Shown: positions 1 through 64,000 of the stretch, one piece after another
How positions within the stretch are numbered: the first letter of the stretch is position 1
Layout: each line of letters opens with the position of its first letter
Source of the DNA: Octopus vulgaris
Lineage: Eukaryota
Assembly: GCA_951406725.2 (NCBI GenBank)
Contig: OX597832.1
Span: 22,196,001 to 22,260,000, forward strand
Direction of reading: 5' to 3'
Length of the DNA stretch: 64,000 nt
Program-made: the position numbers and the translations under genes
The notes under the pieces: model-generated
Database searches by the model: none
What the model was told of the DNA's origin: nothing
Seen by the model: the letters and a program-made list of their open reading frames with translations, nothing else

Positions 1-1562
1 AGATAGATAGATAGATAGACAGACAGATAGATAGAGAATGATAGCTAGAGAGAGAGACAGACAGACAGACAAAGGAAAGTAGGAGAGAAGCTTTTTTTGC
101 AAATGCTTCTTGTACTGAGCAAGCGCTATCAGTTCTTTCTCTCTCTCTCTCTTTCTCTTTTTTTAGTTCTTTCCTTTTTCTCTTTCTCTCATTCTTTCTT
201 GCAACTGGAATGTGCATTCTTAAACAACAACCTACCTTATATGATTTGTTGTGCCGATGGCTTGCTTAAAGTTCGTTTCTTGCCTATTTTTCTTAGTCTG
301 ATTATTGGGATTAAGAGAGGGAAGCTACCTCTGATTTCTTCACTTTTTTTGTTTTCTTTCTGAATGAAGACAAAAAAAAAAAATGGTATTTCGGGCCGCA
401 GGTGATATATTTACATATAATTGTAATAGTATGCGTTTATTTAACTCTCGTACACGTTTTCCGCTATTTTAGTCAATTGCTATGTTTGAATAACTGGCTC
501 CAAGCATCAAATTAGATATGTCAGTATACCCTTAATAATAATAATAATAATCCTTTCTACCATAGGCACAAGGCCTGAAATTTTGTGAGAGGGGTTTAGT
601 CGATTGCATCAACCCTAGTTCTTGACTGATATTTATTTTACCGACCCCGAAAGGCAAAGTCGACCTAGACAGCATTTGAACTCAGAATGTCAAGAGCCGG
701 AAGCAGGGCTACTAAACATTTTTCCGGCTTGCTAACAATTTACCAGTTCGCCACTTTATCGCTTTACATAATAATCTTTTCTATTCTAGTCACAAGGCCC
801 GAAATTTTGGGGTAGGTTGCCAGTCGATTAGTTTGACTCCAGTACGCAACTGGTACTTAATTTATCGACCCCGAAAGGATAAAAGGCAAAGTCAACCTCG
901 GCGGAATTTGAACACAGAACGTCAAGAGCCAGAAGAAATGCTACTAAATATTTTTCCGGTTTGCTAAGAATTCAACCGGTTCGCCACCTTATCGCTCTTC
1001 ATAATAATGATAATCCTTTCCACAACAGACACAAAATATTCTACAATAGACGCTGAAATTTAGAGGGACGTGGGGTGGATTATATCAACTCCAGTGCCAG
1101 GTGTATGTTAACGATTCTTACCAGCTCGTCGCTTTTTCGACAGAATTTAATAATAATAATAATAATAATATAATGGTTTCTAATTTTGGCACAAAGCCAG
1201 CAGGTTTGGTGAAGGGGCTAAGTTGATCACATCGACCCCAGTGTTCAACTGGTCCTTATTTTATCGACCCGGAAAGGATAAAAGGCAATGTCAACCTCGG
1301 CGGAGTTCGAACTCAGAACATAACCCCGGACGAAATGCTGCTGTGTATTTTTACCCGGCGTGCTAACGATTCTGCCAGCTAGGCGCAATGCCTGAATTTG
1401 GGATCGGTGGAGTTAAGATAGGGGCTAGTCGATTACATAGATCCTAGTACTCAATTGGTGCTTATTTTATCGACCCCCGAAAGAATGATAGGAGAAGTCA
1501 ACTTCGATGGAATTTGAATATTGATAATAATTAATATACAATTAATAATTAATATACAATTA

Positions 1563-1762
1563 AGGCGGCGAGCTGGCAGAAACGTTAGTAAGCCGACGTT
1601 CTGAGTTCAAATTCCGCCGAGGTCGACTTTGCCTTTCATCCTTTCGGGGTCGATAAATTAAGTACCAGTTACGCACTGGAGTCGATGAAATCGACTTAAT
1701 CCGTTTGTCTGTCCTTGTTTGTTCCCTCTGTGTTTAGCCCCTCGTGGGTAGTAAAGAAATAG
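1563..1762 (+). mobile_element. tRNA-derived SINE with central gtcgactttgcctttcatcctttcggggtcgataaattaagtacc domain. Other copies: 550-1520(-), 6678-7150(-), 7505-7900, 9356-9590(-), 16270-16487(-), 22135-22285(-), 34595-34795, 56478-56690
   Basis: A box tggcagaaacgttag and B box gagttcaaattc. Recurrent central domain, which resembles a Nin/Deu-type domain from memory (unverified). Confidence 0.8.
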
Positions 1763-2908
1763 ATAATAATTCATATACGCGAACAGTGTTGATAGATAGC
1801 ACCTGTGTTAAAGTACGCGATGTCAGAAACTTTAATTCAATGACTGGGGAAGCTTCGATTAAAAAAACGAAAAAGAAAAAGAAGACTATTTGTATTTTTT
1901 ATTATATTCTGTGGTGAAATCCGCTAGACCACAACACGGCAGCGAACCATCGTGGGAACCACTGCTGGTTTCGACCGGTTAGAAATACCAGCTGAATTTC
2001 TCTTTTCTTATACACTACCAGACGGGATTTCGGAACAGCTATCACTATTTCATGGGGGAAGGAAAAAGGTACGGAAGTAAGAGAGAGGTGGGGGACAAAA
2101 AAAAATAGGAAAAAGGATTGAAATTTTGTGTGTGTGTAAGTGGGGGGGTGGTGTTTAGAATCCTAATTTTTGTTGCATGAAACAGAAATACTAAAATAAA
2201 TAAAGGGGGAAAACTCCCAATTCTTTGTCCCTTTTTGTGTATCCCTACGAGGTAATGGTAGCTCTTCTGAAACTCAGCTCACTACTTTTTTATCCTTTAC
2301 CATTTTACTTGTTTCGGCCATTAGACTGCGGTCATGCTGGGGCACCGCCTTGAAGAATTTTAGGCGAACAAATCGATCCCAGTACTTTTTTGGGGCGGGG
2401 GTAAAGAATACGTACACCACCCGTTTTCGTCTTTTTTTCTTTTTTCGCCTGGTACTTATTCTATCGACCGTTTTTGCTGAACCGTTAAGTTACAGAGATG
2501 CAAACACACCAGTGGACAAGCGGTGGAGGGGTAACAAAAATTAAGAACAGAGACACACATCATCATCGTCATCGTCATCATCATCCTTTTGCTTCCACTT
2601 TCTATGCTAGCATAAATAAAACGGTTTGACTGGAGATCTGCACCAGGTATATATCAGCCGAAACGTTGTGTTGATAACAAACAAGATGAGGACAAATATC
2701 TGTCGAATGTAAATGATGTACATAATTCCTCATAGGCACAAGAGTGGCTGCGTGGTAAGTAGCTTGCTTACCATCCACATGATTCCAGGTTCAGTCCCAC
2801 TGCGTGGAGCTTTGGGCAAGTGTCTTCTACTATAGCCACAGGGCCGACCAAAGCCTTGTGAGTGGATTTGGTAGACAGAAACTGAAAGAAGCTCGTCGTA
2901 TATACGTA

Positions 2909-3580
2909 TCATCATCATCATCGTTTAACGTCCGATTTCCATGCTAGCATGGGTTGGACGGTTCAACTGGGGTCTGGGAAGCCCGAAGACTGCACCAGGC
3001 CAGTCAGATCTGGCAGTGTTTCTACAGCTAGATGCCCTTCCTAACGCCAACCACTCCGTGAGTGTAGTGGGTGCTTTTTATGTGCCAACGACACAGGTGC
3101 CAGACGAGGCTGGCGAACGGCCACGCTCGGATGGTGTTTTTTATGTGCCACCAGCACGAAGGCCAGTCAATGCGATACTGGCTACGGCCACGTTCGGATG
3201 GTTTTCTTATGTGCCACCGGCACTGGTACCACAAAACTACAAATTCCATTGATGTTCATCGATTTTGATTTGATTCTTTGATTTTTGATTTTCGATTTTC
3301 ACTTGCCTCAACAGGTCTCCACAATTAGAGTTATGTGTTCCAAGAAGGAAGGTATGCACAGGTGGACTGACTACGTCCCAGGTAGGGGCCATGGGTTATG
3401 GCTTCACTTGTCCTGCCAGGTCTTCTCGCACACAGCATACTTCCAAAGGTCTCGGTCTCTGGTCATTTCCTCAGTGAGACCTAAAGAGCGAAGGTCGTTC
3501 TTCACCACCTCGTCCCAGGTTTTCCTGGGTCTACCTCTTCCACAGGTTCCCTCAACCGCTAGGGTGTAGCACTTTTTCAC
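2909..3580 (-). mobile_element. RTE-clade LINE 3' fragment inserted inside a CORE-type SINE
   Basis: VEGTCGRGRPRKTWDEVVKNDLRSLGL...DRDLWK, an RTE ORF C-terminus. 3' end ggacgttaaac(gat)n. Confidence 0.85.
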
Positions 3581-4822
3581 ATATATATATATGTATTTTT
3601 GTGTGTCTGTGTTTGTCCCCCCAACATCGTTTAACAACCGATGCTGGTGTGTTTACGTCCCCGTAACTTAGTGGTTCGGCAAGAAGAGACCGATAAGAAT
3701 AAGTACTAGGCTTACAAAGAATAAGTCCTGGGGGGGTCGATTTGCTCGACTAAAGGCGGTGCTCCAGCATGGCCACAATCAAATGAGTGAAACAAGTAAA
3801 AGAGTAAAAGAGAGTAAAGAGAGATATCTGTGTGTGTTGTGTATGTTTGTGTGTCTGTGTTTGTTCCCCCAACATCGCTTAACAACCGATGCTGGTGTGT
3901 TTACGTCAATCGTAACTTAGCAGTTCGGCAAAAAGAGACCGATAAGAATAAGTAACTAGGCTTACAAAAAGAATAAGTCCGGGGGAGTCGATTTGCTCGA
4001 CTAAAGGCGGTGCTCCAGCATGGCCACAGCCAAATGACTGAAACAAGTAAAAGAGCAAAAGAGTAAAAGAGTATTACTTCAACAACATTGAAAGATCAAA
4101 ATTTATAAAAGCATCGATTTTACTGTGGGTGATATACAATGACTGAAAGATTCAAACATAGCGAAAATAGATAATAAATAACAGACATTGAAATTCCAAT
4201 ACCGTTATGATTTTATTGCATATTGCTTTCAGTACGTCATCCTTTAACTTAATTACTCAAATTTTATGCGATTGGTTTCTTTGAGCCATTCCCCTTAGTT
4301 CTTGTTGTTTTTAATTATACAAATTACCCTTGGCTAAAAATAAGTGTAGCTCTTTTATACGTTTTGTATGTTTAAAAATTGTATTTACTAATCTTCGGGC
4401 TCCATTAGGCTGCGTTTTACTGATGAGGTCAAAAGGAAGCACGAAATATGTGTGCATTGTTGTCGCTTGCTTGCAAACAAAGATCAGACTGTCCTTTCTT
4501 TAAAAGCAGATCATTAAATCGAGAAATCTGTGTGTGTGTTATATGCACATGCATGTGTGTGTTGTGTGTGTGTATGTGTTTGTGTGTGTGTGTATGTGTG
4601 TGTGAATATATATTCACTTTTTATTTGTTTCAGTCATTTGACTGCAACCATGCTGAAGCACTGCCTTTTAGTCGAAAAAATCAACCCCAGGACTTATTTG
4701 TTGTAAGCCTAGTATTTATTCTATCAGTCTCTTTTGCCGAACTGCTGGGTCACAGGCATGTAGACATGCCAACATCAGTTGTCGAGTGATGGTGGTGGGA
4801 ACAAACACAGACACACAAACAT

Positions 4823-4862
<40 letters not shown>

Positions 4863-5911
4863 GATGGGCTTCTTTCAGTTTTTGTCTACCAGATCCACTC
4901 ACAAGGCTTTGGTCAGCCTAAGGTTATAGTAGAAGACACTTGCCCAAGGTGTTACACAGTGGGACTGAACCCAGAACCATGTGGTTGGTAAAGCAAGCTA
5001 CTTACCACACAGCCACTCCTATATATATATATATATATATATATACATACACACACAACAGTATGGCTGAATGGTCAACAAATTTGCTTTCCAGCCATAT
5101 GGTTTTAGGTTCAGTCCCACTGTGTGACATCTTGGACAAATATCTACTATGGCCCGGGACTGACCAAATCTTTGGGAGTAGATTTGGCAAACAGAAACTG
5201 CAAGAAGCCCATTCTGTGTATGTATATAAATGTATGTGTGTATGTATACATATATGTATGTAAATGTGTATAAATATATATATATGTATGCTTGTATATA
5301 AATATATATGTGTGTGAGTTTGTGTGAGTGTGTGTATGTATACATATAAGTGTATGTAAATGTGTATAAATATATATATGTATGCTTATATATAAATATA
5401 CATGTGCGTGAGTTAGTGTGGGTGTGTGTATGTATACATACATGTGTGTATATAAATATGTATAAATATATGTATGCATGTATATAAATATGTGTGTGTG
5501 TGTGTGTGTCTCGTCTTCATATTGTATAATAGTTGTAAAAAAAATCTCACTGTCATACAAGCAGTGTCATTCATCCATTTCCAATATCCAGTGAGGAATA
5601 TTACCTTGCTTTTGGAATCAGGTGAGGGTAAGGCATCCAGCCATAGAAGATCTGCATCCATAAGCACTGTTTGATCCATGCAAGGATAGAAAAGTGGACA
5701 TTGAAATGAAGATGACGACGATGACAATAACAATGATGACGAAAATGATGACGAGGAGGAGGATATATTCCGTGGGTGAGATCCAATAAACTACCAAAAT
5801 AACTAATAAAGAAAATATCTTATTTACATTATTTACATTTGATGGATATTTGTCCTCATCTTGTTTGTTGTTAACACTCCAGCCTTTATCAGGTATCTTG
5901 GGGAAATTTCG

Positions 5912-6668
5912 ACTGGGGTCAATATAATCGACTTAATCCATTTGTCTGTCCTTGTTTGTCCCCCTCTATGTTTAGCCCCTTGTGGGTAATAAAGAAACAG
6001 GAATTTTGTACGTCTTTACGTTTTGAGTTCAAATTCTGCCGAGGTCGACTTTGCCTTTCATCCTTTCAGGGTCGATAAATTAAATATCAGCTACGCACTG
6101 GGATCGATGTAATCAACTTAATCCGTTTGTCTGCCTTGTTTGTCCCCTCTATGTTTAGCCCCTTGTGGGTAATAAAGAAACAGGAATTTTGTACGTCTTT
6201 ACGTTTTGAGTTCAAATTCTGCCGAGGTCGACTTTGCCTTTCATCCTTTCAGGGTCGATAAATTAAATTTCAGCTACGCACTGGGATCGATGTAATCAAC
6301 TTAATCTGTTTGTCTGTCCTTGTTTGTCCCCTCTATGTTTAGCCCCTTGTGGGTAATAAAGAAACAGGTATTTCGTACGTCTTTACGTTCTGAGTTCAAA
6401 TTCCGCCGAGGTCGCCTTTGCCTTTCATCCTTTCGGGATCGATAAATTAAGTACCAGCTACACACTGGGGTCGATGTAATCGACTTAATCCATTTGTCTG
6501 TCCTTCTATTTCATCTGCTTTTATGTTCTGAGTTCAAATTCTTCCAAGGTTGACTTTGTTTTTCATCCTTTCGGGGTTGATAAATTAAGCACCAGTTGCA
6601 TACTGGGGTCAATCTAATCAACTGGCCCCCTCCCTAAAAAAATCATCTCTTGTGCCTAGAGTAGAAAA
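5912..6668 (+). repeat. Head-to-tail tandem array (~185-bp unit) of the same SINE; similar arrays at 38280-38840 (-) and 62175-62560 (-)
   Basis: Three to four near-identical units, each ending in tttagccccttgtgggtaataaagaaacagg. Confidence 0.85.
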
Positions 6669-7157
6669 AAATAATAATCCTTTCTATTATAGGCACAAGG
6701 CCTGAAATTTTGGGTCAGAAGCTAGTCAATTACATTGACCCAGTGCATGACTGGTACTTATTTTATTGACCCCGTATAGATGGATGAAATGCCGCCAAGC
6801 ATTTTGCCTAGCTTACCTTGGAACAGGGCCAGCTATGTTGACCAGATTGATCTCAGTGTTCAACTGGTACTTATTTTATCAACCGCACCCCCCCCTAAAG
6901 ATGGACCCCTTAAAGGTGGACGAAACACTGCAAAGCATTTTGCCCAGTTTGCCTTGGGACAAGCCCAGCAAGTTTGTGGGAGTGGCTAAGTTGATTAGAT
7001 TGATCCCAGTGCTCAACTGGTACTCATTTTGTTGACCCTGAGAGGATGAAAGGTAAATTAGACCTCAACGGAATTTGAACTTAGAACTTAAAAATAGTCG
7101 AAACACCACTAAGACTTTTTGTTTAGGGTTCTAATAGTTCTGCCAGTTCATTGCTCT

Positions 7158-7198
<41 letters not shown>

Positions 7199-7242
7199 TA
7201 ATAATAATAATGATAATAATAATAATGATAATAATAATAATG

Positions 7243-7276
<34 letters not shown>

Positions 7277-7304
7277 AAATAATAATAATAATAATAATAA
7301 TGAA

Positions 7305-7335
<31 letters not shown>

Positions 7336-8494
7336 GTACAACACAAAAAACAACCAAATATATGGCACACTAGGCATAACAACAACGTGAACTTCCAACC
7401 TGTTGTCTCTTGAGGTCTCCGGGTGAGACTTGGAACCAACTTGTACAAATATAAAGCAAAAGTCAAACATATAATAATAATAATAATAATAATGCTTTCA
7501 AATTTTATGGTGGTGAGCTGGCAGAAATGTTAGAACACCGGGCAAAATGCTTAGTGGTATTTCGTCTGTTTTTACATTCTGAGTTTAAATTCCGCCGAGG
7601 TCGACTTTGCCTTTCATCCTTTTGAGGTCAATAAATCAAGTACCAGTTGCATACTATGGTCGATCTAATTGACTGGCCCCTTCCCACAAAATTTCAGGCC
7701 TTGTGTCCAGAGTAGAAATGAACGAATGCTTTCAAATTTTGGCACAAGTCCAGCAATTTCGGGGGAAGATGATAAGTCAATACATTGATCCCCCAATGCA
7801 CAGCTGGTACTTATTTCATCGACCTCCAGAAGGAAGAAAAGCAAAGTCGACCTCAGTGAAATTTGAACTCAGAATGTAAAAACAGATAAAATTCCACTAA
7901 CTTAAAGATGGTGCTCCAGTATAGCCGCAGTCACATGACTGAAAAAATAAGCATTTTACCTGGCATGTTAATGATTCCACCAGGTAACTTATTGTATGGT
8001 AATTATAATAACAATTGTTATTAAGATAGTGTGCTCGTTGTCTTAATTAATTGTATATTGAGCAAAATGCTTAATGGTGTTTCTTCCTTTGTTCTCCTTT
8101 CTTTCGTGGTGCAAATATGTCTGGTCATGGGGTACTATTTACATTGCTTGAAAAACGAGTGAGGGTGGGTGACAGGTAGAGCATCCAGCCGTGAAAGAAA
8201 AAAACGAAAGATCACCCTGCACAAAAAGCCCATCTGACCCATGTCAGCACAAAAGATGTGGTCATTAAATTGATGTTGTTGTTGCTGCTGCTGCTGCTGC
8301 TGGTGATGATGATGATGATGAGGAGGAGGAGGAGGAGGAGGAGGAGGAGGATGGTTATGACAATGATGGTGATGATGATGATGATGATGATGAGGATGGT
8401 GGTGATGGTGGTGATGATGATGATGATGGTGGTGATGGTGATGGTGATGATGATGGTGGTGATGGTGATGGTGATGATGATGGTGGTGATGGTG

Positions 8495-8526
<32 letters not shown>

Positions 8527-8972
8527 GGTGATGATGATGATGATTGCATTCCATTACATTTTATCATTACCTATTCATTTATTGCATTTTTGTTTGCTTT
8601 TTATTTATTTTTTTTTTTTTTTTTTTTGTTAAAAAAAAAATTCTTCGCTTTTATAATTCTCGAAATCTAATTCGGCAAGGTCTGAAGATGATAATGGTGA
8701 TGGTGATGGTGATGGTGATGATGATGGTGGTGATGGTGATGATGATGATGATGATGGTAATGATGATAATGGTGATGGTGATGTGGATCGGGGAGATCTA
8801 AGGTTACCACCGTATGTGCTAGCTTTATTACATATCTTGTTTTGCAATTAGAACAAATTTCGGAGCAAATTTTCTCCCAATCATTTGCATTCTCCTGCTT
8901 GGAAATGCTTGCAATGTTCTCTCTAAAGCAAATCAACAGAAGTGTAGCAGGTAGGTACGTAGGTAAGTAAGT

Positions 8973-9031
<59 letters not shown>

Positions 9032-9582
9032 TAGTAGTAGTGTTGTTGGTCTTTAATAAAATCAACAAATATAATTGTTTGCAAGTTTTATTTGGATTCA
9101 TATCAAAGATATTTTGCCAAATTGTCTAACCACATTAAGTAATGCAATCAACATTCATTTTTTTCATTTCATTATATTATATTATATTGTCTTTCAAGTT
9201 ATTATTATTATTATTATTTTTTTGTTTTTAATATAAAACAAGAACAACAACAACAACAACAACAGCAATAGCAACGGCAACAATCACAACAACCACGATA
9301 ATAACAATAGTAATTATTATAATAATGATAATAATGATAATAATGGTAATGATGATCCTTTCTGTTAAAGGCACAAGGCCTGAAATTTTTTTTTTGGGGG
9401 GGGGGGCGAAGGAATAAGTCGATTACATTGATCTCAATGCATAACTGGTACTTATTTCATTGACCTCCAGAAGAATAAAAAGCAGAGTTGGCATCGGTGG
9501 AATTTGAACTCAGAATGTAAAGATGCTTGAAATTACGCTAAGCATTTTGCCCTGTGTGCTTAATGATTTTGCTTGCTCTTTA

Positions 9583-9640
<58 letters not shown>

Positions 9641-9641
<1 letters not shown>

Positions 9642-9895
9642 TCCTACGCAAGTGCTCATGGGAACTGCTCATATCCTACGCAAAATACTTTCTATGTAAT
9701 CTCAAGGTTTAAAACAAACATAATTTTCGTTTTTCTTTTTTTTTAGACATTCACTAGTACAACACCAAAAAAACCCAAATATATGGCACACTAGGCATAA
9801 CAACAATGTGAACTTCCAACCTGTTGTCTCTTGAGGTCTCTGGGTGAGACTTGGAGCCAACTTGTACAGACATAAAGCAAAAGTCAAACATAGAA
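9641..9895 (+). mobile_element. R4/Dong-like (RLE) non-LTR element 3' end in (AAT)n; a shorter copy is at 7334-7470
   Basis: Encodes VLMGTAHILRKILSM*, typical of R4/Dong C-termini. Both copies are embedded in (AAT)n. Confidence 0.72.
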
Positions 9896-10499
9896 TAATA
9901 ATAGTAATATGCCCTGATGCAGTACCAGACAGTGGCTCTCATGGCTTCTGATCTTAACTAATTGGAAGTGTTATCATGTACATTGTTTTGTCTTGGTATA
10001 AAAGATGGGTTTTACAGCAAATATTCTGCTCAATACCACAGATTTGCTTGTCAGTTGTTTGACCTTAACCAGTTGAGCATGTCCCTAAGTGGCTGACGAT
10101 ATGTGCATCTCTGATCATGAGCAGATAGATAGATAGGTAGGTAGGTCAGTCGGTCGGTCAGTCAACAGGTAGGTAGATAGATGATAGATGCTTACATACA
10201 TGCATACAAAGATACGCACATCAAAGAAAACGTACAAATCTGCATACATACATACATACACAACATACATGCATACAAAGAAAGATACCCTGCTGTTGAT
10301 GTTGAAATTCCAATGAAGGGGCCTTGGATCTAAGTTAGAAACCAGCTCTTTCTGTATTGGGAAGAGATTTTGAAATAAAACTGAATAATGACATACATGC
10401 ATACATACATACATACATACATACATACATACATACATACATACACTCATACATATACAGATAGATTAATAGATAGATAGATTGATAGATAGATGGATG

Positions 10500-10533
<34 letters not shown>

Positions 10534-10618
10534 CAGACGGATTGACAGATAGACACAGAGAGAGAGAGAGACAGAGACAGACAGGCAGACAGGCAGACAG
10601 ATAGATACATAGAGAGAC

Positions 10619-10675
<57 letters not shown>

Positions 10676-11298
10676 TATATATAGATATAGATAGATAGAT
10701 ATAGATATAGATAGATAGATAGATAGATAGATGGATGGATGGACAGATAGATATATAAATAGACAAACAGACAGACAGATAGAAAGATAGATAGATAGAT
10801 ATACTCATGTTTGGAGTTATATTTTCCTGTTTGTATTAACCACTTATATATGCATACATACACATACATTTATACAGGGATGCATCTGTATGTACAGGTG
10901 TGTGTGTGTGTATGTGTGTGTGTGTGTGTGTGTATTCACTTTGTAACACAAGAGAAGCATCTGCAAAGCTATGATAGCAAATACAGCAAAAAGAAGTACA
11001 AAAAAAAAGCAAAAAGAATTTAAACAAAGACAAACGAACAAAACAAAAAAAAAACATAAAAAAGATAGAACGGAGACACAAAATTAACAGACATGTCTAA
11101 CATCCTCCTCTTCTCCCGCACCTCCATCTTTTGTTTGATATCTGACAACTTTTATTTCCTTCCTTGATCAGGAATGGTCAAATGTGTTTTGGAGACATGT
11201 CCTGCAAATTATCTCTCGCAGATCTGCAAACACTGACAGAAAACAATCCATTTATTGTCATCATTCGCTTATTCAGTTCAGTTTCTGTTGTTTTATGT

Positions 11299-11329
<31 letters not shown>

Positions 11330-11421
11330 TATATATGTATGTATATATATATATATATATATAAACATAGGTATAAATGCATATATGCATATATCTATGC
11401 ATATATCTATATATCTATGTA

Positions 11422-11514
<93 letters not shown>

Positions 11515-11645
11515 GTCAGTAAATGGTGGAATTCTGTTAACCGCATGTGGAGAAATGATAGGAAAGGAAAAAATAATAATAATAATAATAATAATAATAA
11601 GTTTCAGTTTAGCATTCTTCTTATTATTGTTTTTGCCTTTCCTCA

Positions 11646-11706
<61 letters not shown>

Positions 11707-11708
<2 letters not shown>

Positions 11709-12000
11709 GGGTGTGGTGAATATATTGTCGTCTAAATTACGCAAAAATGTAAATAACACTGACATCTCATTTTAACAGATATATTTGCCAAAATTACATA
11801 AAAGTATCTTGAAATACTAACGAGTAAATTTATACAGTAAAATCGCTATTGGCTTCAACCACGGCCTTCAGATGACTTCGGAATCTCCTGCAACTCTTCT
11901 GGACAGTCCCCTTGTTTAAGTTGTTGAATGCTGCCATAATCCTTTCCTTCGGTTCATCTTTGGTGTTACAAAGAGTTTTGTTGGTCTCTCACTCAACTGT
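11707..12000 (-). mobile_element. Tc1/mariner-superfamily right-end relic in (TA)n
   Basis: Terminus cagggtgtgg. Minus strand encodes NKTLCNTKDEPKERIMAAFNNLNKGTVQKSCRRFRSHLKAVVEANSDF, a transposase C-terminus. Confidence 0.7.
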
Positions 12001-12209
12001 CTATGTCTTCGTATCCATGTTTGTCTCCACACCTTTGCTTGACAACCAATGTTAGTGTGTTTACGTCGCCGTAACTTAGCAGTTCAGCAAAAAGTTAGTC
12101 CTGGGGTTGATTTCCTTGACTAAAACCCTTCAAAGGTGGTGCTGCAACATGGCCGCAGTCAAATGACTGAAACAAGTAAAAGAATAAAAAAATATATGGA
12201 TTTATCATC

Positions 12210-12568
12210 ACCATCATTATCATCATCATCATCATCATTTAACGTCCATTGTCCAAGCTGGCATGGGTTGGACAGTTTGACCGGTGCTGGAGAGTTGCAC
12301 CAGGCTCCAGTCTGATTTGAGGGCTTTCGTGTGGTTCTGCATGAGCGCTTGTATGTGGCACCGGCATGAGTGCATATATATATATATCTCATCATCATCG
12401 TTTTAATGTCTACTTTCCATGTTGGCATGGGTTGGACGATTTGGCTGAAACCTGGTAAGCCAGGAACTGCACCTTGTTCCAATCTGATCTGGCAAGGTTT
12501 CTACAGCTGGATGCTCTTCCTAGTGCCAACCACCACGAGAGTGTAGTGGGTGCTTTTTTACATGCCAT

Positions 12569-12570
<2 letters not shown>
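12210..12570 (-). mobile_element. Two degenerate RTE 3' UTR fragments
   Basis: catgggttggac...ctacagctggatgc..ttccta.tgccaaccac motifs after (CAT)n. Confidence 0.7.
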
Positions 12571-12621
<51 letters not shown>

Positions 12622-14395
12622 CACACACACACATTATACCCATTTTTATACTCTTACTGTTATCATTATTATTATTATTGTTATTGTATTTTTTACTATT
12701 GCTTTGTTTTTTCTTTTCTCTATTTTTCTTTCCATTTTTGTCCCAAATCCTTCCTTCTTTCTTTCCTTCCTTCTTTCTTTCCTTCCTCCATTCTTTCCTT
12801 CCTTCTTTTCCTCCTTCGTATTTCCTTCCTTCTTTTCTTCATTCATTCATTCTTTCCTACCTTCTTTTTATGCCTTCGTTTTCCCTTCCTTTCTTTTTCC
12901 TTTCCTTATTTTTTCCTTCTTTTTAAATTCTTTCTTCCTCCCAGTCATTCATTCAATCCTTTTTATCATTTCCTTATTCTTCCTTTATTCCACTCTGTCC
13001 TTCATTCACTGACTAGTTTCACCCTTTATTTTTTTCATTCTTTCATTCTCTCATTCCTTCATTCTTTTTTCCCTTCATCTCTTCCAAACATTCATTCATT
13101 ATTCTTTCATTCTCCCTACCTCATAATCTATCTCACTTTCTCTCTCTTTCACTCTTTCTTTAACCTCTTTCTTTTCCATTCACTCTCATTCATCCTTTCA
13201 TACATCCCTTCAAACACATTTCTAGCTTTTGCACTGTTCCATTAACTCTCTTTGACTTGTTTTCCTTATTAGGAGATATTCTTTCATATCTCTATGGATG
13301 CGCAATCATTATCAAGGACTTTGTCAACCACTTTTTTTCCTCTTCTAGAACAGTCTTCCCATATCTTCCGTCATTTAAATTCCCAAGTTTGAATCTATCA
13401 GAACAGAGATGGTTGCTGTTAGCATTCATTATATCTTCTGTTCTTTGCTAAACTCAGGTCAACCTAGGTCAAACATAACTAATGATCAAAGCCTTCCAAG
13501 AAATCAATTCAGCATTTTTCTCCAAACATTGATTACCCAGGACCACATTATCCAATGTGTTTTTTAACCTAAAACTGTTACTTTAATACGAGGCCCAGAT
13601 AAAATGCCAAGTCTAATTTGTGGGAGATTTGCCTGCTATTTCTAGCAGCTTGTGTGGTCACGTCCAGTGTTTTCTGGTCGTTGTTACTGCTTCCTCCAAA
13701 GTCATCTCTGATTCAGCAAACATTTGAACAAAGGATGAAAGACAAAGTCGACCATGGCGGAATTTGAACTCAGAACACGAAGACGGATGAAATACTTCTA
13801 AGCACTTTTCCCGGTGTGCTAACAGTTCTGCCAGCTCACTGGCTTGCTATACTCTCTTTACTTACTCGTTTCAGTCATTTGACTGCGGCCATGCTGGAGC
13901 ACCGCCTTTAGTGGAGCAAATCGACCCCGGGACTTATTCTTTGTAAGCCCAGTACTTATTCTATCGGTCTCTTTTGCCGAACCACTAAGTGACGGGGACG
14001 TAAACACACCAGCATCGGCTGTCAAGCAATGCTAGGGAGACAAACACAGACACACAAACACACACACATACATATATATATATACATATATACGACAGGC
14101 TTCTTTCAGTTTCCGTCTACCAAATCCACTCACAAAGCATTGGTCGGCCCGAGGCTATAAAAGAAGACACTTGCCCAAGGTGCCATGCAGTGGGACTGAA
14201 CCCGGAAACATGTGGTTGGTAAGCAAGCTACTTACCACACAGCCACTCATGTGCCTATGGGTAGAAATATTAACAGACTGGACAGTGAATTGAAGAGAGT
14301 GGGATGAGAGACTGTGGTTGAGTAAAGACGAAGATAAAATTTAGAGGCAAATACAACCAAATTTAAGCTGTCAATTTACACACACACACATACAC

Positions 14396-14437
<42 letters not shown>

Positions 14438-14972
14438 CATGTACAAAATTTAAATTTAAATTATTTAAAAAAAAATATAAATCTTTGGACTTTTTACAAA
14501 TATGCTAGACCACTGGTTTTAATTGATTAATATCAATTTCTACCCTTATTTAATTTTATATAGCCTGTATATATGTATGTATATGTATATGTATGTATAT
14601 ATTTATGTATGTACATATTCATGCATTCTGTAGTTTGCCATCCAGTTGATAGATTAACATAGGTAAAAATAGACATGTGTGTATGTAGAGAAATATATAT
14701 GCAAATATATGTGTGAGTGTGTGGTGTGTGTGTATACGTATACATATATGTATGTATGTATGTATATATACACACACATGCATACACATATATATGTGTA
14801 CATATATATAAATGCATACACATATACTTGTACATATATATATACATACATGTTCATGTACATATGTATGTACATGTGGTTGTATATTTATGTATGTGTC
14901 TATACGTTTATATGTATATGTATATATAGATATGACTGGATGCTTCTCTATGTATGTTTATACATACATGAG

Positions 14973-15026
<54 letters not shown>

Positions 15027-15353
15027 TATGTATGTGTGTGTGTATGTATTTGTATGTGTTTACATACACAAACACACACATCACATACATGCAAAAGTTT
15101 ATATAAGTATTCATAAACTCACACACACACACAACAACACATTCACACACACACACACAACAACACACACACACACACACGTGCACACACCCTCTAAGCA
15201 ACCCATCTCCCCAGCAGCACAGATAAACATTCAGCTCAAAACAAGAAGCAAGGAAAGACTCGAAAGCATTCGAGAAAGAGTTTTCTTCATTCTGTTCAAC
15301 CTTCTTCTCTTGATCTCTTTGTTATTTACACATATTTTTACCTTACTTGCATC

Positions 15354-15396
<43 letters not shown>

Positions 15397-16164
15397 TTGG
15401 TGGTGGTGGTAGTAGTAATGATGGTGATGGTGGTGGTGATGGTGGTGGTAATGGTAGTAGTAGCAGTGATGTTGGTGGTGATGGTGGTGGTGGTGATGGT
15501 AGTTGTGGTGGTGATGGTGGTGGTAGTAGTAGTGATTGATGGTGGTGATGGTAGTAGTAGTAGTAGTGAGGGTAGTGGTGGTGGTGGTGGTGGTGATGGT
15601 AGTAGTAGTAGTAGATGTAGTAGTAGTAATAGTTGTAGTAGTAGTAGTGGTGGTGGTGGTGGTGTAGGTGTTGGTGTTGGTGTTGGTGGTGGTAGCAATA
15701 GTAGTAGTAGTAGTAGTGTTGGTGGTGTTGTTGTTGGTGGTGGTGATGGTTGTAGTAGTGTTGGTGGTGGCATTGTTGTTGTTGGTGGTGGTAGTAGTAG
15801 TGGTGGTGGTAGCAGTACTTGTAGTAGTAGCTAGTGGTGGTAGTGGTGGCAGTAGTAGTAATAGTAGTAGTAGTGTTGGTGATGGTGATGGTGTTAGCAG
15901 CCTTGGTAGTAGTAGTAGTGGTGGTGGTGGTGGTGGTGGTGGTGGTGGTAGTAGTAGTAGTAGTAGTCGTACCCATCCATTGTTTATTTAGGAACATACC
16001 TGTTGCATTACCTTCTAATGTCTTCGCATTGGGTCGAAATTCGATGCAGTCTGAAGAATGAAAGTTGATATTTATTTAAACTTCAGGTCCAGGCTGAGGC
16101 AGAGAATTTGGCTGTGTGGTTAAGACGCTTTGGTTTGGAACCATGGGTCCTAACCATAGCAGTT

Positions 16165-16675
16165 AGGAATTGTGGCACCTGTGCCGGTGGCATGTGTAAA
16201 AAGATTCGAGCGAGGTCGTTGCCAGTACTGCCTGACTGGCTCCCGTACCGGTGGCACATAAAAAGCTCCCTATTTCTTTACTACCCACAAGGGGCTAAAC
16301 ACAGAGGGGACAAACGGATTAAGTCGATTATATCGACCCCAGTGCGTAACTGGTACTTATTTAATCGACCCCGAAAGGATGAAAGGCAAAGTTGACCTCG
16401 GTGGAATTTGAACTCAGAACGTAACCGCAGGCGAAATACTGCTAAACATTTCGCCCGGCGTGCTAACGATTCTACCAGCTCGCCGCACGTAAAAGCACCC
16501 ACTACAGTCTCGGAGTGGTTGGCGTAAGGAAGAGCATCCAGCTGTAGAAACTCTGCCAAATCAAGATTGAAGCCTGGTGCAGCCATCTGGTTCGCCAGCC
16601 CTCAGTTGTTCCTCCAACCCATGCTAGCATGGAAAGCGGACGTTAAACGATGATGATGATGATGATGATGGTGGT
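16165..16675 (+). mobile_element. RTE 3' UTR fragment interrupted by a SINE (16270-16487)
   Basis: gccggtggcac..aaaagcaccc units and tail gctagcatggaaagcggacgttaaacgatgatg. Confidence 0.75.
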
Positions 16676-17507
16676 GAATTGGTTCCACTGTATAAACACT
16701 GTCATCTGATCTGGTGTCTTCTATTATAACCGAGGGGTCACCAGCACCTTGTGACTGGCTGATGGGCAAAAACTGAAGAAGCCAGTGTATGCAGACGCAC
16801 ATATATATGTATACTCTTACTCTTTCTCTATTTTACTTGTTTCAGTCATTTGACTGCGGCTATGCTGGAGCACCGCCTTTTTAGTTGAGCAAATCGACCC
16901 CAGGATTTATTCTTTGTAAGCCTAGTACTTATTCTATCGGTCTTTTTTGCCAAACCGCTAAGAGACAAGGACGTAAACATACCAGCATCGGGTGACAAAC
17001 ACAGACACACAAACACACACACACATATATATATACATATACACGACGGGCTTCTTTCAGTTTCCGTTTACCAAAACCACTCACAAGTCATTGGTCGGCC
17101 TGAGGCTATAGTAGAAGACACTTGCCCAAGGTGCCATGCAGTGGGACTGAACCTGGAACCGTGTGGTTGGTAAGCAAGCCACTTACCACACAGCCACTTC
17201 TGTGCCTATGTATGAATGTTTAAGGGAAAGAAAGGTTCATGATAGTGGTTGAGTATACCTTCTCCCATTATAAATATTTTCTGTCTTAAGGATCTGGAAG
17301 GCAAAAGAAGAAGCTCACAAGTGGATGCACGTCAAAGGGTGACATTGGAGGTTGGCCCAGGTCTGCTGTCTTGCTGGGTGTCCTGTCAAACCGTCCAACT
17401 CATACCAGCATGAAAAACAGAAACGGATGCTGAAATTGAGCAGTGATGAAGACGATGACGATGATGAAGATGATGATGACGATGACGATGATGAAGATGA
17501 TGATGAC

Positions 17508-17540
<33 letters not shown>

Positions 17541-17620
17541 AAAGAGGAGGAGGAGGACGATAAGGGTGATGATGATAATGATGATGATGATGTTGATGTT
17601 TATGATGATGATGATGATGT

Positions 17621-17664
<44 letters not shown>

Positions 17665-18501
17665 GTGATGATGATGTTTATGATGATGATAATGATGATG
17701 TTGATGTTGATGATGATGATGATGATGATGTTGATGATGATGATGACAGTGATGATGATGATGATGATGATGATTATAGTAGAAGACACTATCATCATCA
17801 TCATCATCATTATCATCATCATGATAGTGGTGATGATGATGACGATGACGGCGATGGTGATGATGATGATGATAGCCGATGTTAAATTTAGCCTTAGCAG
17901 TACACATAATTTCGTCACAGAAATAGCGAACATCAGGAGTAAAAGGAAAAGAAAAAAAAAATATTCTTGAATAACAGTCGTCTCCATATTTAACACGTCC
18001 CCTCTCGCCTCCCCCCTCCCCCCCGCCGCCTCCCGTCTTCATGGAACTCTTAACCTCCGTAAAATGTCCATTAAATAATTCATGCCATTTTCAAATCAAT
18101 AAGTTTATCGTGTAAAAGTATTTCCATCTGATAATTTGGTTTCTAAAGATTAGATTGGATTAACTGAAAATAGATTTAAGAAGCAATGTGTCATCATCAT
18201 CATCATCATCATCGTCGTCATGGTCATCATCATCATTTTCATCATCATCATCATCATCATCATCACCACTGCTACCATCATCATCATCGTCGTCATGGTC
18301 ATCATCATCATTTTCATCATTATCATTATCATTATAGGCACAGGAGTGGCTGTGTGGTAAGTAGCTTGCTTACAAATCACATGGTTCCAGGTTCAGTCCC
18401 ACTGCGTGCCACCTTAGGCAAGTGTCTTCTACTATAGCCTCGGGCCAACCAAAGCCTTGTGAGTGGATTTGGTAGACGGAAACTGAAAGAAGCCCGTCGT
18501 A

Positions 18502-18547
<46 letters not shown>

Positions 18548-18552
18548 ATTTA

Positions 18553-18684
18553 ATAGAAGGAGCTTCTACAGGACTAGAACTGTTTCATTCAAGAGAAATC
18601 TTCAGGAAGAATGTTCTTGTTAACTAGCTTCCTGAAGATTTCTCTTGAATGAAACAGTTCTAGTCCTGTAGAAGCTCCTTCTAT
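18553..18684. repeat. 57-bp perfect inverted repeat with a hammerhead in each arm, between (TA)n tracts
   Basis: 18553-18609 is the reverse complement of 18628-18684, with an 18-nt spacer. Confidence 0.9.
18626..18676 (+). ncRNA. Type I hammerhead ribozyme (U10.1.U11.1 variant)
   Basis: AGCUUC-CUGAAGA-u-UUC ucuu GAA-u-GAAA-CAG uucuaguc CUG-UA-GAAGCU. Confidence 0.75.
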
Positions 18685-18759
18685 ATAATAAATTAATTTT
18701 ACTCTGCTATGTATTGAGTACCTTATTTACTGTGGTTAACCCCGAATCAACCCGGGACC

Positions 18760-18807
<48 letters not shown>

Positions 18808-18940
18808 TAAATTAGAGATAAAACCACTATTAGGCAAATCAAACAATGAAAAACTTAAGCCAATACATAAAATTAATTAATTTATATTATTTTAAATATA
18901 TATCAAAAGTATTAATAGTTTAATAAAAGATAATGAGTAA

Positions 18941-19013
18941 AACACTACGATCGTTTCATGGCTGTCCAATTCGTAATAATTCGAGTTATGGTTACAGTCA
19001 ATCTTCAGGTAAT
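18941..19013 (-). ncRNA. Hammerhead ribozyme with extended stem II in an AT-rich PLE remnant (about 18800-20120)
   Basis: UAC-CUGAAGA-u-UGACUGU...ACAGCCA-u-GAAA-CGAUCG-UA-GUG. The downstream tail (atgtattggcttaagtttttcattgtttgatttgcctaatagtggttttatctctaat) matches the tail following the hammerhead at 55848. Confidence 0.72.
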
Positions 19014-19442
19014 TGAAATATCTAAAGTATAATCAGAAATATTTAAACAATATTTTTAAGATATAAATAATATAATAATTTTACTTATAATAAACTCTAT
19101 TATCAAACTAGAAACATAGAACTTAACAATTATGATTATATCAAAATCGACTATAATGTTAAATATTAATTTTAATTTATAAGGTAGGAAACCCATCCAT
19201 AATTTAATATCGGTATTAGTCTATATCTAATTACATAAATATTTAAAAATGACTAATATATATAAATTATCAATGAAAATATATAAATGTATATAAATAT
19301 TATAATTAAGATCTAAAATAATCTCTATAAATAAATATATATGCACATATAATAAAAACCTAATAAATTAATTTTTCATATTTAAAGATGAAATAGCTAA
19401 TTTCAAAATACAAATAAACAAACTTAAACGAACTTTCAGAAA

Positions 19443-19860
19443 TCATCATCATCATCGTTTAGCGTCCGTTTTCCATGCTAGCATGGGTTGGACGGTTCTA
19501 CTGGGGTCTGTGAAGCCAGAAGGCTTCATCAGGCCCAGTCAAATCTGGCAGTGTTTCTACGGCTGGATGCCCTTCCTAACGCCAACCACTCCGTGAGTGT
19601 AGTGGGTGCTTTTTACGTGCCACCCGCACAAGTGCCAGACAGCTGGCAAATGGCCACGAACGGATGGTGCTTTTTATGTGCCACTGGCACGAGGGCCAGG
19701 CGAGGCTGGTAACGGACACGAACGGATGGTGCTTTTTACGTGCCACCGGCACGAGGCCAGTCGGGGCGGCGCTGGCAATGGTCGCGAAACGGAAGGTTCT
19801 CTTACATGCCACCGGCACTGGTAATACATCTGCAATTTCCATTGATCAATTTCGATTCTG
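19443..19860 (-). mobile_element. RTE 3' UTR fragment nested in the PLE remnant
   Basis: Homologous to 2909-3270, with (CAT)n tail and ~60-bp tandem gtgccaccggcac units. Confidence 0.8.
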
Positions 19861-20919
19861 ATCCTTATGTAAAATCTTATGTAAAATACTTTTAGAAATA
19901 ATCAATTCATAGTAATATAGTATTGAATAAATACTATAAATACTATAAATATAATTATCAATGGGAATAACTAGCGAATATCAATTTAAAGAAATAACTA
20001 AGTTATGCTATTAAATTAGACATGGCCTGGACCAATCTTTAGTCGAAACATATCTAAGTTTATCAAAGTTTATCTAATTTAATTATAAATTTAAAACTAC
20101 AATTAATACTATTAAAACATATATATATGTATGTGCGTGTATGTTTGTGTGTCTGTGTTTGTCCCCCCAACATCGCTTGACAGCTGATGCTGGTGTGTTT
20201 ACGTCCCTGTCACTATATATCTATGAATGCAAAAGAGACCGATAGAATAAGTACTGGGCTTACAAAGAATAAGTCCCAGGGTCGATTTGCTCAACTATAA
20301 AGGCGGTGCTCCAGCATGGCCGCAGTCAAATGACTGAAACAAGTAAAAGAGTAAAGAGTATTATCATCACCACCATCACTACCTTCGTCATCATCATCAT
20401 CATCATGGTCATCTTCATCCATTATCATCATCACCACCATCACTACAGTCGTCATCATCATCGTCATGGTCATCATCATCATCATCACTACCGTCGTCAT
20501 CATCATCATCATCATCATCATCATCACCATCATCAGAGATGCTAAATGCAGGCTAACTGTAGGAAAAGGCTTTGCTTTGGAGTTGCTGGTATTTTGATCA
20601 AAATAAGACTGCAAATACTTATTGTTAAGTTGTATTTAGTTCGCCAGTTTCACACACACACATGCTCACACACACACACACATGCTCTCATACACACACA
20701 CACACATGCTCACACACACACATGTTCACACACACACACACATACACAAACACATGCTCTCACACACACACACACACATGCTCACACACACACACATGCT
20801 CACACACACATGCTCACACACACACATGCTCACACACACATGCACACACACACACATGCTCACACACACATGCTCACACACACACACATGCTCACACACA
20901 CATGCTCACACACACATGC

Positions 20920-20953
<34 letters not shown>

Positions 20954-21049
20954 ACACATGCTCTCACACACACACATGCGCACATAAATACACATGTGAA
21001 ATCAAAATATTAAACTCTTTTGTTTTCAAAATATTATCATCCACTTAAC

Positions 21050-21084
<35 letters not shown>

Positions 21085-22891
21085 ACACACACACACACAT
21101 ACACATGCATACATGCATACACATGCACACTTGCACACTCATATCACACCAGCATAGAAAACGGCGGTTAAAGGATGATGATGATGATGATGCCGGTGCT
21201 GCTGCTGATGGTGGTGGTGGAGGTGGTGGTGGTTGTGTTGGTGGTGGTGGTGGTGGTGGTGGTGGTGGTGATGGTAGTAGTAGTAGTAGTAGTGATAATG
21301 ATGATGGTGATGATGATGATGATGATGGTGGTGGTGATGGTGGTGATGTTGATGATGGTGGTGGTGGTGGTGGTGATGGTAGTAGTAGTAGTAGTAGTGA
21401 TAATGATGATGGTGATGATGATGATGATGATGGTGGTGGTGATGGTGGTGATGTTGATGATGGTGGTGGTGGTGGTGGTGATGGTAGTAGTAGTAGTAGT
21501 AGTGATAATGATGATGGTGATGATGATGATGGTGATGGTGATGGTGGTGATGTTGTTGATGATGGTGGTGGTGGTGGTGGTGATGGTGGTAGTGGTGCTG
21601 GTGGTAGTGGTGGTAGTGGTAGTGATAATGATGATGATGGTGATGATGATGATGATGGTGGTGGTGATGGTGATGGTGGTGATGTTGATGGTGATGGTGA
21701 GTGCGATGATGATGATGGTGGTGGTGATGGTGATGGTGGTGATGTTGTTGATGATGATGATGATACTGATGATGAAGATGATGATGATGATGATATATAT
21801 CTATGAATGCTTACCTTTTTTTTTTTCCTTACCCCTTTTTTTTTTATTTTAGTCCATTTCTCCATGTTTGCCCTCTTTGATACCAGCCTTCATTTCCTTT
21901 TCCAAATAAAGGATAACATATTCTACATGTCCTTGAAACAGGATATTGTTCATGTGAAACTGTCAATGACACCGATTTCATCACCCCAAGAAATGTAAAC
22001 AAACATGCATGTATGCACACGCATTCACACTTCCACACACACATGCATATACACGTATGTATATGCATGCACATGTACAAATGTATATAAATACACATGC
22101 ATACGCATGAGTGTACATACATATATATATATATTCTTTTCTACTCTAGGTACAATGCCCAAAATTTTTTTGGTGGTGGCAGTCAATTAGAGTGACTCCA
22201 GTATGCAACTGGTACTTAATTTATCTACCCCGAAAGGATAAAAGGCAAGGTCGACCTTGGTAGAATTTGAACTCGGAACATAAAGACACAGACATATATA
22301 TATCTTATATTATATAATATTATATTATATTATACTCTCTTTACTTGTTTCAGTCATTTGACTGTGGCCATGCTGGAGCACTACCTTTAGTTGAGCAAAT
22401 CGACCCCAGGACTTATTCTTTGCAAGACTAGTACTTATTCTATCGGTCTCTTGTGCCAAACCGCTAAGTGATGGGGACGTAAACACACCAGCATCGGTTG
22501 TCAAACGATGTTGGGGGAACAAACACAGACACACAAACACACACACACATATATATATCTATATATACATATATACAACGGGCTTCTTTCAGTTTCCATC
22601 AACCAAGTCCACTCACAAGGCTTTGGTCGGCCTGAGACTATGGCAGAAGACACTTGCCGAAGGTGCCATGCAGTGGGACTGAACCCAGAACCATGTCATT
22701 GGTAAACAAGCTACATACCACACAGCCACTCCTGTGCCTATATATTGCCAGTGGACCATATATTCAAAAACAGAAGCATACTCTAAAGAATAGAGTAGTC
22801 TAAAAGACCTAGCACTTTGTGGATGCAAAACCATTGGTCACTCTAGCACCGGACATATATCTAACTATTGGTAAATATATATCTATATCTA

Positions 22892-23067
<176 letters not shown>

Positions 23068-23340
23068 AAAATCTATATAATACACACATGTGTATGCTAA
23101 TAGTTGAGAGTTTTTTTTTTTTCCAGCCTAAGGGAGGGAGAATGAACAATAACAAGGAAATGTTTGGATACTAATTACTAGGGTCACTTAATTGGATGCT
23201 GTAGTTCCTTGTAGAACTGTCTCTGGCAAAAATTTGGAAAGATCAAAGGTGGAAATTCTTTGATCATAGGCCTTGCTAGATTTGGGCTACAAAACAATAC
23301 ATGCATACATACATATATACATAAAATACATACATACATG

Positions 23341-23404
<64 letters not shown>

Positions 23405-23438
23405 TACATATATACATATAGATGTATACACATATAAA

Positions 23439-23511
<73 letters not shown>

Positions 23512-23840
23512 ATATATATATATATATCAATGTATATATATGAATATATATATATATACATATGAATGTAGGTATTGTAAATTTAGGGTGAATACTTGAT
23601 AAGTGTAAGCACCTGTATATGCCAGATAGTGCCAGAGGTGAGAGAGTATATATCAAATCTGTTTTTAATTTATATTTGATATATATGAATGTATGTATGT
23701 ATATATATGGATTCATATACATACACACACATACATATATGAATACATTTATGTATGTGTATATATATATATATATATATATACATACATATATACATAG
23801 ATACATACATATATACATAGATACATATCTATATACATAT

Positions 23841-23872
<32 letters not shown>

Positions 23873-23877
23873 GTATG

Positions 23878-23917
<40 letters not shown>

Positions 23918-23935
23918 AAACAATTTATAGGTAAT

Positions 23936-24261
23936 GGTCATTACAAATGTTTCCTTTATTAGATCAAATTTGGCTTACAGTCGTTTCCTGTAGTGATTAC
24001 AGGTACACTACTGATAGGGTTACTAAATTGGTCTATTGATTAGTTGAGAAAAACTGAACAACCCAAAGAAATTAATACTACTTCCATCAGCCGTTTCTGG
24101 TTATAACAAAGCATAAGACTGTAGGAATGGCATTAATTTTGTTAGTTAGTTCAGTTTTTCTCAGTTGATCAATAGACCAGTTGAATAAACCTATAAATGA
24201 CGTACCTGGAAACAGCTGTAAGCTAAATTTACTCTAATATAGGAAAAAATATGTAATGACC
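23936..24261. repeat. Degenerate fold-back element next to (TA)n with GAAAC-palindrome-UA hammerhead-like tails
   Basis: Arms ggtcattacaaatgtttcctttattagatcaaatttggcttacagtcgtttcc and ggaaacagctgtaagctaaatttactctaatataggaaaaaatatgtaatgacc. Inner match ggtctattgattagttgagaaaaactgaac / gttcagtttttctcagttgatcaatagacc. Confidence 0.7.
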
Positions 24262-24324
24262 TTTATTTTTGATTTGTTTTATATATTACTCAGTGTAAAA
24301 GTTATTTTGTCTAGAGCCCATCCA

Positions 24325-24770
24325 CATCATCATCATTATTTAATGTCCGCTTCCCATGCTAGCATGGGTTGGACGATTTGACTGAGGACTGGTGAACGAG
24401 ATGGCTGCACCAGGCTTCAATCGGATCTGGTAGAGTTTCTACAGCTGGATGCCCTTCCTAACGCCAACCACTCCAAGAGTGTAGTGGGTGCTTTTACGTG
24501 CCACTGGCATGAGGGCCAGTCAGGTGGTACTGGCAACGGCCATGCTCAAATGGTATTTTTTATGTGCCACCTGCACAGGAGCCAGTCTAGCGATGAATGT
24601 TTTTTGATGTGCCACTGGCACAAGTGCCAGTAAAGCGACGCTTGTAACGATCATGCTCAAATGGTACTGTTTACATGCCACCGGCATGGAAGCCAGTTAG
24701 CTGCTCTGGCAACCATCATGCTTGGATGGTGCTCTTAGCGCTCCACTAGCACGGATGCCAGTCATTGAAC
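24325..24770 (-). mobile_element. RTE 3' UTR fragment
   Basis: Same tail and tandem gtgccac units as the other copies. Confidence 0.75.
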
Positions 24771-24955
24771 GGATTTACAAAATAGAATTACGATTAACCA
24801 TAACCTTTGAGCCTGCCATAAGAATTCTTAGAATGAGCTCTTCACTAATCTAAACCATATTGTTACCCTGGTGTGCCAACAGAGAACTTATGAAGAACTT
24901 TGCCTGGATTGATAATCCCTCACTATTAGCTATATACAAATATACATAATATAGA

Positions 24956-24992
<37 letters not shown>

Positions 24993-25388
24993 TATATACA
25001 CACATGTATATGCCTGACATATATATGTATATATACATGCATATATGGGTACAGGATGTCAAAATAACCTGAACAAAATGAGAAACAAGAACATTAAAAT
25101 ACAAAGGCATAGAAAACAAACTTTTTTTCAAACAACGAAAGAAACAAATAGGGAAATGAGACAAGCAATATAAAGAACATTCCCTTCATCAGTTGTCCCC
25201 TGTTTCATCTACTCTGCGTTTCGAAGGTAGGGACAAGACACAACTTCATTAAAACAGTCCTTCTCGCAAAGCAAATTAAATAAAATTGGGGATTTTTTTT
25301 GTGGAGGGTTAAAGTGGTAACAAAAACAGGACAGTAAGAGCAAAACAAACAGTGAGGGCTGTTATATATATATATATATATATATATA

Positions 25389-25508
25389 CACTGGCGAAAA
25401 TAAATCTAAGACTGTTTGAGATATAAATAATTTGTATGGTGTTAGTAACAAAATATTTTGTAAGAGATAGAACTTTTATCGTCGGTCTTAAATTTATTTT
25501 CGCCAGTG
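25389..25508. mobile_element. 120-bp Tc1-like MITE in (TA)n
   Basis: TIRs cactggcgaaaataaatctaagac / gtcttaaatttattttcgccagtg. Confidence 0.75.
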
Positions 25509-25509
25509 C

Positions 25510-25541
<32 letters not shown>

Positions 25542-25695
25542 ATTAAGTGACAGTTATACTTGTTTTAAACTGCGACTAGCCTCTTCAATAATATATGTCC
25601 CATCCAGTACAGCCACATTATTCTGGCAAATAGTCTTTTCTTTATGGAACAGTTACTGAATATCTCTCTTTGGGAGATTTAGAGATAATGTTTCT

Positions 25696-25734
<39 letters not shown>

Positions 25735-25799
25735 AACACACACACTCACACACACACAGAGTTATAATATATGTATGTGTGTGGATGTATTTATGTATG

Positions 25800-25839
<40 letters not shown>

Positions 25840-25867
25840 CGTGTGTGTAACATATATATATATATAT

Positions 25868-26104
25868 CATCATCATCATCATCATCATCGTTTAACGTCC
25901 GCTTTCCATGCTAGCATGGGTTGGACGGTTCGACTGGGGTCTGGGTAGCCCGAAGGCTGCACCAGGCCAGTCAGATCTGGCAGTGTTTCTACAGCTGGAT
26001 GCCCTTCCTAATGCCAACCACTCCGAGAGTGTAGTGGGTGATTTTATGTGCCACCGACACAGGTGCCAGACAAGGCTGGCGAACGGCCACGCTCGGATGG
26101 TGTT
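25868..26104 (-). mobile_element. RTE 3' fragment flanked by ~200-bp direct repeats
   Basis: Near-identical to 2909-3140. Flanks 25641-25867 and 26105-26294 are duplicates of each other. Confidence 0.85.
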
Positions 26105-26167
26105 TTTATAGAACTATTACTGAATATCTCTCTTTGGGAGATTTAGAAATAATGTTTCTACACACAT

Positions 26168-26200
<33 letters not shown>

Positions 26201-26836
26201 AACACACACACTCACACACACACAGAGTTATAATATATGTATGTGTGTGGATGTATTTATGTATATATATATATGTAACATATATATATATATACATATG
26301 TAATATATATATATACATTACACACACACACATATATATATATGTATATGTAATATATATATATATATTACATATACATATATATATTACATACATATAT
26401 ATATGTATATATATATATATACATAGATAGATAGATAGGTACACACACACACACACACACACATACACACACATAAATATATGTGTACATTTATATATAT
26501 GCAAATATATACATAAACACATTCACACTTAGATTTGTTAGTGAGTGACATTTTCATACTACGGCGCACTCACCCCATTTTGTAACAAGCAAGCAGTTCT
26601 TATGTGTTTGGAAAGTCATCAAAAATTCTTTATTGATAAATAAAACACCGAGAGAGAATAAGAGAAGAGGCATCAACCAATATTCAATATTCAACGGAAT
26701 CGTAGATAAATCATGAAATCTTTTATTCATAAGAGAAAGCAGAATAGATTTAAATAAGCTAGAATCGGAGATATGAAATTAATACTTAACCTTTTCGCTT
26801 AACTAACGTTTACTTGATGTATTAATAATAATAATG

Positions 26837-26870
<34 letters not shown>

Positions 26871-27024
26871 TGATGATGATGATGATGATGATGATAATGA
26901 AAATAATAAGAATAACATTATTAGTTTATTAATGAAGCCAATTTTAACATATTGTGGTGTTAAGTTGTGGAAGTGAAACAAAAGTCAAGAAGGAAGGTAA
27001 GACAAAAGAGGAGAAAGGGGATGA

Positions 27025-27500
27025 GGATGATGTGGAGACTGAAGAGGAGAAAAGGATATAAGGAGGAAGAGGATGAGTGGAGGAGGGGTAATAATGATGA
27101 TGATGATGACGATGAAGATAACAACGATGATGACAACGACGAAGACGACAATGATGATGACAATGATGATGTGATGACGATGACAACAACGACGACGATG
27201 ATGATGATGTGGAGATTGAAGGGGATAAAAAGATATAAGGAGGAAGGTGATGACTGGAGGAGGGATAATGATGAAGATGACGATGACGACGACGATGGTG
27301 CTGACGACGGTGACGAAGGCGATGACGACGATGACGACGGTGACTATGATAACGATGACAACAACAATGACGATGATGATGATGATGTGGAGACTGAAGA
27401 GGAGAAAAAGATATAAGGAGGAAGGGGATGGATGGAGGTGGGATAATAATGATGATGACGATGACGATGACGACGATGATGATGATGATGGTGATGGTGA
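27025..27500 (+). repeat. Three tandem ~180-bp units of a purine-rich core plus (GAT/GAC)n
   Basis: gatgtggagactgaagaggagaaaa.gatataaggaggaag recurs at about 27030, 27207 and 27386. Confidence 0.85.
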
Positions 27501-27562
27501 TGAGAGTCTTTATTAGTTCTTCAAAATCTCCATGCATAGACTTCAACAAAAAGAGAGGGAGC

Positions 27563-27608
<46 letters not shown>

Positions 27609-27620
27609 GAGAAAGAGATG

Positions 27621-27656
<36 letters not shown>

Positions 27657-28507
27657 GAGAAAGAGATGGAGAGTAAAGGAGAGGGAGAGAGGTGGGTTGA
27701 GAAACTGACAAACAGACATAAAGAGACAGAGAAATCGAGAGAACGAGAAAGAGCCTTCGAGTGGTCATTCGATCTGCTAGAAATAGTAGTCAGATTCCCC
27801 TCAAATCACATCAACTGTGTCATTAGAGAGAAAAGCCGAGCCATGTTAGATGATGTAGACTTAGACAGACTTTGCCTAAATAATCGACCGGATGGTCACA
27901 ACTGGTATGTCTTATATGATCATAGTGCTACCAGATCAGATCTGCCTCTGCACTACAAAATCACATGTTGGATGATACAGTCCTAAATGGTGCTCGAGTA
28001 TAAGACAGGATGGTCGTGGATGGAAAGCCTTCTTTGATTGTAGTTCTGCTGGATCAGGGCTGCCTTTGTACTAAGTAACATCAACGAGAGCAGCAGCAGC
28101 AGCAGTAGCAGCAGCAGCAGACAGCTTTTGAAATAAGATTTTGCATGCATCGGTTGACCTGGCTCCACCTCTCCCATTGCTCCTGGGCTGCTTCAGACTG
28201 GTCGGTCGGCTGTGAAGAATTTTCTTCAATGCCACAGGGTTTGCTTTCCGAGAGATTCGCTACAATAGTTTCACTCACAGGACAGTTAACATCCCTCCTC
28301 CACCTCATCATCATCATCATCCTCGTCATCATCACCACCACCACCACCACCACTACCACCACCATTGTCATCATCATCATCATCGTCATCGTCATCATCT
28401 TCACAACCACTGTCATCATCATCATTATAATCACAAACATCACTATTGCCATCAACACCCCTCACCAACACCACCACCACCATCATAACCACAACCACTC
28501 CCATCAC

Positions 28508-28539
<32 letters not shown>

Positions 28540-28696
28540 ACATCATCATCATCATCATCATCATCAACACCACCACCGTTGTCATAACCACTACTACCAC
28601 CACCACCATCACCATCACTACCAACATTCCCACCACCACAACTTCTACTACTATTACTACTATGATTTTATTTTCTACGACCATTACCACATTCAT

Positions 28697-28746
<50 letters not shown>

Positions 28747-29078
28747 ATACTACCACCACCACCACCACCACCACCGCCACCACCATCATCGCCATCACCA
28801 CTACCATCATCCTCCTCCTTGTCCTCCTCCGCATCATCATCACCATCATCATCAGTGTGAAAGCTTCTACGTAGTTGCTTGATGACATGCTAGAAAGAGT
28901 AGTCCCTTCTCCCTCAGTCACGCTTTGCGTTCCTGAAAACGGAAAGGATGCCTTAGAAAATGCTGTACTCAATATACAAATGATGGAATGGTCATGTTTG
29001 GAATGCCCTTTGGTCACTGATTTGTCCAACGAGGGCGACTTGGTGCTTTACAATATCATCGTCATCATCATCACCACC

Positions 29079-29109
<31 letters not shown>

Positions 29110-29850
29110 CCACCACCATCATCATCACCATCATCATCATCATCACCACTATCATCATCATCATCATCATTATCATCATCATCAACAGCAACAATAATAA
29201 CAACCACAAGGGTAACAACAGTATGAACAATTCAAGAAATAATGCAGTTGTGGTGGTGGTGAGTTGTTCTGGTTGCATTTGTTCTGATGTCCTGTGCTCT
29301 GCGTTCAAATCTCACCAAGGCCAACTTTGGCATTTATCCTTTTCGGGTCAACTAAAAGAAAATAAAAAAACCCACCCGATGCGGTTCATTGGCAAAAGTG
29401 TAAGAATTTCGGACCGAATATTTTGCAATGTTTGTTTTTAATGCATCGATAATACAGTGGGTAGGACTGCACTAGTGTTTACTAAACAATTGTGTTTGAT
29501 AGTGTGGTGAGACCACTGCTGAGTTTTGAACCATAGCTCTCAGATTTTGCCAGTGTAGAACAGAGGCCTAATGTATCTCCGTAAAAAGAATAGTATCGCC
29601 AAAAAAGGGTATCAACACTTACGTGAATATAGTTCGACTAGTCGGTACTGGCTGACTTATCATGGTCGACACGGCAAAATTCAGTTTTGCCGAAGGTTCT
29701 AGAACGCTGGCTTACAGTTATAAAAAGACAACAAATTCAACCTCAGACCAGAGTCATTCAGTCGTCTAGGGAAACCTATGTCACACGGTTCGCCGAATTG
29801 GTCTCTCGCTCTTACGCTCTTTCACTTTTTCGACAAAAGGCACCAACCAA

Positions 29851-30240
29851 TAGGCGCAGGAGTGGCTGTGTGGTAAGCAGCTTACTTACCAACCACATGG
29901 TTCCGGGTTCAGTCCCACTGCGTGGCACCTTGGGCAAGTGTCTTCTACTATAGCCTCGGGCCGACCAAAGCCTTGTAAGTGGATTTGGTAGACGGAAACT
30001 GAAAGAAGCCCGTCGTATATATGTATATATATATATATGTGTGTATATATTTGTGTGTCTATGTTTGTCCCCTAGCATTGCTTGACAACTGATGCTGGTG
30101 TGTTTATGTCCCCGTTACTTAGCGGTTCGGCAAAATAGACCGATAGAATAAGTACTGGGCTTACAAAAGAATAAGTCCCGGGGTCGAATTGCTCGATTAA
30201 AGGCGGTGCTCCAGCATGGCCGCAGTCAAATGACTGAAAG
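29851..30240 (+). mobile_element. tRNA-derived CORE-type SINE (octopus OR-like), representative full copy. Other copies or fragments: 2732-4072, 4620-5020(-), 13855-14258(-), 16820-17208(-), 18335-18510, 20130-20358, 22335-22740(-), 31335-31752, 32248-32640, 32690-32976(-), 34822-35262, 44541-44947, 47595-48360, 48748-48915, 58048-58400(-)
   Basis: A box (tggctgtgtggt), B box (ggttcagtccc), CORE-like gtggcaccttgggcaagtg, internal (TA/TG)n, and tail gactgaaacaagtaaaagag. Confidence 0.85.
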
Positions 30241-30591
30241 AAGAAAAAGAAAAAGAGAAAGAGAACCTTAAGTTGTAGTGTCGAGTAACGCACAGTAATT
30301 ATTTACAGTGATTAAAATTCCTTCTTTATATTTCGTCATCAGAGATATGCACTACTACTTTTATAATACTGTGTAACAAGTCCGTATTACAGAAGATCCG
30401 CTGCTGTTATGTTTGCTGAATGTTGTTCCATTAATTTCTTGGGTGTATACTTGTCAATATAAACGATGCAAGTCAATAGAATAATTGAAAAATTCAATAA
30501 AATTTTCATGTGGTCATTGACTTCTGACACACAGCCTTGCTAACACTGAATATCCAACAAAGAATATATATTGCTAAACATCACACTAAAC

Positions 30592-30725
30592 TACAAGGTG
30601 TATTCCAGAAATTTAAGGAGTTTTTCAGGGGATACATTTATTAATTTCGAAGAAGTACAAAACCCTAATTTCTTTCAAAGCAGGAGCCTCTGACTTTAAT
30701 ACATTTGTATCGTTTCAGCCACTGT
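30592..30725 (-). mobile_element. mariner right-end relic
   Basis: Minus strand QWLKRYKCIKVRGSCFE resembles the mariner C-terminal motif, with a TIR-like end tacaaggtgtattccagaa. Confidence 0.5.
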
Positions 30726-30772
30726 GTAGATGTAGAGACTCGAAGCTAATACCACATATAAAAAAATAAGCT

Positions 30773-30846
30773 GGCGAGCATATGGCGTAGTGGTTAAGAG
30801 CGCGGGCTACTAACCCTAAGATTCCGAGTTCGATTCCAGGCAGTGA

Positions 30847-30850
<4 letters not shown>
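30773..30850 (+). other. tRNA-derived head (Pol III A/B boxes) followed by (AAT)n
   Basis: tggcgtagtggttaagagcgcgggctactaaccc...gagttcgattcc. The acceptor stem does not pair, so this is not a functional tRNA. Confidence 0.7.
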
Positions 30851-30915
<65 letters not shown>

Positions 30916-30967
30916 CAACAACAACATACTTTAGGAACGAGAAACCCAGGTTCGAAATTTCCTCAAG

Positions 30968-31011
30968 ACTCCTGATGCAGGCTGGAGGGTATATCAGCCG
31001 AAACGTTGTGT
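30968..31011 (+). ncRNA. Minimal hammerhead variant (related pieces at 2647-2730 + and 5820-5912 -)
   Basis: ACUC-CUGAUGC-A-GGCUG gaggguauau CAGCC-GAAA-CG-UU-GUGU. The same flanks (tcgaaatttcc..aaga; gttaacaacaaacaagatgaggacaaatatc) recur in the other two copies. Confidence 0.6.
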
Positions 31012-32410
31012 TAACAATAAACAAAATGTTCCCCGTGAACTACGTTAAGGGTACACATGTCTGTGGAGTGCTCAGCCATTTGCACGTTAATTTCACGAGC
31101 AGGCTGTTCCGTTGATCGGATCAACTGGAACCCTCGTCGTCGTAACCGACGGAGAGCCGGTCACATCCTTCCTTTAAGAGTTGAGAAAGTATTTCGACCC
31201 ACAATGCATTTCTGTCTTGATGACAGAAAGCAAAAACAGATTAACCACATGACCTGGTATTCATTCCATAGATTTTTTATCTAATCTACCTCCCCATTCT
31301 CGTTTACACTCCTCATAGGCAACCGTTGACAACCGTAGGAGTGGCCGTGTAGTAAGTTGCTTGCTTACCAACCACATGGTTTCGGGTTCAGTCCCACTCT
31401 GTGGCACTTTGGGCTAGTGTCTTCTATTATAGCCTCGGGCCGACCAAAGCCTTGTGCGTGGATTTGGTAGACGGAAACTGAAAGAAGCCCGTCGTATATA
31501 TGTATATATATATGTGCATGTGTGTGTGTGTATGTTTGTGTCTGTGTTTATCCCCCCAACATCGCTTGACAACCGATGCTGGTGTATTTACGTCTCTGTA
31601 ACATTAGCGGTTCGGTAAAAGTGACCGATAGAATAAGTACTAGGCTTACAAAGAATAAGTCCTGGGAGCGATTTGCTTCGACTAAAGGCAGTGCTCCAGC
31701 ATGGCCGCAGTCAAATGACTGAAACAAGTAAAAGAGTAAAAGAGTAAAGAGTATACGTTAAGCAAAAAGCTTTGTATCAATATAAAGCGTTAAAACATTA
31801 TTATTTCGACCCTCTTTTGTAAACTGTTTCAGACAGAATTCTAAAAACCAAACTTCTTATTTGGATTCTGTTCCAGGGAATTAAGCAAACAGGCTGGCAT
31901 CAATTCAATCGTTATTGGCTTCAGATGCACGTGGAACTGAAATTCCAGGCCTGACTGCAGCTGCAATAGTTTGTTAATTCTTTGCATATCACCTAGGCAA
32001 CTATTTTATAGCAAGTAAGCATTTTTTTTTTTTGTATTTTGTATTTTGAAACTTTTGGTTTGTGGTGATATTAAAACCAGATGCCCCAAAATAAATAGAT
32101 GGAAATTACGTGAAGTAAAATAAAAGGAATACCTGCCCGAAGACTGAAACAGACATACATGCAAAAGCACATCACTGCACACTTAGGCATACACACACAC
32201 ACACACACACACATGTATATATACATGTGTGTGTGTGTATATATATACATAGGAGTGGCCGTGTGGTAAGTAGCTTGCTTACCAATCACATGGTTCCGGG
32301 TTCAGTCCCACTGCGTGGCGCCTTGGGCAAGTGTCTTCTACTATAGCTTCGGGCCGACCAAAACCTTGTGAGTGAATTTGGTTGACGGAAACTGAAAGAA
32401 GTCCGTTGTT

Positions 32411-32511
<101 letters not shown>

Positions 32512-33020
32512 TGTCTCTGTTCCCCCAACAGCGCTTGACAACCGATGCTGGTATGTTTACATCCCCGCAACTTAGCGGTTCGGCAAAAGAGACCGATAGA
32601 ATAAGTACTAGGCTTACAAAGAATAAGTCCTGGAGTCAATAACCGCGGATGGGCTTTACATAACATTCTACAAGGTTTTTACCCGAATCTTAACTTACGG
32701 GGACGTAAACACACCAGAATCGGTTGTCAAGCGAAGTTGTGGGAGATAAACACAAACACATACATACGCACACACACACACACGTATATATATATATATA
32801 TATATATATACGACAAGCTTCTTTCAGTTTCCGTCAACCAAATCCACTCACAAGGCTTTGGTCGGCACGAGACTATAGTAGAAGACACTTGCCCAAGGTG
32901 CCACGCAGTGGGACTAAACCCGGAACCATGTGGTTTGTAAACAAGCTACTTACACCACAGCCACTCCTACGCCTATATGAAATTCCATACTATCAGTAGA
33001 GTTAATATAAATAGCTAAAT

Positions 33021-33371
33021 GATAGGAAATAGAATGAACGACAGGCTTTATGTAATACCACTACAATTGTTTCGATACATTTTTATACCCGTAGTACATT
33101 GGTGAGATACTGTGTAATCTTATGCATCGCAGGTATAAAATGCACCTCCTCGTGTGATTGTTTAAATAAGTCCTTCGTTAGATCCTATGTTATTTCATTC
33201 AATGTGGCATGACAATAGGATCTAACGAGGGACTTATTTAAACAGTCACATGAGGAGGTGCATTTTACACCTACGATGAATAAGATTACACAGCATCTAC
33301 CTCAGTGTACGACGGGTGTAAAAATGTGTCGAAACAATTGTAGTGATATTAAATAAGGTTCATTCCATTTC

Positions 33372-33376
<5 letters not shown>
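33021..33376. repeat. ~355-bp fold-back element with a hammerhead-like motif in each arm (33245-33347 +; 33057-33158 -)
   Basis: Imperfect inverted arms centred near 33200. The + arm reads GUCAC-AUGAGGA-GGUGCAUUUUACACC...GGUGUAAAAAUGUGUC-GAAA-CAAUUG-UA-GUGAU. Confidence 0.8.
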
Positions 33377-33465
<89 letters not shown>

Positions 33466-33765
33466 GTATGTCTGTCTGTCTATCTATCTATCTATATATG
33501 TGTGTATACAGAAATATATGTGTATATATTTATATATATATATGTGTGTGTATGTGTGCGTGTATATATATATATACACACACACACTCACACACACATA
33601 TATACATGTATGTATGTATGTATGTATGTATTATGTATGTATGTATGTATATATGTATGTATGTAAGTATGTATGTGTATATGTATGTTTGTATGTATGT
33701 ATGTGTATATGTACGCATGTATGTATGTATGTATGTATGTATGTATGTATGTATGTATGTATGTG

Positions 33766-33797
<32 letters not shown>

Positions 33798-34186
33798 TGT
33801 ATGTATGTATGTATGTATGTATGTATGTATGTATGTATGTATGTATGTGTATATGTACGTACGTATGTATGTATGTATGTATGTATGTATGTATGTATGT
33901 ATGTGTACGGTTAGAAAATGTCAGGTGCACAATTATGTACTCATACATGAAAAATAAAATGCAGATTAACGTCATTTAAATTTTGAATGTTGAAGGTAAA
34001 CGAGTGCTGTGAGGAGTGGAGAGAATTCGTTGGAATTCAAATAAAATATAAAAATTATTCGGTTAGAAAATGAAGTCTTTTGTATCAAACAAATTGCACA
34101 CGCTCACATGAACGCAGCTCTCCACACGCACGATCATAAAAGTATAATCATTCTCAGGATAAATATCTAATTGTAGGTGTAGGTAC

Positions 34187-34240
34187 ATGATTCTCCCGTT
34201 GGGTGCGAGAGGTACCGGGGTTCAAATCCCGGACGAGCCC
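34187..34240 (+). pseudogene. tRNA-Pro pseudogene fragment (3' two-thirds)
   Basis: atgattctcccgttgggtgcgagaggtaccggggttcaaatcccggacgagccc closely matches the eukaryotic tRNA-Pro 3' part. The 5' acceptor and D arm are missing. Confidence 0.85.
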
Positions 34241-34301
34241 TGAATTTCCCTTTACGGATAATGATCCAGCATGGCCTCAGCCACTAGCTGAAACAAGTAA
34301 A

Positions 34302-34418
<117 letters not shown>

Positions 34419-34994
34419 TACATATAGTAAGAATCATTATTTTTTCATTTTCTGCCTATCATATCCACTCTCAAAGCTTGGGTCAGCCTGAGGCTATAGT
34501 AGAATACACTTGCCCAAGGTGCCACACAATGGGACTGAACCCGGAACCATGTAGTTCGTAAGCAAGCTATTTACGACACGGCCACTCTTACGCAGCACGC
34601 CGGTCGGAATGCCTAGCGGTATTTCGTCTGCCGTTACTTTCTGAGTTCAAATTCCACCGAGGTCGACTTTGCCTTTCATCCCTTCGGGGTCGATTAAATA
34701 ACTACCAGTTAGGCATTAGGGTCGATGTAATCGACTTAATCGCTTTGTCTGTCCTCTCTATGTTTAGCCTCCTGTGGGCAATAAAGAAATAGATAATATA
34801 ATATAATACAATATAATACAATAGGCTCAGGAGTGGCTGTGTGGTAAGTAGCTTGCTAACCAACCACATGGTTCTGGGTTCAGTCCCACTGCGTGGCATC
34901 TTGGGCAAGTGTCTTCTGCTATAGCCCCGGGCCGACCAATGCCTTGTGAGTGGATTTGGTAGACGGAAACTGAAAGAAGCCTGTCGTATATATG

Positions 34995-35050
<56 letters not shown>

Positions 35051-35760
35051 TGTGTTTGTCCCCCTAGCATTGCTTGACAACCGATGGCGGTGTGTTTACG
35101 TCCCCGTCACTTAGCGGTTCGGGGCAAAAGAGACCGATAGAATAAGTACTGGGCTTACAAAGAATAAGTTCCGGGGTCGATTTGCTCGAATAAAGGCGGT
35201 GCTGCAGCATGGCCGCAGTCAAATGACTGAAACAAGTAAAAGAGTAAAAGAGTAAAGAGAGTAATAATAAAAATGCATTTTGTACTAAGCTCCGAGTGAT
35301 CACGGGAATTACGTTTGCAAATGACCAAATATCTCTCGCCAGATTTAATTGGATATTTTCATTATTCGTTAAATGCATGCTTTATCTCTTAATTTGTGGT
35401 TTATATTTAGCTCTTATTCTCGGTAGGTAACATAATCGTTCTATATAAAATTAAAATTAAACACAAACACACAAAACATAGGATTGATAATAGCGATGAA
35501 AAATGCTTTTAAAAATCACCGCAGATACAGCACACGGGAATTTAGCTATGAAAATAATCAAAAGTCAGTCGTTTAAGAATATTTAAAGCAATGATGATGA
35601 TTTTTTTTAGTTTCAATATGATTCCTGCCACCACTTCGTAGCTGATACAAATCTCTACAGTAACGAGTTACTATCATCCTTTCATTAAAAAGATGAGGCC
35701 GAGAAAGACATGAAACGTAATGAATTTAGGAATATTCTCAAGGAATAATAATGATGATGA

Positions 35761-35816
<56 letters not shown>

Positions 35817-35955
35817 ATAATAATAATAATAATAATACCTGTGAATTTGCATGGGTAAAGTGTGTAATCTGGGAATGAGCTTCTCTGCCCTAGGTGTACG
35901 GAAAACCTCCGGCGAGAAACGGAAGAAAATTTGAAGAAAGAAGGAAAGAAAAATA

Positions 35956-36009
<54 letters not shown>

Positions 36010-36213
36010 CGAATAAGGACATGTGAAAACTGTTTAATAAAAGAAGATTAAACCTTACTACAGTCGTGTCTTCAATAAATTATATATATATATGCATACA
36101 CACATATACATACACATATGCATGTGTGTATGTGTATATATATATACATATATATATACACACACGCACATGTATATACATACATTCATATCTATCCATC
36201 CATCCATCCGTCC

Positions 36214-36309
<96 letters not shown>

Positions 36310-36446
36310 GTATAATCGTCACTAAAGTGACTAAGAGTGCAAGTCAGCACCAGCATCGCTAGAAATAGGTCAAAACAACTCTTAGCCACGGGCCAAGCAC
36401 TATCTGTTGACTAACAAAGGAAGACAACTTCCCTACATCAAGCGAG

Positions 36447-36498
36447 AGCGTCAGATCATCGATGATTTCGGATAAGGTTAATCCTCATCAGTGACGCT
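36447..36498 (-). ncRNA. Canonical type I hammerhead ribozyme
   Basis: Minus strand reads AGCGUCA-CUGAUGA-GGAU uaaccuu AUCC-GAAA-UCAUCGAUGA-UC-UGACGCU. It has a perfect core, 7-bp stem I, 4-bp stem II, palindromic stem III and an AUC site. Confidence 0.88.
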
Positions 36499-36752
36499 AT
36501 ACCGTGGTCTAGGGTTAAGCTAACTCGCCTTGTCAGTTTATAAAAATTACCAAAGGAAACAATGGCTAATTCAATAAAATGCTAAAGTGAAAATTAGAAA
36601 TTAAAGTGGCTAGTCACAATTTAAAAACCACAAAAAGCACAAGTGTATATATATATATATAGCTATGGTGTATTCTGCTAAGAACGGAGTAGAGTACAGT
36701 ATAAATCTCGTCCCACTTCAAATTCCAATGACAACTACTAAATTCAGGCCAG

Positions 36753-36800
<48 letters not shown>

Positions 36801-37306
36801 TCTTGAAGCCGAGAATTTGAACTTACGGAGATAACATTTACATATCGCCTGAGGAAACACAACTAGATCTCGTAATGCAGAGAAGTGGCTGCATAATCAA
36901 GTACCTGCACGCCTGGAGAACTTACGTGGCGTGGAAACAATTGCAGGGATTTAAAAAAATAAATGTCCATAACTAAAAGTCGACCATCTAAAACATAGAT
37001 TACCGGAAGCGGAAACATTCATATACACATATATTTTTTCTAACTGTTCTACCCTTAATATCCTAAAGCCTTTACAGAAAAACAGTGGCTGAATGAGTTC
37101 ATCTGCACTAAATTGTTGGTGGCCCAGGTCGGCTGATAACTTGCGTTGCTTTGTAAATGCTTTACAAGTGTGAATGTATGATATCTTACTGATAATAAAA
37201 ACTTTCGTTGTAATTCTTTTTTTGTTTGCGTGGTATTCTACACACAGCGATGGTGTTTTATATTCGTGTGTGTGTGTGTACGTATGTATGTGATTATTTA
37301 TATATC

Positions 37307-37351
<45 letters not shown>

Positions 37352-37499
37352 CTGTATTGTATATGTGTGTGTGTATGTGTATACTTCTATATGTATATTC
37401 ATATACCTAGATATATGTATGTATATGTCTTATATGTGTGCGCCTGCGTATGAGTATATAAATGTATATGTGTACACACACACATACATAAACCTACAT

Positions 37500-37588
<89 letters not shown>

Positions 37589-37734
37589 TATAAACATATA
37601 CATATATATGTGTGTGTGTGTACTGTAACTATATGCTTACTATATCATACTGTGAGAGGACGCCTGTGCACGTCAGTTCTTGTGTGTGTGTGTATGTGTG
37701 TGTGTGTGTGTATGTGTGTGTGTATGTGTGTGTC

Positions 37735-37785
<51 letters not shown>

Positions 37786-40639
37786 TTAATTCCAGTATCC
37801 TCTGACATTTAATGTTACCTGAACACGCACACACACACACACGTATATAAACTGGATACTTACTGCAAATATAGTTTCATTTTTACCGCAATGCATTCCG
37901 AAAAGAAAGAAGAAAAAAAAGGTAAAACAAGACAAAATAAAGCAAAACAAAGCAAAAAGAAACCAGTGTCTGCGCTGAAAACAGTATTTTTAACCCTTTC
38001 CAGTTATGTCAGACAATTGAAAACTGATTCATAAGTAATTTATATATGACATTTTACACCCGAAAATATCGGGAATTCAAATATTGGCATTGCGATAAAA
38101 ATAAATATTTATTTCTCTCACGACTCTTAGAGAACCTGGCTAACTCGACGTTCTTGTTCGTCGGTGTAGTTGCTGGTGGTGGCGGTGGTTGCGGTGGTGG
38201 TGGTGGTGGTGGTGGTGGTGGTGTTATCGTTTTTGTTTAATACCAGATCAGGCTTGTTCGGGTAGAATTCTTATAGTGCTTTCTACTATAGGCACAAGGT
38301 TTAAAATTTTGGGGGAGGGGACCAGTCGATTAAATCGATCCCAGTACACAACTGGTACTTAATTTATCGACCCCGAAAGGCTGAAAGGCAAAGTGATCCT
38401 CGGCGGAATTTGAATTCAGAACGTAGCGGCAGACGAAATACCTATTTCTTTACTACCCACAAGCGGCTAAACACAGAGAGGACAAACAAGGACAGACAAA
38501 CGGATTAAGACGATTATATCTACCCCAGTACATAACTGGTACTTATTTAATCGACCATGAAAAGAGAAAGGCAAAGTCGACCTTGGCGGAATTTGAACTC
38601 AGAACGTAACGGCAGACGAAATACCTATTTCTTTACTACCACAAGGGGCTAAACATAGAGAGGACAGACAAACGGATTAAGTCGATTACATCGACCCCAG
38701 TGCGTAACTGGTACTTATTTAATCGACCCCGGAAGGATGAAAGGCGAAGTCGACCTCGGCGGAATTTGAAACTCAGAACGCAACGGCAGACGAAATACCG
38801 CTAAGCATTTCGCCCAGCGTGCTAAAGTTTCTGCCAGCTCCAAGGGCTTTCTGTGATATTTCTGTCTTTTATTCCGACTACGTCTATAATAGTAAACGCA
38901 AAGTTCTGTCTGTCCATCTGAGTCCCCTGTATCATATTATACCTTTTTGGAATCAGGATGATCCCGGGATTGAAAATCTGCCCTTCATTTGGTTCTTGAA
39001 CATCCAGCATTGGGATCAGGTTTGGATAAGGATTTGTTATATGCTAACAGTTGAAAATTCAAATTTTAAAAGAACTCCAAAAATTTGTGAACTTACAAGT
39101 TTTTCATTTAAGCTGAATTTAAAATAATACCATATTGGTAGGGTACATGTAAATACCTTATTCTTATTGTTCTCTTTAGTTTGGGGCCGCAAGCCCAATT
39201 AGCGTTCTGCAGGAGCTAACCTAAAAGTCCGCACGGTGTGTGGATTTTAAGCTGCTTATCAAATAACCCATCCCACCTCTTTTATTTTTCATAGACATTA
39301 GGGTAAAACCCTGGGAAAATTTTGTTTCGTTTGATCATATCAAGCCTACAAATTTTCCAAAAATATTTTTAGAAATTCGAATATATAGCGCGTGCGAATT
39401 TTCTAGCTAAACTGCTTTCCCACGGATTTCATTTAAATCACGTTTCTCGTGAGCCATGAAGCAAATCGCTTCTTGGATTCTTAACCAAGAATCGAAACCT
39501 TTGTCTAGATTTTTCTATAAGCTCCTTTCCAGTGTTCTTAGCATTAACTCTTAGTATGAGAGTTAACGTGGAGGCGCAATGGCCCAGTGGTTAGGGCAGC
39601 GGACTCGCGGTTGTAGGATCGCGGTTTCGATTCCCAGATCGGCCGTTGTGAGTGTTTTTTGAGCGAAAACACCTAAAGCTCCACGGGGCTCCGGCAAGGG
39701 GTGGTGGCGATCCCTGCTGTACTCCTTCGCCGCAACTTTCTCTCACTCTTTCTTCTATTGGCCTGCTCGATTAGCCAGCGGGGTGGCGTCATTCGAAGGC
39801 TAAAACAATGCGAATGTGTAACAACATCTAATAGCCTGGTCGATCATGGTCATGAGAGTTAACAGTCATATTTTGGGACTTTTTTTTATTGACCTTGAAC
39901 AGGTAACTCTGACATTAGCGTGTTTTGAACTTGGGGCAAAGAGAATCAAAACAAATATTGCAAGGAATTCTATCCAACACTCAAAATGATTCTGCTAATT
40001 CACCTCCTTAAAGTACCATCATACCATTTAATAAACAGTTTCTACAGAATACAGTTCAGTTGAACTTAAGAATTCCTTGATAACTTCCACTCGTTTGGAA
40101 TTAAAAATAGCATCTCTTCTTATGTAATTAAGTGGTTTACGATAACCCTTAAAATGGTTTAATATAAATGTTACTGGCACTCCGTCGGTTACGACGACGA
40201 GGGTTGCAGTCGATCCGATCAACGGAACAACCTGATCATGAAATTAATATGGCTGAGTATTCCACAGACACACGCATCCTTAACACCTTGTGACAAAGCA
40301 GGCCATTTGGATTACAGGTACTATTCATTACTGCCAGCTGAGTGAACTGGAGCATAGTGAAATAAAGTGTCTTGCTCAAGGTCACAGCGCGCCGCCGGTA
40401 TTCGAACTCACAAGCTTACGATCATGAACTGAATACCCGAACCACTTAGCCACACGTCTTAGTATTAAGTATTTTTTTCCATGCACTTTACGAGACTGGA
40501 AAAGTGAAAATATCTATTTCTTTATTGCTCACAAATATCTATTTCTTTATCATCACATCGACCCCAGTGCGTAACTGGTACTTATTTAATCGACCCCGAA
40601 AGGCCTCCTCTAACCGGGGGAGGGAAAGGCAATTTTCAT

Positions 40640-41081
40640 TTGTCTGGTGGCTGTAGTGAAAGAGGTCTAAAGTCAGACACTTTCCTCTCTGGCCAAGGCC
40701 TCATCAGCTCTTTCAGGTTCCACATGAACAGGAGGGTCAGAGCAGAGAGGGAAGTGTTGTCTTCTAGCAAATTTGTTGAAAGGTGGGCGAATGTCGGAAA
40801 AATGGCCAGTATGGATGGACCAATTTTGAGATTACACCTGTAAAAATAGATCTAAGAAGAGAAAGGGCTCTCGCCCTGTTGACCAGGCACCCGTAGCTTT
40901 TATGGTTTTTTTCCACGAGTAACCTTCGAAGCACCTCCTCCTATTGGGAGTTTTTACTTGTTATATTATTTTCGTTATAAAATGTTTACATGGACATTTT
41001 TTTTTTTGCAAAACGCTTTCTTTATCATCTTGTGTTGTCCTATAATGTTATTTATTTATATTAGCCCTTGTGGCCAATAAG

Positions 41082-41083
<2 letters not shown>
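40640..41083 (+). mobile_element. Degenerate Tx1-like LINE 3' fragment ending in (TTA)n
   Basis: Translation GLKSDTFLSGQGLISSFRFHMNRRVRAEREVLSSSKFVERW aligns to GLETNTFLSGQSLINFFKYHLKRKVRVERQVLSSECFKKRW. Tail gtggccaataag. Confidence 0.8.
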
Positions 41084-41145
<62 letters not shown>

Positions 41146-41148
<3 letters not shown>

Positions 41149-41700
41149 GAGTGAGAGAGCAGTGCATGCCATCAAGGTGACGCTGGGGTAAAATATACAA
41201 AGCGCAGTAAACCCATCATGACTACCTGTCTGATAAGGGTACACCAGGCACATGCATCACAACCATATGCGCGCGACATGGTGATCTCATATCAAGATAA
41301 ACAGCACATGACCTTGCCGGTGGGGCCCAGTTAGAATTTTCTTCAGGTTGAGTAGCCCATCCCGCTCAAACGGTCCCTGAATAAGGGTTGTTTAAGGATG
41401 TTGAAAGAACCACCCATGTTTCCAGAGGTGAATTATTCAAACCCCAAAGAATCCCTCTCAACACATGGCTTATGATGCTCCCCCACTACTTCTGCTCGTG
41501 ATCAGAGATGCACATATTGTCAGCCACTGAGGGACATGCTCAACTGGTTAAGGTCAAACAACTGACAAGCAAATCTGTGGTATTGAGCAGAATATTTGCT
41601 GTAGCCCATCTTTTATACCAAGACAAAACAATGTACATGATAACACTTCCAATCAGTTAAGATCAGAAGCCATGAGAGCCACTGCCTGGTACTGCATCAG
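41146..41700 (-). mobile_element. ~550-bp non-coding repeat inserted in (AAT)n/(TTA)n; other copies at 56741-57223 and 9910-10118
   Basis: Near-identical copies. Two share the exact end ...ctgctctctcactc(aat)n, and the other end is variably truncated, consistent with a LINE 3' UTR or non-autonomous derivative. Confidence 0.75.
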
Positions 41701-42583
<883 letters not shown>

Positions 42584-43222
42584 TCATCAGTTCAAATATT
42601 CTAACTCCTACACAATCTGTTAGAATTAATTCACTGTTTCATCCACGACAACTTGACGCTATTCCATTGGTTCGCGAGATTCGTTCGTTCGCTGGCTTCT
42701 TCTTGTTTTCTTTTGTTGCTTTTTTTTTTTATTCAAATATTTTCAGTATATTTTGTAGGAAATAATAAAATATAGAATTATTTCCTACAAAATTCTTATT
42801 ATTCGTGTTAGCAACTGACAATGTTGAAGATAGATGCGTGAAAAATCTGGCAAATGTCTACATAGAATATAAAACGCAATGTTATATTCTTTTTTCATCA
42901 AACACAACTTTACAATATTTGTTTAAATTTGATTTGTTAATACGTATTAGTTTCTTATTCTTTTGCTGTAGGAATCTGCAGATAATAGATGTGATTCTTA
43001 TGTCTTAGGATTGGCAACACTTCAAAATCGGTGACATGATTGTTTAGCATAAGAAAACGTTGATTTGAGATCAAAAGATAGATGATAGATAGATAGATAG
43101 ATAGATAGACAGACAGATAGACTGATTGATTTGCAAACTAATACTCAGATATGGAGACAGATTAGTATATTGGTTGATAAGTGGGTAGATTGGCAGACTG
43201 ATAAATTGATAAATAGACAGAT

Positions 43223-43642
43223 CGGATCTTTTCGGTTTGACCGGCAGTTTTTAAAAATAATTTCCACGTAACTAAACACTTTTAAACTTCGTATACTGGT
43301 AGAATGTGTTTATAAAACATCTTTTTCTCTTGGCTTTATTGAGAAAATTCTATAGTTTGTAAGATATTTGTTGTTTTTTGTTCTTCAATTTCTGCAATTT
43401 CAACCAATGAATGACGTCTATTGAGGTGAAAACATTCTGTGCCGTGTGAATATGTTCCTCGTTTAAGAAACAGATTAGGTTTATTTACATTTCTGAAGAA
43501 AAAAAGATACCCTTCCCCCCACCCCTAACCCTAACCCTAAAACAGATCGAAATGCAATAGATCGATGCTAGGGTCATAATTATGGGTGACAATTTCATAT
43601 GACACCGCTAGAAAAAACTGCCGGTCAAACCGAAAAGATCCG
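43223..43642. mobile_element. MITE with ~29-bp TIRs, 6-bp TSD and internal (CCCTAA)3
   Basis: cggatcttttcggtttgaccggcagttttt ... aaaaactgccggtcaaaccgaaaagatccg. TSD acagat at 43217-43222 and 43643-43648. Confidence 0.88.
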
Positions 43643-43989
43643 ACAGATCGGTAGATAGACATATTAAGAAGCGGGAAGATTAACGAACAGACATTGTAAG
43701 TGTCGTCTGCTATAGCCTCGGGTCGACCAAAGTCTTGTGAGTGGATTTGGTAGACGGAAAATGAAAGAAACCCGTCGTATACGTTACTGCATATATATAT
43801 ATATATGTATATATTTCTATCAGTGTTTACCCAACAACAACGTGCTGTGAAACATCTTGCAGAAATTAGCATCAATAAACAGTGGTGTATTGTGAAACAG
43901 TTTACTGAAATTAGCATCAGTTAAGAGCAAACTGTTGCGAATCTTATTGCAGAAATTCGCATCAACCACCAGCGACATGTTGCGAATAA

Positions 43990-44383
43990 TCTAATCTATA
44001 TATAAAGCTGAAGTTGTCTGTGTATGGTAGGTTTGGTAGCCTTCAACTATCACTATCTCCTCCGAGACCCTGTGGCGCAAGTTGACCAAAATTGAGAGTA
44101 TGATAGAAAAAGGCTTGCTCTTCCTTCCGTAGAAGAAAAAAATTCAAATTGGACCATGTTAACATCAAAAATTATTTACATCAAAAAGGTGCTTTTTTTC
44201 TATGAAAATCCCTATTTTCTACGATTTTTTGACTGGTGTGTCGCAATTTTTCGGTGTATTTCAACCAGAAAAATGTTCATTTAAAGAGAATAACAAGCTA
44301 CATAATGCAAATTTTTTACTTTTCAAAAATTCCAATTCTAAAGGGTCGAAACAAACCCGAGCAACGCCGGGTGATACTGCTAG
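43990..44383 (+). mobile_element. Non-autonomous Helitron
   Basis: 5' a|TCTAATCTATATATAAAG, 3' hairpin cccgagcaacgccggg followed by CTAG|t. Confidence 0.8.
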
Positions 44384-45647
44384 TCTTTTTTAAATTAGCA
44401 TTCATCTCCAAGTCTGTTGTGAATCAAATCGTCTTGCTGAAATCGCATCAATCACTAATAACATGTCGAAAATCATCGTACTAAGATTAACATCAATCAC
44501 CAGCATTCTGTTACGAGACATTTTGCTGAAATTAGCAACAGTCGCAGGAGTGGCTGTGTGGTAAGTAGCTTGCTAACCAACCACATGGTTCCGGGTTCAG
44601 TCCCACTGCGTGGCATCTTGAGCAAGTGTCTTCTGCTATAGCCCCGGGCCGACCAATGCCTTGTGAGTGGATTTGGTAGACGGAAACTGAAAGAAGCCTG
44701 TCGTATATATGTATATATATGTGTGTGTGTTTGTGTGTCTGTGTTTGTTCCCCTAGCATTGCTTGACAACCGATGCTGGTGTGTTTACGTCCCCGTCACT
44801 TAGCGGTTCGGCAAAAAGAGACCGATAGAATAAGTACTGGGCTTACAAAAAGAATAAGTCCCGGAGTCGAGTTGCTCGACTAAAGGCGGTGCTCCAGCAT
44901 GGCCGCAGTCAAATGACTGAAACAAGAAAAAGAGTAAAAGAGTAGAGTCCTCAGCAAATTATACTCGTGAATTACAATACGTTTCTGCTGCTTACAACAA
45001 CGAAATGTGTTAGATTTTTTCCATGGTTTGTACTTGAGAGTACATGAAACATTTTTGCTTTCTGTTATATAATCCTGTTTTGGCTTCCTTCATACGACAC
45101 TAAGGAAAAATTAACTACAAAAGACCGCAAAAAGTAGTTCAACAAGTGATTATACAATTTTATTGCTCTTTTTTAAAATCTAGTTGCGAATGTTACACAA
45201 TGGCTTGCTCAGGGTGCACCACTTCCTGTATCCAATAGTTAGGACACCACTCTTTAATACGACCTCATAAACGATTATGACTCAACCAAAGTCAACTTGA
45301 TCTTTTCTTTCAGTTAAGAACCAGAAAATTTAGATTGAACTAGCTATAATGTCCTTTGGAGTCTTGTAGTCTCACCTGACATATGACAAATGCACGATTA
45401 GTCATTTGTTATTAATCTTGTAGATTATGATGCTTACAAAATGGCTAATCCAACAGGTATTAACAGGAGTATGTGCCATAGAACATATATTTATCCACGG
45501 CGAACAGAAGAGAATTTATCCTGAAACGCAAATATGTATGTATGTATATATGTATCGAAGCATGTTTATATCAACGTACATATGTAAGTGTGAACGTCTG
45601 CATGCAAATACTTTTGTAAGTATGTTTGTATGCATGTAAATAAGTAC

Positions 45648-45683
<36 letters not shown>

Positions 45684-45694
45684 AAATAAGCAAC

Positions 45695-46032
45695 AAGGAT
45701 ATCTAAGGTAGTGTAGTACAATCGTTTCATGCTACTTCATTTTATTAAACACTGTAAGTATTACATCAGTTTTAAAATGTCGAGCAATCTTCAGCTATAT
45801 ATAGAATTTTGTAATTAAACGGACAATGCACATTTTTATACTTATTTCATTTGCCAACTTTGAAATAAGTATAAAAATGAAATAAGTATAAAAATGTGCA
45901 TTGTCCATTTAATTAAAAAATTCTATATGTGACTGAAGATTGCTCAACATTTTAAAACTGATGTAATACTTACATTGTTTAATAAAATGAAGTAGCATGA
46001 AACGATTATACTACACTACCTTGGATATCCTT
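45695..46032. repeat. ~340-bp fold-back element in (TA)n with a long-stem-II hammerhead in each arm (45711-45800 -; 45928-46016 +)
   Basis: Arms of about 157 bp. UAG-CUGAAGA-u-UGCU-[~50-nt hairpin]-AGCA-u-GAAA-CGAUUG-UA-CUA. Confidence 0.82.
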
Positions 46033-46104
46033 TAATACCATACCAAATTCTGGTGCCTTTAACTTTTAAGTACCATATTCATCTTAATCTAAATTTTTAT
46101 GAAC

Positions 46105-46174
<70 letters not shown>

Positions 46175-46189
46175 ATTGTATATATCTAT

Positions 46190-46452
46190 GTTTCTTCTAT
46201 TTTTTACTTTTTATAAATCTTCCACTAAAGAGGGAGCTGGTTTCCAACAAAGATACAAGGCTCCATCTTTGGGATGTAGTCAACACAGACAAATTTACAT
46301 TTGGTACTTGAGAAAAGTCTTGCATATTTTCACTGTTCCACTCACAGATTGCACTTGTAATGTACAAATCAGCCGGTCGATTCCTCTTTCTGAAAATCCC
46401 AGTTTATCCAAATTCTCCTTTAAGCATTTACTAACAAAACCTAGTGCTTCAA
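46190..46452 (-). mobile_element. RLE-type non-LTR element 3' end next to (CATA)n; related 3' UTR at 10280-10392 +
   Basis: Minus strand encodes EALGFVSKCLKENLDKLGFSERGIDRLICTLQVQSVSGTVKICKTFLKYQM*. The UTR motif gcctt..atct..gtt.gaaaccagctc is shared with 10320-10350. Confidence 0.6.
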
Positions 46453-47007
46453 TGTATGTATGCATGTATGTATGTATGTATGTATGTATGTATGTATGTA
46501 TGTATGTATGTATGTATGTATGTATGTATGTATGTACGTACGTACGTACGTACGTACGTACGTATATATAGCGATCCTCTCATGTTTGAGCTGCTCGGTT
46601 TGAATAACAGCTAACTTCTGGTATAGGAACATCCCAACCAAAAACTCTAATGCACATATCAGTCTTTAACCAGTAACTATATTCGAGTAATCATTGGCAT
46701 GACGAAAGACTGAGAATCGAAAATTTGATTGACGAGTCAGAGCATTGTACGTACATTTGATTTAAATAGGAAAAAACATATATTCTATAAATTTCTTCCA
46801 GACTGTTCCTATTTTCCATCGATAAAAAACGTCACGCATCATAAAATGCTCAATTTATACATCTCGGATTATGTCATGCTGATGAATTCAAAAAAGAATG
46901 AAATAGTGCTATACACGATTACTCCTGACTAGAAATTTTACCAGCTTCGTAATGATCAAACAAAAAAATAAGTGAATATATTTATTCCATACTTCTTCAT
47001 CCTTATT

Positions 47008-47360
47008 ACTTGTACTTGTACTTGTGGCGACATTCACCCTGGGCGGGTTGAGTCGGCTTCTTCAACCATGGAAGAAGTTTCGTGGGAATATGTGGATTTC
47101 ACAAGCGGTCCCCAACAATCCCGAATGTAGAGACATCCTGTTTGCCGTAGATTGTCCGCAGACGCAGGGACAGAACGACCGAGGAGCCGCCGTTTGCCGA
47201 AACAGACACTCCGAGGATTTTCACAAGAAAATACCACTCGGTGTCAGACCAATCCGCCTTGGGTGGCCCTACCAGGAACCGAAGTTCCCGACGGCATCGC
47301 TCTGACACTACCCGTTGCCAGCGTCCCCACCACGGTGAGGAGGGGATGGACTTTGGGGAC
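47008..47360 (-). mobile_element. Full-length non-autonomous RTE-derived element with (CAAGTA)n tail and 12-bp TSD
   Basis: TSD ttcatccttatt (46996-47007) / ttcatcctcatt (47361-47372). 3' tail caagtacaagtacaagt. RTE-type 5' UTR motifs ccgtggtgggg and cctggtagggccacccaagg. Confidence 0.75.
47247..47360 (-). ncRNA. Candidate HDV-like ribozyme at the 5' end of the RTE-derived element
   Basis: P1 GUCCCC/GGGGAC. P3-L3 CC-UCACCGU-GG. P4 closed by UGGC/GCCA and containing GGGAAC-UUCG-GUUCCU. J4/2 CCCA. P2 CCAUCCCCU/AGGCGGAUUGG with bulges. Confidence 0.55.
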
Positions 47361-48995
47361 TTCATCCTCATTCCTTACTTTCTAATTCAAACTTCTAATC
47401 CAACCAAATACTTTGAAGAAATGATTATCTCCCTTGTATTAATTGTCCGCTAGGAGAGACGACATGTCATTTAAATTTGATTGAATTTAAAATTGATAAT
47501 CTATCAGAGAGTCAGTTTCAGTCTAATGCACATCTTCGATAACGTCTCACCTTCCATTGATTGATATAATATTTCTATCAATATTTTCTATACATGAGCA
47601 GACATGGCTGTAAGTTAAGAAACCTGTTTTGTGATTACGTGGTTCCAGGATCAGTCCCACTGTGCGGCACCCCGGGGCGATTATCTTCTGCTATAGCCCC
47701 GGACCGATCAATGCCTTGTGAGTGAATTTGGTAGACGGAAACCGGAAACTGTGCGAATGCTCCTTGTGTGTGCGTGTGTCTCAGTGTGTATGTGTGTTTG
47801 TGTGTGTATGTGTGTGCATGTGTGTGTGTCTATGTGAGTGTTTGTGTGTGTGTGTTCGTGTATGTGTGTATATATGTGTGTATATGTATGTGTGTGTTTG
47901 TATATATACATGTGCGTGTGTATATATATATGAGTGAGTGTATACATACATGCATGTGTATATTCATACATGTGTGTGTATACATACATGTGTGTGTATG
48001 TGTGTATACATATATATGTATGTGTTTGTATACATACATGTGTATGCTGTGTGTGTGTGTATGCTGTGTGTGTGTATGCTGTGTGTGTGTGTGTATGCTG
48101 TGTGTGTGTGTGTGTATGCTGTGTGTGTATGTGCATATGTATGTTTACATACATGCGTGTGTGCTCTGTGTGTGTCTTTGTTTTTATGTTTGCGTTTGTC
48201 CCTTCACCACTTGACAACCGGTTCAGCAAAACACCCCAACAGAAAATATCGCAGACTTAAAAAGTAAATCCTGGGTGTCGATTTGTTTGACCAAACCCTT
48301 AAAGCCGGTGCCCCAGCATGGCCGCAATCCAATGGTTGTCACAAATAACAGACAAAACATAAAAGATATCGAGTGTTCTTAAACAGACGCAATCTGCTGA
48401 ATTATTATCACAGCCTGAGTATTACATTTCACTCAACTTATCGATGCAGAGTATAATGAATGACTTACAGGAAACGTGTCTATTTAGCAATTCTTTTAGC
48501 GATTTTGTTTTGGTGAAATGTTCGCCTGCTTCCGAGTCTAGCTGCGAATTTATTTGTGTAAACTGAGCTGTGTATACGAACATCTCTTTTTAGATGGACC
48601 GTCTGTGCTATGCAAAACGCTTGATGATGTTTTCATATACTATGGCAATGGCGATGGCAATCACATCAGAGATATTATATATTTCAACAGGATATTTAAC
48701 ATGACCTTTCTGTAGACGCTATCGAATGTTTTGAAGGAATCTATATATACGCAGGCATGGATATGTGGTAAGAAGCTTGCTTCCCAACCACATGGTTGTT
48801 CTGGGTTCAGTCCCACTGCGTGGCACCTTGAGAAAGTGTCTTCTACTATAACCTCGGGCCAACCAAAGCTTTGTGAGTGGATTTGGTAGACGGAAACTGA
48901 AAGAAACTCGTAGTATATATATATATATACTCTTTACAGCTAGCACGGATTTTTGTAACGACATTTCGTATCCGAGACGGCAGATGTAAACAAGA

Positions 48996-49085
<90 letters not shown>

Positions 49086-49415
49086 CCCGGCTGTCTGTCT
49101 GTCTGTCTATCTTCCTCGAATCTTCACGTCTATCTTTCTCTCATTGTTTATCTATATACCACCTGTTTTATCTATATCATTCAGTCTAACTTATCTTTTA
49201 AGCTTTTTCAAGCTAAATTCCAATATAACAGACTGTACTGTGTGACTGCAAAAGACAATAAAATAAATATCAAACTTTACTTAATCGATGAAAAGATTAA
49301 CTGATTTTGAGCGACAGATAAATCAAACATTTTAAGCTTTTAAGTAATTTTTAAAAATTTCCGTATTATTTCATCCAATATGACACACAACTATCAAAAA
49401 GCGTTTATTAATATA

Positions 49416-50319
49416 TTAGCTGGCGTACCCGGTAATTCCTGGGTAAGCGGGGCTTATCCCTTGGTTTTGTTCTCATAATTGTTTCGTTAATCCAATAATA
49501 GCAATACAAAAGTATGTAGCCCTTAAAACGGTTTTTGTGCATTTACAGAAAATACCGAACTATCTTACATAGGATGTTGTTTTTAGGAATTCCCAATAAG
49601 TTATGAATACCCAAATTGTGATGTCAGTTATGTAATAACAGGAAATTAGTTACCCGATAGTAAGAATTCAAATAAAGTAGCCCCGAAAAGGGCTTTAATG
49701 CGTTCCCAGAGTATATAGAACACAGGCGGAAATACTAATAAGGTAGGTATACTAAAATCAGGAAGCATGTTGCGTAATAACAGACTAATCAGATATGAAA
49801 TAATAATAATTCAAAGTAAATAACTCTGAAAAAGGCTTTTGTGCGTTCTCATAGAATATTACCTTCATAGGTGCTAGTGTTGGTATATTCGTGAATAAAT
49901 CCCTAACCGAAATAAGTGGAAAATACTATTTACTTGTTTAAGGGTTGTACTGGATAAATTGCGAAAATAACTCTAACAGTTCAAATATTAAGAAACAAGT
50001 ATACTCAATTTCATTTTTTCAAATAATTTAGGGATATGAATGGGTTATATCCCTTGGCTATAGATAAGGATCACTTCTAGGGGCGAATGGGTTATTTCCC
50101 TTAGCTTTTAAAATAAAATATATTAGATATATATAAGGATCCCCTCCAGGGGCCCTGTTATCGATTTTTTTTCAACAATCTGAGTATGCCATGAGGTTTC
50201 CAGACATGAGTTCTACTCACGTATCAAGTTTTATCAAAATCGAAAGGATGATGTAGGAGTAGTTAGCTAACAACTCCACAAACACACCCACAGACAGAAT
50301 TTCCCACATATGTAGTAGA
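49416..50319 (-). mobile_element. Degenerate non-autonomous Helitron with internal tandem subrepeats
   Basis: Minus-strand 5' tctactacatatgtgggaaattctgtctgt, 3' hairpin cccagg aatta ccggg followed by gctaa (CTAG variant). Confidence 0.65.
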
Positions 50320-50322
50320 TAT

Positions 50323-51180
50323 ATGAGAGGAAGTCAAAACTTTTCCGCACTTTTGCCATAACATATCTTTATTATTGTCACACCGTCATCTGCACATGCG
50401 TACTTATAGTTGGTACTGTTGTGGTCACGTGATCGAAGTTTGAGCCAGATCGCACTTTTTTCTGGCTTTACATTGTAATCATTGCCGCTCCACTAGCAAT
50501 GTGCACCAAAGAAAAACAAAGAGCAGTGATTCGATCATGACAAAGAAAGTTGAGCAGAGAATCTGTAACAAGTTTTGCCAAAAGCTTGGCGATACCTGCT
50601 CAGATGCCTACGCAAAGTTTTCACAAGGTTTTCATCATTCTCGACACAATCAAGGAGATTTTGTGCAACTGAAACCCGAGTGTCTTTTTGGTCAGCTGAA
50701 AGCAGTTTTGGCACAAACTTGATAGACACGCGACTCATGCCTCATGGTTCACCATTACCATCTCTTGGCCTTGCTGAATATTCTCGTCGGTGGTGGATGT
50801 TGACGGGCGTCCTGTTTCCTCTTCGTGCGTCACGCTTGTCCGGTCACTTTTAAACTTTACCATCCACTCATACACCCTTCTACGCGATAATGTACTGTCC
50901 GCGTATTCTGTTAAAAGCCACCGATGAATTTCAGCACCTGACACACCTTCCGACCAGAGAAATCGGATCACTGCTCTTTGTTCTTCTTTGGAGCACATTG
51001 CTAGTGGAGCGGCCATGCTTACTCTGTAAAACCAGAAAGAAAAATGGCGCGATCAAGCTCAAACTTCAATCATGTGACCACAGTAGTACCAACTCTAAGC
51101 ACGCATGAGCAGAAGGTATTGTGACAATTATAAAGATATGCTATAGCGAAACTGCGAATAATTTTTGATTTCCACCCCCC

Positions 51181-51183
<3 letters not shown>
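50323..51183. mobile_element. Rearranged mariner relic: two left ends in inverted orientation with transposase fragments
   Basis: Arms of ~200 bp are inverted. Minus ORF EQRAVIRFL...AEIHR...VYEW..KFKSDRTSV...GRPSTS (mariner HTH) and KFVPKLLS..QK..RV. Plus fragment VEQRICNKFCQKLG. Confidence 0.82.
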
Positions 51184-51245
<62 letters not shown>

Positions 51246-51287
51246 GGGGGTGGTGGTATCAATTTTTCTCTTAAATATATTTATTTT

Positions 51288-51430
51288 TATTGAGGGCATT
51301 ACTATACATAAATGCCACACGCTGGGAGGGACTCTTAAAGTGAAAACTATCAAAATGTGTTTATTTATTTTGGTAGTTTTGACTTTAAGAGTCAATCCTA
51401 GCGTGTGGCATTTGTGTATAGTAATGCCCT

Positions 51431-51435
<5 letters not shown>
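51288..51435. repeat. 148-bp near-perfect palindrome (hairpin/MITE-like)
   Basis: tattgagggcattactatacataaatgccacacgct... / ...agcgtgtggcatttgtgtatagtaatgccctcaata. Confidence 0.9.
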
Positions 51436-51481
<46 letters not shown>

Positions 51482-51701
51482 AGAAAGGTTGCGTTCAATT
51501 GCAACATTTTTACTTTGTGGTGTGTCCAAAGTTAGATTTCTAATAAAGATTCTTCATATTAAATTTGTAGCATACTATTGCAAGTATTTTATTAAAAATA
51601 TGAAAATTTTACAAGTGTAAGGTGTGTTATGAGTATTTAAAACCATGTTAAGCATAAATTAAAATGTTATAAAAATTTTAACATCATCTCTTCTCCATCT
51701 T

Positions 51702-51759
<58 letters not shown>

Positions 51760-51891
51760 AAGCTGTGTTATGAGCACTTATAGAATACATTCTTATATAA
51801 ACTCAACAAACAATTGAAGATGTGACCTCGTGTGTACCGTTGGCGATTTTTTTCCTCTATCTTCCCTTCTCTTGATCTTTCCTTCTCCAAT

Positions 51892-51926
51892 GTTTCCGAC
51901 GAAGAGCTCCACTCGAAACGTTAAAC
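51892..51926 (+). ncRNA. Minimal hammerhead variant in a PLE pLTR fragment (about 51820-52030)
   Basis: GUUU-CCGACGA-A-GAG cucca CUC-GAAA-CG-UU-AAAC. Shares the downstream ttcctgagcg...taatac with the copy at 57819. Confidence 0.6.
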
Positions 51927-52023
51927 CTTCCTTCTTTCCTCCTTTCCTGAGCGTCCAATAATACTATATTTGTTCCACGTCCTCGCGTTGTTGTGTTTTT
52001 TTTGTGCTGTCATATTTGGATTA

Positions 52024-52085
<62 letters not shown>

Positions 52086-52122
52086 AAAAAAGGAGATGTC
52101 GAACACGAGTGGTGATATATAA

Positions 52123-53094
52123 AAAAGGAAATGAAGAAAATGCTGACAAATAATTGAAGTAATTTAAGTAATTTAATTAGGTGAAAGTTCTTTTTACCGG
52201 TTGCGCATTTGTTATGCTTATCAAAATATAAAAGAGAGATTAGAGTCTGTCTCTTATATGTGAAAAAAAGAGGCTCCAGAGTTGTTTGGGATTTGCTTGG
52301 TTTCGCACCTAAAATTTTGATTGGTCATTATGAAGGGGTCACGTGAATGTTTGAATGGAAGTTGGTGTTGGGGTAAGAAAAAAGGCTACAGAGAAGTTAA
52401 AATTTGGCTAGTGTCCCGCCTAAAATTTCTTATTGGCCATAATAAAGAGGTCACGTGAATGTTTAGAATTTTCGAAAATAGTGTTGTTGAAAATTCTTAT
52501 TGTTCAGGCTGGTCAGTAGACGTCATGTGGATATTTTAAATAGCTTTTTAGCGCGTAGTTAGGGAGTGTATTTTCCGCTTGACTGGATAAGTAAGTTCGT
52601 TTAGAACAGGGAGAGCTGTATGTATGTATGTGTGTGCGCGCGCGGGCGCGTGTGTGTGTTTATATGTATGTTGGGGCGCGCGCGCGTGTATATATGTGTG
52701 TGTGTGTGGGTACAATTTTCAATATTTATAGTTCTGCTGGCCTTGTGCCTGTATCGGGAAGCAACGTATTTGTGTGAAGTCAATATTTACAGCCATTTCC
52801 AAAAAATAGTGTTGGATGTTTTGCACCCGTATTCAATTATGTGTATGTGTGGAACCATATATTTGTGTGTGTCATGGTGTTAATATCTGGGTAAAGGTGT
52901 GTGTAGGGTGTGTGCAGGTGTAAGTGTGTTTGTTGTGGGTTCGTGTTAGGGGCATGTGTTTAGAAGTGGTCTGTATTTATTAATAAGGTGGGATTCCATG
53001 GTTATTCGCTGGGTATGAGTGGCATTGTCTTTAAATTTGTAGAGGGGAAAGATTCTAAAATTGGGATGGAGTTGTGCGGCACAGGTATCAATAT
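52123..53094 (-). repeat. Left inverted arm (3' end of ORF + pLTR) of the PLE
   Basis: Reverse complement of 54777-55743 with only a few substitutions and microsatellite slips. Junction at ...acaggtatcaatat|caactt. Confidence 0.95.
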
Positions 53095-54925
53095 CAACTT
53101 AGCACTCTCCACCTTGGAAAATGGAACATATTACGAAAAGGCTGAACACTACAATCAACAGAAAATTATGAGAAACTTAAAAACCCTGATCAACCCCCAC
53201 AAAGAAGAACTCACTAACAAAGAATTCAACTTCATCACAAATTTCACTAGTAAAACCAGCCTCTTCTACGGTATTCCCAAAATTCATAAAAGCGAATTAA
53301 TAAGTAAGGCATGCAAGGAAGCCACAAACTCTGTAATCAATGTCCCCTCACCAAATGACCTCAAATTGAGACCTATAATAGCAGGTCCCGCTTGCGAAAC
53401 CCACCGCCTTAGCAACTTCATTGATACCCTTCTCAAGCCGTTCCTCAAACACATTAAAAGCTACATAAGGGACGATCTAGATATGCTCAACCACCTCCCC
53501 AATACACTTCTTGCTGAACAAACCCTGCTAGTAACATTCGATGTAGTCAATCTTTACTCCAACATCCCCCACAACCTAGGAATAGAAGCTATCCAATTCT
53601 GGCTGGATAATTACTCCAACGAACTCCCACACCGCATCAAAAAGGAATTTATTTTAGAAGGACTCAAATTCATCTTAGAGAATAATTTCTTCACCTTCAA
53701 CAACAAATTCTACAGACAGAAATCAGGGACGGCAATGGGAACGAAAACAGCTCCCACTTACGCCAACTTAGTCATGGGATACCTGGAAATCACTCTCTAT
53801 AATAACGTTCTTAACCAATTTGGCACCACTCTCCACACACACATAGAGAAGAACTGGAAGAGATATCTTGATGACTGCTTCATCCTTTGGCCCGAAACCG
53901 TCGAGAAGCTTAACGAATTTCACACTCTTATAAATGGGCTCAACACAAACATTATTTTCACAATGGAATACAGCCCTCAACAAATTCCCTTCCTCGACAT
54001 CCTCATTAAAATTCACAACAAAAAAATAGAAACAGACATATACTACAAGCCCACAGACTCCAAGCAATACCTCCCTTTCAATTCATGCCACCCTAGACAC
54101 GTTAAAATTAACATTCCCTACAACTTAGCCAAGAGAATTTGCACTATAGTCTCCAATAAAAACACCCGTCTCTTACGTCTACAAGAACTCAAGGGCACAT
54201 TAACAAGCAGGGATTACCCCACGTCACTAATTGACAATGGGATCCAACGCGCCCTAAAACTCAGCACGCAGGAACTTAGACGCCCTAAACCTGTTACATC
54301 GAAACCCCATACTCTACCATACATCTCTACACACAACCCCCTCAACAATGAAGCTTTTGACACCATCCTCCAGAACATTCCTGTATTACAAAAGGACCAT
54401 AGAATGAACCAAATCCTCCTAACACACGAAATCATAAAGAGCAAAAGGCAACCCAAATCATTGAAAACCATCCTAACAAATGCCAAAGTACTGCCAACCA
54501 CAACAACTAAACCCACAGTAAACAAATGCAATAGACCCAACTGTGGTATATGCATCAACCTAATAGAAGGTCCGGAATTCCTTTTTAAACAAGGACAACG
54601 TTTCACAGTAAAACACAACTTCACATGCGCATCAGAAAACCTAGTATATGTCTTAACTTGCTCGGGCTGTAATGAACACTACATAGGCCAAACAAAAAAT
54701 AGCCTCCGCCAACGCATGACTGTCCACAGATCCCAAATAAAAATACAGGAATATAGAAAAATAGCATTTAGTGCACATATTGATACCTGTGCCGCACAAC
54801 TCCATCCCAATTTTAGAATCTTTCCCCTCTACAAATTTAAAGACAATGCCACTCATACCCAGCGAATAACCATGGAATCCCACCTTATTAATAAATACAG
54901 ACCACTTCTAAACACATGCCCCTAA
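52988..54925 (+). CDS. PLE polyprotein (reverse transcriptase + GIY-YIG endonuclease), N-terminally truncated; the first ~36 codons are antisense sequence from the inverted arm
   Basis: RT motifs FYGIPKIHK, LRPII, FDVVNLYSNIP, QKSGTAMG, RYLDDCF, PFLDI and YYKPT. Cys linker CNRPNCGIC. GIY-YIG motif LVYVLTC...YIGQT...RMTVHR, ending in PLLN. No stops from 53096 to 54925. Confidence 0.93.
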   Translation: MGFHGYSLGMSGIVFKFVEGKDSKIGMELCGTGININLALSTLENGTYYEKAEHYNQQKIMRNLKTLINPHKEELTNKEFNFITNFTSKTSLFYGIPKIHKSELISKACKEATNSVINVPSPNDLKLRPIIAGPACETHRLSNFIDTLLKPFLKHIKSYIRDDLDMLNHLPNTLLAEQTLLVTFDVVNLYSNIPHNLGIEAIQFWLDNYSNELPHRIKKEFILEGLKFILENNFFTFNNKFYRQKSGTAMGTKTAPTYANLVMGYLEITLYNNVLNQFGTTLHTHIEKNWKRYLDDCFILWPETVEKLNEFHTLINGLNTNIIFTMEYSPQQIPFLDILIKIHNKKIETDIYYKPTDSKQYLPFNSCHPRHVKINIPYNLAKRICTIVSNKNTRLLRLQELKGTLTSRDYPTSLIDNGIQRALKLSTQELRRPKPVTSKPHTLPYISTHNPLNNEAFDTILQNIPVLQKDHRMNQILLTHEIIKSKRQPKSLKTILTNAKVLPTTTTKPTVNKCNRPNCGICINLIEGPEFLFKQGQRFTVKHNFTCASENLVYVLTCSGCNEHYIGQTKNSLRQRMTVHRSQIKIQEYRKIAFSAHIDTCAAQLHPNFRIFPLYKFKDNATHTQRITMESHLINKYRPLLNTCP

Positions 54926-55630
54926 CACGAACCCACAACAAACACACTTACACCTGCACACACCCTACACACACCTTTACCCAGATATTAACACCATGAC
55001 ACACACAAATATATGGTTCCACACATACACATAATTGAATACGGGTGCAAAACATCCAACACTATTTTTTGGAAATGGCTGTAAATATTGACTTCACACA
55101 AATACGTTGCTTCCCGATACAGGCACAAGGCCAGCAGAACTATAAATATTGAAAATTGTACCCACACACACACACATATATACACGCGCGCGCGCCCCAA
55201 CATACATATAAACACACACACGCGCGCGCGCACACACATACATACATACAGCTCTCCCTGTTCTAAACGAACTTACTTATCCAGTCAAGCGGAAAATACA
55301 CTCCCTAACTATGCGCTAAAAAGCTATTTAAAATATCCACATGACGTCTACTGACCAGCCTGAACAATAAGAATTTTCAACAACACTATTTTCGAAAATT
55401 CTAAACATTCACGTGACCTCTTTATTATGGCCAATAAGAAATTTTAGGCGGGACACTAGCCAAATTTTAACTTCTCTGGAGCCTTTTTTCTTACCCCAAC
55501 ACCAACTTCCATTCAAACATTCACGTGACCCCTTCATAATGACCAATCAAAATTTTAGGTGCGAAACCAAGCAAATCCCAAACAACTCTGGAGCCTCTTT
55601 TTTCACATATAAGAGACAGACTCTAATCTC

Positions 55631-55677
55631 TCTTTTATATTTTGATAAGCATAACAAATGCGCAACCGGTAAAAAGA
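55631..55677 (+). ncRNA. Variant hammerhead-like motif in the PLE pLTR (mirror copy at 52189-52235, minus)
   Basis: UUGAUAA-GCAU aacaa AUGC-GCAA-CCGG-UA, with UCUUUU/AAAAGA flanks. This is hammerhead topology with a substituted core and a palindromic mini stem III. Confidence 0.55.
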
Positions 55678-55738
55678 ACTTTCACCTAATTAAATTACTT
55701 AAATTACTTCAATTATTTGTCAGCATTTTCTTCATTTC

Positions 55739-55784
<46 letters not shown>

Positions 55785-55847
55785 TATATAAACGCTGTAA
55801 CAGTTAAATTCACTTCATAACTTAAAATTGAATAGAAGATCTGAAAT

Positions 55848-55893
55848 CCACCTGATGAATGTCCTTAGAAGAGACACGAAACAATTGTAGTGG
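55848..55893 (+). ncRNA. Minimal type I hammerhead ribozyme in a separate PLE pLTR fragment (55790-55995) bounded by (TA)n
   Basis: CCAC-CUGAUGA-a-UGUC cuuagaaga GACA-c-GAAA-CAAUUG-UA-GUGG: 4-bp stem I, palindromic stem III, GUA cleavage triplet. Confidence 0.8.
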
Positions 55894-55989
55894 CGAATTT
55901 AATTTTATTTAATTTATATTAAATTTCTTTATGTATTGGATTAAGTCTTTCTTTGTTTGATTTGCAAAATAGTGGTTTTGTCTCTAATA

Positions 55990-56038
<49 letters not shown>

Positions 56039-56690
56039 AAAAAGATTACAGGTTTATACAAATCAAATTTTTATATATAAACAGACATGTTCTTGACACC
56101 CAGACAGAAGATAAACTATTTTTACTTCAAATTTTCATAAATTTTTACTGATATTTGATAAGATGAGATACATGAAACCAGTAATATTTTCTTTATATAA
56201 TTTTCTTATTAAATCCCCACTTAAATTGAAATGTCTTAGATTTACATCTGCGCTATTTCCACCTCCATCTTTTGTATATAAGCATACAAACAAACACATA
56301 CACATATATGTATGTATGTATGCATGTATATATCTTAATGTATAGCTTTTACCTTTCACTTATTTCAGGCACTGGGCTGCGGCCATGCAGGAGCACCGCC
56401 CTGAAGCGTTTAGTCGAATAAATCGACATCAGAACGTATTTTCAATTATTGCTGCTACTACTGCTGCTGCTGCTGCTGACGGTGAGCCAGCAGAATCGTT
56501 ATTACGCTGGGCGAAATACTTATCGTTATTTCACCCGTCGCTTCGTTCTGAGTTCAAATTCCGCCGAAGTCGACTTTGCCTTTCATCCTTTCGGAGTCGA
56601 TTAAATAAGTACCAGTTACACATTGGGGTCGATGAAATCTACTATACTCATCCCACCAAAATTTCACGCCTTGTGCCTATATTAGAAAGG

Positions 56691-56741
<51 letters not shown>

Positions 56742-57223
56742 GAGTGAGAGAGCAGTTCATGCCATCAAAGTGACACTGGGGTAAAATATACGAAGCCCAA
56801 TATACCCATCATGACTACCCGTCTGATAAGGGTACACCAGGCACATGCATCACAACCATATGTGCGCGACATGGTGATCTCATATCAAGATAAACAGCAT
56901 ATGACCTTGCCGGTGGGGCCCAGTTAGAATTTTCTTCAGGTTGAGTAGCCCATCCCGCTCAAAAGGTCCCTGAATAAGGGTTGTTTAAGGATGTTGAAAG
57001 AACCACCCATGTTTCCAGAGGTGAATTATTCAAACCCCAAAGAATCCCTCTCAACACATGGCTTATGATGCTCCCCCACTACTTCTGCCCGTGATCAGAG
57101 ATGCACATATCGTCAGCCACTAAGGGACATGCTCAACTGGTTAAGGTCAAACAACTGACAAGCAAATCTGTGGTATTGAGCAGAATATTTGCTGTAGCCC
57201 ATCTTTTATACCAAGACAAAACA

Positions 57224-57283
<60 letters not shown>

Positions 57284-57635
57284 ATTATTATTTTTTTTTA
57301 TGTAACATATGGTATAATTATACAGAGAGAAAATGTTAGCCATTCCCCCGCAGACTGAAAAAAAAACTTCAATCGATTTTCGAACTTTATTGGTTTCCAT
57401 CAGAAGCGTCTACAGCATTCTGACACTTGCCAGAGAAGCAAGCAGCCAAACTGTTTATGTACTCAACAAATGCAGCAGTTACTCTATGAAGGAGTCCTTA
57501 ATTTGCATACTAAAAGTGTTTAACACTCTATAAATACCAGTGGCCTGGCAACAGAGATCTTAATCCACACAGTATCAAAGTATGATATAATAAAATATGT
57601 CACATATGATATAATTATAAACAAGGCAAATATTA

Positions 57636-57720
<85 letters not shown>

Positions 57721-57818
57721 ATATAACGGGAAGGTTTATGAAAATAAACAAAAGACGAAGGCAGGTGGAGTACAAACAAACAAATGTATTAGTATGGCGC
57801 TCAGGAATAGAAAAAGTC

Positions 57819-57852
57819 TTTTACGTTTCCAGCCTACGCTCTTCGACAGAAA
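57819..57852 (-). ncRNA. Minimal hammerhead variant in a PLE pLTR fragment (about 57727-57965) bounded by (TA)n
   Basis: UUU-CUGUCGA-A-GAGC guag GCUG-GAAA-CG-UA-AAA. Confidence 0.55.
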
Positions 57853-57979
57853 TATACACAGAAAAAAACAAGGAGAGAAAAAAATGCGTGCAGGAGCTAA
57901 CGATCTATCATGGCGATCTGACTTCGGACAGTGGTCAGACGAGAGAAGGACAGTAGGGGAGATAACATATATATATATG

Positions 57980-58052
<73 letters not shown>

Positions 58053-58698
58053 TTTTATATGTTTCAGTCATTTGTCTGCAGCCATGTTGGAGCACAACCT
58101 TTAATCGAATAAATCGACCTAATAACTTATTCTTTGTAAGCCTAGTACTTATTCTATCGTTCGCTTTTGCCGAACCATTAAGTTACGGGGACGTAAACAC
58201 GCTAACATCAGTTGTCAAGCGATGGCGGGGCGGCAGACAGACAGACAGACACACAGACAGACAGACACACACATACATATATACACGACAGACATCTTTC
58301 AGTTTCCGTCTACCAAATCCACTCACAAGGCTTTGGTCGACCCGAGGCTATAGAAGACACTTGCCTAAGGTGTTACGCAGTGTGACTGTTTACGTCCCAC
58401 TAACTTAGCTGTTCGGCAAAAAGAGATTGACATAATTTGTAAGAGGCTTAGCTAAAGGTAAATACTGGTGTTTATTTATTCGACTAAGAGTATAAGTACA
58501 GAAGCGAAAAATTATGCGACATGGAATTCAACTATAAGTGGCCTATACTCCGCGTTGGAGGGTTAAAGGCAGATGAAGAAGTGACTTGGGCAATGGGAAA
58601 CGAAGTGTTTTGCTGCAGAACACAACGAGGTGTTTGGTCTAGGAATCGAAACCCCGATATTGTGATAATGAGTACAACACATTAAGCATTCTTCATTA

Positions 58699-59058
58699 GC
58701 ACTCCGTCGGTTACGACGACGAGGGTTCCGGTTGATCCGATCATCGGAACAGCCTGCTCGTGAAATTAACGTGTAAGTGGCTGAGCACTCCACAGACACG
58801 TGTACCCTTAACGTAGTTCTCGGGGATATTCAGCGCGACACAGAGTGACAAGGCCGGCCCTTTGAAATACAGGTACAACAGAAGCAGAAAGTAAGAGTGA
58901 GAGAAAGTTGTGGTGAAAGAGTACAGCAGTGATCACCACCATCCCTGTCGGAACCTTGTGGAGCTTTAGGTGTATTCGCTCAATAAACACCCACAACGCC
59001 CGGTCTGGGAATCGAAACCGCGAGTCCACTGCCCTAACCACTGGGCCATTGCGCCTCC
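58699..59058 (-). mobile_element. tRNA-derived SINE (third group). Related copies: 39566-39850(+), 40173-40457(-), 31030-31155(+), 63061-63279(-)
   Basis: Head ggaggcgcaatggcccagtggttagggc...ggtttcgattccc and tail ggaaccctcgtcgtcgtaaccgacggagtgc. Copies at 40173 and 63061 carry a Meta-like gtgttcttg..caa.acactt..ttcac..tgctccagt.cactca.ctggca domain. Confidence 0.78.
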
Positions 59059-59603
59059 GCATTAAGCATTAGGCCACACGCTTTCTCTAAAGTTGGATAC
59101 ATAAAAGTAGAATTAACCACCAAAGAACTCAAATGATAATAACATTATATGAACCAGTCTGGGGTAGAATAGCGTAAAAGGCCTACTGGTGCAACTGACA
59201 CCACGCAAACATCGATTACTCGATTGCAATTCGATGCCATTATCGAATAGACGACTAGAAGACATCTATTCTGCAACAAATTAGATATTATAAATTGTTT
59301 CTGCAATTTAGTTGTACGGATTTTTTTCTCTCACTATTATATGAGTCGCTCAATGATTCGTTAAACGATAAATGGCGTGTTTCATGTCCCCACTTGGCGA
59401 GTCTGTTGCTCTTTTCTATCTGAAATTGTTGATTATTATGTCCAGTATGAAGCATAATGAAATTTGAGATCTCACAGATTGAAATAATATTCCTGTATAA
59501 TGAAATATGCACTGAGAAGGAGGGGATCGATAGAAAGATAGACAGACAGACAGATAGATAGACAAATAGACAGGTAGATAGATAGACAGACAGACAAACA
59601 GAC

Positions 59604-59742
<139 letters not shown>

Positions 59743-59770
59743 TAGACAGATAGATAGATGATAGATAGAC

Positions 59771-59824
<54 letters not shown>

Positions 59825-59826
59825 GA

Positions 59827-59857
<31 letters not shown>

Positions 59858-59870
59858 TAGACAGATAGAG

Positions 59871-59904
<34 letters not shown>

Positions 59905-59909
59905 GTAGG

Positions 59910-59952
<43 letters not shown>

Positions 59953-59983
59953 ACAGACATATAGATAGATAGATAGATAGATA

Positions 59984-60163
59984 TGTTTCTTTATTAGCCA
60001 CACAGGGCTGCACACAGATAGAACAAATTACAAGGTAGAGCTTTTCTTTTGAAGGTTTAAAAAAAAAAAAAAAAAAAAAAAGAAAGGGGGAGTTTCGATC
60101 AAAAGGGATCGTAAAAGGAGAGAAAGAGGACAAAAAAGGGGGGGTTAAAAAAAGGGGGGAGAG

Positions 60164-60196
<33 letters not shown>

Positions 60197-61152
60197 ATCA
60201 ATAGGGATCGTTATAACAGAAATTTCAATATGAAGTGTAAAGGGGAGGACAGGTGAGGTTTACCCGTGGAAAGAAAAGCCTACGGAAAAGACCACGGTAA
60301 CCTCGGTCAATGAAGTCACATTTTATATTTCTTTTTTTTTTTTTTTTTTTTTTGCAAATAAGCAACTCTCTGTTTTCGATTTCTGGGTTCATAGGACTAT
60401 GCTCAAGGTGGCTTCGTCATTCATACGTGCCATTCTTGCTACATTCACCCATCTTTTTTTAAAACATTCGCTAGACAAAACTTGCCTCTCTACTCTCACT
60501 TTCCTTTTCAAGTGGTACTTGAAGAAGTTGATGAGAGATTGACCAGAGAGGAAAGTGTTTGTCTCCAATCCTTTCAGACGCGTCCACCAGATACATTCTT
60601 TCGCCATAGCCACAAGGATGATGAAAATAGCTCTTCCTTCCCGTTTGAAGGAAGGAGGCGTCACAATATTGACGATAGACTCAGCTGATAAACCGACTCG
60701 TCCCACACGTGACAGCAGTTGTTCGACATAAGCCCACAGGTCGGAAATTGTTGGACACTGAACGAGTGCGTGCAGAACGGTTTCGTCGCTCTGACCGCAT
60801 CTCGGGCAGGTCGGCCCCGTGTTTCTCGAGCCGTGTCTGTAGAGCTTATCCCGAACGGGTAGCGCTTCTCGGTAGCACTGCCAGGCCAGGGATCTCTGGA
60901 AGTTGTCCATGGGCCCTGGCCCGAAAGTCGTCCTGAACAGGCGGGTCAGGTACTCCTCGTCGACGTCCAGGTTCGCCCCGAGCTCGTCGTCGTACCTCCC
61001 CTCCACTAAACCCCTATAGAATGCTTTGGTTGTGTTGAAGTCACTTAAGGTCGACCCAGGACGGCAGAGTTGCTTAAGAGCAACGCGACACTCGCGGTGC
61101 CATTCGCCCTTCCTCGGCCTCTTTTTGATCCACGACTGCAGTTCGGTCATGG

Positions 61153-61153
<1 letters not shown>
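59984..61153 (-). mobile_element. Tx1/L1-clade LINE 3' fragment (ORF2 C-terminus + 3' UTR) inserted in (GATA)n
   Basis: ORF 60389-61150 contains W...EALPVRDKL...CPRC...ETVLHALVQC (zf-RVT CCHC) and IWWTR. The 3' end aataaagaaa is followed by (CTAT)n. Confidence 0.88.
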
Positions 61154-61198
<45 letters not shown>

Positions 61199-61212
61199 GT
61201 AGATAGATAGAT

Positions 61213-61468
61213 AACTTTCTTTATTGGCCACACAGAGCTGGACACAGAGGGGACAATTACAAATGTAGAGCTTTTCTTTTCGGAGATGGAAAAGGAAAGG
61301 GAAGAAAAAAAAAGGGAAACAAATGTAAAATTTCGATCAAAAGGGATCGGAAGAAAAAAAAGCGATCAAAAGGGATCGTGTATTACAGAAAGAAAAAATT
61401 ATTTTTTTTCAAAGTAACAAACAAGATTAGGTTCGTCCGTGGAAAGAAAAGCCTACAGAAAAGACCAC

Positions 61469-61469
<1 letters not shown>
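61213..61469 (-). mobile_element. Short 3' UTR fragment of the same Tx1-like family in (GATA)n
   Basis: Matches 59984-60297 (tttctttattggccacacag; gagcttttctttt; gatcaaaagggatcg; ccgtggaaagaaaagcctac). Confidence 0.85.
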
Positions 61470-61530
<61 letters not shown>

Positions 61531-61802
61531 CAGACAGAGGTGGAACAAATACACATCTTAAATGGTTTCTGAATAAGTGTTCATATTTTAACATATTCTT
61601 GTTGAAGACAGAGATTTTAAAGAAATCGGACAGACAGACATTAATATCGAAGACAATGTCGAGAATAGAAGAATGTCTCCAGACGGACGAATCAATTCTA
61701 ATGGAGACCGATGTACAAAAGAAATGTTCTGAAAAAAAGTGAAAGGAAAAGGAAGAAAAATCACAAATGTAACATGCTGGCTATATATATATAAATATAT
61801 AA

Positions 61803-61837
<35 letters not shown>

Positions 61838-61838
61838 A

Positions 61839-61921
<83 letters not shown>

Positions 61922-61980
61922 TAATAATAATGATAATAATAATACTGATGATGATGATGATGATGATAATAATAATAATG

Positions 61981-62015
<35 letters not shown>

Positions 62016-62025
62016 AATAATAATG

Positions 62026-62065
<40 letters not shown>

Positions 62066-62097
62066 TAATAATTATAATAATGATAATAATAATAATG

Positions 62098-62144
<47 letters not shown>

Positions 62145-63321
62145 AATGATAATAATAATAATAATAATAATAATAGAGGGGACAAACAAGGACAGACAAA
62201 CGGATTAAGTCGATTATATCGACCCCAGTGCGTAACTGGTACTTAATTTATCGACCCCGAAAGGATGAAAGGCGAAGTCTACCTCAGCGGAATTTGGACT
62301 CAGAAATTAAAGACAGACGAAATACCTATTTTTTTTACTACCCACAAGGGGCTAAACACAGAGCTGACAAACAAGGACAGACAAACGGATTAAGTCAATT
62401 GTATCGACCCCAGTGTTTCTCTGGTACTTAATTTATCGACTCCGAAAGGATGAAAGGCAAAGTCGACCTCAGCGGAATTTGAACTCAGAACGTAACGGCA
62501 GACGAAATACGGCTACGCATTTCGCCCGGCGTGCTAACGTTTCTGCCAGCTCGCCGCCTTTACAAATTTACATATTAAAACAATTTTTTCTGTTGAGTAA
62601 AGCATTTTTATAAAACAACCAGCAATGTTTTCGTTGTTCATGATTAATGGTTAATTGTCGTATAAAAGGTTCATTGATGGGAATTAAAAGTTAATCGCTT
62701 GTGTATGTGTATGTGTGTGTATGTTTGTGCGTGCGTTTATGCTTGCGTATGTGTGCGCGATCTTCCATCATTAAAAATCAACATGTAGTGTTTTGTTTCT
62801 AAACATGTTGTTTAGTTTTCTTTCTTCTTTCTTTTTAAGCATAAACTACGAAATGAAGTGAAAAATTTTTTTCTCGCCAAATTTAAGACAAAAATTTCCG
62901 GATTTAATTTGATTAAAATATCTGCTAACCCAACCATTACAAAAGCTCTCACTGCAATTCGTGTAAATATACAGGGTGGTGCACGAAAAAGTAACCTTGG
63001 TTCCGTAGCATAGTGTATAAAATAAATAAATGCGCACTTTTTTAAAGCCTTGCCAGGCTCTTGGCCCGGTTTCCCGGTTTCAATGGCGTATGTGTTCCCC
63101 AGCTGGACGGGACACCAGTCCATCGCAGTGTTACTCATTTTTGCCAGTTGAGTGGACTGGAGCAATGTGAAATGAAGTGTTTTGTCCAAGAACACGACGC
63201 GTCGCCCAAACCAGGAATCGAAACCAAAATCTTACGATCATGATGCTGACACCCTAACCACTAAGCCACGCGCCTCCACAGCATAGTGTTTACAAAGGAA
63301 TAAAGTTACACTCACAGAAAA

Positions 63322-63402
63322 CACCGTATTTGCCGGTGTAGTACTCGCACTTTTTATCTGACGGGAAAATCCAGGAAAAGCGGGGTGTGGTTTATACACG
63401 GT
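63322..63402 (+). mobile_element. Possible pogo/Tigger-like DNA transposon terminus
   Basis: accgtatttgccggtgtagtactcgcac...ggtgtggtttatacacgg subterminal pattern. No partner TIR is seen in the window. Confidence 0.35.
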
Positions 63403-64000
63403 TTCAAGGAAAATTTGGTCTAAATCCCGAACATTATTTCATGTAATTATCCAAAAGTTACGTGGTCCAAGCTTTTTTTACAATTCTTGCCGTTAAAACT
63501 AGTAAAAAAAAAAATCTGTTTAAGACTGTTTAAATATTCTTATTTCAGTGTCATCGCCCTTGTCTGTCATACGCTCTTATAACATTACGCATTTCAAACC
63601 AACGTGCGCCGGTATCGTCTCAATCTCCTACCGACTACCACTTTTTCAAGCACCTTGATAGTTTCCTGCGAGAGAAGGAGTTAAAAAAATCAAACCGATG
63701 CTGAAAGTGCGTTCAAAGATCCCACATCACCAGTTCCGCTTGCCAAAAGTGGCCCACTTGGCATCGTGCATTTGTTGCGTTCAAAGAGTTCATCAGCTCC
63801 AGAACTCCAGATTGTTATGTTACCGGAATAAACAAACTTGTAACTCGTTGGCAAAATCGTTTTGATTGTAATGGTACTTACTCTGAGGAATAAAATTTCC
63901 GTCTTGTTGAAATATATTGTGACGATTTTCATGTTTCAAAACGTTGCTTACATTTTACTCAGCCTATATATATATATATATAGTTAATCCAAACAAGAAA

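What the first reader, a model, noticed from the sequence alone, without database searches (positions are those of the whole stretch)
18553..18684. Minimal back-to-back double-hammerhead palindrome
Seen: a perfect 57-bp inverted repeat in which each arm is essentially just a hammerhead (CUGAAGA...GAAA CAG-loop-CUG UA, stem I AGCUUC/GAAGCU), inserted between (TA)n tracts. Stem III has a real 8-nt loop, so it could fold as a monomer. Transcription from either strand gives a ribozyme preceded by its own antisense copy, which would be self-inhibiting. Inference: an extremely truncated PLE insertion, or a minimal non-autonomous ribozyme element.
Basis: partly seen in the sequence, partly recalled or inferred. 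Interest (0 to 1): 0.7.

Follow-up and report, generated by a model that had tools for sequence, protein, structure and literature searches.

The report
Head-to-head Penelope-type hammerhead stub
The palindrome is real, but it is two short back-to-back copies of a very common ribozyme-bearing repeat, likely pasted in together by a Penelope-type jumping gene and predicted to fold into an inactive hairpin, so it is an ordinary insertion scar and not a self-spreading minimal ribozyme.

Summary
Confirmed: a perfect 57-bp inverted repeat (18553-18609 / 18628-18684) with a hammerhead core on each strand. The insert is larger and asymmetric (18545-18762): a short inverted copy plus a longer forward copy with a 69-nt tail, between (TA)n tracts.

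Public-run contigs show an abundant family with many head-to-head junctions at different points (61 joints). The window's junction is over 1,000-fold rarer than the arms, so this is not a fixed palindromic element.

Self-inhibition is supported (-119 vs -40 kcal/mol).

Best reading: a 5'-truncated, inverted insertion made by Penelope-like element (PLE) enzymes, a published pattern. A coding PLE with an inverted 5' piece and a second hammerhead palindrome lie in the same window. Whether the parent is a coding PLE or a non-coding retrozyme is unresolved. The scan already found this class on other DNA of this genome.

The parts
18338..18500 (+). Context: dispersed SINE-like repeat whose (TA)n tail is the insertion target (SINE label recalled, from no call)
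   Evidence: 18 other matches in the window, 72-94% identity; ARAGORN calls no tRNA
18500..18544 (.). Left (TA)n/(TG)n tract, target site
   Evidence: sequence
18545..18611 (-). Inverted short copy. Exact arm 18553-18609; imperfect outer extension 18545-18552 reaching the family's short end; 18610-18611 likely the remnant of a longer arm after a 12-nt deletion
   Evidence: family short end at 18693 in 6 of 8 runs
18563..18609 (-). Hammerhead motif of the inverted copy, core starting at 18605, 4-bp stem I, predicted cut between 18567 and 18566
   Evidence: descriptor and fold; activity untested
18610..18627 (.). 18-nt spacer: 18614-18627 is family sequence of the forward copy; 18612-18613 is not mirrored
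   Evidence: family sequence continues upstream from 18614 as one shared loose end in 7 of 8 runs
18614..18762 (+). Forward long copy of the repeat: 5'-truncated below its TATA-like box, hammerhead, then 3' part and tail
   Evidence: 9065, 1783, 1032 and 1723 contigs laid on 18545-18762 in 4 DNA runs
18626..18676 (+). Type I hammerhead motif: stem I 18626-31/18671-76, core 18632-38, U18639.U18650, stem II 18640-42/18647-49, GAAA 18651-54, stem III 18654-57/18666-69, loop 18658-65, predicted cut after 18670 (GUA)
   Evidence: activity untested
18694..18762 (+). 69-nt extension present on one arm only, likely the PLE 'tail' between two reverse-transcription start sites
   Evidence: other copies stop at 18693 or 18697 and go into (TA)n; tail concept from PMC11167929 and PMC8557442 (there 30-40 bp)
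18763..18803 (.). Right (TA)n tract, target site
   Evidence: sequence
18804..19015 (-). Context: convergent end of a different hammerhead-bearing repeat (core at 19008), related to the terminal repeat of the coding PLE at 52964-54925
   Evidence: 18764-18897 matches 55902-56034 at 86.6%; descriptor hit

Best explanation
The 218-bp insert is two truncated head-to-head copies of an abundant hammerhead-bearing repeat, likely the terminal repeat (pLTR) of a protein-coding Penelope-like retrotransposon, and both were likely laid down in one insertion into a (TA)n tract. Shown: the copies, their asymmetry (short end near 18693, long end at 18762), the family's abundance and the variable junctions. 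Inferred mechanism: the GIY-YIG endonuclease nicks both strands of the AT-rich target. Each nick primes reverse transcription at one of two internal start sites just downstream of the hammerhead. Both cDNAs stop near the RNA's 5' end, just above the hammerhead, and are joined head to head. In this copy both arms likely began at about 18614, and the left arm then lost 12 nt between two AAG repeats. The stub lacks the family's TATA-like box, so it likely has no promoter. If read through, it is predicted to zip into a 57-bp hairpin before a hammerhead can fold, so it would be catalytically dead double-stranded RNA. In intact parent RNAs the hammerhead is predicted to work weakly, most likely as a dimer through its near-palindromic stem III.
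For: Family abundance: 9065/1783/1032/1723 contigs on 218 bp in 4 of 4 DNA runs. Variable junctions: 61 joints, 15 shown, spread over 18581-18609 to 18627-18664; 5 of the 15 occur in two runs; 0 of the 15 keep both cores. Depth at 18611-18612 is 1268/583/47/19 against 1.67/0.73/0.36/1.10 million at 18577-18584. Shared upstream continuation at 18614 in 7 of 8 runs, with a TATAAA motif. Short end at 18693 into (TA)n in 6 of 8 runs. Same window: a PLE ORF (RT + GIY-YIG; CX4CxxC linker) with a 1051-bp inverted 5' piece and a hammerhead at 55852, plus a second asymmetric hammerhead palindrome at 45695-46032. The tail resembles that PLE's terminal repeat weakly (10 of 2000 shuffles). Literature: inverted 5'-truncated copies, a one-sided tail and (TA)n bias (PMC8557442); head-to-head palindromes (PMC3846280); paired hammerheads on opposite strands 100-700 bp apart (PMC4209133); both strands cut and extended with two internal RT starts (PMC11167929). 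Folding: -119.0 vs -40.4 kcal/mol with the hammerhead forced; the hairpin forms as soon as the second arm emerges.
Against: No ORF has been linked to this family. No genome is held, four collection scans were empty, and only 30 letters of upstream sequence were visible. The hammerhead's geometry (6-bp stem I, short stem II) is closer to canonical retrozyme hammerheads than to PLE minimal ones (4-5 bp stem I, 7-8 bp stem II; PMC4209133). The tail is 69 nt, not 30-40. The tail similarity is between AT-rich strings, and 2 of 4 comparisons were null (709 and 1870 of 2000). All joints have sides under 30 letters at 80% likeness, and depth is summed over contigs, so it is not a copy number. No listed contig spans the window's own junction (tables were cut). 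No target-site duplication can be read in (TA)n. The 12-nt deletion rests on only 2 extra matching bases.
Confidence: 0.62

Rival explanations
1. Same insertion mechanism, but the parent is a non-coding rider (a non-LTR retrozyme or SINE-like pLTR derivative) moved in trans by PLE enzymes.
For: 6-bp stem I and 4-position stem II match canonical metazoan type I hammerheads (PMC4209133). A retrozyme hammerhead with U.U at the base of stem II is known and cleaves (axolotl HHR_Amex2, PMC7229834 section 15). Retrozymes are proposed to derive from pLTRs (bioRxiv 10.64898/2026.07.22.740005). No ORF was found for this family.
Against: No tandem unit was seen (the laid stretch could not show one). The TATA-like box, one-sided tail, (TA)n target and weak tail likeness to a coding PLE's repeat fit a pLTR. 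U.U also occurs in two other families in the window, one of them related to the coding PLE's repeat.
Confidence: 0.22
2. A fixed minimal palindromic element (MITE-like double hammerhead) that spreads as a unit.
For: Perfect, young-looking arms. Head-to-head junctions recur near 18626 (loose ends mirroring the arm in 4 of 8 runs), and a few contigs have junctions near 18611-18612 (5 contigs with 1-4 letters left out).
Against: 61 different joints; junction depth 1,200- to 56,000-fold below arm depth; asymmetric arms; no own promoter; no ribozyme fold possible in the full transcript.
Confidence: 0.05
3. A plain truncated copy inserted first, and the mirror arm arose later by fold-back DNA repair or replication slippage in the (TA)n tract.
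For: Arms are identical over 57 bp; palindrome centres are unstable; the 12-nt microhomology deletion suggests later repair.
Against: The mirror arm ends at the family's recurring short end and not at a random place. It shows A at the position equivalent to 18686 where the right arm has T, and both letters are common in the family (A in 18-39% of depth), which fits two templates better (weak, one base near the junction).
Confidence: 0.06
4. Assembly or library fold-back artefact.
For: No listed contig spans the window's junction; palindromes flanked by microsatellites are hard to assemble.
Against: The arms differ at their outer ends, the spacer is asymmetric, 5 of 15 shown joints of the same type recur in two runs, and non-zero depth crosses 18611-18612 in 4 of 4 DNA runs.
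Confidence: 0.03
5. A host-adopted regulatory hairpin or ribozyme switch.
For: It would give a 57-bp perfect duplex. Palindromic repeats are favoured A-to-I editing targets and octopus has much hyper-editing (PMC5625713 passages).
Against: One of many similar scars (12 near inverted repeats in this window alone); no host gene, promoter or conservation shown; the energy gap of about 79 kcal/mol leaves no room for switching.
Confidence: 0.02

Closest known systems
Inverted-pLTR insertions of endonuclease-bearing Penelope-like elements (Adineta vaga Pen2a/Pen3, PMC3846280; Craig et al. 2021, PMC8557442 fig. 2; passages read)
   Same: Head-to-head inverted 5'-truncated copy, palindrome at the junction, extension on one arm only, AT-rich/(TA)n target, hammerhead in the repeat
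   Different: No ORF part at all; arms only about 67 and 149 bp; tail 69 nt instead of 30-40; coding parent not identified
PLE minimal hammerheads (Cervera and De la Pena 2014, PMC4209133; parts 1-2 of 4 read)
   Same: Type I core, palindromic helix III region, pairs on opposite strands reported in Schistosoma, dispersed truncated copies
   Different: Longer stem I (6 bp), shorter stem II (3 bp), U.U instead of G10.1-C11.1, 4-bp stem III with an 8-nt loop; the two motifs lie only about 27 nt apart, not 100-700 bp
Metazoan non-LTR retrozymes, especially axolotl HHR_Amex2 (Cervera and de la Pena 2020, PMC7229834 sections 14-15; Li et al. 2026 bioRxiv, part 1 of 5 and passages)
   Same: Type I hammerhead with U.U at the base of helix II, high copy number, better cleavage as dimers
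   Different: Here inverted, not tandem; no 150-450-bp tandem unit or circular RNA shown; loop-loop contacts not examined
Poseidon_Ac of Anolis (Frangieh et al. 2024, PMC11167929; parts 1-2 of 4 read)
   Same: Two internal RT start sites downstream of the hammerhead explain a short and a long end; both target strands are cut and extended in AT-rich DNA
   Different: Shown in vitro there, only inferred here; spacing of the two ends is larger here

Membership tests
Type I hammerhead ribozyme | Core CUGANGA ... GAAA ... NUH with three helices | tested here: met
   both arms
Type I hammerhead ribozyme | G10.1-C11.1 pair at the base of helix II | tested here: not met
   U.U; no variant at these places reached 3%; precedent for activity with U.U in PMC7229834
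Type I hammerhead ribozyme | Match to an Rfam hammerhead model | tested here: inconclusive
   none at E<=10; the control motif at 36491 reaches only E 0.46
Type I hammerhead ribozyme | Self-cleavage after NUH | not testable with these tools
   no assay; contigs cannot show RNA ends
EN+ Penelope-like element insertion | Inverted 5'-truncated copy adjoining the 5' end, variable junctions | tested here: met
EN+ Penelope-like element insertion | Tail on one end only | tested here: met
   short end 18693/18697 vs long end 18762; 69 nt, longer than the published 30-40
EN+ Penelope-like element insertion | AT-rich or (TA)n target | tested here: met
   loose ends into (TA)n
EN+ Penelope-like element insertion | Family linked to an RT + GIY-YIG ORF | tested here: inconclusive
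   no genome; scans empty; 0 hits for 4 motifs in the 1 supplementary file held for PMC8557442; weak tail likeness only
EN+ Penelope-like element insertion | Target-site duplication | tested here: inconclusive
   unreadable in (TA)n
Non-LTR retrozyme | Tandem direct repeats of 150-450 bp, each with a hammerhead | tested here: not met
   not at this locus; family-wide arrangement not visible
Non-LTR retrozyme | Linear and circular monomer RNAs | not testable with these tools
   only contigs of guessed RNA runs available
MITE-like fixed palindromic element | Many copies with the same ends and centre | tested here: not met
   61 joints; rare junction

The most novel reading that the evidence does not exclude
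This family's main mobile unit is a hammerhead-sized RNA of about 70-140 nt. It starts at the first base of stem I (A18626, 29 nt below a TATAAA) and is reverse-transcribed from the two internal start sites. Two run-off cDNAs anneal through the self-complementary AGCT at their 3' ends, giving head-to-head insertions that silence their own ribozymes and supply double-stranded RNA. This would give a concrete, testable route for PLE inversion (two cDNAs joined by terminal microhomology) and tie the hammerhead's 5' edge to the transcription start. Support: copies diverge at 18626 in 7 of 8 runs, in 4 of them into the mirror arm. Against: this copy itself starts 12 nt further up, loose ends at 18614 are as frequent, and most shown joints lie inside the hammerhead.
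Probability: 0.2. Interest if true: 0.5.

Novelty: new member of a known kind. Interest (0 to 1): 0.2.

Why it matters
As it stands it matters little: it is one of many short PLE-type insertion scars, of a kind described in print and found repeatedly by this scan. Its use is as a clean, young example for two open questions. One is how PLEs make head-to-head inversions, which Craig et al. 2021 call undefined. The other is whether hammerheads with U.U at 10.1/11.1 and a longer near-palindromic stem III cleave as monomers or dimers. The 51-nt arm is a cheap test substrate.

Tried and rejected
No own genome was available. Exact-pattern scans found 0 matches in metagenome, viral and prokaryote genome collections. 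Rfam at gathering threshold gave 0 hits in the window. The miRNA-family hits at E~1e-11 are below their gathering scores and only reflect a long perfect hairpin, so they were rejected. BLAST found no second copy of this family in the window. The scan's look-ups by sequence and by nearby place were empty.

No RNA holder is on record. Three guessed RNA runs hold family sequence (5, 45 and 69 contigs) and show no joints, but contigs cannot show strand, level or ends, so nothing is concluded on expression, cleavage or editing. A single-copy depth baseline was not measured, so no copy number is given.

A 7-bp pairing between family upstream sequence and the tail was noticed and dropped as expected by chance (rough hand estimate). 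The bacterial promoter scan and ARAGORN were uninformative.

Lunse et al. 2017 on PLE hammerhead dimers is not held and is recalled only. Paper searches: 'Penelope-like + head-to-head + hammerhead' gave 0; 'Penelope-like + twin priming + inverted' gave 2 off-topic listings; a search for G10.1/C11.1 rate data gave 0 and a looser one gave 3 unread listings. These cover only the open library, so absence from print is not established. Supplements of PMC4209133 and PMC7229834 (hammerhead alignments) were not seen and may hold this family.

Full report
Observation. The exact inverted repeat is 57 bp (18553-18609 / 18628-18684) with an 18-nt spacer. It folds at -104.5 kcal/mol, z = -19, with 0 of 200 shuffles as stable. 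Each arm carries a type I hammerhead core pointing outwards (+ 18632, - 18605). A descriptor gives 4 hits in the window and a mean of 0.0 in 30 block-shuffled windows. The + motif has a 6-bp stem I and the - motif only 4 bp. Stem II is 3 bp over a U.U at 10.1/11.1, and stem III is 4 bp with an 8-nt loop. Rfam does not recognise it and barely recognises a more canonical motif at 36491 (E 0.46). The window is microsatellite-rich animal-like DNA.

Extent. The insert runs from the left (TA)n (ending 18544) to the right (TA)n (starting 18763). The left arm continues imperfectly for 8 more bases (6 of 8 match). The right copy continues to 18762. Mirroring the right side shows that the left arm reads as the mirror of 18614-18642 with 12 nt missing between two AAG repeats. 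So both arms likely started at about 18614, though this rests on only two extra bases.

Family. No genome is held, so contigs of public runs were used. 20 of 24 listed runs, from 11 studies, hold half or more of 18 sampled words. I laid 8 of the 24. In four DNA runs 9065, 1783, 1032 and 1723 contigs lie on the 218 bp. Five results follow. (a) One shared upstream sequence joins at 18614 in 7 of 8 runs (rows shown; tables were cut) and holds a TATAAA that this copy lacks. (b) There are 61 left-to-right joints. The 15 shown have inversion points spread across the hammerhead, 5 of them occur in two runs, and none of the 15 keeps both cores. (c) Depth at 18611-18612 (1268, 583, 47, 19) is 1,200- to 56,000-fold below that at 18577-18584. 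(d) Copies end at 18693 and run into (TA)n in 6 of 8 runs, and at 18697 in 4 of 8; this is where the left arm ends. (e) Copies diverge at 18626, the first base of stem I, in 7 of 8 runs: in 4 into the mirror arm around the self-complementary AGCT, in 3 into unrelated flanks. Caveats: depth is summed over contigs and is not a copy number, joint sides are under 30 letters, and no listed contig spans this junction.

Surroundings. The window holds a PLE ORF at 52964-54925 (RVT_1 E 2e-7, GIY-YIG E 3e-6; CX4CxxC linker). It has a 1051-bp inverted 5' piece at 96% identity and a hammerhead at 55852. A second, older hammerhead palindrome with one short and one long end lies at 45695-46032. Directly right of the finding, a relative of the coding PLE's terminal repeat sits in the same (TA)n tract in the opposite direction (86.6%; core at 19008). 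Of 5 hammerhead families in the window, 3 have U.U and 1 has A.C at 10.1/11.1 (no shuffle control for that relaxed scan). The finding's tail aligns weakly to the tails at 55891 (10 of 2000 shuffles) and 18804 (31 of 2000), and not to two others (709 and 1870 of 2000).

Ribozyme. In the isolated + arm the exact hammerhead fold is -7.3 kcal/mol (MFE -8.5) with probability 0.018; pair probabilities are 0.72-0.99 for stem I, about 0.5 for stem III and about 0.06 for stem II. For the - arm the probability is 0.002. The 16-nt stem III region gives -1.4 as a hairpin and -12.8 as a two-molecule duplex, and two arms co-fold at -27.0 through it. A common family variant at 18659 (12-28% of depth) lengthens the self-complementary centre from 4 to 6 nt, which helps both the dimer and the hairpin. 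In print, PLE hammerheads cleave poorly and as dimers (PMC4209133; review PMC6765202 passages) or need the protein (PMC11167929). A U.U-based retrozyme hammerhead gives 22% cleavage in an hour as a monomer and more as a dimer (PMC7229834 section 15). In the whole insert, forcing the hammerhead costs about 79 kcal/mol on either strand (-119.0 vs -40.4; -118.9 vs -40.9), and in stepwise folds the long hairpin is present from 18640 on. Self-inhibition is therefore a firm prediction, but it is a by-product of the inversion.

Mechanism. Shown: two truncated copies, head to head, with unequal ends, in (TA)n, from a family with variable junctions. From the literature: EN+ PLEs often carry an inverted 5'-truncated copy, a one-sided tail and a (TA)n bias (PMC8557442 passages); head-to-head palindromes are the common form (PMC3846280 passages, which favours self-priming on an antisense template); and a purified PLE protein cuts and extends both strands from two internal RNA start sites (PMC11167929). 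Inferred: two priming events, one at each start site, with cDNAs ending just above the hammerhead and joined head to head. The arms are hammerhead-sized because the RT start sites lie just below the motif and the RNA likely starts just above it (TATA to 18626 is 29 nt; the usual spacing is from my own knowledge). Self-priming fold-back is not excluded. One base favours two templates: the arms differ at a position where the family has two common letters. The reading that ends mark transcription and RT starts, the short/long-end rule and the two-template idea were also in unchecked earlier notes of this scan; I tested them only partly on this family.

Parent. Unresolved. Four collection scans were empty, and 4 motifs gave 0 hits in the single supplementary file held for PMC8557442. 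The TATA-like box, tail and target fit a pLTR (0.62), while the hammerhead geometry fits a retrozyme-type rider (0.22). Both share the same insertion mechanism, 0.84 together. The other rivals are a fixed palindromic element (0.05), later fold-back (0.06), artefact (0.03) and host function (0.02).

Novelty. A new member of a known kind. Paired opposite-strand PLE hammerheads are mentioned in PMC4209133, and the scan has several notes on such palindromes elsewhere in this genome, though none with this sequence. Searches for a printed account of the AGCT-joining idea found none in the open library, which does not show absence from print. Interest 0.2; novel case probability 0.2, interest 0.5.

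Noticed in passing
window 52044-55992: PLE with RT + GIY-YIG ORF (52964-54925, CX4CxxC linker), a 1051-bp inverted 5' piece at 96% identity, and a hammerhead at 55852 with palindromic stem III and A.C at 10.1/11.1; its terminal repeat has an internal (TA)n at which the inverted piece ends
   Followed up: partly
window 45695-46032: Second head-to-head hammerhead palindrome, arms 90.5% alike, 59-nt stem II region, one short and one long end, in (TA)n
   Followed up: partly
window 18804-19015 (-): Convergent PLE-type end with a hammerhead core at 19008 sharing the (TA)n tract with the finding, so this tract was hit at least twice
   Followed up: partly
window 18632, 19008, 45794, 55852: 4 of 5 hammerhead families in the window have a 1x1 mismatch (U.U or A.C) instead of G10.1-C11.1, which standard descriptors may miss
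   Followed up: partly
window 36443-36498 (-): Canonical-looking hammerhead (G10.1-C11.1, 7-bp stem I, palindromic stem III), no other copy in the window
   Followed up: partly
window 33007-33391: Older 385-bp palindrome (82%) whose arms end in the 3' half of a hammerhead-like motif; 5' half not recognised
   Followed up: no
window 51272-51451, 25368-25529, 23909-24286: Further decayed palindromes next to (TA)n tracts without a detected hammerhead
   Followed up: no
window 60392-61336 (-): ORF with a zf-RVT domain (E 6e-8), likely a LINE fragment
   Followed up: no
window 18338-18500: SINE-like repeat with 18 other matches in the window, some as inverted pairs (32241-32978, 4815-5261)
   Followed up: partly

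What the first reader, a model, noticed from the sequence alone, without database searches (positions are those of the whole stretch)
36316..36620. Solitary perfect type I hammerhead in a ~300-bp unique island: retrozyme-like element?
Seen: a fully canonical core with 7-bp stem I and a 10-nt palindromic stem III (UCAUCGAUGA) on the minus strand. It lies in a ~300-bp segment between (CTAT)n and (TA)n with no ORF and no second copy in this window. Established: metazoan non-LTR retrozymes are short units with type I hammerheads that yield circular RNAs, and PLE pLTRs also carry such motifs. The intact core suggests recent insertion or selection. It would cut any minus-strand transcript crossing this site.
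Basis: partly seen in the sequence, partly recalled or inferred. Interest (0 to 1): 0.8.

Follow-up and report, generated by a model that had tools for sequence, protein, structure and literature searches.

The report
Solo hammerhead retrozyme copy, likely octopus
This is one 333-base copy of a scattered repeat family whose end joins its own start in other copies and which carries a complete hammerhead motif (a predicted, untested self-cutting RNA), so it is likely a retrozyme, a known kind of small parasitic element, here probably in an octopus.

Summary
The motif is real: a canonical type I hammerhead on the minus strand (36498-36447), predicted cut 3' of 36454, matched in 0 of 300 shuffled windows. 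The island is unique only within this window. Contigs from three organism labels show many related copies, mostly under 95% alike, and joints where the unit's end runs into its own start (period 334 bp). The window holds exactly one unit (36310-36642, 39% GC, no ORF) between two microsatellites. This fits a solo monomer of a non-LTR retrozyme family, likely moved by Penelope-like (PLE) proteins. It does not look recent: it differs from the family majority at 22 or more sites, the same locus is present in another organism label, and this copy is predicted to misfold. No contig showed two ribozymes in tandem; cleavage, transcription and circles are untested; a PLE end-repeat is not excluded. Four further hammerhead-like motifs and a truncated PLE lie in the window. 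The scan has noted retrozymes on other DNA (a sea squirt); I found no cephalopod report in the searches named. New member of a known kind.

The parts
36310..36642 (-). One complete 333-bp unit of the repeat family (solo monomer), 39% GC, non-coding
   Evidence: joint 36603->36310 with 40 letters between that resemble the window's 36604-36642 (by eye); loose ends before 36310/36317/36318 are the unit's own tail. GC; ORFs.
36492..36498 (-). Hammerhead stem I, 5' strand (AGCGUCA)
   Evidence: pair probabilities 0.72-1.0
36485..36491 (-). Catalytic core C3-A9 (CUGAUGA)
36470..36484 (-). Stem II (GGAU/AUCC, 4 bp, no extra base after A9) with 7-nt loop UAACCUU; position 36477 differs from the family majority and favours a decoy helix with the core
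   Evidence: (table 3)
36455..36469 (-). GAAA core plus helix III; 36466-36455 is a perfect 12-nt palindrome
   Evidence: no stable hairpin on its own (MFE 0), two-strand duplex -15.5 kcal/mol, helix III pair probabilities 0.30-0.43 in the monomer
36454..36454 (-). C17; predicted cleavage 3' of this base (AUC triplet)
   Evidence: cleavage itself not tested
36447..36453 (-). Hammerhead stem I, 3' strand (UGACGCU)
36431..36514 (-). Imperfect rod continuing stem I; four Watson-Crick pairs that the family's majority letters would form in one register are mismatches in this copy
   Evidence: pair-by-pair; majority letters are not phased; arms 36431-36453/36492-36514, 74% complementary
36318..36367 (-). 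Most heavily covered part of the unit (summed contig depth roughly 4 to 15 times that over the central part), with a small hairpin at 36318-36331; possible RT-recognition region (inference)
   Evidence: table 2; hairpin seen by eye
36643..36649 (.). GT then GTATA: repeats the unit's first five bases on the + strand (36310-36314); terminal redundancy or micro-homology with the TA target
   Evidence: Sequence; junction letters
36189..36309 (.). (TATC)n microsatellite, left flank
36646..36661 (.). (TA)8 microsatellite, right flank

Best explanation
The island is one whole unit of a multi-copy, non-coding 333-334-bp repeat that carries one canonical type I hammerhead motif, and it is likely a solo, aged monomer of a non-LTR retrozyme family. 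Likely mechanism: source copies with two or more units are transcribed on the minus-strand sense; each hammerhead cuts 3' of C17, probably helped by pairing of two 12-nt palindromes into a double hammerhead; the released ~334-nt monomer is circularised by a host RNA ligase; the reverse transcriptase and GIY-YIG endonuclease of a Penelope-like element copy the circle or multimer into TA-rich microsatellites. SHOWN here: the motif, the multi-copy family, the end-to-start junction, unit length, microsatellite flanks, strand-switch joints in relatives, a PLE in the same window. INFERRED from published families: cleavage, dimer action, circularisation, PLE mobilisation. Also inferred: because this copy's ends lie 188 nt before and 144 nt after the cut site rather than at it, its template was a circle or multimer, not a cleaved linear monomer. 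With one ribozyme and a predicted decoy fold, this copy by itself would not release a circle and is likely a dead end.
For: (80% threshold, stretch 36306-36756): 420, 299 and 245 contigs laid in DNA runs of organisms A, B and C, of which 374, 284 and 216 are under 95% alike (these totals include contigs of an unrelated repeat at 36672-36724; at single sites inside the unit, 86/60/56 contigs carry another letter at 36357 and 20/19/16 at 36477). Joint 36603->36310 in 2, 2 and 3 contigs, 294+40 = 334 bp period; joint 36546->36310 in 2, 1, 1. Loose ends before 36310/36317/36318 are the unit's own tail in 19+15+16 (X2), 12+20+13 (X4), 11+10 (X7) contigs. 3 of the 15 joints shown switch strand, as inverted truncated PLE insertions do (PMC8557442 preprint version, passages). 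Among the 40 best-supported of 186 variant rows none falls in the core, stem II or helix III. Size, GC and canonical architecture match animal retrozymes (170-400 nt, GC under 45-50%; PMC7229834) and differ from metazoan PLE minimal hammerheads (PMC4209133), of which the window's motif at 55852 looks like an example. Solo monomers are described (10.64898/2026.07.22.740005). Circular fold of the sense strand z -2.5, 2 of 150 shuffles as stable; antisense z -1.5, 12 of 150. No similarity between the unit and the window's PLE or other motifs.
Against: No listed contig holds two ribozymes or two whole units, so junction contigs fit tandem arrays and circularly permuted monomers alike; only 15 of 35 joints, 24 of 369 loose-end rows, 40 of 186 variant rows and 32 of 1075 pieces were shown. 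Stem I position 36496 varies: the two other letters together hold 58% (X2), 54% (X4) and 72% (X7) of depth, and one of them breaks the pair unless its partner changed too (not seen). Junction contigs have low depth (10-23 each), so no large homogeneous array was seen. No target-site duplication longer than 4-5 bp can be read. The window letters form scattered pairs in another register of the stem I extension, so 'decay' there may be subfamily difference. Host taxon is not established by a call.
Confidence: 0.72

Rival explanations
1. The unit is the end-repeat (pLTR) of an autonomous Penelope-like element, or of one that lost its ORF, and the end-to-start junctions come from locally duplicated pLTRs; the window copy is a truncated PLE insertion and no self-propagating small circle exists.
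For: PLE end-repeats carry type I hammerheads, some with palindromic helix III (PMC4209133). Strand-switch joints and microsatellite targets are PLE traits. 24 of 57 Xenopus retrozyme families matched known TEs, almost all PLE ends. Coverage is highest at the sense 3' end, as 5' truncation would give. PLEs are present in the window.
Against: All listed DNA-run loose ends at 36310, 36317 and 36318 are the unit's own tail, not shared foreign sequence. The motif lacks the extra base after A9, the long stem II and the short stem I of metazoan PLE hammerheads. No similarity to the window's PLE.
Confidence: 0.18
2. A satellite-like repeat that spreads by DNA-level recombination; the hammerhead is an inherited relic with no present role.
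For: Copies are mostly 80-95% alike and some junction copies are shared by three organism labels, so much of the family is old. Only 1 of 9 predicted frog retrozyme dimers cleaved in vitro.
Against: Dispersed insertion between microsatellites, strand-switch joints, and well-supported variants that avoid the core, stem II and helix III in the rows shown.
Confidence: 0.06
3. This particular copy was co-opted by the host as a cis-acting ribozyme that cuts a minus-strand transcript.
For: 0 of the 22 sites where the copy differs from the X2 majority fall in the 45 core and stem positions (3.4 expected, P 0.02). The locus is shared with organism C with 0 differences over 36322-36468.
Against: The copy was picked for an intact core, so that P value is biased, and the site list comes from 40 of 186 rows. 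The copy is predicted to misfold. The flank is as well kept as the unit in organism C (3 differences in 233 bases). None of 117 non-repeat reading frames matched a host Pfam family; the one match was a transposase HTH.
Confidence: 0.04

Closest known systems
Metazoan non-LTR retrozymes (Cervera & de la Pena 2020, PMC7229834: coral 220-245 nt, mussel 350-390 nt, axolotl 330/350 nt); read: abstract, introduction, results parts 1-2 of 3, discussion; supplement not readable
   Same: Non-coding unit of 333-334 bp, 39% GC, one canonical type I hammerhead, multi-copy, end-to-start junction, self-paired predicted circle, PLEs in the same genome. Like the mussel ribozymes, loop 2 shows no obvious canonical tertiary letters (by eye, consensus recalled).
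   Different: Helix III is longer (4 bp counting A15.1-U16.1; 12-nt perfect palindrome) than the 1-2 bp described as usual; arrays of two or more whole units, cleavage, expression and circles are not shown here; this copy is a solo monomer.
Solo (monomer) retrozyme derivatives and PLE origin of retrozymes (Li, Clavereau & Pollet 2026, bioRxiv 10.64898/2026.07.22.740005); read: parts 1-3 of 5 (abstract to end of discussion); supplements closed
   Same: A dispersed full-length monomer of a hammerhead-bearing unit, regarded there as offspring that cannot move again.
   Different: Their 35 genomes are 31 vertebrates, 3 insects and 1 coral; no mollusc. Their 'active' criterion (two consecutive units with whole ribozymes) is not shown for this family.
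Hammerheads in pLTRs of Penelope-like elements (Cervera & de la Pena 2014, PMC4209133); read: parts 1-2 of 4
   Same: Type I topology, palindromic helix III suited to dimer action, dispersed single motifs.
   Different: No extra base between A9 and stem II, stem II 4 bp rather than 6-8, stem I 7 bp rather than 4-5, full helix III; no ORF link seen.

Membership tests
Type I hammerhead ribozyme | Conserved core (C3-A9, G12-A14, A15.1-U16.1, H17) with three helices, helix I open | tested here: met
Type I hammerhead ribozyme | Self-cleavage at H17 | not testable with these tools
   Only contigs were served; needs an in vitro assay or raw RNA reads
Type I hammerhead ribozyme | Active fold accessible | tested here: inconclusive
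   Active fold 4.9 kcal/mol above the predicted minimum; stem II probability 0.08 in this copy, 0.86 with the family's majority loop letter; the model ignores Mg2+ and tertiary contacts
Non-LTR retrozyme | Unit of about 150-450 bp, GC under 50%, no protein coding | tested here: met
   333 bp, 39% GC; no internal ATG ORF of 20 aa or more
Non-LTR retrozyme | One canonical type I hammerhead per unit | tested here: met
   One motif in this unit; relatives cover the motif with no well-supported core variant among 40 of 186 rows shown
Non-LTR retrozyme | Multi-copy in the genome | tested here: met
   dozens of distinct contigs per site in three organism labels
Non-LTR retrozyme | Head-to-tail junction of the unit | tested here: met
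   tables 5, 5c, 7
Non-LTR retrozyme | Two or more consecutive units each with a whole ribozyme | tested here: inconclusive
   No listed contig spans two ribozymes (32 of 1075 pieces shown); no genome held
Non-LTR retrozyme | Target-site duplication longer than 4 bp, when present | tested here: inconclusive
   Only GTATA at both ends, which is also the unit's own junction; flanks are microsatellites
Non-LTR retrozyme | Expressed as linear and circular monomer RNA | not testable with these tools
   Contigs cannot show strand, ends or circles
PLE pLTR hammerhead | Minimal architecture: extra base after A9, stem II 6-8 bp, stem I 4-5 bp, little or no helix III | tested here: not met
   against PMC4209133
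PLE pLTR hammerhead | Adjacent to an RT + GIY-YIG ORF in some copies | tested here: inconclusive
   Not in this window (nearest PLE 16 kb away, unrelated); listed loose ends show none, but 345 of 369 rows were not shown
PLE-mobilised insertion | Microsatellite targets and inverted truncated copies | tested here: met
   Flanks; 3 strand-switch joints of 15 shown; traits

The most novel reading that the evidence does not exclude
The family is still active in at least one lineage and yields abundant ~334-nt self-cleaving circular RNAs in an octopus, with cleavage switched on by pairing of the 12-nt helix III palindrome between two units. Single contigs of depth 88-290 in run X4 (near-identical copies, with a reshaped stem II loop, nearly absent from X2 and X7) would be its young subfamily. 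That would be the first cephalopod retrozyme, a direct test bed for mobilisation in trans by resident Penelope elements, and a self-paired RNA exposed to the heavy A-to-I editing of coleoids.
Probability: 0.2. Interest if true: 0.5.

Novelty: new member of a known kind. Interest (0 to 1): 0.3.

Why it matters
It extends hammerhead retrozymes to what is probably a cephalopod genome, a group for which my searches found no report and whose 2026 repeat annotation does not mention ribozymes in its main text. The copy is a neat example of an exactly one-unit, circularly permuted insertion whose ends are away from the cut site, which is what copying from a circle or multimer predicts. It is not a new kind of system, and this copy itself is probably inert.

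Tried and rejected
Whole-genome search: no genome is held for this window. Rfam: 0 hits at gathering score; microRNA matches fall on the flanking TA/CA repeats. Pattern scan of metagenome contigs for the core plus palindrome: 0 matches. Sequencing runs: 7 holders of 24 rows, 5 studies, 3 organism labels; no RNA holder listed, which says nothing on expression. One run guessed to be RNA (X9) gave 14 contigs, 0 of them 95% alike or better; 4 listed pieces lie on the unit at depth 5.5-9.5 and may be DNA, so it is not counted as expression. Link to the window's own PLE or to the other motifs: no alignment above shuffled scores in 10 of 10 comparisons. A branch-point/3' splice-site-like stretch at 36600-36581 (minus, seen by eye) was dropped because the family majority has other letters at 36597 and 36582. 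Host gene: I scanned 117 of 121 filtered reading frames of 45 aa or more (the 4 left out lie in the PLE ORF); the only match was a Mos1-type HTH; shorter exons would be missed. A Lactamase_B match below cut-off at 51144-51494 lies on a CA repeat and was dismissed. Bacterial promoter/terminator scan and tRNA scan (0 genes) added nothing. Summed depth over single-copy depth suggests tens to hundreds of copies, but the tool warns that this is no copy number. Literature: 'hammerhead ribozyme'+'octopus' (5 papers, 4 listed), 'hammerhead'+'cephalopod'+'ribozyme' (7, 4 listed), 'retrozyme' (55, 40 listed), 'hammerhead'+'mollus'+'tandem repeat'+'circular RNA' (5) showed no cephalopod retrozyme in their listings; one search was too loose to be informative. 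The supplement of PMC7229834 and those of the 2026 preprint could not be read and could hold cephalopod examples.

Full report
Observation. The minus strand at 36498-36447 reads stem I (7 bp) - CUGAUGA - stem II (4 bp, 7-nt loop) - GAAA - UCAUCGAUGA - UC - stem I, a complete type I hammerhead with AUC as cleavage triplet and C17 at 36454. In 300 shuffles of the window none gave a motif with stem I>=5, II>=4, III>=3, and 23 gave a loose one. Rfam has no hit at gathering score and a sub-threshold RAGATH-1-hammerhead match. The segment lies between (TATC)n and (TA)8, has no internal ATG ORF of 20 aa or more and no second copy in the window.

The island is a repeat unit. No genome is held, so I used sequencing runs. 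Seven of 24 listed runs hold the stretch, from 5 studies and 3 organism labels. I laid 3 of these 7 and one run guessed to be RNA on 36306-36756 at 80% likeness (all are assembled contigs). 420, 299 and 245 contigs were laid in the DNA runs, 374, 284 and 216 of them under 95% alike; these totals include an unrelated repeat at 36672-36724, but single sites inside the unit are covered by dozens of distinct contigs (86/60/56 with another letter at 36357). The decisive rows are the joints from 36603 back to 36310 (2, 2 and 3 contigs) with 40 letters between that resemble the window's 36604-36642 by eye, giving a period of 334 bp, and the loose ends before 36310, 36317 and 36318, which are the unit's own tail in 50 (X2), 45 (X4) and 21 (X7) contigs. 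The window copy therefore runs exactly one unit, 36310-36642, followed by GT and GTATA, the latter repeating the unit's first five bases. Three of the 15 joints shown switch strand. The tables were cut: 15 of 35 joints, 24 of 369 loose ends, 40 of 186 variants, 32 of 1075 pieces. No listed piece holds two ribozymes, so arrays and circularly permuted monomers cannot be told apart.

Age and state of this copy. In the 40 rows shown, the copy differs from the X2 majority at 22 sites in about 288 bases (7.6%, a minimum). The insertion is thus not very recent. None of the 22 sites lies in the 45 core and stem positions (3.4 expected, P 0.02), but the copy was noticed for its intact core, and stem I position 36496 is variable in the family (other letters 54-72% of depth), so this is no proof of selection. 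Folding suggests wear: a decoy helix between core and loop II has probability 0.91 and stem II 0.08; with the majority letter at 36477 these become 0.12 and 0.86. Four Watson-Crick pairs that majority letters would form beyond stem I are mismatches here (letters not phased), though the window letters give scattered pairs in another register. The palindrome of helix III forms no stable hairpin alone but a -15.5 kcal/mol duplex with a second copy, which fits double-hammerhead action in tandem transcripts (mechanism from PMC4209133).

Mechanism. Shown: motif, family, junction, unit size, flanks, inverted joints, PLE presence. Inferred from animal retrozymes (PMC7229834): transcription of multimers, cleavage to monomers, ligation by a host ligase, reverse transcription and insertion by an autonomous element, with PLEs the favoured helper (also 10.64898/2026.07.22.740005). 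The copy's ends are 188 nt upstream and 144 nt downstream of the cut site, so a cleaved linear monomer cannot have been its template; a circle or a multimer can (inference). Microsatellite targets and inverted truncated copies are PLE traits (passages of 10.1101/2021.04.23.441226). A 5'-truncated PLE with RT and GIY-YIG domains lies 16 kb away, but its sequence and its hammerhead-like motif are unrelated to the unit, so it shows that helpers exist in this genome, not which one acts.

Comparison. It works like a non-LTR retrozyme and meets the features I could test (size, GC, no ORF, canonical ribozyme, multi-copy, head-to-tail junction); arrays of whole units and target duplication are inconclusive; cleavage and circles are untestable here. 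It fails the architecture of metazoan PLE minimal hammerheads. The main rival, a PLE end-repeat, stays open (0.18) because most loose ends were not shown and because retrozymes and pLTRs are related.

Host and novelty. The taxon is not given by any search. My searches listed no cephalopod retrozyme, and the 2026 Octopus vulgaris repeat paper has 0 occurrences of hammerhead, ribozyme or retrozyme in its main text (PMC13282606, passages); unread supplements of PMC7229834 and of the 2026 preprint may bear on this. PMC5680766 was seen as passages only (no mollusc terms). Earlier notes of this scan describe a 341-nt sea-squirt retrozyme and several PLE end-pieces; none resembled this sequence.

Verdict. 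Real motif, right family guess, wrong on uniqueness and recency. New member of a known kind; interest 0.3.

Noticed in passing
window 52044-55790 (+): Penelope-like element: open frame 52964-54925 with RT and GIY-YIG domains, 5'-truncated at about 53095, preceded by an inverted 96% copy (52044-53094) of its 3' part (54777-55790); no stop in the remaining frame, so probably young.
   Followed up: partly
   Followed up: partly
window 18545-18765: Two hammerhead-like motifs (CUGAAGA core) on opposite strands in an inverted duplication of about 60 bp between (TA)n runs; a third family.
   Followed up: partly
window 51892-51926 (+): Minimal hammerhead-like motif with variant core CCGACGA and a 2-nt palindromic helix III.
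   Followed up: no
window 36672-36724: A separate, higher-copy repeat right of the unit (summed depth up to 5660 in X2, 21000 in X4; also the best covered part in the run guessed to be RNA).
   Followed up: no
run X4, laid on 36370-36599: Single contigs of depth 88-290 with small insertions and deletions, one reshaping stem II/loop II, nearly absent from X2 and X7: possibly a younger, more uniform subfamily in organism B (table 4).
   Followed up: no
window 50738-51052 (-) and 60392-61336 (-): Remnants of a mariner-type transposase HTH (below Pfam cut-off) and of a LINE zinc-binding domain.
   Followed up: no
window 51290-51435: A ~145-bp imperfect hairpin (MITE-like) ending in a (TA)n run, seen by eye.
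   Followed up: no

Follow-up and report, generated by a model that had tools for sequence, protein, structure and literature searches.

A broken copy of a two-ended mini-RTE family with a predicted HDV-like head in Octopus vulgaris

The window analysed here is a 64,000-nucleotide stretch of the Octopus vulgaris genome (NCBI GenBank assembly GCA_951406725.2, contig OX597832.1, positions 22,196,001 to 22,260,000 of the forward strand). It carries a short retroelement of 354 nt on the minus strand (47360–47007, read from the sequence). The features of this copy are as follows:
47360–47372, minus strand: 5′ copy of the TSD, 12–13 bp, with G47360 common to TSD and element
47355–47360, minus strand: P1 5′ strand, family nt 3–8 only; the family's first two bases (GC) are missing
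47342–47349, minus strand: predicted P2 5′ strand (CCA-x-CCCC), whose pairing partner is deleted in this copy
47329–47341, minus strand: predicted P3 (two C-G pairs and a U.U) and L3 UCACCGU (47338–47332)
47319–47328, minus strand: P1 3′ strand (8 nt) and the UG expected to pair with the CA of L3 as P1.1
47230–47314, minus strand: large branched P4 insert with the C(UUCG)G hairpin at 47289–47274; its 3′ side is cut off
47229–47230, minus strand: point at which 24 nt of the family (nt 134–157) are deleted
47067–47229, minus strand: remaining RTE 5′ UTR and about 23 codons (candidate ATG at 47136), in frame with the parent ORF start in locus L091
47025–47069, minus strand: RTE 3′ end, comprising the last ~10 codons, a stop at 47036–47034 and a short 3′ UTR
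47007–47024, minus strand: (CAAGTA)3 tail, the same as at the LINE 3′ ends
46995–47007, minus strand: 3′ copy of the TSD, with A47007 common to TSD and element

The duplicated target (47372–47360 and 47007–46995) is 13 bp long with one mismatch, or 12–13 bp given the shared G47360 and A47007. An earlier note on this DNA had described a 12-bp TSD with one mismatch and a 5′ end at, or within 1 nt of, G47360; the duplication stands, but the 5′ end of the family lies two bases further 5′. The 6-bp P1 (GUCCCC/GGGGAC) drawn there is present, but P1 of the family can reach 8 bp (GC-GTCCCC start), the window copy being 5′-truncated. L3 UCACCGU, the C(UUCG)G hairpin and the (CAAGTA)3 tail had been recognised correctly. 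The proposed length of 353 bp is one short of that of the window copy and does not describe the family, in which 45 of 50 complete copies are 369–412 nt long. The 5′ and 3′ parts meet through an overlap of 2–3 nt. It was also right that there is no real ORF, except that the last ~10 codons and stop of an RTE ORF and ~23 codons in frame with its start are kept, and that there is no tRNA head: ARAGORN found no tRNA in the window and A/B-box regular expressions gave no match.

The two parts of the element were traced to a single LINE, which bears out the proposed fusion of an RTE 5′ end to an RTE 3′ end. The tail-anchored locus L059 continues upstream into RT-ORF sequence; from the 794 candidates that a query based on it returned, 30 loci were retrieved, and every one of them ends in the tail of the window element, matching its last 50–63 nt at 89–100%. 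Locus L091 (C4:96495000-96502500) is a full-length LINE copy of ~3.4 kb, inverted over ~1.47 kb at its 5′ side and flanked by a clean TSD of 12 bp; its 5′ part opens with the element head and runs into an APE domain, the remainder encodes RT, and the pieces match Pfam Exo_endo_phos and RVT_1 above cut-off. The window copy corresponds to LINE nt 3–133 and 158–320 (280 of 294 bases identical to the APE-bearing LINE copy L157), followed by the last 63 nt. On this alignment the short element is the first ~320 nt and the last ~63 nt of one 3.4-kb APE+RT LINE, which was itself found in broken form.

The parent shows the architecture expected of the RTE clade (APE and RT in one ORF, ~3.3 kb, a short 3′ UTR with repeats). 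Matches to its protein are labelled craniofacial development protein 2-like, presumably the usual label for RTE endonucleases, and some relatives carry PF20049. Its assignment to the RTE type follows architecture and match labels rather than a phylogeny that includes named references for each clade. Its nearest named proteins are labelled Octopus vulgaris (83–88% identity), and the closest named RT matches come from tapeworms. No intact parent ORF was found in 27 strong matches (150 scored of 30,389); the longest open frame, among close copies, has 465 aa. Because of this, family A, as the family of the window copy is termed below, looks extinct, the ORF survey being a lower bound.

A young RTE family (L260–L263), whose copies are ~99% identical, have tandem repeats at the 5′ end and keep intact ORFs of 1095 aa with a C-terminal zinc finger, is possibly RTE-2_OV of PMC9115989. 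It was considered as the mobilising partner and rejected, with 26% RT identity and no head or tail match. An Ingi/Vingi parent had been suspected from what was taken to be a resemblance of L3 to L1Tc; this was dropped once the actual parent LINE was found. The window also holds a (GAT)n-tailed short repeat with internal tandem units (2908–3223, 16485–16670, 19442–19752, 24319–24594 and 25866–26301), whose sequence is related neither to that of the element nor to that of the 1095-aa RTE. The expectation that the parent differs from this (GAT)n-tailed family agrees with the absence of similarity between them (best other match E 0.77).

Family A is dispersed and multi-copy, with variable TSDs and neither protein-coding capacity nor a small-RNA head. 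A search of the 2.8-Gb genome with the element gave 1,670 first-look candidates, 40 of which were scored, at 85–94% identity excluding the window copy; head-only and tail-only queries gave 892 and 1,307 candidates. One 26-nt stretch has 226 exact genome occurrences and is present in 20 of 68 sampled copies, which gives ~770 copies, probably an underestimate. By these counts the family would comprise roughly 800–1,700 dispersed copies. The 68-copy set consists of 80 head- or tail-anchored loci minus five (window copy, query copy, repeats) and minus seven short matches. A longer deletion derivative, L088, has ~715 nt. Many TSDs start with a tail-like AGT, in agreement with the correlation described in PMC6007223.

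The 5′ boundary of the family is fixed. Among 30 tail-anchored copies, nine start at GC-GTCCCC, five at nt 3 (as does the window copy), 12 at nt 5–19 and four beyond nt 50; none starts 5′ of G1, tandem heads excepted. Only one matching pair was found among 52 upstream flanks, through a 16-nt self-duplication of the head, as had been anticipated for an element with a defined 5′ end. In three public runs with three organism labels, contigs pass from the head to unrelated flanking sequence between positions −2 and +3. At a further set of loci (L037, L097, L131, L125, L158 and L206) the first 16–57 nt are duplicated just before the head, as if re-primed at the 5′ end.

The junctions between the two parts fall into at least five classes clustered near nt 310–335. 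Two exact sequences account for 31 of 67 copies (19 and 12), and eight copies were not parsed. A search with a diverged APE protein revealed sister RTE families B and C with homologous 5′ UTRs, which also have short derivatives with junctions at a similar place to those of A. The bunching of the classes, the similarly placed junctions in B and C and a 7-bp inverted repeat flanking the junction would suit an origin in which short copies do not propagate and each arises when the reverse transcriptase skips the middle of a full-length LINE RNA. Such an origin is considered highly unlikely for the family as a whole: the two common junctions are expected if a few masters were amplified, and a duplex of the two junction regions is no better than that of shuffled sequences (643 of 1,000 as stable). 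By the same figure, long-range pairing of the deletion ends found no support as a cause of deletion. Since there are at least five junction classes, two of them with 19 and 12 copies, the short element arose several times, with amplification of a few forms.

The head of the family fits an HDV-like nested double pseudoknot composed of P1, P1.1, P2, P3 and P4. The fold was examined on 24 copies, eight each of A, B and C, hand-picked for full-length heads; for P1 and the base of P4, pairs were counted in a register particular to each family, as MAFFT misplaces gaps there. P1 forms 8/8 pairs in A, 7/7 in B and 6/7 in C, in differing sequences that each start from the family's own 5′ end, with lengths of 8, 7 and 6 bp, respectively. 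The core comprises P3 with two C-G pairs and a U.U, P1.1 (CA/UG), P2 (CCA-x-CCCC/GGGG-CUC-UGG) and a long, branched P4. J4/2 reads GGCAGA, GGCCAA and GGCTAA in families A, B and C, at the same place in all three, and a G-C-N-R-A J4/2 directly precedes the P2 3′ strand in A, B, C and L174, a distant RTE 5′ UTR in a metagenome contig (58% APE identity). L174 has the same core with almost no P4; in L174:28-108 the HDV-like core is compact, and a fold-back at the contig end replaces the P1 5′ strand. The metagenome scan yielded three loci only. The putative catalytic C lies at family nt 149.

Across the 24 copies, 93.7% of cells pair, compared with 33–48% when partners are slid, and there are four family-level double changes. 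P1.1, P3 and P2 are the same in all three families and thus contribute no covariation signal. The number of double-change cells, 33, was reached in 0 of 500 shuffles; counted by pairs, 5 of 51 show double changes, a number that 379 of 500 shuffles equalled or exceeded, and three related families make this thin evidence. A fold descriptor, written like the structure itself after these sequences had been seen, matches 11 of the 24 copies (A 6/8, B 3/8, C 2/8), always from the family's first base, and gave no match in 3,000 dinucleotide shuffles or 638 window tiles. Outside its training set, the covariance model scores L168 at 91 bits and L174 at 37 bits (E 1e-7); it gave no match in L175, L176 or L260. 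A strict core check was passed by 29 of the 68 family A copies, and C149 is kept in 61 and lost in seven.

The search with curated HDV-like models proposed in the earlier note found nothing: no Rfam HDV-like or twister family matched the window copy or six intact loci. L174, with the most canonical core, was among the six loci missed by Rfam, so that test has little power. The core departs from the usual form in the U.U of P3 and in the length of P1 (8 bp in A, 6 bp in C), HDV-like P1 usually being ~7 nt (PMC3774820). A plain minimum free energy (MFE) fold of the head has z −1.7, which is uninformative because such folding cannot form pseudoknots. A different helix, pairing the 5′ end with the region of the ORF start, was set aside, there being no compensation in family B (by eye). 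On the modelled fold, intact members likely form an HDV-like ribozyme with their first ~165 bases, presumably cleaving before G1.

The window copy itself is, by alignment, a 5′-truncated and internally damaged member of its family. The 24 missing nt comprise the P4 3′ strand, A152, the P2 3′ GGGG and J4/2, in which the catalytic C is predicted at family nt 149. What remains is P1 6/8, P2 0/4, P4 base 0/5 and no C149, and the descriptor rejects the copy. The covariance model gives it 121 bits, through a weaker fallback GCAAA at 47197–47193, and an intact copy 192. Possible substitutes for J4/2 (CCCAA near 47262, which sits within P4, and GCAAA at 47197 and near 47145) were tried, and none passes the descriptor. 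The suggestion of an HDV-like 5′ ribozyme thus suits the family head but not this copy, which lacks the predicted catalytic strand, and the J4/2 C proposed for mutation lies inside the deletion. With the first two P1 bases and the 24 nt bearing the predicted catalytic C and P2 3′ strand gone, the copy is predicted to be unable to self-cleave, residual activity being unlikely; a cleavage test on it would therefore mislead, and it is the wrong choice for such an assay.

The head might instead serve mainly as an internal promoter or protein-binding structure, the 5′ end being a transcription start and the HDV-like fold vestigial or slow in A. The non-canonical core, with its U.U in P3 and 8-bp P1, is in keeping with this, as is the T that precedes G1 in 9/9 full-length tail-anchored copies (background 30%). 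That T could reflect an RNA start one or two bases before G1; it belongs to the TSD in several copies, and an A added to the cDNA without a template, or a preference in the choice of target, would account for it as well. Up to five tandem heads stand between single TSDs at several loci, and an efficient ribozyme would remove them if they were in RNA. In a set chosen for likeness to the window copy, several members with nearly complete 5′ ends have the same 15-nt deletion spanning J4/2. In L1Tc the same 5′ 77 nt (Pr77) act as promoter and ribozyme (PMC3185411).

A promoter or protein-binding role nevertheless seems unlikely to be the main one, since the 5′ end follows the start of P1 in three families despite different P1 sequences and C-N-R-A is kept in A, B, C and L174. 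Furthermore, in the 68-copy set, whose members were not chosen by their middle, eight of 16 deletions of ≥5 nt overlap nt 145–157, each with different ends; that the breakpoints all differ suggests that the J4/2 deletions originated per insertion without amplification.

Other origins of the head were weighed. An RTE with 5′ twister variants is known, Perere-3 of Schistosoma (PMC8501958), and the closest named RT matches are from tapeworms, as noted; a decayed tRNA or SINE head is the other candidate. Both are extremely unlikely, given that the head is the LINE's own 5′ end, that the HDV topology explains the conserved bases and that the Rfam twister, tRNA and A/B-box searches described above gave nothing. 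No tRNA/5S/7SL-type SINE head with Pol III boxes was found in the window copy by Rfam, ARAGORN or A/B-box expressions.

Taken with the predicted ribozyme, the window element is probably a broken member of a two-ended mini-RTE family whose intact heads likely cut themselves and whose copies were likely pasted by the LINE protein; the window copy is predicted to be dead. Read-through transcription of an intact copy would give an RNA that the predicted ribozyme cuts before G1. The LINE protein would then recognise the 3′ end common to both elements and, using the microsatellite tail, start synthesis at a nick, by target-primed reverse transcription in trans. Reverse transcription may often stop 2–20 nt early or skip the structured J4/2 region, producing dead copies such as that in the window. 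From cleavage onward these steps, mobilisation in trans included, are putative.

Some loci carry several heads. Head-to-tail ribozyme-domain units of 187 nt precede one body at no fewer than 17 loci, recorded under L100 (C20:62398337-62401402), L109, L182–L196 and L257–L259. An exact search for nt 187 joined to nt 1 gave 24 occurrences, spread over 17 loci, against 0 for the control; when the gap was left free, the junction position was the same in 22 of 23 matches. The tandem loci have their own flanks, 2–5 heads each and at least five body classes. Non-CpG variants are common to a unit and its own body in 10 of 27 comparisons, as against 23 of 432 for other bodies. The tandem junction reads GTTT; GCTT is found in 9 of 15 scorable bodies and in 10 of 35 ordinary copies. 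The junction variant GCG, by exact search, occurs on C1, C14, C20 and at five loci of C28; the variant GTG is seen only on C29, C30 (six loci) and C34, within the junction search and without a separate exact search.

These data are not fully explained by a single master lineage or by a jump at every insertion. The best guess is that the tandem junction spread by conversion between copies on one chromosome. A more far-reaching proposal, rated as distinctly improbable, is that the 187-nt units are an HDV-type counterpart of retrozymes, in which two cuts would yield a circularised monomer and the junction spreads by same-chromosome ectopic conversion; this would explain both the ≥5 body types and the chromosome-sorted junction variants, and the tandem heads would matter more if they gave circles. 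No RNA run was listed as containing the element. Four runs that may be RNA contain it, and in one of these the tandem junction is present at low depth, but they were given no weight as evidence; no bridging of the junction was found among the records listed for four further runs (31-letter rule). Family B has a tandem head too, at L202 (C27:33325117-33325470), with a unit of ~169 nt ending shortly past P2.

In family C, at 8 of 30 loci and in addition at L144, a foreign sequence that these loci have in common precedes the head and is fused to it at L3 (the loci are L144, L237, L240–L243, L247, L251 and L252; ≥150 nt are shared in L144 and L243). These loci are without P1 and the P2 5′ strands. 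Three other family C loci (L232, L234 and L255) have in common a stretch of ≥30 nt 5′ of the head, which is probably an inverted LINE piece or marks a composite subfamily.

The overall design is already known from bipartite non-autonomous RTEs, NARTc and R2 SIDEs, and the family is a further example. Kojima (2018) described bipartite non-autonomous LINEs derived from RTE, Ingi, Vingi and R2, noted that such elements mostly retain the 5′ end of the LINE, tied these intact 5′ ends to predicted ribozymes and suggested that 5′ ribozymes favour bipartite derivatives and must go when a foreign head is added (PMC5786205). The foreign heads of family C fit the idea that a new head requires the loss of self-cleavage, and the family makes the suggestion directly testable (compare the 8/30 loci with a foreign head and no P1). 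RTE-N2_Lch, RTESINE1/2, WALLSI3 and Bov-A likewise consist of RTE 5′ and 3′ ends only, with no small-RNA head and a microsatellite tail; here, in contrast, the RTE lineage is different and each of three sister families shows several independent deletions (PMC5786205). No octopus example of a bipartite RTE appears in the sections of that survey covered here.

NARTc/L1Tc Pr77 and RIME/ingi are also alike, a short dispersed derivative sharing the LINE's HDV-like 5′ ribozyme with cleavage at +1; NARTc/L1Tc, however, has an Ingi-type parent and an active 77-nt ribozyme, whereas in the octopus family the parent is an RTE and the predicted ribozyme spans ~165 nt and includes a branched P4 (PMC3185411). 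R2 SIDEs and R2/R1 hybrid SIDEs similarly join a 5′ ribozyme to a 3′ end by internal deletion and are mobilised in trans, but R2 SIDEs are rare and confined to rDNA, whereas the octopus family is dispersed, with hundreds of copies (PMC3414825). HDV-like ribozymes occur in RTEs and some SINEs (PMC6765202). Those of RTEs (Ruminski et al. 2011, as cited in PMC5786205 and PMC6765202) stand at the 5′ end of non-site-specific elements and were proposed to release them from host co-transcripts; in comparison, P1 here has 6–8 bp and P3 a U.U. The 187-nt tandem units at 17 loci resemble non-LTR retrozymes in size (150–300 bp) and layout, but retrozymes have hammerheads and abundant circles, whereas here predicted HDV-like units, known from DNA, precede an RTE body (PMC7761336).

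The word 'ribozyme' is absent from the main text of two octopus TE papers (PMC13282606, PMC9115989); the repeat library in the supplement of the former may already hold family A. Searches of papers, as distinct from Repbase and Dfam, listed no report of this family or of a mollusc counterpart. As the class is known, the value of the family is mainly practical: it supplies, in a mollusc, hundreds of naturally varying copies of a predicted HDV-like ribozyme, with P1 of 6, 7 or 8 bp and a large P4 insert.

Several further elements are seen in the window. The stretch 52044–55790, with ~1-kb inverted repeats of 96% identity and a 653-aa open frame (52964–54925, plus strand), is presumably a Penelope-like element, RT-like and GIY-YIG-like parts being supposed in that frame. 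An open frame at 60389–61336 (minus strand) is taken to resemble the C-terminal part of an L1/Tx1-type ORF2. At 46863–46934 (plus strand), 60 bp from the element's 3′ TSD, lies a minimal hammerhead-like motif with the core and a 4-bp stem II present and a flank that is single-copy within the window; it matches Rfam HH9 at 29.6 bits (E 1e-4), under the gathering score of 52. This motif resembles the type I hammerhead motifs described for Penelope elements (PMC7761336). A second hammerhead core pattern, with stem II paired, is located near 36491 (minus strand).
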